Positions 1-41,468 of a stretch of DNA of 41,468 nucleotides are shown piece after piece. The DNA comes from a virus (taxonomy: Duplodnaviria > Caudoviricetes), in IMG/VR virus record IMGVR_UViG_3300032212_000048, positions 1 through 41,468 of that record; one strand, 5' to 3'. Numbering within the stretch: the stretch's first letter is position 1; each line of letters starts with the position of its first letter. A program made the position numbers and the translations under genes. The notes under the pieces are model-generated. The model saw only the letters and a program-made list of their open reading frames with translations. It searched no databases and was not told where the DNA came from.

Positions 1-937
1 CGCCGTGGTAAAAACATGAAACTGCGGCGCTATAAGTGCCTGCGGATCGGGTGTATTTTACGACCAAATCGCCCACTGCTGGCGTGAACGTGTTGCCGCC
101 TGCATCCGTGAGCGTCCCGCCTGTATTAACAGACGTTACGCCTGTTTCGGTGAATTGCGACGCAACCTTGTTAAGCGTCCCGCCTGAAACCCCGCATTTA
201 AGTTGGTTGGGGCTAAAAATCCGATCGCGCGTCAAAAAGCGGTCATCAGACTTTTCAAAGTCAATCCCCTGCACGTATTCTATGTCGCAATCAGTGCCGT
301 CAATGCGGGTGATAACACCAAGCTGAACAGCGCCCGTCGCTGTTGAATTACGGTCTACACTAAAGTAAACCGCGCAAAGATCTATGCGGCCGTCCCGGCT
401 GTGCGGCAAATCGCTGGTATTTGAGAGGTCAATAAAGCCTACATAAGCGGTAGCCGTAATGTCCCCTGACGAAACCGCAGCAAAAACACTGCGCTCGCGC
501 TCCGTCACCGTGGTTAGAATTTCGTTGTCATCCGACCCGGACGCTGGGAAGAGGTTAGGCCCGCAGCCCGTTAGCAATGCAAACTCTGTTTGAGCGCTTG
601 CCCCGTTGGTGTAGTCAATCCGAAAGGCGCGTCCGGGGACATTAACCAAAGAGCGAAAATAGGGGACATTAGCTTTGACGGCGGTGTCTCCGCTGAATGT
701 CTCGACTATATCTGAATCCGTTAACGGCCCTTGTGGATTAACACCGTCTTTGACGATCCCGAATTTGATGGTCACTGTGCCGTCTTGGTCTGCTTTGCAG
801 TTAAAGGCGATGTGCGGATAGTTATTAACCGTCCATGCGCCCGTAAAGACACCCGCAGAGCCAAGGGCGGTATTAGTTGAATTACCGTTTACGCGAACGC
901 CGCGCAGGTATTCTAAAGCCCTTAACTCTGCGCCCAT
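1..937 (-). CDS. Beta-rich hypothetical protein, possibly virion-associated; 316 aa when completed across the circular join (continues 41221-41208)
   Basis: Not in the ORF track. My translation from ATG 937 is MGAELRALEYLRGVRVNGNSTNTALGSAGVFTGAW...SAAVSCFYHG, open to base 1, then ERSV-TAA at 41221-41208. GAGGGGCTG lies upstream, and the start is 1 nt after the stop of 939-1178. Confidence 0.85.
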   Translation of the reverse strand, partial: MGAELRALEYLRGVRVNGNSTNTALGSAGVFTGAWTVNNYPHIAFNCKADQDGTVTIKFGIVKDGVNPQGPLTDSDIVETFSGDTAVKANVPYFRSLVNVPGRAFRIDYTNGASAQTEFALLTGCGPNLFPASGSDDNEILTTVTERERSVFAAVSSGDITATAYVGFIDLSNTSDLPHSRDGRIDLCAVYFSVDRNSTATGAVQLGVITRIDGTDCDIEYVQGIDFEKSDDRFLTRDRIFSPNQLKCGVSGGTLNKVASQFTETGVTSVNTGGTLTDAGGNTFTPAVGDLVVKYTRSAGTYSAAVSCFYHG

Positions 938-938
938 A

Positions 939-1178
939 TCAGCCCCTCACCAAAGGGTGCTTGTCCGCGATCAGGAACGCACCGCCAAGCAAGACGACAA
1001 TGCCGACCAGCTCAAACCATGGCTCAAGAAACGAAATGGCTGGCGGATAGCCTGACCATAGAAACTTTGCGGCAAGTCCAAACAATACCGCGGCGATGAA
1101 CAGCGCCCAAATGAAATTCACTGGCCCTTTAAGGTTGCGCTGAATGCTGTTTTTAAACTCTGGATCGATAACGCCCAT
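939..1178 (-). CDS. Small membrane protein with two predicted TM helices
   Basis: Hydrophobic stretches FIWALFIAAVLFGLAAKFLW and WFELVGIVVLLGGAFLIA; TAAGGA upstream. Confidence 0.75.
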   Translation of the reverse strand: MGVIDPEFKNSIQRNLKGPVNFIWALFIAAVLFGLAAKFLWSGYPPAISFLEPWFELVGIVVLLGGAFLIADKHPLVRG

Positions 1179-1257
1179 AACTAATTTTCCTTATTGCGCC
1201 TGTTCGACAGGCTTAGAACAAGGATGCCCGCAACCATGATGTAAGGAAAAAACATAC

Positions 1258-1446
1258 CTAGCCCCGTCCATCCTGGTGCTGTGTTACCGCCTTTTTAAGA
1301 TTTTGGCGAGCTTTTTCCACTTCCGGGGTGATTGCCATACCGTCTGCGGGTTTGTTTCGGCGCTTCCGGACGGGAACAATGGGAACGAACATAAGGACAA
1401 TCGCGGTGGAGAGTGCGAGCAATCCAACAATGGCAGCGGCCTGCAT
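1258..1446 (-). CDS. Small single-pass membrane protein
   Basis: N-terminal hydrophobic helix followed by RKRR; TGATG overlap with the upstream gene. Confidence 0.7.
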   Translation of the reverse strand: MQAAAIVGLLALSTAIVLMFVPIVPVRKRRNKPADGMAITPEVEKARQNLKKAVTQHQDGRG

Positions 1447-2300
1447 CAGTCTGACCCTTCAAGAGTCTGGGGTGGGAGCGGAAGGGGCATAAAATGCGTT
1501 GGCTGCGCTGGCTCATGCGGCGTGTCTGGATCGATACAGCTTACGAAGCACGGGGCGCACCCTTTCCATGCCGCCTGTCGCCAGTATCCTGCTGTGCTAG
1601 GCAACGTCTCGCCGGTTTCGTCGGGCGCAAACCCTAAAATTACGGTCTCGGTCAGCCCTATGCTATCGGGTGTTTTGTCGTACTCAGCGATTGGCCGCCA
1701 CCCACCGCCTAGAGCGGTGCGGAGCCCATTGACGTATGAACGAATTGCGATCTCTGCACAGAATAACTCCTCACCCCACGTGCCACATTGATCGTAAACG
1801 CTTTCAAGGTCTTCGCGGATAGAGGGAGCGGATGGCCTCTCATCAGGCCAGCGCTTAATGAACATTGCCACGACGCCATCCCATGCGGCATCACGCAGGC
1901 GAGTTTCATCAATCTCCACCAGACCGCTTGTGTTGGGTGCGGGGGTGGCGGAGAGGTCTGCGAGGACAGCTTCCTGAATGTGATCCGGAAGTCTCCGCCT
2001 CAATACCCGCAGCGCTTCGTTGAAGCCCTTGTTGAACGTCCCGCCCTCCGAATAACCAAGGGGCGTTTCTCGCTTCAACTCATCTAGCAGTTTGCTCACG
2101 TCGACTGCGTCTGCCACCTCCCCGCCCTCGGGCGCGCCTGGAAGGGCGGCGATAATCCGATCAGCGGTGGCGTACGCGTCGGCAATGTGCGCCTCTGTGG
2201 CGGGGCCGACTAGCTCACCGCGAGCGCGCTTTTCTTCTGCCCCGGCAATCACGGACGTAATCGCCCGCGCGATAGTCTCTCTATTGGTATCAGTCATCAT
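1446..2300 (-). CDS. Phage hypothetical protein with C-terminal DUF551-like domain
   Basis: WRPIAEY...PTHFMPLPLPP pattern typical of this phage domain. Confidence 0.7.
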   Translation of the reverse strand: MMTDTNRETIARAITSVIAGAEEKRARGELVGPATEAHIADAYATADRIIAALPGAPEGGEVADAVDVSKLLDELKRETPLGYSEGGTFNKGFNEALRVLRRRLPDHIQEAVLADLSATPAPNTSGLVEIDETRLRDAAWDGVVAMFIKRWPDERPSAPSIREDLESVYDQCGTWGEELFCAEIAIRSYVNGLRTALGGGWRPIAEYDKTPDSIGLTETVILGFAPDETGETLPSTAGYWRQAAWKGCAPCFVSCIDPDTPHEPAQPTHFMPLPLPPQTLEGSD

Positions 2301-2316
2301 AAAGCCCTTTCAAGGA

Positions 2317-2388
2317 TTGCAGGGCGGGTTTTTGGCTTGCCGCTCTAATCGTCGGAGGAACGATCCAGGACCCGGCCCCGCCCTGCAA
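2317..2388 (-). ncRNA. Candidate structured RNA element in an intergenic gap
   Basis: Perfect 12-bp closing stem (2317-2328 with 2377-2388) enclosing a 5-bp stem with 7-nt loop (2348-2364); fills most of the gap between two co-oriented genes. Confidence 0.4.
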
Positions 2389-2394
2389 ACTGGT

Positions 2395-3072
2395 TTAGTC
2401 GTCGTTCAAAATGTTATCGACGGCTTTGAGTACATCTGAGGCGGCTTCTGCGCGCTCTGGCGACAGTTCAGAAATGTTTTCTGCACGGCGCTGGCCCGGT
2501 GTCGGAATTGCAAGCGCGTCCTCGTCGCGGTCTGCCTCTGTCACGTCCGTGCCTGCATAAGCGGGCGCATCTGGGGCAACCTCTGGGCGGGTGCCGCTGG
2601 CAGAGAACATTGCAGGCGCGTCAGTCGCCTCAACGGCAGGCGGTGCCGTTTCTTCGCTGTGCGGCTTCGGGGTCTTTCGCGCAGGAAGCAGCGTGTTAGC
2701 CAGAATCTGAGCGCCTTCTTTGGCGTCTTCATCATTTGCTTTGAAGCGGTCCGCAGCGCCATCAAAACCGCTTGGCGCGTCTTTCGTGCGGCCAAGGATC
2801 TTGCTCACCGTGCGGCTTTCCATTTTCGATTTAGCATCGTCGTCTTTGGTTTTCGGCTCGAACACGGTGCGTTCAACCGATTGAATAAACGTAAGCTGCG
2901 CCGCGTCCAGCTCGCCTTTGAGCTTGTTAAGCAAGTTCTGTTCTTCTTCGAGTTCTTCGGCCAGTGACTCGCAGTTGCGGGCCTGGGCATCGAAAGCAGA
3001 AAGCGCTTTCGTGTAGGCCGCGCGGGCCTCGCTTTCCGTGATCTTGTTTGTTGCAGTGAGGTTCAAATTCAT
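2395..3072 (-). CDS. Hypothetical protein: N-terminal coiled coil, Ala/Pro/acidic disordered C-terminus
   Basis: 225-aa ORF with strong RBS GGAGACTAAATT-ATG. Confidence 0.8.
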   Translation of the reverse strand: MNLNLTATNKITESEARAAYTKALSAFDAQARNCESLAEELEEEQNLLNKLKGELDAAQLTFIQSVERTVFEPKTKDDDAKSKMESRTVSKILGRTKDAPSGFDGAADRFKANDEDAKEGAQILANTLLPARKTPKPHSEETAPPAVEATDAPAMFSASGTRPEVAPDAPAYAGTDVTEADRDEDALAIPTPGQRRAENISELSPERAEAASDVLKAVDNILNDD

Positions 3073-3097
3073 AATTTAGTCTCCTGGTTAATTAATT

Positions 3098-3451
3098 TCA
3101 GCCGTAGCCGTCGCCGTAGCCGTAGCCGTCGCCGTTGCCGTAGCCGTAGCCGTAGCCGTCGCCGTTGCCGTAGCCGTAGCCGTAGCCGTCGCCGTAGCCG
3201 TAGCCGTAGCCGTAGCCGTAGCCGTTGCCGTAGCCGTAGCCGTAGCCGTCGCCGTCGCCGTTGCCGTTGCCGTTGCCGTCGCCGTCGCCGTAGCCGTAGC
3301 CGTCGCCGTCGCCGTCGCCGTTGCCGTTGCCGTTGCCGTCGCCGTCGCCGTAGCCGTAGCCGTCGCCGTCGCCGTAGCCGTAGCCGTAGCCGTTGCCGTC
3401 GAACGTCTCCGCCGTCGGACCATCATCAAAGAGCTGGATGCTATCGGGCAC
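3098..3451 (-). CDS. Gly-X (X=Tyr/Asp/Asn) repeat protein
   Basis: About 49 GY/GD/GN dipeptides. Probable GTG start at 3451 with GAGG upstream, overlapping the stop of the DUF6948-like gene. Confidence 0.65.
   Translation of the reverse strand: MPDSIQLFDDGPTAETFDGNGYGYGYGDGDGYGYGDGDGNGNGNGDGDGDGYGYGDGDGNGNGNGDGDGYGYGYGNGYGYGYGYGYGDGYGYGYGNGDGYGYGYGNGDGYGYGDGYG
3101..3400. repeat. Hexanucleotide tandem repeat (GCCGT[A/C/T])n, about 50 units
   Basis: Directly visible; only one position of the hexamer varies. Confidence 0.98.
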
Positions 3452-3878
3452 TTGCGACCTCAACATTTTCAAGCGAGGCAATCGCTGTGTCCGTCATTGC
3501 GATGATTTCGCAGGCGTCGAGGATTGAAAGTTCAGCAACCTCGCCAGCGATCCGAACCTCTTTACGATTAGCGAGCCCGTGACGCGCAACGCCTGACAGA
3601 CTGATCTCTTTGCCAGCAGACCACCAGCGCCACATACGGCGGGAGTTGGTCAGTTGAACCGTGCGCCCATCGACGCTTTGGAGCGTTCCGAAGTGAACAC
3701 CCGCGTCACGCGCTCGAATAATTACTTTGTCGCCGATTGGGTATTGAGTGGCAGGCGATGACGCCGCGCCGATTGCGGGTGAGCCCAAAAGCTCTGCAAG
3801 CTCGTTATGCTCTGCGGCAAGCGCGCCTAGTCTAGCGCGCGCTTGCGCCAAAGCGTCTTTGATTGATTGTGAATCCAT
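3441..3878 (-). CDS. DUF6948-like phage protein (small beta-barrel)
   Basis: IGDKVIIRARDAGVHFGTL...LTNSRRMWRW...ISLSGVA motif; RBS GGAGACTAAATT. Confidence 0.75.
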   Translation of the reverse strand: MDSQSIKDALAQARARLGALAAEHNELAELLGSPAIGAASSPATQYPIGDKVIIRARDAGVHFGTLQSVDGRTVQLTNSRRMWRWWSAGKEISLSGVARHGLANRKEVRIAGEVAELSILDACEIIAMTDTAIASLENVEVASAR

Positions 3879-3910
3879 AATTTAGTCTCCGTACCGTAAT
3901 TGGTGAAACA

Positions 3911-3940
3911 CCTATGCCCCATAATGGCACAAAGTGTCAA
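3911..3940 (-). promoter_or_regulatory. Sigma70-like leftward promoter with overlapping near-palindrome
   Basis: TTGACA (3940-3935)-N18-CATAGG; TATGCC-N7-GGCACA at 3913-3931. Confidence 0.55.
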
Positions 3941-4353
3941 CTGGTTTTTTCCAATGCGTTTCGCATGGCGCTCACTTGATTGCGCGAAACGGTTAACAGG
4001 TGGCAAATCTGGTGGTTATCAAACCCCTTGTCGAGCAGGTCGCAGATCTCAAGATCCAGATTGTCCGCCTCAATCGCTAGCGGGTGGCGGTGGTAGATCC
4101 CGCCCACACGGTTGCGCGTGATACCGTAAAGCTTCGCCACGCTGACGTAAGATTCGCCTCGGGCGCAGCGTTTGAAAATGTCCAGGTGCGTCGTTGCGGG
4201 CAGCTCCGTTGCGCTTGGGTTAGTTCTGCCATTCCTGGCGCAGACCCCGGCAACAGTGCCTTTGGTGGTTTTAAGCTTGCGGGCAATCTCTGCGAAGGTG
4301 TGGCCCTTGTCTCGCAGTTCGATGATCTGGCGGTTGCGTTCGGTTTTGTTCAT
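3937..4353 (-). CDS. Triple-HTH DNA-binding protein, GcrA-like
   Basis: Three repeats: GHTFAEIARKLKTTKGTVAG, GESYVSVAKLYGITRNRVGG and GFDNHQICHLLTVSRNQVSA. The second resembles the GcrA N-terminal HTH (TRNAVIG). Confidence 0.7.
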   Translation of the reverse strand: MNKTERNRQIIELRDKGHTFAEIARKLKTTKGTVAGVCARNGRTNPSATELPATTHLDIFKRCARGESYVSVAKLYGITRNRVGGIYHRHPLAIEADNLDLEICDLLDKGFDNHQICHLLTVSRNQVSAMRNALEKTS

Positions 4354-5057
4354 CCCTCAACCTCTTCAAGTTGCATGTCAGCCGGGTTCGTCGTGACCAC
4401 GAGATTTTTTTCTTTCAGAATGTGCCTCAACGCCTCGGTTACCCGATCCGCCATAAACCGGGATTTAATTAAAATACGTCTGCCGTCGAAGGCTTCCGCC
4501 TCTTCCGATAGAGTCTGGAGCGCATTTCCCAACACAGGATTGCCGGTGCAGTTCTCTCCCAAAAGCGCCTGCAAGCGAGCTGCCCCCTCATTGGGCAAGC
4601 TCGCGCCCGCAGGCGCGCTAAGGTTTTTATTTGGTTTATTATCTGGTTTATTATCTGGTAATGGTCTGCCCTGAGGGGCAAATGACAATTGCCCTGAGGG
4701 GCAAATGCCATCTGCCCTCAAGGGCAAATGCATTACCCTTTGCTCTATCCCATTGTAACTATACCACTTTGTACGATCTCGGGTGTCTTTGTTGAAGCGC
4801 CCGGAAACGATGATTTCAGCCGCTTCCAGCTTGTCGAGCGCGGTTCTGATCTGCTTGATGGTGAGGTAAGGAAACAGCTTTTCGAAAGCGCTTATGCTGT
4901 TGAATGTCCAATAACGATCATTGTGGAAATGACGCTCGCTTTCGTTAGCCTCGTTCTTCGCGCACCAGTGTTGAATGTTGGCCGCGACGACAGCGGCATT
5001 AACGCCAACCTCGCACGCAATTTCTACGTTGAAATGATGAATTAGCCCCGCTTGCAT
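4350..5057 (-). CDS. Replication initiator (lambda O-like / replisome organiser, N-terminal winged HTH)
   Basis: HHFNVEIA..VGVNAAV...RYWTFNS...FPYLTIKQIRTALDKL motif; internal iterons; located downstream of the cro-like gene. Confidence 0.8.
   Translation of the reverse strand: MQAGLIHHFNVEIACEVGVNAAVVAANIQHWCAKNEANESERHFHNDRYWTFNSISAFEKLFPYLTIKQIRTALDKLEAAEIIVSGRFNKDTRDRTKWYSYNGIEQRVMHLPLRADGICPSGQLSFAPQGRPLPDNKPDNKPNKNLSAPAGASLPNEGAARLQALLGENCTGNPVLGNALQTLSEEAEAFDGRRILIKSRFMADRVTEALRHILKEKNLVVTTNPADMQLEEVEG
4623..4730. promoter_or_regulatory. Putative replication origin (three iterons plus AT-rich tract)
   Basis: TGCCCT(GAG/CAA)GGGCAAATG at 4667, 4690 and 4713 (23-bp period). Adjacent AT-rich tract has tandem TGGTTTATTATC (4632-4655). 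Confidence 0.8.
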
Positions 5058-5287
5058 TATTTACGCCCCTTAATCTCGCAGGCGAGTTCGTCAGCATGTT
5101 CCTGGCTTGCCCATCCCATGAAGCCAACGCGGCCATTTGTTCCGATCCAGATGCGAAACGCATGATCAAAAGTAGGCGAGCGCACGCCGTTCTTGATTCG
5201 ATTGATAACGGGACGACTGATGCCGAAATACTTTGCGGCTTGCATGTCGCTCCAGCCCTTATCTTCAAGCCATTCATTCAATGTCAT
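5057..5287 (-). CDS. Cro-like XRE-family HTH regulator
   Basis: MTLNEWL...AAKYFGISRPVINRIKNGVRSP...TNGRV; first gene after the divergent promoters. Confidence 0.85.
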   Translation of the reverse strand: MTLNEWLEDKGWSDMQAAKYFGISRPVINRIKNGVRSPTFDHAFRIWIGTNGRVGFMGWASQEHADELACEIKGRK

Positions 5288-5418
5288 GTAACAAAACCCT
5301 TTTTTAGCTTTATCCTGCTATGCACAGAACGCGGCGTTCTTGTCAATACATTAGCGCCAAATCGGCACTTGACGCATACGGCGAGCTGTGCCAGTACAGA
5401 ACGAAAGGAGACTAACCG
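5288..5418. promoter_or_regulatory. Divergent early promoter region
   Basis: Leftward TTGACA (5346-5341)-N18-CATAGC with palindrome AGAACGC-G-GCGTTCT (5326-5340) in the spacer. Rightward TTGACG at 5369-5374. Confidence 0.65.
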
Positions 5419-5583
5419 ATGAGTATTTTTGTTTGCACCCGCTGCGACCATTACCGCAACAATGACCTGATAGAAGCGTTTGAAGTGAATGACGAGCTTG
5501 TCTGTGAGTATTGCGCGGAAGAGTGGGAAACATTTGCTGAGTCGGCAGATGTTGAAGCATGGCAAGAGGAACATTTCGCATGA
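5419..5583 (+). CDS. Small acidic zinc-finger protein (54 aa)
   Basis: Not in the ORF track. MSIFVCTRCDH...LVCEYCAEEW has two CxxC motifs. RBS AAGGAG; ATGA overlap with the next gene. Confidence 0.8.
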   Translation: MSIFVCTRCDHYRNNDLIEAFEVNDELVCEYCAEEWETFAESADVEAWQEEHFA

Positions 5584-5798
5584 GCGTGACACGTAAGGTT
5601 AGCCCGTTGGACGTTCTGCGGGTGTTTCACAAAGAGAACCGCATTCGACGCATACAGGCACGCCGTAAGAAACTGCGCGTTCGGATTAATGACCTGTTTG
5701 CGCAGATTAGTGAGCTTGAAGACGAAGACCAGGCGTGGAGCGACCGCGAAAGCGACCTGACATGGGCGATAGAGGAAAGCGGGGTTTATGATGACTAG
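5580..5798 (+). CDS. Hypothetical coiled-coil protein
   Basis: ATG overlaps the upstream stop (ATGA); MSVTRKVSPLDV... Confidence 0.7.
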   Translation: MSVTRKVSPLDVLRVFHKENRIRRIQARRKKLRVRINDLFAQISELEDEDQAWSDRESDLTWAIEESGVYDD

Positions 5799-5988
5799 CG
5801 ACGAAATTAAAACTGTAGAAAACGCTCTACAGTCTGCATTTTTGCACATGAACGCATACGCTAACGGCGACTATGTAAATTTCTGGGGGCGGGACGCTAG
5901 CGCAAATGAGGTTTTGGCGAACATTTACCAGATTCTCGCGCCCGCTCAGATTGCCTTGAATGGGGAGCGAAATAAACAAGATGACTAA
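5788..5988 (+). CDS. Hypothetical protein
   Basis: Tiles between its neighbours with short overlaps. Confidence 0.65.
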   Translation: MMTSDEIKTVENALQSAFLHMNAYANGDYVNFWGRDASANEVLANIYQILAPAQIALNGERNKQDD

Positions 5989-6751
5989 AGAAACGGAGAC
6001 TGAATTGGAACAAGAGACATTGCCGGTTGAGGCACCAAAGCGGGACTTGACCGCGCACCTGCCTGAAGAGGCATCTATCGTGGAGCGTGCGGCGTTTGCT
6101 GGTATGCCGGTCGAGATGATCGAGCAATTGCGCTTGATGGCGCGCGATGAACGAAACGACGAGTTTCGCCGCGAGTATGAGGCGGCTTTTGCAGAAATGC
6201 AGCCTAAGCTGCCAGCGGTTGCGAAAGCCGGAGAGGGGCACCAAAATGCACGATACGCCAAGCTCGAAGACATACAGGCCGCTGTTCGTCCCGTATTGGG
6301 TGAGCATGGATTTAGCGTCAGATTCAAGGTCGAAGATCTGGAAAGCGCGATTGCGGTTTCTTGTATCCTCTCGCACCGAAACGGCCATAGCGACGCTGAT
6401 ACCATTCGATTGCCCCTTGATACATCAGGCAGCAAAAACAACGTGCAAGCCCGAGGTTCTACTGTGGCCTATGGCAAGCGTTACACCCTCTGCAATATAC
6501 TTGGCATCCAGACAGGCGGGGAAGACAATGACGGTCAGACGGAGCTTTCCGGCGACGTTCTGACGCCTGATAACGTCAAGACCATCCGCACGCTTTTGAC
6601 AAAGCTGGACCGCAAGGAAGAGGCATTCTTAACCTATATGGGCAAGAATGGCGTGACCGTTGCGAGTGAGCTGGAAAACGTGCCTGTGGAATCGTTTGGG
6701 AAGATGCAGGAAACACTTGCGCAGTGGGCGCAGAAGCTGGGGGCGAGCTGA
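5981..6751 (+). CDS. erf: ERF-family single-strand annealing protein
   Basis: RYAKLEDI...VRPVLGEHGFS...ILSHRNGH...QARGSTVAYGKRYTL ERF signature. Confidence 0.9.
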   Translation: MTKETETELEQETLPVEAPKRDLTAHLPEEASIVERAAFAGMPVEMIEQLRLMARDERNDEFRREYEAAFAEMQPKLPAVAKAGEGHQNARYAKLEDIQAAVRPVLGEHGFSVRFKVEDLESAIAVSCILSHRNGHSDADTIRLPLDTSGSKNNVQARGSTVAYGKRYTLCNILGIQTGGEDNDGQTELSGDVLTPDNVKTIRTLLTKLDRKEEAFLTYMGKNGVTVASELENVPVESFGKMQETLAQWAQKLGAS

Positions 6752-7104
6752 TGGCGGATACAATTTCAAAATCAGCCGTTTTTCCAATTGCGCTCGGCGG
6801 CGCTTGTGTTGGGGCGGCGCTTGTGGCGGCGCTTGCTTTGCTGGGAGAGCAAAAACCCACTTACGGGGAAGAAAAAGAACGCGCAACACTCGTGGGGCGC
6901 GTTTGTATGGTCAGAGGGGAGCGCGAAGCGAGCGCGCGGCTTTCCCTACGCGACACGCCTAGCGAAATTTTGGGCCAGTGCCTTTATGCGTGCAGCAATT
7001 TGGGCGGGCTGTATGACAAGAAGGGCGAAGAGGAAGCGTGCGAAGCTGCTGTGAACAAATACTTTATAGAAAACGACATGATTTTGACGGGGGGCAACAA
7101 ATGA
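6751..7104 (+). CDS. Membrane-anchored or exported Cys-containing hypothetical protein
   Basis: TGATG overlap; N-terminal hydrophobic helix; four Cys in the soluble part. Confidence 0.65.
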   Translation: MADTISKSAVFPIALGGACVGAALVAALALLGEQKPTYGEEKERATLVGRVCMVRGEREASARLSLRDTPSEILGQCLYACSNLGGLYDKKGEEEACEAAVNKYFIENDMILTGGNK

Positions 7105-7703
7105 CAGCAACTAACCCGCAAGACCGCGACGCCTGGATTGCGCCTAAGTTTGTTTGTGAAACTTCGGAGAAAACAGCAGAGGGGCGGCGGCTATCTGTGT
7201 TTGAGTGTCGGTGCGGCCAATGCTTTAAGGCTCCAAAAGGAAGAGTTGATTCGGGTGTTCGAAAAACGTGTGGTTGTAAGACGGGCTTGCCCGCTCCAGC
7301 AAAGAGTCACGGGGGAAGATACATGCCCGAATATGGTCACTGGCAAGCAATGCGGCGAAGGTGTTTGAGCAAACGGCATAAGGACTACGCCGGATGGGGC
7401 GCTAAAGGCATCAAAATTTGTGCGCGATGGAATGATTTTGCGCTGTTCATAGAAGATATGGGGCTAAAGCCGTCGCCAGAAATGTCCTTGGACCGGATAA
7501 ACCCAAACGGCAACTATGACCCGGGTAATGTGCGGTGGGCAACACCTGCGCAGCAAATGCGAAACCGCAAGGACTTTACTTATGTGGGCACTCCTTATGG
7601 GATTTTTGCTTTAATAGATTGGGCTGAAGCAATTGGCCTAACCAGCGGCGCGGCTCACATGCGGCTAAAGCGGGGTAAGTTGGAGGGCTGTTGTCGTGCT
7701 TAA
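7101..7703 (+). CDS. Free-standing HNH-type homing endonuclease
   Basis: CRCG...SG..KTCGC, WQAMRRRC, ICARWNDF..F..DMG, SLDRINPNGNYDPGNVRWAT. Confidence 0.88.
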   Translation: MTATNPQDRDAWIAPKFVCETSEKTAEGRRLSVFECRCGQCFKAPKGRVDSGVRKTCGCKTGLPAPAKSHGGRYMPEYGHWQAMRRRCLSKRHKDYAGWGAKGIKICARWNDFALFIEDMGLKPSPEMSLDRINPNGNYDPGNVRWATPAQQMRNRKDFTYVGTPYGIFALIDWAEAIGLTSGAAHMRLKRGKLEGCCRA

Positions 7704-8319
7704 TCCTCAGGATAAACCGGCTTGGATCAAAAAAAGATCTGGCAAGATAACCGCGTCTCGCATTGGCGACATTGCGCGGCGCATGAAGAACGGCAAGCCT
7801 TATCAGACTTGGGAAAACTACGTTTATGAGGTTCTGACAGAACGCCTTGCGAGGCAAGCAACAGAGCATTTCGTAAGCGCGCCTATGCAGTGGGGGCTTG
7901 ATCAGGAAGCTAACGCGGTTGCCTATTACGAGTTTGAAAAGGGCGTAGAGTGCGCGTTTAGCGACTTTGTGGATCATCCAAGCCTTGAAATGTCCGGCGC
8001 ATCCCCTGATCGATTGGTTGGCAAGGACGGCCTGTTAGAGGTCAAATGCCCGATTACGCGCAACCACATTAGCTTTCTGCTGGATGGCAGCATTGAAAAC
8101 CTCGGGGCCAATTACCCTTGGCAGATCCAATGGCAGCTTGATTGCACGGCCCGTGATTGGTGCGACTTCATGTGTTTTGACCCGCGCTTGCCTGTGCACC
8201 TGCAGGCAAAGATTGTCCGGGTTGAGCGTGATGACGAAATGATTCGCGAAGCCCGCGAGGCTGTGGCTGAAGCGCTGGCGCATATTGCGGAGCTTGAGAA
8301 AAAGCTGGGAGCGGTTTGA
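7696..8319 (+). CDS. YqaJ / lambda-exonuclease family 5'-3' exonuclease
   Basis: RSGKITASRI, MQWGLDQE, GASPDRLV..DGLLEVKCP, QIQWQL..T.RDWCDF. Confidence 0.92.
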   Translation: MLNPQDKPAWIKKRSGKITASRIGDIARRMKNGKPYQTWENYVYEVLTERLARQATEHFVSAPMQWGLDQEANAVAYYEFEKGVECAFSDFVDHPSLEMSGASPDRLVGKDGLLEVKCPITRNHISFLLDGSIENLGANYPWQIQWQLDCTARDWCDFMCFDPRLPVHLQAKIVRVERDDEMIREAREAVAEALAHIAELEKKLGAV

Positions 8320-8795
8320 TGGACCTACTCAAAGAGATAGACGCAATTCGCGGTGAGATGCGGGGCGTGTCTGGCGCCGCGGTTTTTGTCGAGGTGAATG
8401 CGGACGTATTGCGCGCCCTGTGCAATGCCGCAGAAAGCCACCTGCAACCGGATCTGTTCGCGGTGCCTCACCAGAAGACAAGCGCGACCAGTGCGGAGGC
8501 TGCGGACAAGTGGCGCCCGAAGGCGAAGACTAACGGCATGATAGCGCTATACTGTGTTGCTCGTCGGTCTGGCGTTACCCGTGAACAGCTTTGCAAGTTT
8601 ACTGGCATGCTCAACCAAACCGCTTCTGGGCGGCTAAACGTCCTGAAAACCGCCGGCCTGATCAGAGCGGACGGCAAGCGCGAAGCCTCGACAGGCTTTA
8701 ACCAGGAAGTATACTATTTAACGCAGCGTGGGGCTGATTTCCTTAACCAGGTAGGGGCTGAAAATGGTGAAGATGTTAAATACAAAGCGGCATAA
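8319..8795 (+). CDS. Winged-HTH DNA-binding protein
   Basis: GVTREQLCKFTGMLNQTASGRLNVLKTAGLI...VYYLTQRG. Confidence 0.75.
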   Translation: MDLLKEIDAIRGEMRGVSGAAVFVEVNADVLRALCNAAESHLQPDLFAVPHQKTSATSAEAADKWRPKAKTNGMIALYCVARRSGVTREQLCKFTGMLNQTASGRLNVLKTAGLIRADGKREASTGFNQEVYYLTQRGADFLNQVGAENGEDVKYKAA

Positions 8796-8879
8796 TCCGT
8801 GGCTCGTGGCGTTCATGGCCTATGGGCCGTGGGTGCTGGCGGCAGTCGGAATCTTCCTGGCTGCGGGAGGGGTGGAGTG

Positions 8880-9179
8880 ATGCTCAAATGGTTCCAATCA
8901 GCGAAAAAGAAATGCGAGCGCCTTGGGCATAACCGAGTTGTTCGCGTTTATCGAGCTTACACTCAAGAGGTTCCTTCGTCGTGGTATGGCGGCGTTGTCG
9001 GGCGCGGGACGGTGACTCTCACCGTTTGCAAGCGGTGCAAGAAAGTCCTGTCAGATCCCATCATTGATCCGCAGGAAGCAATCAACTCATTCAGCGCGCC
9101 GACTCGGGTATTCGATGACATACGTGAGCGCGGCTTTCACTTAAAGGAAATGATTTCCGAGGAGCCCGCCAATGACTAA
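8880..9179 (+). CDS. Hypothetical Cys/His protein (DUF1660-like)
   Basis: GGAG upstream; CERLGH...CKRC. Confidence 0.65.
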   Translation: MLKWFQSAKKKCERLGHNRVVRVYRAYTQEVPSSWYGGVVGRGTVTLTVCKRCKKVLSDPIIDPQEAINSFSAPTRVFDDIRERGFHLKEMISEEPAND

Positions 9180-9381
9180 CACAATCGAAAAAGCCAAGTG
9201 TTTCTTATTCGGGCATGGCTACGATGTTTATTACGAGATTTGGCAAGATCCTCCGTTTCAGGAAACGAAATGCGCAAGGCGGACGGTTTGTCCCCGGTGC
9301 AAAAAGATTCTCAAATCAGAAAAAGCAAGCAAGGTGGATTGGCTGCAATGGAAGAAGACGCATGAACGTTTTGCTGGATGA
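9172..9381 (+). CDS. Hypothetical Cys/His protein (DUF1660-like)
   Basis: GAGGAG RBS; KCFLFGH...CPRC. Confidence 0.7.
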   Translation: MTNTIEKAKCFLFGHGYDVYYEIWQDPPFQETKCARRTVCPRCKKILKSEKASKVDWLQWKKTHERFAG

Positions 9382-9670
9382 CCTAATCCGGGCCGCAGAG
9401 CGCGAGGCTTCCCATCGCAAAACCATTTACAAAAGGCTGCGCGTCCATGACCATGTGTCCGATGATTACGCAGATAACCGCATTGGCGAAATGGTTCATA
9501 TCGCGCAGGCGCTACAATGTCTCAAAGCAAAGGGCGTTGAAGCAATTCAGGGCGATTGCCAAAGACCCGCGCAAGACAGCGAGAAAAGTGCTATACCAAA
9601 CGCTCACAAGCCAAAGACACGCCGACGCAATGGCGCGAATAGGCAAAAACAGGCTGGAAGTCCCGCATGA
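9362..9670 (+). CDS. Phage hypothetical protein
   Basis: MNVLLDDLIRAAEREASHRKTIY...; fits operon tiling; start uncertain. Confidence 0.55.
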   Translation: MNVLLDDLIRAAEREASHRKTIYKRLRVHDHVSDDYADNRIGEMVHIAQALQCLKAKGVEAIQGDCQRPAQDSEKSAIPNAHKPKTRRRNGANRQKQAGSPA

Positions 9671-9825
9671 CCATGATGCACCGTAACCCCGCAAGAATGC
9701 TCGATGACCGCGCTAAAGCCCTGAAGGCAGAGCGCAAGCTTGCTTATACGCAGGGTATATGGCTCGGACTGTGGGCAGGCGTTCTAGGCACTAATGCCGT
9801 TTGGATTCTAGTAGCGGTAGTGTAG
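9667..9825 (+). CDS. Small C-terminally anchored membrane protein (52 aa)
   Basis: Not in the ORF track; ATGA overlap; ends GIWLGLWAGVLGTNAVWILVAVV. Confidence 0.6.
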   Translation: MTMMHRNPARMLDDRAKALKAERKLAYTQGIWLGLWAGVLGTNAVWILVAVV

Positions 9826-9833
9826 GGGCGGGC

Positions 9834-10217
9834 ATGTCCAAAAAGATTAGCGCAGATACGCAAAAAAAAATAGACTTGGTGTTAAAGCTTATGACTGACG
9901 GACTTTCTGTCAAACAGGCTTGCGCAAAGAAAGACACGTGTTCCGAGGCTACGTTTCATAACTGGTTGCGGGGAGACGATGAAAAAGGCGAGCGCCTGAA
10001 GCGTTACGCGCGCGCACGCGAGGGGCGAGCTGACTCTATTTTCGAGGAAGTGGTGGAAATTGCGGATAATGTCGAAGAGGACAAGAACGCAATTGCTAAA
10101 GCACGGCTTAAGATTGATACGCGCTGGAAGTACCTAGCTAAGCTGGCCCCCTCCAAATACGGTGACAAGCTCGACGTTGCGCACACTGGCGACATTGTTG
10201 TTGAGATCAAAAAATAG
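9834..10217 (+). CDS. terS: Terminase small subunit (Sf6 gp1-like)
   Basis: GLSVKQAC...TFHNWL...YARARE..AD.IFEE..EIAD...KARLKIDTRWK.LAKLAP.KYGDK. Confidence 0.88.
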   Translation: MSKKISADTQKKIDLVLKLMTDGLSVKQACAKKDTCSEATFHNWLRGDDEKGERLKRYARAREGRADSIFEEVVEIADNVEEDKNAIAKARLKIDTRWKYLAKLAPSKYGDKLDVAHTGDIVVEIKK

Positions 10218-10219
10218 GC

Positions 10220-10248
10220 TTGACACTGTGCCGCCTTGGGACTAGAGG
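10220..10248 (+). promoter_or_regulatory. Sigma70-like promoter heading the accessory cassette
   Basis: TTGACA-N17-TAGAGG immediately after the terS stop. Confidence 0.55.
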
Positions 10249-10269
10249 TGGTGCAAGAAAGGGCTTCAC

Positions 10270-10356
10270 ATGTTATCCTTTATTTTCGTGGTCCTTTGCC
10301 TCGCATGGCTGCTTATCGCGGCTGTGTGGGTGCCAACTCCAAGACAAGGAAGATAG
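10270..10356 (+). CDS. 28-aa membrane peptide
   Basis: Not in the ORF track. MLSFIFVVLCLAWLLIAAVWVPTPRQGR. AAAGGGCTTCAC upstream, as in front of the gene starting at 41182. Confidence 0.55.
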   Translation: MLSFIFVVLCLAWLLIAAVWVPTPRQGR

Positions 10357-10358
10357 AG

Positions 10359-10967
10359 ATGCCAACAGGTTACACATCAACACTCGCAGACGGTAAGCAG
10401 TCCGTCGCCGATTTCATCCAACATTGCGGGCGCGGAATGGGTTTTCTCGTGCGGATGCGAGATGACCCTTGGGACGCTCCTTTGCCGGATCAATGGGAGC
10501 CATCACCGCATTATACAAAGCGACTCGCAGAGCTTCGCGCCCGCAAAGAAGAGCTGAGCGCTTACACGGATGACGAATTAGAACAGGCTTGTGCCGCCTA
10601 TTATGCAGAGGAAAGCAAGTATCGCAAAGGGCGCATCGAGCAAAACGCCGCTCAGCTCGCACGTTACAATGAGATGTTGGAAAAGGTGCGTGCATGGAAT
10701 CCCGCGCACCCCGTCATGGTTTCAACTCGGGATTTTGCAATTGAACAACTTCAGAAAAGCATAGACTTTGATTGCAGTTATGAACCGGCTCCTGTTGAGC
10801 CGCTTAGCCCCGCAGAGTGGCGCTCTGAACAGTATGACGAGACTATCAGGAAGATCGAATACTACGCCGCTGAACAGGCGAAAGAGGTGGCCCGTATCGA
10901 GGGTCTGAACGAGGTTCTTGCGGTGTTCAAAGACGAGCTGCGCACCCTCGCCAGCAGACCCGAATAG
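10359..10967 (+). CDS. Phage hypothetical helical protein
   Basis: MPTGYT...F...C.R.MG..V.MRDDP; AAGGAAG upstream. Confidence 0.8.
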   Translation: MPTGYTSTLADGKQSVADFIQHCGRGMGFLVRMRDDPWDAPLPDQWEPSPHYTKRLAELRARKEELSAYTDDELEQACAAYYAEESKYRKGRIEQNAAQLARYNEMLEKVRAWNPAHPVMVSTRDFAIEQLQKSIDFDCSYEPAPVEPLSPAEWRSEQYDETIRKIEYYAAEQAKEVARIEGLNEVLAVFKDELRTLASRPE

Positions 10968-10982
10968 GGAAGGAGAGAGAAA

Positions 10983-11180
10983 GTGACAGAGCGCATTCAC
11001 ATTCGAAAGAAATCCGAGCGGACCAATAAACGTCCGGAAGACCTGACCAACGAAGAGGCTTTTGCCTGCGACTGGACGCGCGAATGCGAGGTCTGTGACG
11101 CCAAGCCTGTCGTGAACGCTACCGGGCTTTGTGGCCCCTGCACATGGGGCGAATCCGAAACCGCTGGCGGAAACTGGTGA
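10983..11180 (+). CDS. Small zinc-finger protein
   Basis: AAGGAG RBS, GTG start; CEVC...CGPC. Confidence 0.75.
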   Translation: MTERIHIRKKSERTNKRPEDLTNEEAFACDWTRECEVCDAKPVVNATGLCGPCTWGESETAGGNW

Positions 11181-11184
11181 CAGC

Positions 11185-11451
11185 CCGACTAACCAAGCAA
11201 GGCAGAGAGAGAACGATATGAGCAAGCGAAAATGTCCGAACTGCAACAAGTCGATTCAGGGCCATCCGAACAAGAAGTTCTGCAACAGCCGATGCAAAGA
11301 TCGTTACTGGAACCGAGTCAACCCTAGGGGCTTTGCTGGCCGCGACCCTTGGGACGATGACACCGCCCGCGACATGGAAGACGCCCACCCTTTCAGTTCA
11401 GAGGGTCTCGGGCAGTGGGCCGACTAACCAAACAAGGCAGAGAGAGAACGA
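11185..11451 (+). repeat. 32-bp direct repeats flanking one gene (11185-11216, 11420-11451)
   Basis: CCGACTAACCAA(G/A)CAAGGCAGAGAGAGAACGA, 31/32 identical. Confidence 0.95.
11218..11427 (+). CDS. Small zinc-finger protein
   Basis: CPNC...KKFCNSRC. Confidence 0.75.
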   Translation: MSKRKCPNCNKSIQGHPNKKFCNSRCKDRYWNRVNPRGFAGRDPWDDDTARDMEDAHPFSSEGLGQWAD

Positions 11452-11454
11452 GAG

Positions 11455-11739
11455 ATGCAGACGATCGACGGAAGACCAGCGCCAATCAAAGATCAGATTT
11501 GGAAGCACACCAAGACCAGCAACACCTATGTCGTTGTCGGCACGGCTTTCAACACGATCACTGACCGGCTCGACGTGATGTACAAAGATCACATTCAGCA
11601 AAGCGAATACAACATGTTCACGCGCCAACTGTCGGGCACGGAAAAAGCCTTCCTATCAGAGAATGAGGACGGCTCACACCGCTTCATTCTGATCGCCCAC
11701 AATGCCGAACATTACATGGAGCGCTTCCTCAATGACTAA
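11455..11739 (+). CDS. Hypothetical protein (DUF1653-like SH3-type fold possible)
   Basis: IWKHTKTSNTYVVVG.A......V.Y...MFTR pattern. Confidence 0.65.
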   Translation: MQTIDGRPAPIKDQIWKHTKTSNTYVVVGTAFNTITDRLDVMYKDHIQQSEYNMFTRQLSGTEKAFLSENEDGSHRFILIAHNAEHYMERFLND

Positions 11740-12187
11740 CCTCCTCCCCCCAGAAACACTAGAGCAGATACAACGGCTGGCAGAGGCTGCGACTTCAACG
11801 CCGTGGCGAGAACGATCAGAGGATGAACACGTTGCAAACGGCGTGATTTATGGGCCTGACGACAGTGACGGCGATTACACCATTATCGGGTCGCTGAAGG
11901 GCCGCAAGAATTTTGGGTCATTTCACTGGAGCCAGTACAGCATTCCAACTGGTGCCCAAGGTGACGCCAATGCCGCCTTCATAGTCGCCCTCGTCAACGC
12001 TTGGCCTGCCCTACGGGATGAGGTGACACGGTTGCGGGGGGAGAACGAACGACTCCAAACGCAGCACATTGAAAATGGCAAAAAGAACGCTGTTCGCCTA
12101 GCCAATGCCCGCAAAGTCCTCGCCGCCAATCTCATAGAGGCAACTGGTGAAGACCGCACTGCCTCTCAGCTAACGGGAGAGTCTTGA
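11732..12187 (+). CDS. Ead/Ea22-like protein
   Basis: LAEAATSTPW...ANAAFIVALVNAWPAL..EV.RLR. Confidence 0.7.
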   Translation: MTNLLPPETLEQIQRLAEAATSTPWRERSEDEHVANGVIYGPDDSDGDYTIIGSLKGRKNFGSFHWSQYSIPTGAQGDANAAFIVALVNAWPALRDEVTRLRGENERLQTQHIENGKKNAVRLANARKVLAANLIEATGEDRTASQLTGES

Positions 12188-12418
12188 TGCGAGCGCTCAC
12201 TAAACGTGCATCGGAGTTCGATGAGATCGACCGATTGTTGGCCAACATTGAGAGCCGGATCGAGCAACTGGAGTCAAAGAATGAACTTGAGGAAATCCGC
12301 ATCTACCGAGCACGTCGCTCGGTCTTGCAGGCCCGGCGTGACATGCGCGCGTTTCTCCCATCGTGGCGGCTGCAGGAGACCGGCCAATGACTAATCTCAT
12401 AGAGGCAACTGGTGAAGA
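12128..12418 (+). repeat. 26-bp perfect direct repeats (12128-12153, 12393-12418)
   Basis: AATCTCATAGAGGCAACTGGTGAAGA. Confidence 0.95.
12187..12390 (+). CDS. Small coiled-coil hypothetical protein
   Basis: GGGAGAG upstream; TGATG overlap. Confidence 0.6.
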   Translation: MRALTKRASEFDEIDRLLANIESRIEQLESKNELEEIRIYRARRSVLQARRDMRAFLPSWRLQETGQ

Positions 12419-12430
12419 GGGGGAAGGGTG

Positions 12431-12745
12431 ATGGGCGTTAACGAACCGCAAGTCCGAAAAGCCCTTGGTATTCTGATGGCATCCTTGACGCCTGATGATC
12501 GCGACGAGGCGTCACCGGATTTTGGGTCACTGATCAAAGATGCGCGCAAAAAAAGTGGCATGTCTTTGCAGGCTGTGGCGGATGCCATGAAAAGCTCAAA
12601 GGCCCATCTCTGGGAGGTTGAGCAGGGCCGCACCAATTGTTCGACAAAGTTCGTGTGGGAGATTTGCAAAGTTCTCCCGATTGATCCGCTCGTTGCGCTT
12701 CAATCTGCGGCGCAATCTTACACAAGAAAAGGTGCATTCCAATGA
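12431..12745 (+). CDS. XRE-family HTH protein
   Basis: FGSLIKDARKKSGMSLQAVADAMKSSKAHLWEVEQGR. Confidence 0.85.
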   Translation: MGVNEPQVRKALGILMASLTPDDRDEASPDFGSLIKDARKKSGMSLQAVADAMKSSKAHLWEVEQGRTNCSTKFVWEICKVLPIDPLVALQSAAQSYTRKGAFQ

Positions 12746-13104
12746 CTAATCTCATCGAACGCCTAAAGCAGGCAGAGTGTGGTGATCTCGCAACGTATCG
12801 TCTCTCGCCCAAAATGACCGAGATGCTACTTCGAGCGTCGAAGTGCGAGCCGCGCCCCGTTGGGTTCTATTACGATCCTCGCCAGCACAAAGCCTGGAGC
12901 GCCATTGTAGGCCGCTGGATGCTCCCGACACGGCCAGCCATGTCGCTGCACGCCCTCAAAGATCGCGGGCTCGCAGAACGCAAATTCATCGGCTGGATAG
13001 GCCGCTGCTGGTTTCTCACAGATGACGGCATCCAAGTGCGCGCCCTACTCACCGCCAAGGCAGAACAGCCAATTTTCCGCCCTTCGGAGGATGTAAATGA
13101 CTGA
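12742..13104 (+). CDS. Hypothetical protein (possible winged helix)
   Basis: ATGA overlap; SLHALKDRGLAE...WFLTDDG. Confidence 0.65.
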   Translation: MTNLIERLKQAECGDLATYRLSPKMTEMLLRASKCEPRPVGFYYDPRQHKAWSAIVGRWMLPTRPAMSLHALKDRGLAERKFIGWIGRCWFLTDDGIQVRALLTAKAEQPIFRPSEDVND

Positions 13105-13167
13105 GCGCCTTGCTGATGCGAGCGCTTAGCCGTATCTTGCGCCCTGGCGACAAAATCAGGGGCTCAG

Positions 13168-14577
13168 ATGCTGGCGCAAAAGCAGAGAATCCAACTCCCT
13201 AACATTGGGTGGCGTCCGCGTGACTACCAAGGCCCACTCTGGGACGCGTGGATTAAGGAAGACTGCAAGCGCGTTATAGGAATTTGGCACCGCCGCGCGG
13301 GTAAGGATGACGTTTGCTTGCACGGCACGGCGATTAAAGCTCACGAGCGCGTTGCAAACTACTGGCATTGTCTCCCCGAGTATGCGCAAGCCCGTAAGGC
13401 CATTTGGGACGCTGTTAACCCTCACACGGGCATGCGCCGGATAGACGAGGCATTTCCCCGCGAGTTGATTGCAAGCCGCAATGACCAGGAAATGAAAATC
13501 CGGTTCAAGAATGGCGCGTCATGGCAGGTTATTGGCTCTGATCGCTATAACAGCCTGGTTGGCTCCGGTGTGGCCGGCGTCACGTTCTCCGAGTGGGCTC
13601 TGGCTAACCCTGCAGCGTGGGCCTACATTCGGCCTATGGTGGTTGAAAATAATGGCTGGGCGACGTTCATTACCACGCCGCGCGGTCAGAACCACGCTTA
13701 CACCATGTATGACAGGGGCCTGCACCGGGACAACTGGTTTAGCCAGAAGCTCGACGTTTACGAGACTGGCGCCGTTAAAAAGGCTGATTTGGTCGAGGCG
13801 CTTGAAGAGTACAAAGACATTTACGGCGAAGACTTCGGGACGGCGTTGTTTGAGCAGGAATACGAGTGCAGCTTTACCGCGGCTATCATGGGTGCGTTCT
13901 ACGCTATCGAACTGCGCAACGTGCGCGACGAAGGGCGCATTACCGAAGAGGCCGAGGCTGCACCGCTCTTGCCCGTTCACCGGGCTTGGGACATTGGCGT
14001 TAGCGACGATACGTCAATCTGGTGGTTCCAGGTGGTTGCCGGGCAGGTGGTTATTCTTGACTGCTACACGCATAGCGGCGCGGGCGTCGATCATTACCGC
14101 AAGATCTGTGACGAGAAGCGCGAAACACATGGCTGGATAGAGGGAACAGACTTCGTTCCACACGACGCCAAACAGCGCCAATGGGTGCTAGACGGCGCTG
14201 ATACGGTCATACAGGCTATGCTGAAATACAAGTTCAAGCCCGAGCTTTGCCCCGGTGTGTCTAAGCAGGCGGGCATCTCTGCAGCGCGTGAGACCCTGAA
14301 GCGTGCCGTCTTCCATCCGCGCTGCGATGCGGTGGGAATCCCTGCGCTAGAGAACTACCGCCGCGACTGGGATAACGACTTGAAGACGTTCAAAAAGAAC
14401 GAGGTTCACGACTGGGCAAGTCACCTCGCGGACGCTTTCCGTTACCTATCCCTTGTATGGAAGCCTTCACTTGCTGTAAAAGCGGTGACACAACAGCCGC
14501 GTGACCCGCTGGCTGGGGGCGTAATGTTACCACCTGTGCCAACGGGTAATAACTTTGGGAAAAGGCTGAAGCGATGA
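13168..14577 (+). CDS. terL: Terminase large subunit
   Basis: PRDYQ, WHRRAGKD (Walker A), TFSEW (Walker B), FITTPRG, WDIGVSDDT, PHDA, HDWASHLADAFRY. Confidence 0.95.
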   Translation: MLAQKQRIQLPNIGWRPRDYQGPLWDAWIKEDCKRVIGIWHRRAGKDDVCLHGTAIKAHERVANYWHCLPEYAQARKAIWDAVNPHTGMRRIDEAFPRELIASRNDQEMKIRFKNGASWQVIGSDRYNSLVGSGVAGVTFSEWALANPAAWAYIRPMVVENNGWATFITTPRGQNHAYTMYDRGLHRDNWFSQKLDVYETGAVKKADLVEALEEYKDIYGEDFGTALFEQEYECSFTAAIMGAFYAIELRNVRDEGRITEEAEAAPLLPVHRAWDIGVSDDTSIWWFQVVAGQVVILDCYTHSGAGVDHYRKICDEKRETHGWIEGTDFVPHDAKQRQWVLDGADTVIQAMLKYKFKPELCPGVSKQAGISAARETLKRAVFHPRCDAVGIPALENYRRDWDNDLKTFKKNEVHDWASHLADAFRYLSLVWKPSLAVKAVTQQPRDPLAGGVMLPPVPTGNNFGKRLKR

Positions 14578-16862
14578 ACCAGGAACAGGCGGACAAGCCG
14601 CTAGAAGACCGCAAAGACGACAATAACGACGCCAAGCCCTACCTTGCGTTGTTGGAGGCGGCGGAAAAGCAGGGCGTCCAGTGGAACCAGGCTTGCGACG
14701 CGGCAAGTAAAGCCTATGCCAACCTGAAAGATCTGCGCAACCTGGCGCAAGGCGATCCGGAGTTTCAGATCTTCTGGGCGAACATGGAGGTTATCAAGCC
14801 TTCCATCTATGCCCGCCCGCCTGTCCCGGTTGTGACCACGGCGTTCAAGGAGCGCGACAAGCTGGCCCGCACGGCGTCCGAAGTGGTTGAGCGCGTTCTT
14901 ATCGCCAACATGCGCAAGACAGATGGGCATAAACAGCTTTGCCTTGTCCGTGATGACCTCGCTTTGTTTGCCCGCGGCGTCTTGTGGGTCGATCACGACA
15001 AAGAGGCCTATGGTAGCGAGTGCGCGCCGTTCGTGCATTTGCTGCGCTCCAACTTCCTGCACGATCCGCAAGCCAACTGGCAGCTAGTGCAATGGGTGGC
15101 CCGAGCGGGTTACTTTACGATGGACGCGGCCAAAAAGCGCTTCAAAGGCCAGCATATCAATTGGGATGACGTTAAATTCGAGTCTGGCGACAATGATACG
15201 CCGGAAGGCTATGACGTAGAGAAGACGTGCAAGGTCTGGCAGATCTGGGACAAGCGCGCGAAAAAGGTCATCTGGGTTGCAGAGAACTATGAAACGATTC
15301 TTGAGCAAGGCCCGCCTAAGCTGAAGCTGCGCACGTTCTGGCCATGTCCGGAGCCTGCTTACGGCACGAAAGAGCCCGAAACCCTAACCAGCGTGCCGGA
15401 TTGGCTATTTTACGCAGACCAGGTTGAAGAGATTAACCGCTACACGCGGCGCATTAACAATCTTGTCGATCAGATCAAGCTGCAGGGCTTCTATGAGGCA
15501 GGCGCTGAAAACGTCGCTGCGGCACTGCAGCGTGTGCTTGATAGCAATGATGACAAGATACTGGTGCCGATTACCGGGCTTAACGCTATCGACGGGCGCA
15601 AAGACCTCGTGCAGTGGCTTCCGCTTGGCGAGGTTATCCAGGCTGTGCAGGCTATGGTTGAGATTCGCCAACAGCTTATTCAGGACATTTACGAGATTAC
15701 GGGCATTAGCGACATTATGCGCGGCCAGACGCAGGCAAGCGAGACGTTGGGCGCCCAAAAGCTCAAAACCCAGTACGGCAATGTGCGCATTCGCTCGCGG
15801 CAAGAAGAGATGGTGCGTATTGCCCACGAGGCGATAGAGATTGCCGCAGAGATTGCTGCAGAGAATTTCGACTTGCAGACCTTTATCGACATGACACGGG
15901 TAGAGCTGCCACGCGACGCAGAGCTGGCTAAAATCTACGCTGAACAATCCAAGATGATCGACGCACAGGCGCAGCAAGCCGCGCAAACCATGCGGGCACA
16001 GGCTATGCAGCAACAGGCGCAGCCGCCAGCACCTGGTCCGCAAGGCCTGTCGCCGCAGCCTCAACAGCCGCCCCCTGATCCGATTGCAGAGGCTCGCAAG
16101 TCCAAGGAACAATTGAAGGCGCAGCTTGACGAGCAGATAACGTGGGAAGATGTGCAAGAGTTCCTGCGGTCTGAAAAGCTGAACGCGTTCGCAATGGACA
16201 TTGAAACAGATTCCACGATCCAGGCCGACGAGCAGGCAGAAAAAGAGAACCGCACACAGTTTACCGCTGCCGTGGGGCAATTCCTGCAACAGGCGTCTGC
16301 GGTGATCGAGGCCGCGCCGGAAGCGGGGCCGCTGATTGGTGAGCTATTGCAGTTCTCTACCGCGCCTTGGCGTGTCGGTCGGCAGCTTGAAAGCACGATT
16401 GACGAGTTGGTAGAGCAAATGCGCTCTAAGGCAAAAGCCGCTGCAGAGGGTCAGGGCGGTCCATCGCCTGAGCAGATCCAAGCAGAGGCCGACGCCAAGT
16501 CACAGGCTGCAGAGGCAGAGGCCAAAAAGGCTGACGCCGCTGCCAAGGCGACACAGGAACAGAGCAAAGCGCAAGAGGAACAGTTCAAGCGCGAACAACA
16601 GGCCAAGGATAACGAGGCTAAGCGCATGGCGGACATGCAGGCCAAGGCCAAGGTTGCAGAGGCAGACGTTATGCGCGCAGAGCGCAAGGCCGCAGCTGAT
16701 GATGCCCGCGCTGAAGCAGAGCATACGCGCCGCTTGGAGAACCTCGCCGCAGAAGACGTGCGCGCGGCGGAGAAACATGCTAGAGAATTAGAACGAATGC
16801 ATGTAGACGCGGCCAACAAAGCGGCTGCAGAGGCAAACAAGGGGCGCGATAATGAGCGATAA
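14574..16862 (+). CDS. Portal protein
   Basis: Directly after terL; 762 aa; IYEITGISDIMRG...ETLGAQKLK motif; long helical C-terminal barrel region. Confidence 0.88.
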   Translation: MNQEQADKPLEDRKDDNNDAKPYLALLEAAEKQGVQWNQACDAASKAYANLKDLRNLAQGDPEFQIFWANMEVIKPSIYARPPVPVVTTAFKERDKLARTASEVVERVLIANMRKTDGHKQLCLVRDDLALFARGVLWVDHDKEAYGSECAPFVHLLRSNFLHDPQANWQLVQWVARAGYFTMDAAKKRFKGQHINWDDVKFESGDNDTPEGYDVEKTCKVWQIWDKRAKKVIWVAENYETILEQGPPKLKLRTFWPCPEPAYGTKEPETLTSVPDWLFYADQVEEINRYTRRINNLVDQIKLQGFYEAGAENVAAALQRVLDSNDDKILVPITGLNAIDGRKDLVQWLPLGEVIQAVQAMVEIRQQLIQDIYEITGISDIMRGQTQASETLGAQKLKTQYGNVRIRSRQEEMVRIAHEAIEIAAEIAAENFDLQTFIDMTRVELPRDAELAKIYAEQSKMIDAQAQQAAQTMRAQAMQQQAQPPAPGPQGLSPQPQQPPPDPIAEARKSKEQLKAQLDEQITWEDVQEFLRSEKLNAFAMDIETDSTIQADEQAEKENRTQFTAAVGQFLQQASAVIEAAPEAGPLIGELLQFSTAPWRVGRQLESTIDELVEQMRSKAKAAAEGQGGPSPEQIQAEADAKSQAAEAEAKKADAAAKATQEQSKAQEEQFKREQQAKDNEAKRMADMQAKAKVAEADVMRAERKAAADDARAEAEHTRRLENLAAEDVRAAEKHARELERMHVDAANKAAAEANKGRDNER

Positions 16863-17280
16863 AGTCAATGAGCCGGTTGAATTGGAAACAAAAGCAGAGG
16901 CGGCACCTCCCAACGAGGACGGTAAAGTTGAGGCGGGTGAAGTCGCTACGGTCGAGCCGACTGAAGAAGCGTCACGAGGCGGTCTTGATCAACCAAACGG
17001 TGATACTGATGCCGCTGATGTGGGAGCCTCTGCGCCGGATCGGGTACGCTATGCAAGCGGGCTTAACGAAGACGGCGTGCGCCGCGTAATCCTTGACGTG
17101 GACTACATGAATCGCGGGCGGCCTGGATATGGTTTGGCTGAGGAAAGAGATAGGTTAAATCGGCTTTTAGCTCACCCCAGCGTTGCCGCAGCAAAAGACC
17201 GTAAAGAGCTGCGAACCGTAAGCCTGCGGCTGATTTTGCAAGAGCTAGGCGAGAAAAGCGGCCATCCACGGGGGCGATAA
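16852..17280 (+). CDS. Hypothetical protein
   Basis: Overlapping tiling in the head operon. Confidence 0.7.
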   Translation: MSDKVNEPVELETKAEAAPPNEDGKVEAGEVATVEPTEEASRGGLDQPNGDTDAADVGASAPDRVRYASGLNEDGVRRVILDVDYMNRGRPGYGLAEERDRLNRLLAHPSVAAAKDRKELRTVSLRLILQELGEKSGHPRGR

Positions 17281-17681
17281 TGACCCGCAAGACCTATAAG
17301 CAGTGCAAGTTCTGCGGCGATTTCCATGATGTCGATAACTGGCCGGACAATCACCGCGAGTGGGTGCCGGATAACAGGGCTGACCTCGCCGCGCCGTCTG
17401 TGATCAATGGCAGCGTGGATTACCTGCAAAGTCAGGCTGACGGCAAAATCTACACCTGCAAACGCACCATGCGCCGTGAACAGCAAGCGCGCGGTTATGT
17501 CGAGGTAGGCAACGAGAACCCTGGTGCGCATCGCGCTAAAACGGATAGCAAGTCGCATTTCAAAGAGGTAAAGACGACTTTGCAGCGGGCCGCATCGCAG
17601 CACAATCTGCGTAAACCAACACTGACCAAAAAGCAGGCCCGCAAGGTTAGACGCAAAGAAAGGGCTTCTGCTAATGGCTGA
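17280..17681 (+). CDS. Hypothetical protein (CxxC, basic C-terminus)
   Basis: TAATG overlap; QSQADGKIYT.KR..R...GYVEVGNE. Confidence 0.75.
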   Translation: MTRKTYKQCKFCGDFHDVDNWPDNHREWVPDNRADLAAPSVINGSVDYLQSQADGKIYTCKRTMRREQQARGYVEVGNENPGAHRAKTDSKSHFKEVKTTLQRAASQHNLRKPTLTKKQARKVRRKERASANG

Positions 17682-18900
17682 TGATGTAACCGTAACGATT
17701 GAACCGGGCACTGTCTCGGATGGTGGCGCAACAGAAGGCACGCCAAGCGCGACTGACGCTGTTGCTAAGGCAATGGAGCGCGTCAAGACGAAGACAGAGC
17801 AAGCGGCTGACAAGCTTGCGGGCGAGGAAACTGACGCGCCTAACACATCCAAAGGACCACAATCTGAGGGGGAGCCTGCCGATGATGCAGCCGCAAAGCG
17901 TTCTGAAGCTGCAAAGAAAGGCGCTGAGACACGCCGCAAGAATGCTGAAGCGGCAAAAGAGGCCGAAGCCGCTGAGAGTGCCAAGGCATCTGAGGACAGA
18001 GTAAAAGAGGCTGAAAAGCGCGCTGAGAAGGCAGAAAAGGCCGCTGAGAAAGCCGCGAAGGCGTCAGAGGCAGAAAGCCAGCCTGCAGAAAAATCGGCCG
18101 CAGAGAGTGAGACGACAAGCCAGGCGCCGCGCGAGTGGAGCAAAGAAGCTAAGGCCGATTGGGAAACCACGCCGCAGAGTGTTCGCGACCAGGTCGAGCG
18201 GATGCAAGGCGAGTTCGAACAGGGTTACGCCAAGCACAAAGAGGGCGCTGAGAAGTGGTCGAGCGTAGAGCGCTTTGAGCCATTGGCGCAGCGTTTCAAC
18301 ACGACGCTAGACAAGGTGCTGGAGGACTATGCGCAGCTTGATCAGGTCATGCGGACAAATCCAATGCAGGCGATTGCGACGATTGCGCAGCGCCACAATG
18401 TCAGCCTCACCGAAATGGCAGAAAAGGTCTTAGGGCAGCAAACGTCTGAGACTTACAAGACTATGGAAACCAACCTGAACAAGGCGGTGAACCATATTAA
18501 GCAGCTAGAAAACATGCTGCAGGGCTTCCAGCAAAAAGAGATTGCGGCCAATCAATCGTATATTGATAAGCTGCGATTGGAGAATGATGATTTTGACGAG
18601 CTTGAATCAGACATAATGTTCATGCTACAGAATCATAAGGGGTTAGGTAACTCACCTAACGAGCGGCTGGACAACGCATTGAAACGCGCCCGCCGTCTCG
18701 CTGGCAAGGATGAACCACCCCGTAAAGAATCTACGGCAAGCGCTGAAACCGAAGCCGAAGAGAAAGCTAAGAGCGCTGAAACCGCCGAGGCTACACTTAG
18801 CGCAGGTTCGCAGTCTGGCAGCATTGCCAAGACGGAAAAGCCTGCAGAGTCGGCTGAAGAGGCAGTAAAACGCGCTATGCGCAAGCGTCGAGGCCGGTAA
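17674..18900 (+). CDS. Capsid scaffolding protein
   Basis: Immediately upstream of the major capsid gene; A/E/K-rich and helical; APREWSKEAKADW. Confidence 0.78.
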   Translation: MADDVTVTIEPGTVSDGGATEGTPSATDAVAKAMERVKTKTEQAADKLAGEETDAPNTSKGPQSEGEPADDAAAKRSEAAKKGAETRRKNAEAAKEAEAAESAKASEDRVKEAEKRAEKAEKAAEKAAKASEAESQPAEKSAAESETTSQAPREWSKEAKADWETTPQSVRDQVERMQGEFEQGYAKHKEGAEKWSSVERFEPLAQRFNTTLDKVLEDYAQLDQVMRTNPMQAIATIAQRHNVSLTEMAEKVLGQQTSETYKTMETNLNKAVNHIKQLENMLQGFQQKEIAANQSYIDKLRLENDDFDELESDIMFMLQNHKGLGNSPNERLDNALKRARRLAGKDEPPRKESTASAETEAEEKAKSAETAEATLSAGSQSGSIAKTEKPAESAEEAVKRAMRKRRGR

Positions 18901-18919
18901 CCTAACCGGAGCGATCTAA

Positions 18920-19930
18920 ATGACACAGATTGTAAGCCGCACAGATTTGCAAGAGACGCTTTCTCTTGCACTTGCGGAGCGCTCGCCAGGCTATGTAGAC
19001 TTGGTGAGCAATTCCAACGCCATCCTTTATATGCTGAAGGAAAAAGGCGGGTGGAAAGAATATAGCGGGCCTGAAATCCGTGAGCGTTTGTTGTGGGCCG
19101 AAAGCGGCACATTCACGCGCTATAGCGGGCTGCAGTACCTGAACCCAAAACGCAAAGAGATGTTTTCTGACGCGGTGTTTGATCCGAAGCAATCAGCGGT
19201 TTCCGTTGTGCTTGCGGGGAATGACCTGTTGGACAATTCCGGCGATGCTCAAATTCTCGACATTATGGCGCAGAAAATTACTGCGGCTGAGAATGAGATC
19301 CAGGACCGGATTGTTGAAGACATTCACTCAGACGGCACCGAAACAAACCAAATCGGCGGTTTGCAAGCGGCACTGCCTACGGTTGCGAATACCGGGACTT
19401 ATGGCGGTATCGACCGCTCTGCAAACGCCATTTGGCGAACGTCAGAGTTCGACATTGATGCCGACTTCACCGGCATTACGCAGTTCACGTCTACGACGGC
19501 GCAGGAAATCTACCGCACGGTTGTTATCCAGCGTTCTCGCAACAAGCGTGGGCCTAACTGTATCGCGGCGGCTGAGGAGCATTTCAGCGCCTATTCTTCG
19601 GCGCTTGAAGCAATTCAGCGTATCCAGAACGAGAACAGCCTTGGTAAGCTGGGCTTTGCGAATCTGGAGTTCCACGGCGCAGGCAAGTCTATCCCTGTCA
19701 TGCTTGAGGGCGGAATTGGTACGGCTATGCCGTCTGATGTCTCCTACATGCTCGACATGGAAGGCATCCGCATGCGTTATCACCCAAGCCGAAACTTCAC
19801 CGAGTTTGGTGGGATGCAGACGCCAGTTAACCAGGACGCCGTTGTTCAACACATCGGTTTCTATGGCAACCTGACGCTGTTTAACCCGCTTCACCAGGCG
19901 AAGATTCACGACAGCGACACCGCGTCCTAA
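18920..19930 (+). CDS. Major capsid protein
   Basis: 336 aa after the scaffold; GTYGGIDRS...WR and PVNQDAVV motifs; GGAG RBS. Confidence 0.88.
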   Translation: MTQIVSRTDLQETLSLALAERSPGYVDLVSNSNAILYMLKEKGGWKEYSGPEIRERLLWAESGTFTRYSGLQYLNPKRKEMFSDAVFDPKQSAVSVVLAGNDLLDNSGDAQILDIMAQKITAAENEIQDRIVEDIHSDGTETNQIGGLQAALPTVANTGTYGGIDRSANAIWRTSEFDIDADFTGITQFTSTTAQEIYRTVVIQRSRNKRGPNCIAAAEEHFSAYSSALEAIQRIQNENSLGKLGFANLEFHGAGKSIPVMLEGGIGTAMPSDVSYMLDMEGIRMRYHPSRNFTEFGGMQTPVNQDAVVQHIGFYGNLTLFNPLHQAKIHDSDTAS

Positions 19931-19963
19931 TGGGTGCGGGAAAACTGAGAAAGGATTAAACAA

Positions 19964-20455
19964 ATGGCTTTTGGACCTGCAGAGAACACCCTGTTGGGGC
20001 AAGCAATCGAGGACAATGAAACTGTTCAGCGCCATCGGCTTGGAGAGCGCATGCGCTGCCACGACGATACTTATGGCGTGGGCGAGTTCATTTACTTGAA
20101 AGGCGTTGCGTCAACGGCGGTCGGTTCTTGGGTGACATTCAACCAAGATGACAACACTACAGCGCTTCTTGCCGCGAACGCAATTGGCCCTGTTGCCGTT
20201 GCAATGTCGGCCAGTGTCGCGAGTGAGTACGGCTGGTATCAAATCTACGGCAAAGCGGTTGGCAAGGCTCTTGCGAGCTATGCGGATGATGGCCTTGTTT
20301 ATGCGACCGCTACGGCGGGAAGCATTGACGACGCTGTTGTTGCCGGGGACCGCGTTAAAAACGCAAAAGGCGCGTCTGCGGTTGATACACCATCAACCGG
20401 CCTTGCTGAGTTTGAAATTCAGTATCCGTTTATGGATGATGCAACCGCCGCATAA
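19964..20455 (+). CDS. Capsid decoration / cement protein
   Basis: Follows the major capsid gene; GEFIYLKG...VAVAM...YGWYQIYG. Confidence 0.7.
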   Translation: MAFGPAENTLLGQAIEDNETVQRHRLGERMRCHDDTYGVGEFIYLKGVASTAVGSWVTFNQDDNTTALLAANAIGPVAVAMSASVASEYGWYQIYGKAVGKALASYADDGLVYATATAGSIDDAVVAGDRVKNAKGASAVDTPSTGLAEFEIQYPFMDDATAA

Positions 20456-20467
20456 GGCTAATTGATC

Positions 20468-20492
20468 GGGGCGGGTTTCGGCTCGCCCCTTT
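20468..20492 (+). terminator. Weak intrinsic terminator or stabilising hairpin after the capsid genes
   Basis: GGGGCGGGT-TTCG-GCTCGCCCC followed by TTT. Confidence 0.6.
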
Positions 20493-20521
20493 CCCCAACA
20501 ACTGTCACACAGGAGAACACC

Positions 20522-20842
20522 ATGACAGCCTCATCACTGGAAGTAACCGACCGCGAATCCCAAGCCGTTCAAAAGACGCCCAACCGCGTTTCGCTTGATT
20601 ACATTAAGTCGCGCATCAAGAACGTGGAGTACATCCACCCTGAGAGCTTGCCGACAATGACAATAGCTATTGTTCATTACGAAAATGGTTTTGTGTTTGT
20701 CGGAAAAGCCGCGCCAGCAGACCCCGAAAACTTTAATCCTGACCTTGGCCGGAAGTTCGCATATGAGGACGCTATTCGCGAGGTTTGGCCTGCGGAAGGT
20801 TTCGCGCTGCGGGAGCGCCTGCACAAGAAGGAGATTAGCTAA
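20522..20842 (+). CDS. Phage Gp49/Gp66 family protein
   Basis: RVSLDYIKSRI...ENGF..VG.AA..DPENFNPDLGRKFAYEDAI..VW..EGF.L; AGGAG RBS. Confidence 0.85.
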   Translation: MTASSLEVTDRESQAVQKTPNRVSLDYIKSRIKNVEYIHPESLPTMTIAIVHYENGFVFVGKAAPADPENFNPDLGRKFAYEDAIREVWPAEGFALRERLHKKEIS

Positions 20843-21594
20843 TGTCAGAATCATATGACGAGCTTTACGCCCACTTGGACATCATTTTTTACAACGGCAC
20901 GAAGCTGAACAAGCGGAAGACCGCAGAGGCGCGCAAGGACAACCCGAAGGCCGCAGAAGTCTTTGATGACATTGAAATGGTTGAGATCCGTTTCCCCGGC
21001 ATGAAAGACACGATGCACCAGCGCGCGCACCAGCCGTGCATGCAGGCGCAGCTATCAGACGGCTCGCGCGGCGGGTTTATCACCTACGCCGAAAAGTTTA
21101 ATAAACACTACGATCACTGGAAAGCGAACGGCGGCGGTCAACTTGTGCTTGGCACGAAGATTGAAGAGGCGCCGTTCCTCAGCAAAGGGCAGGTTGAGTC
21201 TTTGAAGGGGCTTAAAATCCTGTCTGTTGAGCAATTGGCGACCGCGAGCGAAAGCGCTCGCAAGGCGATTGGGCCGCACGCTTCGGATTGGATCGAGCGC
21301 GCACAAGAGATGGTTGCGAGCAAGACCGACGCAAAAGAGCTGCTTAGCGAGGTTGAACAGCTCAAACGCGAGTTGGAAGCCCTCAAGGGCAATACCGCGC
21401 CCGCACCTGCCCCAGCGCCGGAAACGGCGTCAGAACCGGAAACCGTCACCTCTGACGATGACTTTGCCGGGATGGACAAGACAGAGCTACGCGCCTGGAT
21501 CAAGGCGAAGTCCGGTCACGCCGTCAAAGGTCAGCCGTCCCTTGAGACACTGCTTGCGACAGCACGCGAACTGAATAGTGAGGTTGCTGCCTGA
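20842..21594 (+). CDS. Phage hypothetical protein (head-completion region)
   Basis: AAGGAG RBS; TAATG and TGATG overlaps. Confidence 0.75.
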   Translation: MSESYDELYAHLDIIFYNGTKLNKRKTAEARKDNPKAAEVFDDIEMVEIRFPGMKDTMHQRAHQPCMQAQLSDGSRGGFITYAEKFNKHYDHWKANGGGQLVLGTKIEEAPFLSKGQVESLKGLKILSVEQLATASESARKAIGPHASDWIERAQEMVASKTDAKELLSEVEQLKRELEALKGNTAPAPAPAPETASEPETVTSDDDFAGMDKTELRAWIKAKSGHAVKGQPSLETLLATARELNSEVAA

Positions 21595-22295
21595 TGGCCC
21601 TAACCGTCCTTGAGATTGGCAAAGAGGTTGCTCTTAAGATTGGTATTAGCCAGCCGACTGCGGTTTTTGGCTCTACCAATCGCGAAGACGTTGAGCTTCT
21701 GCGCGCAATCAAGGACGCGGCTTTAGATCTTGCGCAGATCCATGAGTGGCAATTGCTACGCAAGATCGCCACGATTACCGGGGATGGCTCGACGCTTACG
21801 CACAGCCTCCCGAGCGACTTCCTGCACGTTATGGCTGATGTGCAGATGTATACAAGCGAATTTCAGACGGCGCTAACCTTTGTTGAAAACCCTGATGACT
21901 GGCTGCGCTATGACGTGCAGTCTTATGACTTTGTGGTGAATGTCTGGACGATCTATCAGGATCTTATTCACACCAAGCCCGCTCTGGGCAGCGCGATCAC
22001 GGGCAAATACTGGTATATGAGCGACTTGTTATGGCTCGATACGGACGCCACGACGACAAAGAACGCGATCGCTGCGGATGATGACACGTTCCGGCTTGAT
22101 GATGACGCCCTGATTCTGGGCGCAGCTTACAAGTATCGCCAGAACAAAGGCCAGCCATACGCCGAAGAGATGGCCGACTATGAGAAGCGCAAAGCTGTAT
22201 TGATCGGAAAGGAGCCTAAAAAGGTGTATCGCTCTAAGCCGCGTATTGGTCGCGGTGTGAAGCTTTCCTACCCGGAAGCCGTAAGCGATGCGTAG
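21594..22295 (+). CDS. Head-tail adaptor (tail tubular A / P22 gp4-like)
   Basis: Position and size; HEWQLLRK...LPSDF...KGQPYAEE. Confidence 0.72.
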   Translation: MALTVLEIGKEVALKIGISQPTAVFGSTNREDVELLRAIKDAALDLAQIHEWQLLRKIATITGDGSTLTHSLPSDFLHVMADVQMYTSEFQTALTFVENPDDWLRYDVQSYDFVVNVWTIYQDLIHTKPALGSAITGKYWYMSDLLWLDTDATTTKNAIAADDDTFRLDDDALILGAAYKYRQNKGQPYAEEMADYEKRKAVLIGKEPKKVYRSKPRIGRGVKLSYPEAVSDA

Positions 22296-23886
22296 GGCTC
22301 TATCCCAGACAATGGGCCGGCGCCCTGCAAGCGGTGGCTCTACACAGTCTCGCACATGGGCAAATGAGGTCATGGCACCTAGTGCTGGCCTGATCACCAA
22401 TATGAACCTTGCTGACATTGGGCGCATGATGCCTAATTCAGCGAGCAAGCTGGAAAACTACCTCCCGACACGCCAAGGCGCCAAGGTGCGCGGCGGCAAT
22501 GCCAAATACGCGCAAGTGGGGGCAACATGCAAAGCCATGTTCACCTATCAAAGCGGCGCATCTGAAAAGCTGTTTGCGGCGCAGGATAACGGCATTTACG
22601 ACATTACAACGGTTGCAGACCCGGACGTTACGCCAACGGCTGCGGTTGGATCTCTCACAAGCGGTTACTGGTCATTCGTCCAGGTTGAGACGTCGGGCGG
22701 CGATTTCCTTGTCGGGGTCAATGGCGCTGACACGCCGCAAGAGTTTGACGGGTCAAGCTGGAGCAACAGCTCGATTAGCGGCTCTGGCCTGACAACGTCT
22801 AACCTGTCGCATGTCTGGTCATATAAAGGCCGTCTCTTTTTCGTTGAAGCCGACACCATGAAAGCATGGTATCTGGGCGTGGGCCTGAAGTCTGGCACGG
22901 TGACGAGCCTAAGCCTTGCGGGCATCTTCCAGAAGGGCGGCTCCTTGTTCATGGGCGGCACCTGGTCGCTTGATGCTGGCGACGGTGTTGACGACAAGTG
23001 TGTGTTTATATCCAGCCTTGGCGAGGTGGCGATTTACGAAGGCACAGACCCAGCTTCTGACTGGTCGCTTGTTGGGCGCTACGAGATTGCGCCGCCTCTG
23101 GGTAAGAATGCATGGATGAAGGCGGGCGGCGACTTTGTTGTTGCAACAGAGGACGGCTTTGTCCCGATTAGCCAAGCGATTAGCAAAGACCGCGCCGCGC
23201 TGAAGCTGGTATCAGTGAGCGATCGGATTGAGCCGACATGGCTAGACGAGGTAGAAGAACGCGCAGGCACGCCATGGGATGTGGTGCGCTGGGACCGCAA
23301 GAACCTTGCTTACATTTGCACGCCGTCTCCCGGTGCATCTAGTGAAGACAAGGGGCTTGTGGTCCACCAGCTCACGGGCGCATGGTCAACGGTGACAATG
23401 GACATGCACTGCGGCACGGTCCTTAATGGGCAGATGTATTGGGGCGACGGCGACGGCAACATTTACCAGGCCGAAAATGGCGGCTCTGACAATGGCTCAA
23501 ACTACACTTGCGATTATGTCGGGCCGTTTGTGAACCCTACGGGCGACACGGCTACCAACACGGCGCAATGGATGCGGGCAACCTTCCGTGCATCGAATAA
23601 CTTTATTCCTAAAGTCCTGGTTGAGACGGATTACCTGATCGACACGGCAGCGGCGCCGGATAGTCCGGCTAACGTCAATACGGACGTTTGGGATAGCGGG
23701 CTGTGGGATACGGCGACATGGGACGGGGAGGGTGCTGCGAGCGTTCGGATCAAGTGGCGCGGGGTCACAGGTGAGGGTGATACGTTAGCGCCTCGCATTT
23801 TGATGACGTTTGGTGTAACATTCCCGCCAGACGCAGAGATTGTGAAGTCTCAGCTAAGGGGTTATCGCGGGGCTGATGTGATATGA
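22288..23886 (+). CDS. Tail nozzle / hub protein (P22 gp10-like, beta-propeller)
   Basis: 532-aa beta-rich protein after the adaptor; YKGRLFFVE...WYL, GEVAIYEGTDP. Confidence 0.78.
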   Translation: MRRALSQTMGRRPASGGSTQSRTWANEVMAPSAGLITNMNLADIGRMMPNSASKLENYLPTRQGAKVRGGNAKYAQVGATCKAMFTYQSGASEKLFAAQDNGIYDITTVADPDVTPTAAVGSLTSGYWSFVQVETSGGDFLVGVNGADTPQEFDGSSWSNSSISGSGLTTSNLSHVWSYKGRLFFVEADTMKAWYLGVGLKSGTVTSLSLAGIFQKGGSLFMGGTWSLDAGDGVDDKCVFISSLGEVAIYEGTDPASDWSLVGRYEIAPPLGKNAWMKAGGDFVVATEDGFVPISQAISKDRAALKLVSVSDRIEPTWLDEVEERAGTPWDVVRWDRKNLAYICTPSPGASSEDKGLVVHQLTGAWSTVTMDMHCGTVLNGQMYWGDGDGNIYQAENGGSDNGSNYTCDYVGPFVNPTGDTATNTAQWMRATFRASNNFIPKVLVETDYLIDTAAAPDSPANVNTDVWDSGLWDTATWDGEGAASVRIKWRGVTGEGDTLAPRILMTFGVTFPPDAEIVKSQLRGYRGADVI

Positions 23887-24344
23887 AGCTACTTTACGGG
23901 CACGAGCAGGCGGTTTGCGACTTCGTTAACGCACGCATTGACGAGGATTTCACGCCTGCTTCTACCGCTGCGATTGGCGTTATCAACAATGAGGGTAATT
24001 TGGTCGCTGGCTGGATCTGGCACAATTACAACCCTGAGTGCGGGACGCTGGAATTTAGCGGCGCATCGATCTCCAAGCGCTGGATGACACGTCGCCTGTT
24101 GCAGGAACTATTCGCATACGCCTTTGCAAATGTGCAAATGGTGGTAACAAGAAACGCGGCGGACAATGTTACGCTGCATCGCCAGTTAGCCGCTTTCGGG
24201 TTTCAGCGGTTTGACATTCCACGGCTCTTAGGTCGTGACTCTGACGGTGTGGTGTGGACGCTGACAGACGACGACTGGAAAGACAGCCGTTTCTACTTAG
24301 GGGCCAATAATGGGCAAGAAATCCGATCCTCCCGCGCCGCCTGA
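23883..24344 (+). CDS. GNAT-fold (acetyltransferase-like) protein in the tail module
   Basis: AIGV...LVAG..WHNY...WMTR..L...F.YAF...GF; usual position between nozzle and ejection proteins. Confidence 0.72.
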   Translation: MKLLYGHEQAVCDFVNARIDEDFTPASTAAIGVINNEGNLVAGWIWHNYNPECGTLEFSGASISKRWMTRRLLQELFAYAFANVQMVVTRNAADNVTLHRQLAAFGFQRFDIPRLLGRDSDGVVWTLTDDDWKDSRFYLGANNGQEIRSSRAA

Positions 24345-25482
24345 TCCGCAGGACACCGCCGCAGCGCAGACGGGGCAAAACGTAAGCACGTCTATCGCTA
24401 ACACGATGATGGGGCAGGTTAACCAGGTTGGGCCTGACGGCTCGCTGACCTATGACCAGACAGATTCTTTCCAGTGGCGCGACCCTAATAGCGGGCAGAC
24501 CTACACAATTCCGCGCTTTACGGCGACAACGACGCTTAGCGAAGAAGCGCAGCAACTGCGCGACCTCGACAATCAGTCAAACATTGCGCTCGGGCAGCTT
24601 GGCCTGAACGCAGCAAACCGGGCTGACGAATGGCTTGGCGACGATTTTAGCCTTGACGGCATTACGCCACGGGCAGACCGAACGGGCATGGGGCCAGTAG
24701 AGTACGGAGCGGGACCGGATGCACCGGGCCTCGCTCTGGACTCGCGGGGATTGCCTAACATTGCGACGGGCTACGAAAACGACTTTTCAGGCAAGCAGCA
24801 AGAATATGAAGACATGCTGTTTGGTCGCCTGGATGAGCAGCGCGGCAAGGACATGGAAGCGCTACGCTCACAGCTTCGCAATCAGGGCATTGTTGAAGGC
24901 TCGGAGATGTATAGCCGCGCAATGGAAGACTTTGACCGCTCTGTAGACGATCGGCGCTTGGCGGCTATGGGTGCGGGACTAGACTTTACTGAGCGTATGA
25001 CCGGCATGTCTCGCGATGAGGCGGCGTTTGGTAATCAGGCAGAGTCTTTGCTGTTTGGCATGGGCTCTGACCAGCTTGCCTATAACAATAACATTGCACA
25101 GCAAGGCTTTGGCAATGAGATGGCCGTAGCTGACCGGGCTGACCGCAACGCTAACGCCAACTTCAACGAATCGCGTATTCTGGCAGATGATCAGGACCGC
25201 GCCCGCGCCAGTGAGCTGGACGAGCAAGCTTGGTTGCGGTCGAGGCCGATTAACGAGATTGCGGCGCTTATGTCGGGAAGTCAGGTGCAGACACCTAATT
25301 TCGCGATGGCGCAGCCTTATGCGATGCCAACGACAGACATAGCGGGCATCACGCAGCAGGGTTACAATAACCAAATGGGCGCATGGAACGCGCAAAACCA
25401 ACAGAACCAGGCCATGATGGGCGGACTGTTTGGATTGGGCGGTGCGGCGCTTGGCTCGCCTTGGCTGTTTGGTGGGGGCTGA
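24310..25482 (+). CDS. Internal virion / DNA ejection protein
   Basis: MGKKSDPPAPPDP..TAAAQT, NQVGPDGSLTY, Gly-rich hydrophobic C-terminus. Confidence 0.75.
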   Translation: MGKKSDPPAPPDPQDTAAAQTGQNVSTSIANTMMGQVNQVGPDGSLTYDQTDSFQWRDPNSGQTYTIPRFTATTTLSEEAQQLRDLDNQSNIALGQLGLNAANRADEWLGDDFSLDGITPRADRTGMGPVEYGAGPDAPGLALDSRGLPNIATGYENDFSGKQQEYEDMLFGRLDEQRGKDMEALRSQLRNQGIVEGSEMYSRAMEDFDRSVDDRRLAAMGAGLDFTERMTGMSRDEAAFGNQAESLLFGMGSDQLAYNNNIAQQGFGNEMAVADRADRNANANFNESRILADDQDRARASELDEQAWLRSRPINEIAALMSGSQVQTPNFAMAQPYAMPTTDIAGITQQGYNNQMGAWNAQNQQNQAMMGGLFGLGGAALGSPWLFGGG

Positions 25483-25483
25483 T

Positions 25484-26821
25484 ATGAATAATCACTCAAT
25501 CCCGGGCGGCGGCTATCAAGGCTACACAGGCTATGAAGACCCGCGCAAAGCAGAGAAAGAGGCTATGGCGGAAGCGATGGGCCTGCCTACGTCTGCGAGC
25601 GCTGGGCCTAATTACGACAAGCTAGACCGGGATTCGGCTTACTATCAGGGCATGCTGCAAACGGGCATGGATTACAGCCCTACCAACTTTACAGGCGGCT
25701 TGGCGCGCTTGGCGAATGCCTTTGTTGGCCGTCAGGGCCTGAACCGTGTTGAGGGCCGCGAAGAAGAGTACGCACAGCAAGAGGCTGCAACGGCGCAGGC
25801 GCAGAAAGACAAGTTTGCAGACATGGCGCGCATGATGGCCGGGCCCGAAGCCACGCCGCAACAAGTCGCTATGGCGCAGATTGATCCGGAAGAGTACCTG
25901 AAAGCGACCATGAAGGCGCAAGCCGACGCGGCGGGGCGTGACCCGTTTGTAGTCAATGACCAGATTGTTGACCGGGACTCGCTGGAAGTGCAGCAAGACC
26001 TGCGCGACCCTGAAGCGCCGCAAGAGCGCTTTGAGCCTGTTGCTGCCCCTGAAGGTATGCCCGGCATGTATGAGCGCTCTACGCTGACAGGCAAGACACG
26101 CCGCGTTGCTACGCCGCCGCGTGCTGGCATCAAGGTCAATGCTGACGGCTCTGTAGAGATTGGCGGACCTGCACAGGCGGCAAGCCTGCTAGACCCGCCG
26201 CAGAGCAAGGGTAAAGACCCGTCACTCGTGTTTGACGCGAACGGCTATGCGCGCGTGTCACCTAATGCACAGCAAAAGGGTCTGAACGCTGCGGCGCTCA
26301 AGTTTAACGATCTGAAGGCGAAAAACGAGTTGGTGTCTGATGACATTAACCGCGCGCTCGACATGTTTACGATTGTGGACGAAGAGACGGGCGAGCGCTC
26401 TGTTGATCCAAACCAAAAATCAGTCGGTGCGTATGCCGCTATGGCGGACATTCCAATCTTTGGCGGCTCGACAGAGGCAGGCTCTATGCAAAGCTTCCTG
26501 TCTACGCTGCAGGCGAATGTAGGCTTTGGCGAGCTGCAGGCGATGCGCGAAGCCTCTCCGACTGGCGGCGCATTGGGTCAGGTTTCAGAGCGTGAAATTG
26601 CATTCTTGCAGGCTTTGCTTGGCGACATTGAACAGAGCCGCAACCCGGAAATCTTGATGTATAACCTGGAGCGGCTAGATACGTTCATGGCAGGGCGTCA
26701 AGAGCGGTTCCAGCAAGCCTTTGAGTCTGACTATCCCACTGCGGGAGAGTATGTGCAGCGCCGCGAGGGCGCTCGCACAGAGGTAGAGGGCTTGGTGGAT
26801 AAGTACACAAGGGGCGACTAA
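25484..26821 (+). CDS. Internal virion / DNA ejection protein
   Basis: Position; GLARLANAFVG; GALGQVSEREI.FLQ. Confidence 0.7.
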   Translation: MNNHSIPGGGYQGYTGYEDPRKAEKEAMAEAMGLPTSASAGPNYDKLDRDSAYYQGMLQTGMDYSPTNFTGGLARLANAFVGRQGLNRVEGREEEYAQQEAATAQAQKDKFADMARMMAGPEATPQQVAMAQIDPEEYLKATMKAQADAAGRDPFVVNDQIVDRDSLEVQQDLRDPEAPQERFEPVAAPEGMPGMYERSTLTGKTRRVATPPRAGIKVNADGSVEIGGPAQAASLLDPPQSKGKDPSLVFDANGYARVSPNAQQKGLNAAALKFNDLKAKNELVSDDINRALDMFTIVDEETGERSVDPNQKSVGAYAAMADIPIFGGSTEAGSMQSFLSTLQANVGFGELQAMREASPTGGALGQVSEREIAFLQALLGDIEQSRNPEILMYNLERLDTFMAGRQERFQQAFESDYPTAGEYVQRREGARTEVEGLVDKYTRGD

Positions 26822-29800
26822 TGCCGGAGCCTACCCGCGACCAGCTAGAAGAAGCGCTAATTAACGCTGATGCCGCAGGCGACACTGACGCCGCGAAACG
26901 CCTTGCGCTTGCGCTCAAGAATGGCGAATACGCGCAAACGCCGGGTATAAACGTCACGCCTGCGCCCGCTGAAAATCCAGCCGCTCGCACGGGTGAGGTG
27001 TTGCAACAGGCGGACCGGGCGGTTCGTGATATACAAGACGTTGAGGCGCAAGACCTGAATGCACGCAAGGGTGCGCGTGATGCGGTTGTCCGAGATCCGG
27101 CAAACAATCCCGTCATTATGGGCGCTTCTGATCCTGTCATGGGCGAAAACTACGTTGACCCTCGGACCTATGATCCAGATGCGACATTTATGGATTACAT
27201 GGATTTTTCCGACGCTGACCAGCAAGCGCCTATTCTGATGCAGCGCGGCGCAACCATGGGCGCAGGCGACGAGCTAGTAGGCGGCATGGCATCGCTAATG
27301 GGGATGGACGGCGGCGAAGTGCGCGACGTGGTAAACCAGTATTACTCGCAAGCTTACGAAGATAGTCCGATTGGAGCGATGGCCTTGGAGCTGGGTGGCG
27401 GTATTCCGTCAATGACAAGCCTTTATTCAGGGCTTGGCAAGATTGGTTTAGGGCCGCGCGGGATCTCTATGATTGAGGGGGGCGCTTATGCGTTTAACGA
27501 TCCGTTTACCGAAGGCGACGGGCTGCTAAACCGTTCAGCTAACGCTGCGGGCGGTGCGGTTGTGGGTAACCTTATGGGGGCGATTGGCAAGAGCGGAGCG
27601 CGTGAAACGCAAAGACAAGCTAATGTGTGGTCTGGCGCAGATACGATCCAACGCGTTGCAGACGAAGAGTTTGGCATAACTCTGACAGAGGGGCAGATAA
27701 CGCGAGATCCAAAGCTCTTTGGACAAGAGGACAATGCGCGAAAAGGTGCGCTCAAATCAGAATCTGCAAACCGCGCAGCGCGAGACGCGTTCAACGATCA
27801 AGAGCGCGACACGCTGATGGCTGCTCGGTCGCTTGGCGGGGCTGATCCTTCGCGAAGCGCTAACCAGGCCGCAAGTGATTTTGGTGCCGCCGTGGTGGAG
27901 CGCACCGGGCAACAGCGCAAGGCTGTGCAAGACGCATACGACGAGGCCGCATCTTACGGCGCCAAGATGACAGAAGAGGGCGTTTCCGGTATGCCTCAAG
28001 CTGTCCGGGGCCGCATGTCGCAAGATAACAACTTACTTCTAGACCAGCTAGAGCGCGGCGTTGTTGCTAAAGAAAAATTCCCTGGCTTCCTTAGTGCCGT
28101 CCGCATGATTGACGATATGGCGGCTAATAATAGCGGGCCGCTTGATTTTCAAATGATCGAGTACAACCGCCAAAACCTTAACCGGCTGATTGATAAGGCA
28201 AACAAGCAAGACGCGCGGGCAATCCTGTCTGTCAAAAGCGCCTTTGACGAGGCGATTGACGACGCCGTGACCAAATCCCTGTTTCAAGGGGATAGCCAAT
28301 TTATTGACGCATACAAAAACGCGCGGTCGTTGCATGCCAAATTCGAGCGCGACTGGGGCGCAAACAAAGTTTTTGAAACCATTGTTGAAAACAACGCCAC
28401 GCCTGAGCAGGTGATTAACCTTGTTTTGGGCGGCTCCAAGCTTGCGAATGATAAAAACTATGGAGTTTTGCTGCAGTTGAAGGAAGCGCTGGCGGATGAT
28501 CCCGAAGCGTGGGCAGACTTGCAAGACGCTTACATCAAAAAGCTGTTCCGCCAGACTGAAAAGACTTTCAACCCAAAAGTTATGCGCGATACGCTAGACG
28601 AATTGCTGTTAAACAAGAATCAAAGCTTTGCGCAACTTCTGTTTGACGATCAACAGTATCAGCAATTGCGGCGTTTCCGGTCGGTTGTCGATAGCATGAT
28701 TCCGCCAGAAGGCGCGCGCAACACGTCTAACACCACAATCGACATACGCCGCGCGATCAATGAAAGCTTTGGCGGTGTGGGCCGTATGCCGGGTGTGCAA
28801 CGCTTGGGGCGTGTCCTTTCTGAGGGGTGGAGCAAGCTGGGCGTGTCTACTGAAGGAATGCGCGTTAAGCGGCAACTCAACCCGCCGCGCGGACTGGACA
28901 CGCGGCGCATCGAAGAGGGCTTTCCAGAAAATCGATTTACGCCGTCTGCTGACCAGTTACCGGGTGCGGGCGCAGGGCGTCAGCCGCGTTCGCTTCAAGA
29001 GGGGATTGAGCAGGCGTCACGCGGCGAGCCGCCGACAACGACGCCTAGCAGCATGGCAGAGGCCATGAACGCGCCGAAGATTGCGCCCAAAGCGCCGACA
29101 TTTGGACGGCGTCAACCGCCACCGGAGCCAGTAACGCCTCCTGTTCCGGAAGAGGGCATGGGCGGCGGACCTCGTGAACCTCAAAGCCTTATGCAAGCTG
29201 TTGACGCAATCGACGCGGAGACACCGGAGGCGATGGTGCGCAGTCTGCAGCAAGACGGGTTCGACATAGTTGACGTGAACGACCTAAACCGGGCGCTGGA
29301 AAATGAGCGCATGGGCCTTAAGACCTACCGTAAGGGGCAAGGCGAAGCCTACGAGATGGAGCTAGACTCATATCAGGCGATGCTTGATGAAGATGACCCC
29401 GTTCAAAATGGGTTGCCTGCGTTTAACAGGAGCAAGCCCGGCGTAAGAGCCGAAATGCCCGAGCCCGGCACGCAAGGAAGCGGCATTCAGATGCAGTTAA
29501 AGGACGGCACGCCAACCACAATTGGCAAGATTTACGAGCTGGCTACGTCGATAAACCCTGAAACCAATAGGCCTTGGACGCGCGCGGAAATTGCGGACGA
29601 GATGATGGTGAGTAAGAACCAAGTTTCTGTGACCTACCACAAGTTGCGTAAGGCGGGATATGCTGTCGATGTGGTGCCTAGCGTTAGCGCGATCGGGGCG
29701 CGGGGCGAAAAAGGGCAAATGATGCTTGCCTTGAAGCGTCAGGGGTTAAGTAACAATGCTATCGCTGACCGCGTTAATCAGGTTTACGGCAAAGACGTTG

Positions 29801-30039
29801 TCCATGGAGGCCGGGATACGACGCCGCAGGCTGTTGGCGTGGCACTGTCAAAAATGAGGCAAACCATGCGCGGGCGTGGCGAGGTGGTGGACTTTGGGCT
29901 TGGGATGATTCCGGGGGGCGCCGCTATCGGAATGTCGCTAACTGAAGGTGAACAATCCGAGGAACAGGCGCTGAACATGCTAGGAACAGATGAAGAAAAG
30001 CGCGCTGCAATGGCTCGCGCGATGCTGGGAGGGCGCTAA
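26821..30039 (+). CDS. Large internal virion / ejection protein with C-terminal tandem HTH-like motifs
   Basis: 1072 aa; ALINADAAGDTDAAKRLA N-terminus, GATMGAGDEL, LTEGQIT. Confidence 0.75.
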   Translation: MPEPTRDQLEEALINADAAGDTDAAKRLALALKNGEYAQTPGINVTPAPAENPAARTGEVLQQADRAVRDIQDVEAQDLNARKGARDAVVRDPANNPVIMGASDPVMGENYVDPRTYDPDATFMDYMDFSDADQQAPILMQRGATMGAGDELVGGMASLMGMDGGEVRDVVNQYYSQAYEDSPIGAMALELGGGIPSMTSLYSGLGKIGLGPRGISMIEGGAYAFNDPFTEGDGLLNRSANAAGGAVVGNLMGAIGKSGARETQRQANVWSGADTIQRVADEEFGITLTEGQITRDPKLFGQEDNARKGALKSESANRAARDAFNDQERDTLMAARSLGGADPSRSANQAASDFGAAVVERTGQQRKAVQDAYDEAASYGAKMTEEGVSGMPQAVRGRMSQDNNLLLDQLERGVVAKEKFPGFLSAVRMIDDMAANNSGPLDFQMIEYNRQNLNRLIDKANKQDARAILSVKSAFDEAIDDAVTKSLFQGDSQFIDAYKNARSLHAKFERDWGANKVFETIVENNATPEQVINLVLGGSKLANDKNYGVLLQLKEALADDPEAWADLQDAYIKKLFRQTEKTFNPKVMRDTLDELLLNKNQSFAQLLFDDQQYQQLRRFRSVVDSMIPPEGARNTSNTTIDIRRAINESFGGVGRMPGVQRLGRVLSEGWSKLGVSTEGMRVKRQLNPPRGLDTRRIEEGFPENRFTPSADQLPGAGAGRQPRSLQEGIEQASRGEPPTTTPSSMAEAMNAPKIAPKAPTFGRRQPPPEPVTPPVPEEGMGGGPREPQSLMQAVDAIDAETPEAMVRSLQQDGFDIVDVNDLNRALENERMGLKTYRKGQGEAYEMELDSYQAMLDEDDPVQNGLPAFNRSKPGVRAEMPEPGTQGSGIQMQLKDGTPTTIGKIYELATSINPETNRPWTRAEIADEMMVSKNQVSVTYHKLRKAGYAVDVVPSVSAIGARGEKGQMMLALKRQGLSNNAIADRVNQVYGKDVVHGGRDTTPQAVGVALSKMRQTMRGRGEVVDFGLGMIPGGAAIGMSLTEGEQSEEQALNMLGTDEEKRAAMARAMLGGR

Positions 30040-30557
30040 TGGGACCGGATCGAGCGCAGGAAATGGCACGGGCGATGCAGATGCACCTGGACGAGCGCAA
30101 GGCGCAGGCGGGGACATTGGGCAACCAGGCGGGCGCTTTGATGGAAGCGGGCGCAATGGGGCTAGGCGAGGCTTATAACGGCCTGTCTATGCCGCAACGG
30201 CCTATAGACGCGGTTATGGCAGGTCGCGGCCCGGTCGAGGGAACGGACGGCGCCGCGCTTTTGCAGGCAATGGCGATGAATAATAGCCCTGAGCTGGGAA
30301 TGCAGGCGGTGCCCACAATGGGCATGTCGCCGCAAGAGCTGGGGATCGGGCCTAGTCCTGAATGGATGGCGGCAAGTGACGCGCAATTGTCTGATATGGA
30401 CTTCAAGCATAATCACCGCGCTTTTCAGCGCGCTATGCGCAAGGCCGCAATGAAGGCCAAGCGGCAGGAATACTCTGACGAGTACGCCGCGCCGCAAGCC
30501 GAATCGGAGCGCAACCGACTCGCGGCTGAGCATTGGGCGAAGCGAAACGGGTCATAA
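30039..30557 (+). CDS. Met/Ala-rich hypothetical protein
   Basis: TAATG overlap; GGAGGG upstream. Confidence 0.65.
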   Translation: MGPDRAQEMARAMQMHLDERKAQAGTLGNQAGALMEAGAMGLGEAYNGLSMPQRPIDAVMAGRGPVEGTDGAALLQAMAMNNSPELGMQAVPTMGMSPQELGIGPSPEWMAASDAQLSDMDFKHNHRAFQRAMRKAAMKAKRQEYSDEYAAPQAESERNRLAAEHWAKRNGS

Positions 30558-30588
30558 GAAAAGCCCGCCAAGGGGAATCAAGGCGGGC
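30556..30588 (-). terminator. Intrinsic terminator for the leftward membrane-protein gene
   Basis: Minus strand reads GCCCGCC-N12-GGCGGGC-TTTTCTT. Confidence 0.65.
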
Positions 30589-30639
30589 AGTTCACTGTTC
30601 GGCCTCTGCGGGCCTGTTATGACGTGTGCTTAGAGAGAC

Positions 30640-31425
30640 CTACACGTCATTCGCTGCAACCAGGCGGAGGCTTGGGCGGTTTCCCCGCATTCCCCCCTTA
30701 GCTGGCTTAGGCTGCTTTGCAGGCGACTTGCGCTTGCGAGCTTTTTCCTCTGCAGCAAACTCTTGATTATAGCGCGTCTGAATACGCGCCGAAACCGCAC
30801 TGATCATGGAACGTATCAGAAAGGCAACAATCTGGTAAATCATTGCCGCGATGCCGATTTCCATAACTGGAAGCGTGGTTTCGCGTAGCTCTGCAATCTC
30901 ACGCTCTGCGTTGATTTTGTCGAGCATTGGCGTTTTTCGCTTGGCGTCATACTGAACAACGTCAGCGCGGCGCGTCTGAGGGCAGAGGCAATCGCGCTCT
31001 GGCAACAGGATGCTGTCCAGCTTGTGCACCGCAGTGTTGTAGCGGTTGGTTGCCTGCTGGATCTGGTCAGCCTTTTGCGCCGCGTCGAATGTGACAACAG
31101 AATTGACCTGCAACGCGCTCCCGACGAGCATGAAGCCTGCCAGAAGGAAAAGGCCCGGAAGCATCAGTTTCCAGCCAGCGCGTGCCCATACAGGGGCAAA
31201 AGCAACTGGCACCATGTCCAGAAGGAAGGCCAGCGCGCCCGCAAAGACCGCCGCAGCAATTGCCAGCGATCCGCTAAGGCCAAGGGCCTGCGTCCACATG
31301 GCCGCGCCGACTGCTGTAGCGCCCGCGATCAGCGCGCAAACGCTGACAACAATAGTATGTGCGATTACGAACGCAGGGGCTTTTTTCGGCCCTTTTCGTG
31401 TGGTAGTTCGTTTCTTGGTCGCCAT
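30640..31425 (-). CDS. Moron-like polytopic membrane protein (about 4 TM)
   Basis: Three N-terminal TM helices, a helical loop with CLC, a fourth TM and a basic tail; own RBS (GGAGACTAA), promoter and terminator. Confidence 0.8.
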   Translation of the reverse strand: MATKKRTTTRKGPKKAPAFVIAHTIVVSVCALIAGATAVGAAMWTQALGLSGSLAIAAAVFAGALAFLLDMVPVAFAPVWARAGWKLMLPGLFLLAGFMLVGSALQVNSVVTFDAAQKADQIQQATNRYNTAVHKLDSILLPERDCLCPQTRRADVVQYDAKRKTPMLDKINAEREIAELRETTLPVMEIGIAAMIYQIVAFLIRSMISAVSARIQTRYNQEFAAEEKARKRKSPAKQPKPAKGGMRGNRPSLRLVAANDV

Positions 31426-31608
31426 GGGTTAGTCTCCGTTTAGCGGCTAGGTTCGGCGGAAGATGATTGAAGCCCACTTCCGCCGTTCCTTTATGTGCCA
31501 AGTAGGAACACATAAGTCAACACCTTTCTGCAAATTTTCTTCGAATTGTGTATTTCTGCAAATTGGTTACACTGCGCGCGGGCTTCGCATATGGATTAAG
31601 GGGCGGCT
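31426..31608. promoter_or_regulatory. Divergent control region
   Basis: Leftward TTGACT (31520-31515) next to inverted repeat TTATGTG/CACATAA. 9-bp leader hairpin at 31454-31485. Direct repeat TTTCTGCAAATT at 31525 and 31553. Rightward TTGTGT-N16-TACACT. Confidence 0.6.
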
Positions 31609-32796
31609 ATGGCGCGCAACGGTTCGGGCGAATACTCGCTGCCCGCAAACACGGCGGCGGTATCTGGGGCAACGATCAGCTCTACAAAGTTTAACTCTAT
31701 CACTTCTGACATTGAGTCGGTGCTCAATACGGCGCGCCCTGTTGTCAAGGGCGGGACGGGCGCAACCACCGCAAGCGATGCCCGCACCAATCTGGGCCTT
31801 GCGATTGGAACGGACGTGCAAGCCTATGATGCGGGCCTTGCATCGATTGCCGGGCTTACAACCGCTGCGAATAAAATGATCTATGCAACTGCGTCAGACA
31901 CTTATGCGGTTGCAGACCTGAGCGCCTTTGCGCGAACGATTTTGGATGATGCGGACGCCGCAGCGGTGCGGACTACGATAGGCGCCGGAACTGGCTCGGG
32001 CGATCTGGTCGCGGCTAACAACCTGTCAGACGTTGCGAGCGCCGCGACAGCGCGGAGCAATTTAGGGCTTAATGGCTTGGCCACTCAGTCGAGCGTCAAT
32101 AACGATGATTGGTCGGGAACCGATTTGGCGGTTGCCAATGGCGGTACGGGCGCAAGCGATGCCTCTACGGCGCGGTCAAACCTTGGCGCGTATGGTTCCG
32201 GTGATGATGCTAGCTTTGGGACACTGACGGCAACAGGCGTCACATCTGCGGACGGGGGAATAGATGTGAATGCATCTATGGGGGCATGGCTTGACGTAAC
32301 GGGCACTAATTCCGGGACGGGCGAGCTTACCGGTATTCTGTGGGCGCGGGGCAAGTCCGGGGATTCTATCAACCAGCTGAACGTTGACGGGCCTGAGTGG
32401 CAGTTTGGCGGAGGGGGCTCACTAGATGCCAGTCCAACATTCATTATAAATTACTCAACTAATGATGTAACCGCGAACGGCGCTTTTACAGCCACTTCAG
32501 TGCGCTCAAAAGTGCCCGTTGATGGCGCCTCAACCGGAACCCTGACGTCAAGTAACATTAATGCGGGCATTAATCTTTCTGGCGACATTACCATTCCGAG
32601 CACGATTGGGTCAGCGCAAGACACAATCGGGCCGCTAAACTCTGGCGGTGCGTCTCGGACCATCACGCGGGGCTCTGGCCTGTCCATGTATGTAAACGGA
32701 ACTAACGTAGCGTCCTGTACGCTTGCGGCGCGTGGCTTGGCTGTGATCTGGTTTCAATCTGCGACGGTCTGCTATGTCACAGGGGACGTTTCCTGA
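31609..32796 (+). CDS. Tail fibre / receptor-binding protein
   Basis: MARNGSG.YSLP...G.TISS..FN anchor; three AR(T/S)NLG repeats, two preceded by GGTGA; G/S/T-rich. Confidence 0.85.
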   Translation: MARNGSGEYSLPANTAAVSGATISSTKFNSITSDIESVLNTARPVVKGGTGATTASDARTNLGLAIGTDVQAYDAGLASIAGLTTAANKMIYATASDTYAVADLSAFARTILDDADAAAVRTTIGAGTGSGDLVAANNLSDVASAATARSNLGLNGLATQSSVNNDDWSGTDLAVANGGTGASDASTARSNLGAYGSGDDASFGTLTATGVTSADGGIDVNASMGAWLDVTGTNSGTGELTGILWARGKSGDSINQLNVDGPEWQFGGGGSLDASPTFIINYSTNDVTANGAFTATSVRSKVPVDGASTGTLTSSNINAGINLSGDITIPSTIGSAQDTIGPLNSGGASRTITRGSGLSMYVNGTNVASCTLAARGLAVIWFQSATVCYVTGDVS

Positions 32797-33188
32797 TGGT
32801 TGTAACGGCAGGAATTTTGACGGGGTTATTCGCCGGATACACTTTCGATGTCGCAGCCGGTACTTATACCGCGCCAGTTGGCAACGCTTGTGACTTGGAG
32901 TTCCGCTCTGACGGAACGATCTATGTAGGCGGTCCCAGCATTGAGGTGCAGCAAGGCAGCTGGATTACGCCAAACGGCGGGGCCGATAGCACATACGACG
33001 TGCGAGCAACCCTGGCGGCTGGCTCGCTTGACAGTGGCACGACCGGCACCTGGTTGGACCTTGGAACCACTCGGGTTTGGAATGTCGGCGTGAACGGGGG
33101 CGCTACGCTGACCATGGAGATTCGGGACGATAGTGCGGCGGTTGTCGCAAGTGGGTCGGTCACCATAAACGGTGGCGGATCAGTTTAG
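32796..33188 (+). CDS. Small beta-rich protein, probable fibre tip / adhesin
   Basis: TGATG-coupled to the tail fibre; G/T-rich with Trp motifs. Confidence 0.6.
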   Translation: MVVTAGILTGLFAGYTFDVAAGTYTAPVGNACDLEFRSDGTIYVGGPSIEVQQGSWITPNGGADSTYDVRATLAAGSLDSGTTGTWLDLGTTRVWNVGVNGGATLTMEIRDDSAAVVASGSVTINGGGSV

Positions 33189-33205
33189 AAAGAAAGGGGC
33201 AAATC

Positions 33206-33877
33206 ATGAGCCTGCAGATTGAAACCAAAGAGGCCATTGCTGCAATGCAGGCCGCAGCCAAAGAGTGCGACGATGTTGTTGCAGCGGCGGCTAACCCGGA
33301 CGAGCTGGGCAATGACCTGGAGGGCACGGGTTATAGCTACATCGTTCAGCGCATTACTGATGCCCGCAACATTCTTAACAATGTCCTGAAGGACGTGGGC
33401 GGGGTGCCTGTGGTGCCTGCAGCGCCCGCGCCGCGTGTTGAGGTCCGCGAGGCTGAACCTGTTGTAGAGCAGGTCACACGGATTGAAGAGGTTGACCGCC
33501 AATCGACGCTAGACAAGCTGGAAGCGCTAGAGGCCGACAATGCCCGCCTGCGCAACCTGGTAGATCAGGGCGTTCAAGAGATTGAAACGGTCATGGCTGA
33601 AAACCAGACGCTTAAGGCTGAAGAGGCTGGCGCGCCTGACGAGGTGACTGAAGCGCTGAAAGAGGTAAAGAAGAAGATCGATGAGCGTGAGGTGCCGTTT
33701 AGCTTCAGCGTCGCGTTTCTAGATGAAGAGGCACAAGAGGGCGAAGACCACGCCGCCACGAATGCCCGCCTATTGGCTGATTACGAGGAACTGCAGCAAA
33801 CCAAACAAGCGCTGAATTTCAACGAAGACCAGCGCCGCGAGCGGCTGCGAGCGGCTTTCTACAGTTTCAGGGGGTAG
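33206..33877 (+). CDS. Acidic coiled-coil hypothetical protein
   Basis: 223-aa ORF; AAAGGGGC upstream. Confidence 0.75.
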   Translation: MSLQIETKEAIAAMQAAAKECDDVVAAAANPDELGNDLEGTGYSYIVQRITDARNILNNVLKDVGGVPVVPAAPAPRVEVREAEPVVEQVTRIEEVDRQSTLDKLEALEADNARLRNLVDQGVQEIETVMAENQTLKAEEAGAPDEVTEALKEVKKKIDEREVPFSFSVAFLDEEAQEGEDHAATNARLLADYEELQQTKQALNFNEDQRRERLRAAFYSFRG

Positions 33878-33880
33878 CCT

Positions 33881-34318
33881 GTGTCCGATGACGCGCTAGT
33901 CAGGTTTGACGATCTTTATAACAAGATCCTCGCCGCTCAAGACGCGTCAGAACCGTTTTTTGAGGTGTTCCGGCAGCATACGGGCAAGGCGTTTATAAAG
34001 GAATTTTTCCTGAAACCGTCGCGCCTGATCATGCAGGAAGTGAGCGAAAGCTACGATAGAGACATTCTGGCCGGGCGCCGCGAGCTGTACATAGGAAAGA
34101 CGGATATAGAGTACTGGGGCTACGAAACAGGGCACCATTTCTTTGAAAATGACATGCGTGTTATAAACGGTCTGCCCTTTCCTGAAGGGTCATTAGATCA
34201 ATATGGTCGGTTAAGCGAGCCTTGGACCTCTCCTACAACTGGGGCAAAAGGCGTTTGGAACGGTCGCAAATATAGATTAGATGTAGGTGACAGGGTTTTC
34301 TTAGTCGGGCTGGATTAG
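33881..34318 (+). CDS. Stand-alone PAS-fold (PAS_4-like) protein
   Basis: KAFIKE, YIGKTDIEYW..E....FENDMRVI and RKYRL..G.RVFLVG match the AFIKD / IGKTD / END.RV / K.PL...LVG pattern of PAS_4 domains. GTG start 3 nt after the upstream stop. Confidence 0.72.
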   Translation: MSDDALVRFDDLYNKILAAQDASEPFFEVFRQHTGKAFIKEFFLKPSRLIMQEVSESYDRDILAGRRELYIGKTDIEYWGYETGHHFFENDMRVINGLPFPEGSLDQYGRLSEPWTSPTTGAKGVWNGRKYRLDVGDRVFLVGLD

Positions 34319-34321
34319 ACA

Positions 34322-34765
34322 ATGATTTCGCGGGATGAATTGCGGGCTGTTCTCAAAAGCATGCGAGACATGTTTGTTGAAAACCGTAATGACCTGAAAG
34401 AAAAAGCCGACAAAGACGAGCTAGAGCGCGTTGCTTCCGGGGTGCTGGGGCAGACCATGGAGCGCGTTGAAAGCAATAATCAGAACATTCTAACCAACCT
34501 GCCCGGCGCTATTGATTCTGCCGTTGACAAGAAACTAGCAGAAAAATTGCCCGCTCTTGTGCGCGAGGAAGTCGAGACGATCCGCGCTTACGAAGACGAG
34601 CAAAGGGAAAGCCGCCTAGCGGTATTCTTTAAGTGGGTCGGCTATGTTACGGGTGTTTTGATTGCGATAACGGCGGCGGCGAGTGCCTACCTGACGTTTT
34701 TCGGCAAAGACAGTCCGGAGGCACACGAGCTGCGGCGGGCGGTGGACCGGGTGCAAGATTTGTAA
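34322..34765 (+). CDS. Coiled-coil protein with one C-terminal TM helix (holin/antiholin candidate)
   Basis: TM segment WVGYVTGVLIAITAAASAYLTFF; located in the lysis region. Confidence 0.65.
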   Translation: MISRDELRAVLKSMRDMFVENRNDLKEKADKDELERVASGVLGQTMERVESNNQNILTNLPGAIDSAVDKKLAEKLPALVREEVETIRAYEDEQRESRLAVFFKWVGYVTGVLIAITAAASAYLTFFGKDSPEAHELRRAVDRVQDL

Positions 34766-34774
34766 GGGGCTGAC

Positions 34775-35791
34775 ATGGCAATTCCGTTTTTGCGTTCTGA
34801 GAGCGAAGAAGAGGTCACACAGGCAATTGCCTTTGTGGGAACGGTTACGATTACTCTCGCGCTTGCGGTGTTTAATGTGGTCGGGGCAATTTCACGCTCT
34901 GAGCCGACAACCGCGCTTGGCGTCCTAGCGGCGGGCTCGTTCGGTGTTCTGCTTGCGGGCCTTGAACTGATGGCTGCTGTGGCGCTTGTGCGGGCGCTTG
35001 TGGCACCTACGCGACTGCGTCTATTTCTTGGCGTTGTGGTGTTTTTCGGGCTTGCCTGGGTCTGCGTCCAAAATGGCAAGTTTGCCGCTAAAGAGATTTT
35101 CCCCGAGCTGAAAACAAACGCCACGCTCCTAGAGGCCAAGGCGGACGTTAAGACCAAAGACGCGACGGCGCAGGATGCCCGCGAGGCCGCAGCGCAGACG
35201 GCGCTACCCGATATGCTGGCAGGCGTGCAGGATGACATTATCGAGGCTGAGCGGCAACAAAGGCTGTTAGAGGCGCAAAGCCCTGAGAAAATCGCAGAAA
35301 TGCAGCAAATGCTTATTTCGAACGGTTATTACTTCTACCAGGTAGATGGGCGGATTGGTCCGGAAACAGAGCGGGCTATGCGCTCTATGGGCGAAGACCT
35401 CCGCAACAAGCTTTCTACCCTGAACGCTCAGGCGGTGCGGTTGCGCTCTGGAATCATCGGTACGGATGAGCCGGAAAGCGAAAGCTCTGATGAGGATAAC
35501 GCAGCCATACAAGCTGCGGTGTTCGCGGATCAGGCCAAGCAAAACCGACAGGCAGGCGTTTGGATAGAGGTTATGCTTTGGGTTGCTGAAGGTGGCCGCT
35601 CGCTTGGCTTGTGGTTGTTCGTGATTACCGGGACGCGAAAGAGCGCTCTGGATGGGCAAGGGGCCGATACGCCAGAAAAGACAAAGGCGCAGCTAAACGG
35701 CGAGCTAGGGGCGGACGCGCGCAAACATAACCAAAAAGGCCGGGAAGGGTCTAAAATCCTGATCCCGCCTAAAGTGAAGGTGTTGGGCTAA
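34775..35791 (+). CDS. Polytopic membrane protein with coiled coil and peptidoglycan-binding (PG_binding_1-like) domain
   Basis: Three N-terminal TMs; IAEMQQMLISNGYY..QVDGRIGPETERAM (Q..L...GY...DG..GP.T..A motif); C-terminal hydrophobic segment. Confidence 0.78.
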   Translation: MAIPFLRSESEEEVTQAIAFVGTVTITLALAVFNVVGAISRSEPTTALGVLAAGSFGVLLAGLELMAAVALVRALVAPTRLRLFLGVVVFFGLAWVCVQNGKFAAKEIFPELKTNATLLEAKADVKTKDATAQDAREAAAQTALPDMLAGVQDDIIEAERQQRLLEAQSPEKIAEMQQMLISNGYYFYQVDGRIGPETERAMRSMGEDLRNKLSTLNAQAVRLRSGIIGTDEPESESSDEDNAAIQAAVFADQAKQNRQAGVWIEVMLWVAEGGRSLGLWLFVITGTRKSALDGQGADTPEKTKAQLNGELGADARKHNQKGREGSKILIPPKVKVLG

Positions 35792-37296
35792 TGGACTATC
35801 TGATTGGAATCGACTTTGGCACAACCAATTCTTGCGCCGTCTACAATGACGCGGGCAAAGAGCTGGTGATCGAAGCGGCGAGCGGGCAAAACACTATGCC
35901 TAGCGTTGTCGCGGTCAACACAGATGGCTCTTACCTTGTGGGGCAGAGCGCCCTGAAGCGCCTGATACGCGGGCGCAAGGAAGAGGCGCGCTATGTGTTT
36001 ACGAACATTAAGCGCGAAATGGGCCGCAAGGTGCCAGAAGGCGAAGCGCTAGAGGAACAAATGGACGTGGACGAAGACCTTAACAGCGTCTTTCGCGGTC
36101 CTGATGGCCCGATAGCCCCGCATGTCCTGGCCGCGCAGGTGCTGTCAACGATCAAGGCGGCGGCTGAGCGACGTATCGGCAAGAAGGTACGCGGCGCGGT
36201 TATCACGATTCCTGCGGGCTATTCTCCGGACCAAATTGAAGCGACCTACCAGGCCGCAGAGCTGGCGGGATGGAAGCGCAACAAGATCACCCTGCTAAGC
36301 GAGCCTGAAGCCGCTGCGATTGCGTACAGCTTTGACAAGGGCCAGTTTCGCCGGGTGCTGGTGTTTGATATGGGCGGCGGCACGCTTGACGTTGTCTTGA
36401 TGGACACAGGCGCCGATAAGCTGACCACGACAGGCAAGGACGGGTCACAATGGCTCGGGGGCATCGACTTTGACCGCCGCATAGAGAGTTACATTGTTGA
36501 TAACTTCAAAGGCGATACGGGCATTGATTTGCGCGATAAGCCTATTTCCATGCTGAAAATGCGGCCAGTTGTAGAGGATGGCAAAAAAGAGCTAACAGAC
36601 ACGGACCAGGTTAAGATTTTCATTGAAGACGGCGCGCTAGATACCGAAGACGGGCGCTTTATGGACGTAAAGTATGAAATCTCCCGGCCTCAATTTGAGG
36701 GCATGGTGCAAGACCTGATTGATCGGGCAATGGGCCTGGTTGATAGCGCCTTGCAGAGCGCTGGTGTGCAGCCTGAGCAAGTACAAGATGTTGTGCTTGT
36801 GGGCGGTATGACGCGTGTGCCGGCCATTCGTGAGGCTCTGTCGAAGTATTTTAGCCCGTCAAAGATCCGCGACACGATTAGCCCGGACACGGCAATTGCG
36901 CGCGGCGCTGCGATTCGGGCGGCTGAACTGGACGGGCGCCTGGTTGACCGGCGCACCTATGACCAGATCAGCGCGCACGCTTACGGCATTGCAGGGGCGC
37001 GCGATGAGTTCATTTTGTTTATTCCAAAGGGCGCAGACGCAGGCACGAAAGAAACCCGCGTCCTGAGCAACCAGAAGAAAAACCAGACTGAAATTCCTAT
37101 CGCGGTGCTGCAGGGGCAGAACAAAAAAGCCAGCACAAACACGCTTGTTGGCGAGCATCACGTAACAATTTTGCCACAAGCGAAGGCTAGTGCTAATGTC
37201 GAGCTGACGTTTGAGGTTCTGGAAGACGGAACCCTAAGCGTTTACGGGCAAGACCTCGATTCTGAAGAGAGGTTTACGATTATAGGGGCGGGCTAA
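35791..37296 (+). CDS. dnaK: Divergent Hsp70/DnaK-family ATPase lacking the helical lid
   Basis: GIDFGTTNS, TMPSVVA, IKREMG, AVITIPA, EPEAAAIAY, VFDMGGGTLDV, LGGIDFD, LVGGMTRVP, PDTAIARGAA, NQTEIPIAVLQG. Confidence 0.95.
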   Translation: MDYLIGIDFGTTNSCAVYNDAGKELVIEAASGQNTMPSVVAVNTDGSYLVGQSALKRLIRGRKEEARYVFTNIKREMGRKVPEGEALEEQMDVDEDLNSVFRGPDGPIAPHVLAAQVLSTIKAAAERRIGKKVRGAVITIPAGYSPDQIEATYQAAELAGWKRNKITLLSEPEAAAIAYSFDKGQFRRVLVFDMGGGTLDVVLMDTGADKLTTTGKDGSQWLGGIDFDRRIESYIVDNFKGDTGIDLRDKPISMLKMRPVVEDGKKELTDTDQVKIFIEDGALDTEDGRFMDVKYEISRPQFEGMVQDLIDRAMGLVDSALQSAGVQPEQVQDVVLVGGMTRVPAIREALSKYFSPSKIRDTISPDTAIARGAAIRAAELDGRLVDRRTYDQISAHAYGIAGARDEFILFIPKGADAGTKETRVLSNQKKNQTEIPIAVLQGQNKKASTNTLVGEHHVTILPQAKASANVELTFEVLEDGTLSVYGQDLDSEERFTIIGAG

Positions 37297-38501
37297 TGGC
37301 GCGACAGTTCGGAAAATGGTTTGCAGAGGGCATAGCCCATTTTGAGGGGAGCCGCGCAGGCGGCATAATCCTCACGGCAGAGCGTGACAGCGGCGGGGTC
37401 TGGACTGGCCCTAATGGCATGATCACAAACCCGGCCGGAACGCCAGTCTATGAAGGCCAGACATGGACGATTGACGAGGCGGTTGCGCTCTACACAGACG
37501 GCAAGGAAAGCTTTGCTGCGCATGTCGAGAAAGTGCTTGGCGATCTGAACTCTAAAGTCACTCCGATGATGTTTGACGGGCTGGGTCTGCTTTGCTGGAA
37601 CATTGGCAAAACGGCGTTTGCTCGCTCCACGGTGGTTGAAAAGCTACGTGAAGGGCGTTTTGAGGATGCTGCAGCGGCTTTCTTGCTCTGGAAGGGCGAT
37701 ACCATGCACGGGGGAAGCAACGGGCCTGACGGCAAGCCTGTGCGCGGCCCTGACGGCAAAGAGCTGCCTAAAGGGGTGGCATGGTTCAAATTGTTCCGGG
37801 GTTTGTACCGTCGCAGCATGTATGCCGCGCTCTTGTTCATGAAGCGCGACCCGGCCTTTGCGGCGAATGCTGCCAACATTGCGCTTGGCAAGATGACGAC
37901 AACGCGCGGTGCAGATTATTTTTATGATGTGATGATCCAGGAACAATCGACTTCTTGGCGCGACGCGCTGGACGCAAGCCCGGTTGTGACAGAGGAAGCG
38001 CCTAAGCCCGCTCCTAAGCCTTCCAGCGTGCCTGAGCTGCCTGCAGACTGGCATTTGTACTCAGATTCCGAAAAAGTCGCTTGGCTCAACACTGGCCAGC
38101 TTCGCGATCTTCAATCGAAGGGAGGTGATCCAGTCTCGCCGCAGGTCGTGCCTGTGAAAAAGGTGCGTCCGGTTAAGCAGGTGCGCCCTGCAAGTGAAGT
38201 GCCTTACCTTTCGGACGAAGCCAAGGCCGACATAAAGACTAAAAAGGTTAGCCAATCCAAGCGCGGCAACGCGTTTGCAAACAAAAAGATTGCGGGCACC
38301 GTTGGCACGGTGTCGATTGCGGGCATGGCGGCTGACCAGATCGGCGCTGTTGAGCCTGTTCTGAAGGCTGCCAACACCTACGGCAACGCTACAATTGGTT
38401 ATGTGTTGCTCGCCGGTTTGGGATTGGCCGTGATTTACTGGATTTGGGGTGAATACCTTCAGCGCTGGGGCGAAGAGGACGCCGACACGCTGCTAGAATG
38501 A
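37296..38501 (+). CDS. Endolysin, GH24-like lysozyme with Pro-rich linker and C-terminal hydrophobic segments
   Basis: HFEG...ERDSGGVWT, MFDGL...WNIG..AFARST....L..G....AAAAFLLW, GLYRR; TM IGYVLLAGLGLAVIYWIW. Confidence 0.85.
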   Translation: MARQFGKWFAEGIAHFEGSRAGGIILTAERDSGGVWTGPNGMITNPAGTPVYEGQTWTIDEAVALYTDGKESFAAHVEKVLGDLNSKVTPMMFDGLGLLCWNIGKTAFARSTVVEKLREGRFEDAAAAFLLWKGDTMHGGSNGPDGKPVRGPDGKELPKGVAWFKLFRGLYRRSMYAALLFMKRDPAFAANAANIALGKMTTTRGADYFYDVMIQEQSTSWRDALDASPVVTEEAPKPAPKPSSVPELPADWHLYSDSEKVAWLNTGQLRDLQSKGGDPVSPQVVPVKKVRPVKQVRPASEVPYLSDEAKADIKTKKVSQSKRGNAFANKKIAGTVGTVSIAGMAADQIGAVEPVLKAANTYGNATIGYVLLAGLGLAVIYWIWGEYLQRWGEEDADTLLE

Positions 38502-38800
38502 CGCCGATTTTTGCCGCCTTCGACTTCGTGCGCCAATCCAAAGCGGCGCAAATTATCCTGACAGTGGGGGTTATCCTCCTGATCTGGTTCGCAAACAATG
38601 CGTATCAGCGTAGAATAGGCAGTTCCAAGGCGCGGGCTAAGGCCCGTGAAAAGGAAATCGAAGTCATAGAAGAGGTAAGAGACAATGGGGCAGAAATCAC
38701 TGAACGTGCAAAGGCGGCTCGCGCCGCTGCTATTGCCGCTAACTATCCTGACGCTGACAGCGTGCCAGACCACCTCGCCGCCGTCCTCTTCGACGATTGA
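38498..38800 (+). CDS. Inner-membrane spanin (Rz-like)
   Basis: N-terminal TM, then a helical domain; follows the endolysin with an ATGA overlap. Confidence 0.72.
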   Translation: MTPIFAAFDFVRQSKAAQIILTVGVILLIWFANNAYQRRIGSSKARAKAREKEIEVIEEVRDNGAEITERAKAARAAAIAANYPDADSVPDHLAAVLFDD

Positions 38801-38963
38801 GGGCCTGGTCGAGGATAACGAAATCATCACGCGAGACGCTGCCTGCGAGGCGCTGAAGCCTGAAAAGGTAACCCGAGTGGCATTTAACGCCATGACTCAA
38901 CCAGAGCGCAACGAGCATGTTGCAGACGCTGCGGCCTGGGAATCGCTATGCGGCGCGCAGTAA
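38706..38963 (+). CDS. Outer-membrane spanin lipoprotein (Rz1-like)
   Basis: Overlaps the i-spanin in another frame. Signal and lipobox (M)QRRLAPLLLPLTILTLTA-C. Start is GTG 38706 or ATG 38685. Confidence 0.8.
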   Translation: MQRRLAPLLLPLTILTLTACQTTSPPSSSTIEGLVEDNEIITRDAACEALKPEKVTRVAFNAMTQPERNEHVADAAAWESLCGAQ

Positions 38964-39421
38964 GGGCCTCTCAACCCGCCAAACGGCACGAAATTCCCGC
39001 ATGGGTCGGTGCGCCGCTCTGGGCGGTGGGCGGCTTTGCAAAGCGGCACTGGAAAACAAAAGCGTGGATAGCCGCGGTTCTGGTGGCGGGCTACACGCCT
39101 TACGTGATGCACCGGCATGCACATTACATAGAGGATTACCGGTGCGATAAAATCACTGTTGCGGCGCAAGTGGCCTATCAACACGGTTGCTTTGGCCGGG
39201 AATGCTCTGAAGACCTGCTAGCCTACGAACAAACCGTTTTAATGACGTATGGCGCGCTGCAGGAGGGGTGCTATGCGCCTGCGCCTATCCGGCCTGACGA
39301 AGCGGTTTCAATGTTTGTTAATGCGGCTGGCGATGCGTTGCAGGGATTGCAGGAGACGGACGCTGTTTTGCCTGAACCGCCAAACCCAAAGCCCACGCTG
39401 GTTGCAGACGTGGGCGGTTGA
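38948..39421 (+). CDS. Hypothetical membrane-anchored protein with four Cys
   Basis: Last ORF of the late operon; WIAAVLVAGY hydrophobic stretch; start uncertain. Confidence 0.6.
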   Translation: MRRAVRASQPAKRHEIPAWVGAPLWAVGGFAKRHWKTKAWIAAVLVAGYTPYVMHRHAHYIEDYRCDKITVAAQVAYQHGCFGRECSEDLLAYEQTVLMTYGALQEGCYAPAPIRPDEAVSMFVNAAGDALQGLQETDAVLPEPPNPKPTLVADVGG

Positions 39422-39430
39422 GGCTATATT
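39402..39430 (+). promoter_or_regulatory. Sigma70-like promoter for the candidate sRNA
   Basis: TTGCAG-N17-TATATT, with GC preceding the -10. Confidence 0.55.
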
Positions 39431-39436
39431 AGTCGG

Positions 39437-39538
39437 GCAGGGGCAACTTTCACCGGACCCACCAGCCCCCCCAGCCCCCCGGTTGGAGTTATCCTGTAGC
39501 CCCCGGACTCCGCTTGTAAGTGGTGCCGGGGGTTTTTT
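39437..39538 (+). ncRNA. Candidate ~100-nt small RNA with a C-rich loop
   Basis: Upstream promoter; long hairpin 39437-39497 with 22-nt loop ACCCACCAGCCCCCCCAGCCCC; then a terminator. Confidence 0.55.
39500..39538 (+). terminator. Intrinsic terminator ending the late operon / sRNA
   Basis: CCCCCGG...CCGGGGG followed by TTTTTT. Confidence 0.85.
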
Positions 39539-39542
39539 GTTT

Positions 39543-39932
39543 CTAAAACCTGCGTAATTCGTGCTGGCTCAAATCCCATTTCATGAAGCCGCCGAGCGTC
39601 CACAAGTCTTCTGGAACGCTATCCCCTTCAAACATGAGCCACAAAATGTGCGTGTGTCGCTTCTTCATCTCTTCGCGCACGAATTGTGCGGAAACGATAC
39701 TCAGCTTTACCCGATCCGTGGTTTCAACTGGCTCGGCTGGAACTGTTATCTCATGAAAAGCCGGGGCTTTGCTTGCTACATGCAACTCAAACCACCCGGG
39801 AAATGTGCCTTGTCTGTATCTGTCCAGATAGCTGCCCACAGGAGCAGACCCATCGTCTAGATAGACACCCTGAATTAGTCCGAATCGATTCATCACGGGG
39901 ACAGCCTCTAATCCGTTATGTCGTTCTCTCAT
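39543..39932 (-). CDS. Hypothetical protein
   Basis: GAGGAAG upstream; converges on the terminator. Confidence 0.7.
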   Translation of the reverse strand: MRERHNGLEAVPVMNRFGLIQGVYLDDGSAPVGSYLDRYRQGTFPGWFELHVASKAPAFHEITVPAEPVETTDRVKLSIVSAQFVREEMKKRHTHILWLMFEGDSVPEDLWTLGGFMKWDLSQHELRRF

Positions 39933-39957
39933 CTCACTTCCTCACTAGGGTTAGGGG

Positions 39958-40476
39958 CTAGGCTGCTGGCATCGCTTCTTGCGGCTCAGAGATTATGCGA
40001 CCAACGCGGTTTAAGTCCATATCCCTCGAATCAACCGTCCCAAACGCCATTATGTTTTGAAGCATCCGGATTGCGAAATGAGCTAACAGCATCTGCATGA
40101 TGGTAGGCTTGTTGATAAATGATTGTCTCTGGAACGGCCTATAACGGTGGGTGCCCGCTGACTTCCAGTTTGGGCCTTGCCACCAGACCCTCCCAAACAT
40201 GATGAGCCTGCCCGACCATCTGTCGAAATTTCGGCTCAGTTCAAACTTGAGCAGCCACCTCGGGCGCGTGTTGATCATCCATTGCTTCGGGTTCCAGTAG
40301 TAGGCTAGAATGCGCGCATAGGGCGGTTTGTCACGCGACCAGCTCGGCAGATAATCAAGCCGGTCCGGACGTCGCAAAACTGTGATTGACGGCAGGCGTT
40401 TGTGCCACCATTTGCGCTCAGTCTCGATCTTCAACCAATTGACCCGCTTCGGATGCTTGTAAGCCCCTCGCATCAT
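39958..40476 (-). CDS. Trp/Arg-rich hypothetical protein
   Basis: AAGGAGAGAG RBS. Confidence 0.7.
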   Translation of the reverse strand: MMRGAYKHPKRVNWLKIETERKWWHKRLPSITVLRRPDRLDYLPSWSRDKPPYARILAYYWNPKQWMINTRPRWLLKFELSRNFDRWSGRLIMFGRVWWQGPNWKSAGTHRYRPFQRQSFINKPTIMQMLLAHFAIRMLQNIMAFGTVDSRDMDLNRVGRIISEPQEAMPAA

Positions 40477-40501
40477 CTCTCTCCTTCTGTCTGTAGGGGT
40501 G

Positions 40502-40807
40502 TTAGTCTGCTTTGCAGAAATGGCTTGCGCGGCGAGTCACAAACTCGCGGCACACTTTGCGGAACTCTGGCCCGTGCATCTCGATTTTGTTGCCGTAGCG
40601 CTTCCAGGCCTCGAAATGCGCCATTTCGTGCAGGATGACCTGATCCATATCGGGGCCCATTCGGCTTTGGTTAACCACAATCCAGCGTTGCCCAGAATCT
40701 GTGAGCGTGGCGCGGGCGGTTTCCCGAGCGGTGATCAGTTCACCGTCTGGCTCCATGATGAGCAGGCGGACGGCACTAAGGGCGGCTATCGATAGTTTGG
40801 TAATCAC
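40502..40807 (-). CDS. SprT-like zinc metallopeptidase
   Basis: VILHEMAH...HGPEF; AGGAG RBS, GTG start. Confidence 0.8.
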   Translation of the reverse strand: MITKLSIAALSAVRLLIMEPDGELITARETARATLTDSGQRWIVVNQSRMGPDMDQVILHEMAHFEAWKRYGNKIEMHGPEFRKVCREFVTRRASHFCKAD

Positions 40808-40816
40808 GGCGCTCTC

Positions 40817-41182
40817 CTATGCTGCTATGGCGTCAAGGACTGCCACACGGTCAAAGTCCCAGCGCACAGCAAAGCCGCGCCAGTAGAGCTGTGACCACTT
40901 GCGGCGCCCCTTATAGCGCGATTCTGATACGCTCTTGTGATGCTCATAGCCAAGGATGCGGCGATAGTCTTGTTCGCTGAACTCGTCGTCAGCAACAATT
41001 TGAATGGCAACAGAGAACCAGGCGCGCAAGTTTACGTGGATTTCGCGCTTGACCTTCCGTTGCAGGAACTCAAGCGAAACCGGAAAGCCGAACTCATCGG
41101 CAGACCGGGTAAGCACATAGTTGACAATACGCGCCATACGCGGCGTTAACTGAAGTGCTTTAGCTTGTTGTGGTGTTAGCAT
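40817..41182 (-). CDS. Hypothetical protein, possibly a divergent DnaA C-terminal-like HTH
   Basis: VSLEFL...REIHVNLR...FSEQDYRRILGYEHHKSV resembles the DnaA domain IV pattern (S...IG..FG..DHTTV). Confidence 0.55.
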   Translation of the reverse strand: MLTPQQAKALQLTPRMARIVNYVLTRSADEFGFPVSLEFLQRKVKREIHVNLRAWFSVAIQIVADDEFSEQDYRRILGYEHHKSVSESRYKGRRKWSQLYWRGFAVRWDFDRVAVLDAIAA

Positions 41183-41221
41183 GGGTGAAGCCCTTTTGTG
41201 GTTGGTGTTAAACTGATCTCT

Positions 41222-41468
41222 CGCCGTGGTAAAAACATGAAACTGCGGCGCTATAAGTGCCTGCGGATCGGGTGTATTTTACGACCAAATCGCCCACTGC
41301 TGGCGTGAACGTGTTGCCGCCTGCATCCGTGAGCGTCCCGCCTGTGCGGCAAATCGCTGGTATTTGAGAGGTCAATAAAGCCTACATAAGCGGTAGCCGT
41401 AATGTCCCCTGACGAAACCGCAGCAAAAACACTGCGCTCGCGCTCCGTCACCGTGGTTAGAATTTCGT
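41222..41468. repeat. Terminal redundancy: 41222-41345 = 1-124, joined directly to 41346-41468 = 403-525
   Basis: Direct sequence comparison. Confidence 0.95.

Follow-up and report, generated by a model that had tools for sequence, protein, structure and literature searches.

The window, meaning the whole stretch of DNA that was analysed, comprises an entire podovirus-like genome of 41.5 kb (CheckV 100%). Seven open reading frames, all on the + strand, form a cassette at positions 33881..38963:

33881..34318, + strand: stand-alone PAS-fold protein, 145 aa (predicted model, Foldseek, 26 homologues)
34322..34765, + strand: small protein, 147 aa, with one C-terminal TM helix (hydropathy)
34775..35791, + strand: 4-TM inner-membrane protein, 338 aa, with a PG-binding motif (PG_binding_1 profile, predicted topology and model)
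35791..37296, + strand: lidless Hsp70, 501 aa, NBD plus SBD-beta (PF00012, family alignment)
37296..38501, + strand: lysozyme-family endolysin, 401 aa, with a C-terminal TM helix (PF00959, hydropathy)
38498..38800, + strand: inner-membrane spanin, Rz-like (phrog_1026, E 0.0065, TM peak)
38685..38963, + strand: outer-membrane spanin, an Rz1-like lipoprotein overlapping the inner spanin (phrog_1275, E 4e-4, lipobox LTAC)

The genes are separated by gaps of 3, 3 and 9 nt or overlap, with TAATG at 35789-35793 and 37294-37298 and ATGA at 38498-38501. The gene calls, the tight packing and these overlaps had been given in a preliminary description of this DNA, and they hold when the coordinates are re-read in the sequence. 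The block sits after the tail-fibre genes, and the cassette region takes up extra genes, namely the PAS gene and, in two related loci (L087 and L094), HNH-like ORFs. Promoter and terminator scans of the sequence gave no signals above shuffle level. Since the arrangement recurs in independent contigs whose Hsp70s are ~33% to 82% identical, it is the product of neither chance nor misassembly.

The endolysin matches the phage lysozyme family (PF00959) with E 2e-13, and its Glu17 is invariant in all 14 aligned sequences. By hydropathy, the N-terminal catalytic domain is followed by a low-complexity linker and a C-terminal TM helix (~365-383), with no N-terminal hydrophobic signal, which is the layout of M4Lys/LysAP-type endolysins. 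A C-terminal TM peak is present in 13 of the 14 endolysins tested from such loci. The two genes downstream have the features of a two-component spanin, with an N-terminal TM in the inner spanin and an overlapping lipoprotein with a lipobox.

The 4-TM protein matches PG_binding_1 with E 5e-5, just past the family cut-off, and all 39 members of its own family carry the PG-binding motif unchanged. Its predicted order is TM1-3, a periplasmic coiled-coil hairpin bearing the PG-binding motif, TM4 and a cytoplasmic basic helix, and the cytoplasmic tail of the window protein ends in KILIPPKVK. The buried polar residues E64, N100, E272 and R275 are nearly invariant. The model has a low pTM of 0.51, a low-confidence tail and no match among solved structures; Foldseek rows naming pore-forming toxins and receptors were rejected (TM ~0.2, E>0.02), and three matches at E<=0.001 in a viral structure library are to uncharacterised or unnamed proteins. 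The GenBank phage collection (50,697 records) contained no match. A comparison of the 4-TM family with the window gene at 30640-31425 reached 5 bits, which does not show paralogy. Remote relatives are found on the opposite strand, outside lysis genes (L015, L073 and L086), and the 4-TM fold is therefore not tied to lysis.

The Hsp70 matches PF00012 with E 4e-95 and aligns to DnaK (2KHO) over residues 3-496, that is NBD and SBD-beta, with E 2e-77. The lid is absent: past query position 496, 0-15 residues remain in 44 of 44 proteins of this type, compared with at least 86 in 77 full-length DnaKs. The preliminary description had overlooked the missing lid. All 44 keep D8, K70, E171, D194, T199, K270, G342, Q433 and G443. 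The protein has an actin-like NBD with phosphate-1 (D8, T11/T12), K70, E171, phosphate-2 (D194, T199) and adenosine motifs, as well as an SBD-beta pocket in which positions 401, 436 and 438, next to the constant Q433, are hydrophobic in nearly all members. In DnaK, Y145, D148, R151 and T173 carry NBD-SBD allostery, as described in PMC4595643. They are retained in 13, 3, 7 and 8 of the 44 lidless proteins, respectively, whereas 77 of 77 DnaKs have them, and R167 is kept in none of the 11 rows displayed of the lidless alignment. In the window protein, RTYD replaces the VLLL linker, and G143, P146, I149, Y153 and T167 stand at the DnaK allostery positions Y145, D148, R151, K155 and R167. The lidless proteins split from full-length DnaK in the tree with support of 100/100, and the window protein falls under every NCBIfam DnaK/HscA cut-off (327 vs 823 bits for TIGR02350). 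By residue content and tree position, the lidless phage Hsp70s are a distinct family that keeps ATPase and pocket residues but no longer has a lid, a VLLL linker or most of the allostery residues. No DnaJ domain (PF00226) was found in the window genome and five related records, and no HPD/HTD J-domain motif in the window; co-chaperones supplied by the host might nonetheless act on the Hsp70. A 489-aa candidate member (L071) was set aside: it keeps VLLL, its lid lies in another frame, and it was judged to be an ordinary DnaK with a frameshift. In the GenBank phage collection (50,697 records) the best Hsp70 match reaches 33.9%; one such match, in Pseudomonas phage Y6, is an ORF of 639 aa with one of 377 aa behind it, arranged like a usual dnaK-dnaJ pair.

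Loci were counted after removal of duplicates (L003, identical to L001; L085, to the window; L101 and L102, to L015; L103 and L104, to L058; L106, to L073; L110, to L099), and close kin remain among them (L085-L089; L093 and L097; L095, L096 and L098). The 4-TM gene lies upstream of the lidless Hsp70 in 17 of 17 loci, 12 of which were fetched via the membrane protein; five loci were found via the Hsp70 alone, and all five have the block. Downstream of the Hsp70, the endolysin is found in all 13 loci reaching far enough. Among ordinary viral DnaK genes, none of 77 loci has lysis genes as neighbours or contains the 4-TM/endolysin block. Where the contig reaches the endolysin, the 4-TM gene directly precedes it in every case (18/18), 13 times with an Hsp70 and five times without. 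A scan of viral contigs with the window Hsp70 as a single protein found no relative, a DNA scan with family motifs found 0, the matches listed for an alignment-based scan were mostly ordinary DnaK, and a fragment alignment scan gave seven loci, two of them new. As Hsp70-based scans thus recovered relatives incompletely, the locus counts are lower bounds. A prophage search of 401 genomes from the order of the Hyphomonas MAG returned a full match in that MAG only.

Five loci of the 4-TM family, one of them in a 95%-complete phage genome, have no Hsp70, and in the membrane-core tree its presence or absence switches at least three times. Judging from this distribution, the Hsp70 is dispensable at the lineage level. 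A basic and hydrophobic tail motif, which is short and was defined after the sequences were seen, is present on the 4-TM protein in 12 of 13 loci with an Hsp70 and in 0 of 5 without, where a longer cytoplasmic domain takes the tail position. The short tail ends in a DnaK-substrate-like peptide, for example KILIP, KKIPV or NERLLVIG. The motif was found again in L105, and its hydrophobic core alone in L107. Because tail and Hsp70 are adjacent, their covariation would also be expected from joint exchange by recombination.

The PAS gene behaves differently from this core. Its AlphaFold model (pLDDT 87) shows an antiparallel sheet of five strands flanked by helices, arranged in the order of a PAS domain, and all listed Foldseek rows are PAS/LOV-containing structures, the best at E 1.4e-3 (prob 1.0, TM ~0.55) and none at E<=0.001. 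ESM Atlas neighbours include PAS_4 clusters. Pfam gave no match for 27 members of the family, and the family profile found only chance-level matches among PDB sequences (E>1); the PAS fold named in the preliminary description is therefore supported by model and Foldseek, without a Pfam match. LOV photoreceptors carry the flavin-binding cysteine motif GxNCRFLQ. The 145-aa protein contains no cysteine and does not have this motif. The GC content of the gene is 49%, compared with 55.5% for the genome. Of the 18 loci whose sequence is long enough for the comparison, five carry both PAS and Hsp70, one has PAS without Hsp70, eight have Hsp70 without PAS and four have neither. Because PAS thus varies independently of the Hsp70, a machine joining sensor and Hsp70, as had been suggested, is not supported; independent variation among relatives had itself been named as evidence against it. 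By its distribution, the PAS gene is an optional, lineage-specific extra. The conserved unit, as read from sequence, is the 4-TM PG-binding protein, the lidless Hsp70, the C-terminally anchored lysozyme and the spanins, which stand in order in distant phages. It is smaller than the cassette first claimed.

The slot of the small 147-aa protein, which has a helical N-terminal part and a single C-terminal TM helix by hydropathy, is occupied in relatives by genes of the same shape (TM peak in 12 of 13 tested). Fourteen small membrane genes of this slot gave no significant family match, and their single hit to a holin PHROG (E 0.015) is at chance level. Neither the small TM genes nor the 4-TM genes match known holin families, in agreement with the earlier remark that no clear canonical holin is present. 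The small TM protein is a candidate holin-like or partner protein.

Taken together, we propose that the Hsp70 may be a swappable, nucleotide-dependent subunit docked on the tail of the 4-TM protein, likely regulating that protein and probably acting in host lysis; we give this reading a probability of roughly 45%. The predicted topology of the 4-TM protein places the PG-binding hairpin in the periplasm and the tail in the cytoplasm, the compartment in which an Hsp70 lacking a signal would lie. The tail peptide (KILIP, KKIPV, NERLLVIG) would occupy the SBD-beta pocket in the manner of the NR model peptide or of the Zuo1 LP-motif, and would tether a fast-exchange Hsp70 largely uncoupled from host DnaJ. 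The predicted wall-anchored 4-TM protein occupies the usual place of a holin and probably acts in lysis. The weakest steps are that the Hsp70 might hold or remodel the 4-TM protein, setting its assembly or triggering, and that the latter might form a holin-like lesion or an exit route for the tail-anchored lysozyme. Against the docking reading, the genes are linked to lysis by their order and sequence, and five loci, including the 95%-complete genome, presumably lyse without an Hsp70. More tentatively, the 4-TM protein with its buried polar residues could be a PG-anchored channel, driven or gated by a phage-specific, J-domain-independent, tail-tethered Hsp70 ATPase. Such an apparatus would export or release the tail-anchored endolysin and link the timing of lysis to the ATP state of the host. 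If true, it would represent a new class of lysis machinery, the first case of phage lysis with a step powered by an Hsp70, and would parallel in bacteria the Hsp70 motors that are tethered to membranes.

The Hsp70 could instead be a dedicated targeting or export chaperone for the tail-anchored lysozyme. It would hold the enzyme in soluble form and pass it on to the 4-TM protein, with the latter moving the catalytic domain over the inner membrane and the tail serving as a docking site only. The frequent C-terminal anchor, the missing N-terminal signal in the window, the nearly invariant buried E/N/E/R residues of the 4-TM protein and the translational coupling of the Hsp70 and lysozyme genes agree with this, as does M4Lys, which has a C-terminal TM domain and lyses without holin or Sec (PMC7143992). 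DnaJ/K also act in targeting some tail-anchored proteins of E. coli, but of the seven model constructs examined only one is described as strictly dependent on them (PMC6794478). We nevertheless consider an export chaperone doubtful: endolysins of relatives lacking the Hsp70 are equally tail-anchored (4/4 tested), those of groups with it are only ~20-45% identical between groups, and it is the membrane-protein tail that covaries with the Hsp70, no covarying endolysin feature having been found.

The remote 4-TM relatives on the opposite strand, the position after the tail-fibre genes and the gain of extra genes in the region would fit a late-expressed envelope module that merely happens to close the late operon and serves another purpose than lysis, such as superinfection exclusion, envelope remodelling, counter-defence or virion assembly. 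This is unlikely given the invariant PG-binding motif and a 4-TM gene that stays directly before endolysins as little as ~20% identical. A single signal-tuned lysis machine of PAS sensor, Hsp70 and membrane complex, the model of the preliminary description, can point to the supported PAS fold and to tight packing of the PAS gene into the cassette in seven loci. It is highly improbable: of the 13 Hsp70-bearing loci with upstream sequence, 8 lack PAS, one locus lacking the Hsp70 has it, and neither an output domain nor a ligand motif was found in the PAS protein. Within a single lineage, PAS may nonetheless tune lysis. That the Hsp70 is a captured, truncated host dnaK, decaying or neutral, might be read from the lost lid and the many lost DnaK residues, yet is largely excluded by the catalytic set and the C-terminal end point common to all 44 proteins, the deep separate family and the fixed gene position.

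The 4-TM/Hsp70 block offers two candidates for the parts missing from the account of how C-terminally anchored endolysins gain access to the cell wall and of what sets lysis timing in phages without a recognisable holin. Natural variants with and without the Hsp70 allow cassettes to be compared, and a natural Hsp70 family without lid, linker and most allostery residues offers a test case for an Hsp70 with one fixed partner. We found no published description of an Hsp70 acting in phage lysis control and no described counterpart of the cassette in the literature, in line with the preliminary description.

The lysis protein L of MS2 comes close in idea, as host DnaJ has reportedly been proposed to modulate this membrane protein. 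There, however, a host J-protein meets the single-gene lysis of an RNA phage, whereas in the window the phage itself encodes the chaperone, an Hsp70, within a cassette of dsDNA. Hsp70-system genes are carried by RB43, whose Rki is said to be a phage J-protein for host DnaK, and by Moraphages. The DnaKs of the latter, which are large phages, nest among host DnaK, and the passages concerned mention neither a lidless form nor a link to lysis genes (PMC12619734). DnaK itself (PF00012; PDB 2KHO) shares the NBD and SBD-beta alignment and the catalytic and pocket residues with the phage Hsp70. The latter differs in its missing lid and VLLL linker, degenerate allostery residues, lack of a nearby DnaJ gene and separate branch. 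The endolysins M4Lys, LysAP and, reportedly, Enc34 resemble that of the window in combining an N-terminal catalytic domain with a C-terminal membrane anchor. LysAP works with a holin (PMC8879335), and neither a chaperone nor a PG-binding partner with 4 TM helices appears in the abstracts on M4Lys and LysAP (PMC7143992, PMC8879335). That a peptide of a partner can hold an Hsp70 without a lid has a precedent, by analogy and not kinship, in Ssz1 of the fungal ribosome-associated complex, which is tethered to its partner and whose SBD-beta holds a proline-rich peptide of Zuo1 as a pseudo-substrate (PMC7083937). Ssz1 is eukaryotic and ribosome-bound, has a J-domain partner and is described as unable to hydrolyse ATP, whereas the phage Hsp70 keeps the residues for hydrolysis and is likely to have a membrane protein as its partner.

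The pairing of a lidless phage Hsp70 with a 4-TM peptidoglycan (PG)-binding protein within lysis cassettes is real and conserved, and apparently undescribed so far. The complete 41,468-base window genome carries terminase, portal, capsid and short-tail genes. All open reading frames, gaps and overlaps of the preliminary description were reproduced, and Pfam and PHROGs confirmed its Hsp70, lysozyme, PG-binding motif and both spanins. In line with its statement that no clear canonical holin is present, the small TM gene and the 4-TM gene match no holin family. The window features discussed here are:

30640-31425 (-), multi-TM gene near the tail-fibre genes (phrog_2618)
33206-33877, 223-aa acidic protein, probably coiled-coil, of no family; relatives lie ahead of the cassette in several related phages
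33881-34318, PAS-fold protein
34775-35791 (+), 4-TM PG-binding protein
35791-37296 (+), lidless Hsp70
38948-39421, gene of 157 aa, overlapping the outer spanin's end and kept there in loci L086-L088; possibly an additional cassette member. Distant loci have a membrane gene of similar size in this slot
40502-40807 (-), small protein with an SprT-like metallopeptidase domain (PF10263, E 2e-8)

An alphaproteobacterial host is a lead rather than a result. The sole cellular record with the 4-TM gene is an 11.6-kb contig of a Hyphomonas MAG, which may be a binned virus, and a prophage search of 401 genomes of that order gave one full match, to this same MAG.

Judged by its sequence, the lidless Hsp70 stands in a separate family. 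Its alignment with E. coli DnaK spans 3-500 and ends ahead of the lid. A search scored 7,998 candidates, 948 of them at E<=1e-60; among the best 120 of these 948, from which the ranking was read, the top 37 comprise two fragments and 35 proteins with lengths of 475-503 aa, and the first full-length DnaK ranks below them all. When 44 lidless proteins (38 database matches and six from the loci, not all independent) were compared with 77 full-length DnaK, residues D8, K70, E171, D194, T199, K270, G342, Q433 and G443 were conserved in 44/44 lidless proteins. Y145 (13/44), D148 (3/44), R151 (7/44) and T173 (8/44) were not, whereas all four are invariant in 77/77 full-length DnaK. The VLLL linker is decayed in the lidless proteins. 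In DnaK, according to PMC4595643, SBD-beta is contacted by Y145, D148, R151, K155 and R167, and the Y145A mutant is no longer stimulated by DnaJ. No DnaJ domain was found in the window genome or the five related records searched. In a tree built from 25 lidless sequences and 26 of full length, the two groups split with support of 100/100; because it is unrooted and without an HscA/HscC outgroup, no donor is claimed.

After removal of duplicates, the lidless Hsp70 gene occurs at 17 loci, with a 4-TM gene upstream in 17/17 and the endolysin next in all 13 that extend far enough. The upstream gene belongs to the window's family at 14 loci; at L015, L058 and L073 it has the same topology and no profile similarity to that family. 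Because 12 of the loci were retrieved via the membrane protein, the fair test of gene order is the five retrieved via Hsp70, all of which carry the membrane gene, endolysin and spanin-like genes. With the same profiles, lysozyme, 4-TM or PAS matches were found at 0/77 ordinary viral DnaK loci. At five loci (L001, L004, L090, L091 and L099) the 4-TM gene runs directly into the endolysin without Hsp70, which is found nowhere in the 95%-complete genome of L004. Among 15 loci on the membrane-core tree, the starred branches force at least three switches in Hsp70 presence. Further genes at these and other fetched loci are:

L004 4933-5355 and L091 7425-7853, soluble gene of ~140 aa that separates the endolysin from the inner spanin, no Pfam match
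L015 3091-3912 (-), L073 12831-13745 (-) and L086 2867-3700 (-), opposite-strand multi-TM genes near tail-fibre genes
L071 7001-8720 (viral contig), ordinary DnaK, frameshifted with the lid in another frame; either a sequencing error or a broken gene
L087 1872-2438 (+), ORF of HNH-like sequence appearance between 4-TM gene and Hsp70
L094 9642-10415 (-), ORF of similarly HNH-like appearance between Hsp70 and lysozyme

The PAS gene varies independently of Hsp70: five loci have both, one PAS only, eight Hsp70 only and four neither, absence meaning absence within the fetched flank. Therefore the sensor lies outside the conserved unit, and the proposed PAS-driven lysis machine is unsupported. The fold itself is supported by a confident model at pLDDT 87, whose structure matches are solely PAS/LOV-containing entries (best E 1.4e-3); a profile scan supported PAS in none of 27 homologues. 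With its 26 homologues P0169-P0194, the window protein belongs to a stand-alone PAS-fold family that has no Pfam model and is marked by a helix at the N-terminus and a conserved loop of ESSRTGQKG type.

In the 4-TM model (whole-model pTM 0.51), three TM helices are followed by a long hairpin, which bears the PG-binding motif; TM4 then leads into a cytoplasmic helix with a loose end. By the positive-inside rule, the basic residues that follow TM2 and TM4 are consistent with a C-tail in the cytoplasm. Among 39 further family members, the motif's D, G and T are conserved in 39/39, as is E64 in the intramembrane helices, where N100, E272 and R275 are each kept in 38/39. The family profile also matches the opposite-strand genes of L015, L073 and L086 (E 8e-8 to 6e-4); the window's counterpart scores only 5 bits.

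Hsp70 and the 4-TM protein probably form a functional pair, which is better supported than any specific job. In the favoured reading, the lidless Hsp70 would be a regulatory subunit docked on the tail of the 4-TM protein and acting in lysis, a putative role to which we assign a probability of roughly 0.45. DnaJ/K have a described role in targeting tail-anchored proteins (PMC6794478). A putative export-chaperone role, though less probable, comes close to the favoured reading and would not exclude it; the equally anchored endolysins of Hsp70-minus phages speak against it. A role other than lysis, favoured by the remote 4-TM relatives lying on the opposite strand apart from the lysis genes, seems slightly less probable again, and there is some chance, well below even, that the module is a new class of lysis apparatus. 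C-terminally anchored endolysins (PMC7143992, PMC8879335, PMC8943055) and DnaK of large phages (PMC12619734) are already described. Among the papers listed for phage-encoded, lidless or lysis-cassette Hsp70, in a literature collection with few subscription journals, none gave a description, in agreement with the earlier statement that no such system was known. In a search of 50,697 GenBank phage records, Hsp70 matches reached at most 33.9% identity and the 4-TM protein had no match.

For the regulatory subunit, the predicted Hsp70 contact is likely the terminal tail peptide of the 4-TM protein. Hsp70-plus tails have a basic helix and then a terminal hydrophobic peptide, e.g. KILIP, KKIPV or NERLLVIG; the five Hsp70-minus tails extend instead into a domain of 135-186 residues. 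The pattern [KR]-phi-x-phi, defined after inspecting the sequences, occurs in 12/13 Hsp70-plus and 0/5 Hsp70-minus loci, and the looser hydrophobic core alone near the end of 2/5 Hsp70-minus tails. Of two loci found later, L105 matches the pattern and L107 only the core; 23/49 further 4-TM representatives, considered as sequences alone, also end in the pattern. L089, an Hsp70-plus locus, combines a core from another branch of the membrane-core tree with a tail near-identical to the L088 tail. Tail type and presence of Hsp70 are common to L073 and L107, whose membrane parts are unrelated. Linkage alone could explain such swaps, but would not keep the tail motif across 33% Hsp70 identity. On the core tree, the representatives P0033 and P0034 have near-identical membrane cores and tails of 162 versus 68 residues, which suggests a recent tail-type swap. 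According to PMC7083937, NRLLLTG is the model DnaK substrate and lid loss speeds exchange 10-100-fold. In Ssz1, a lidless Hsp70 described there, the partner's LP-motif sits in the same pocket, an analogy to the phage protein, for which the 4-TM tail peptide is the likely contact.
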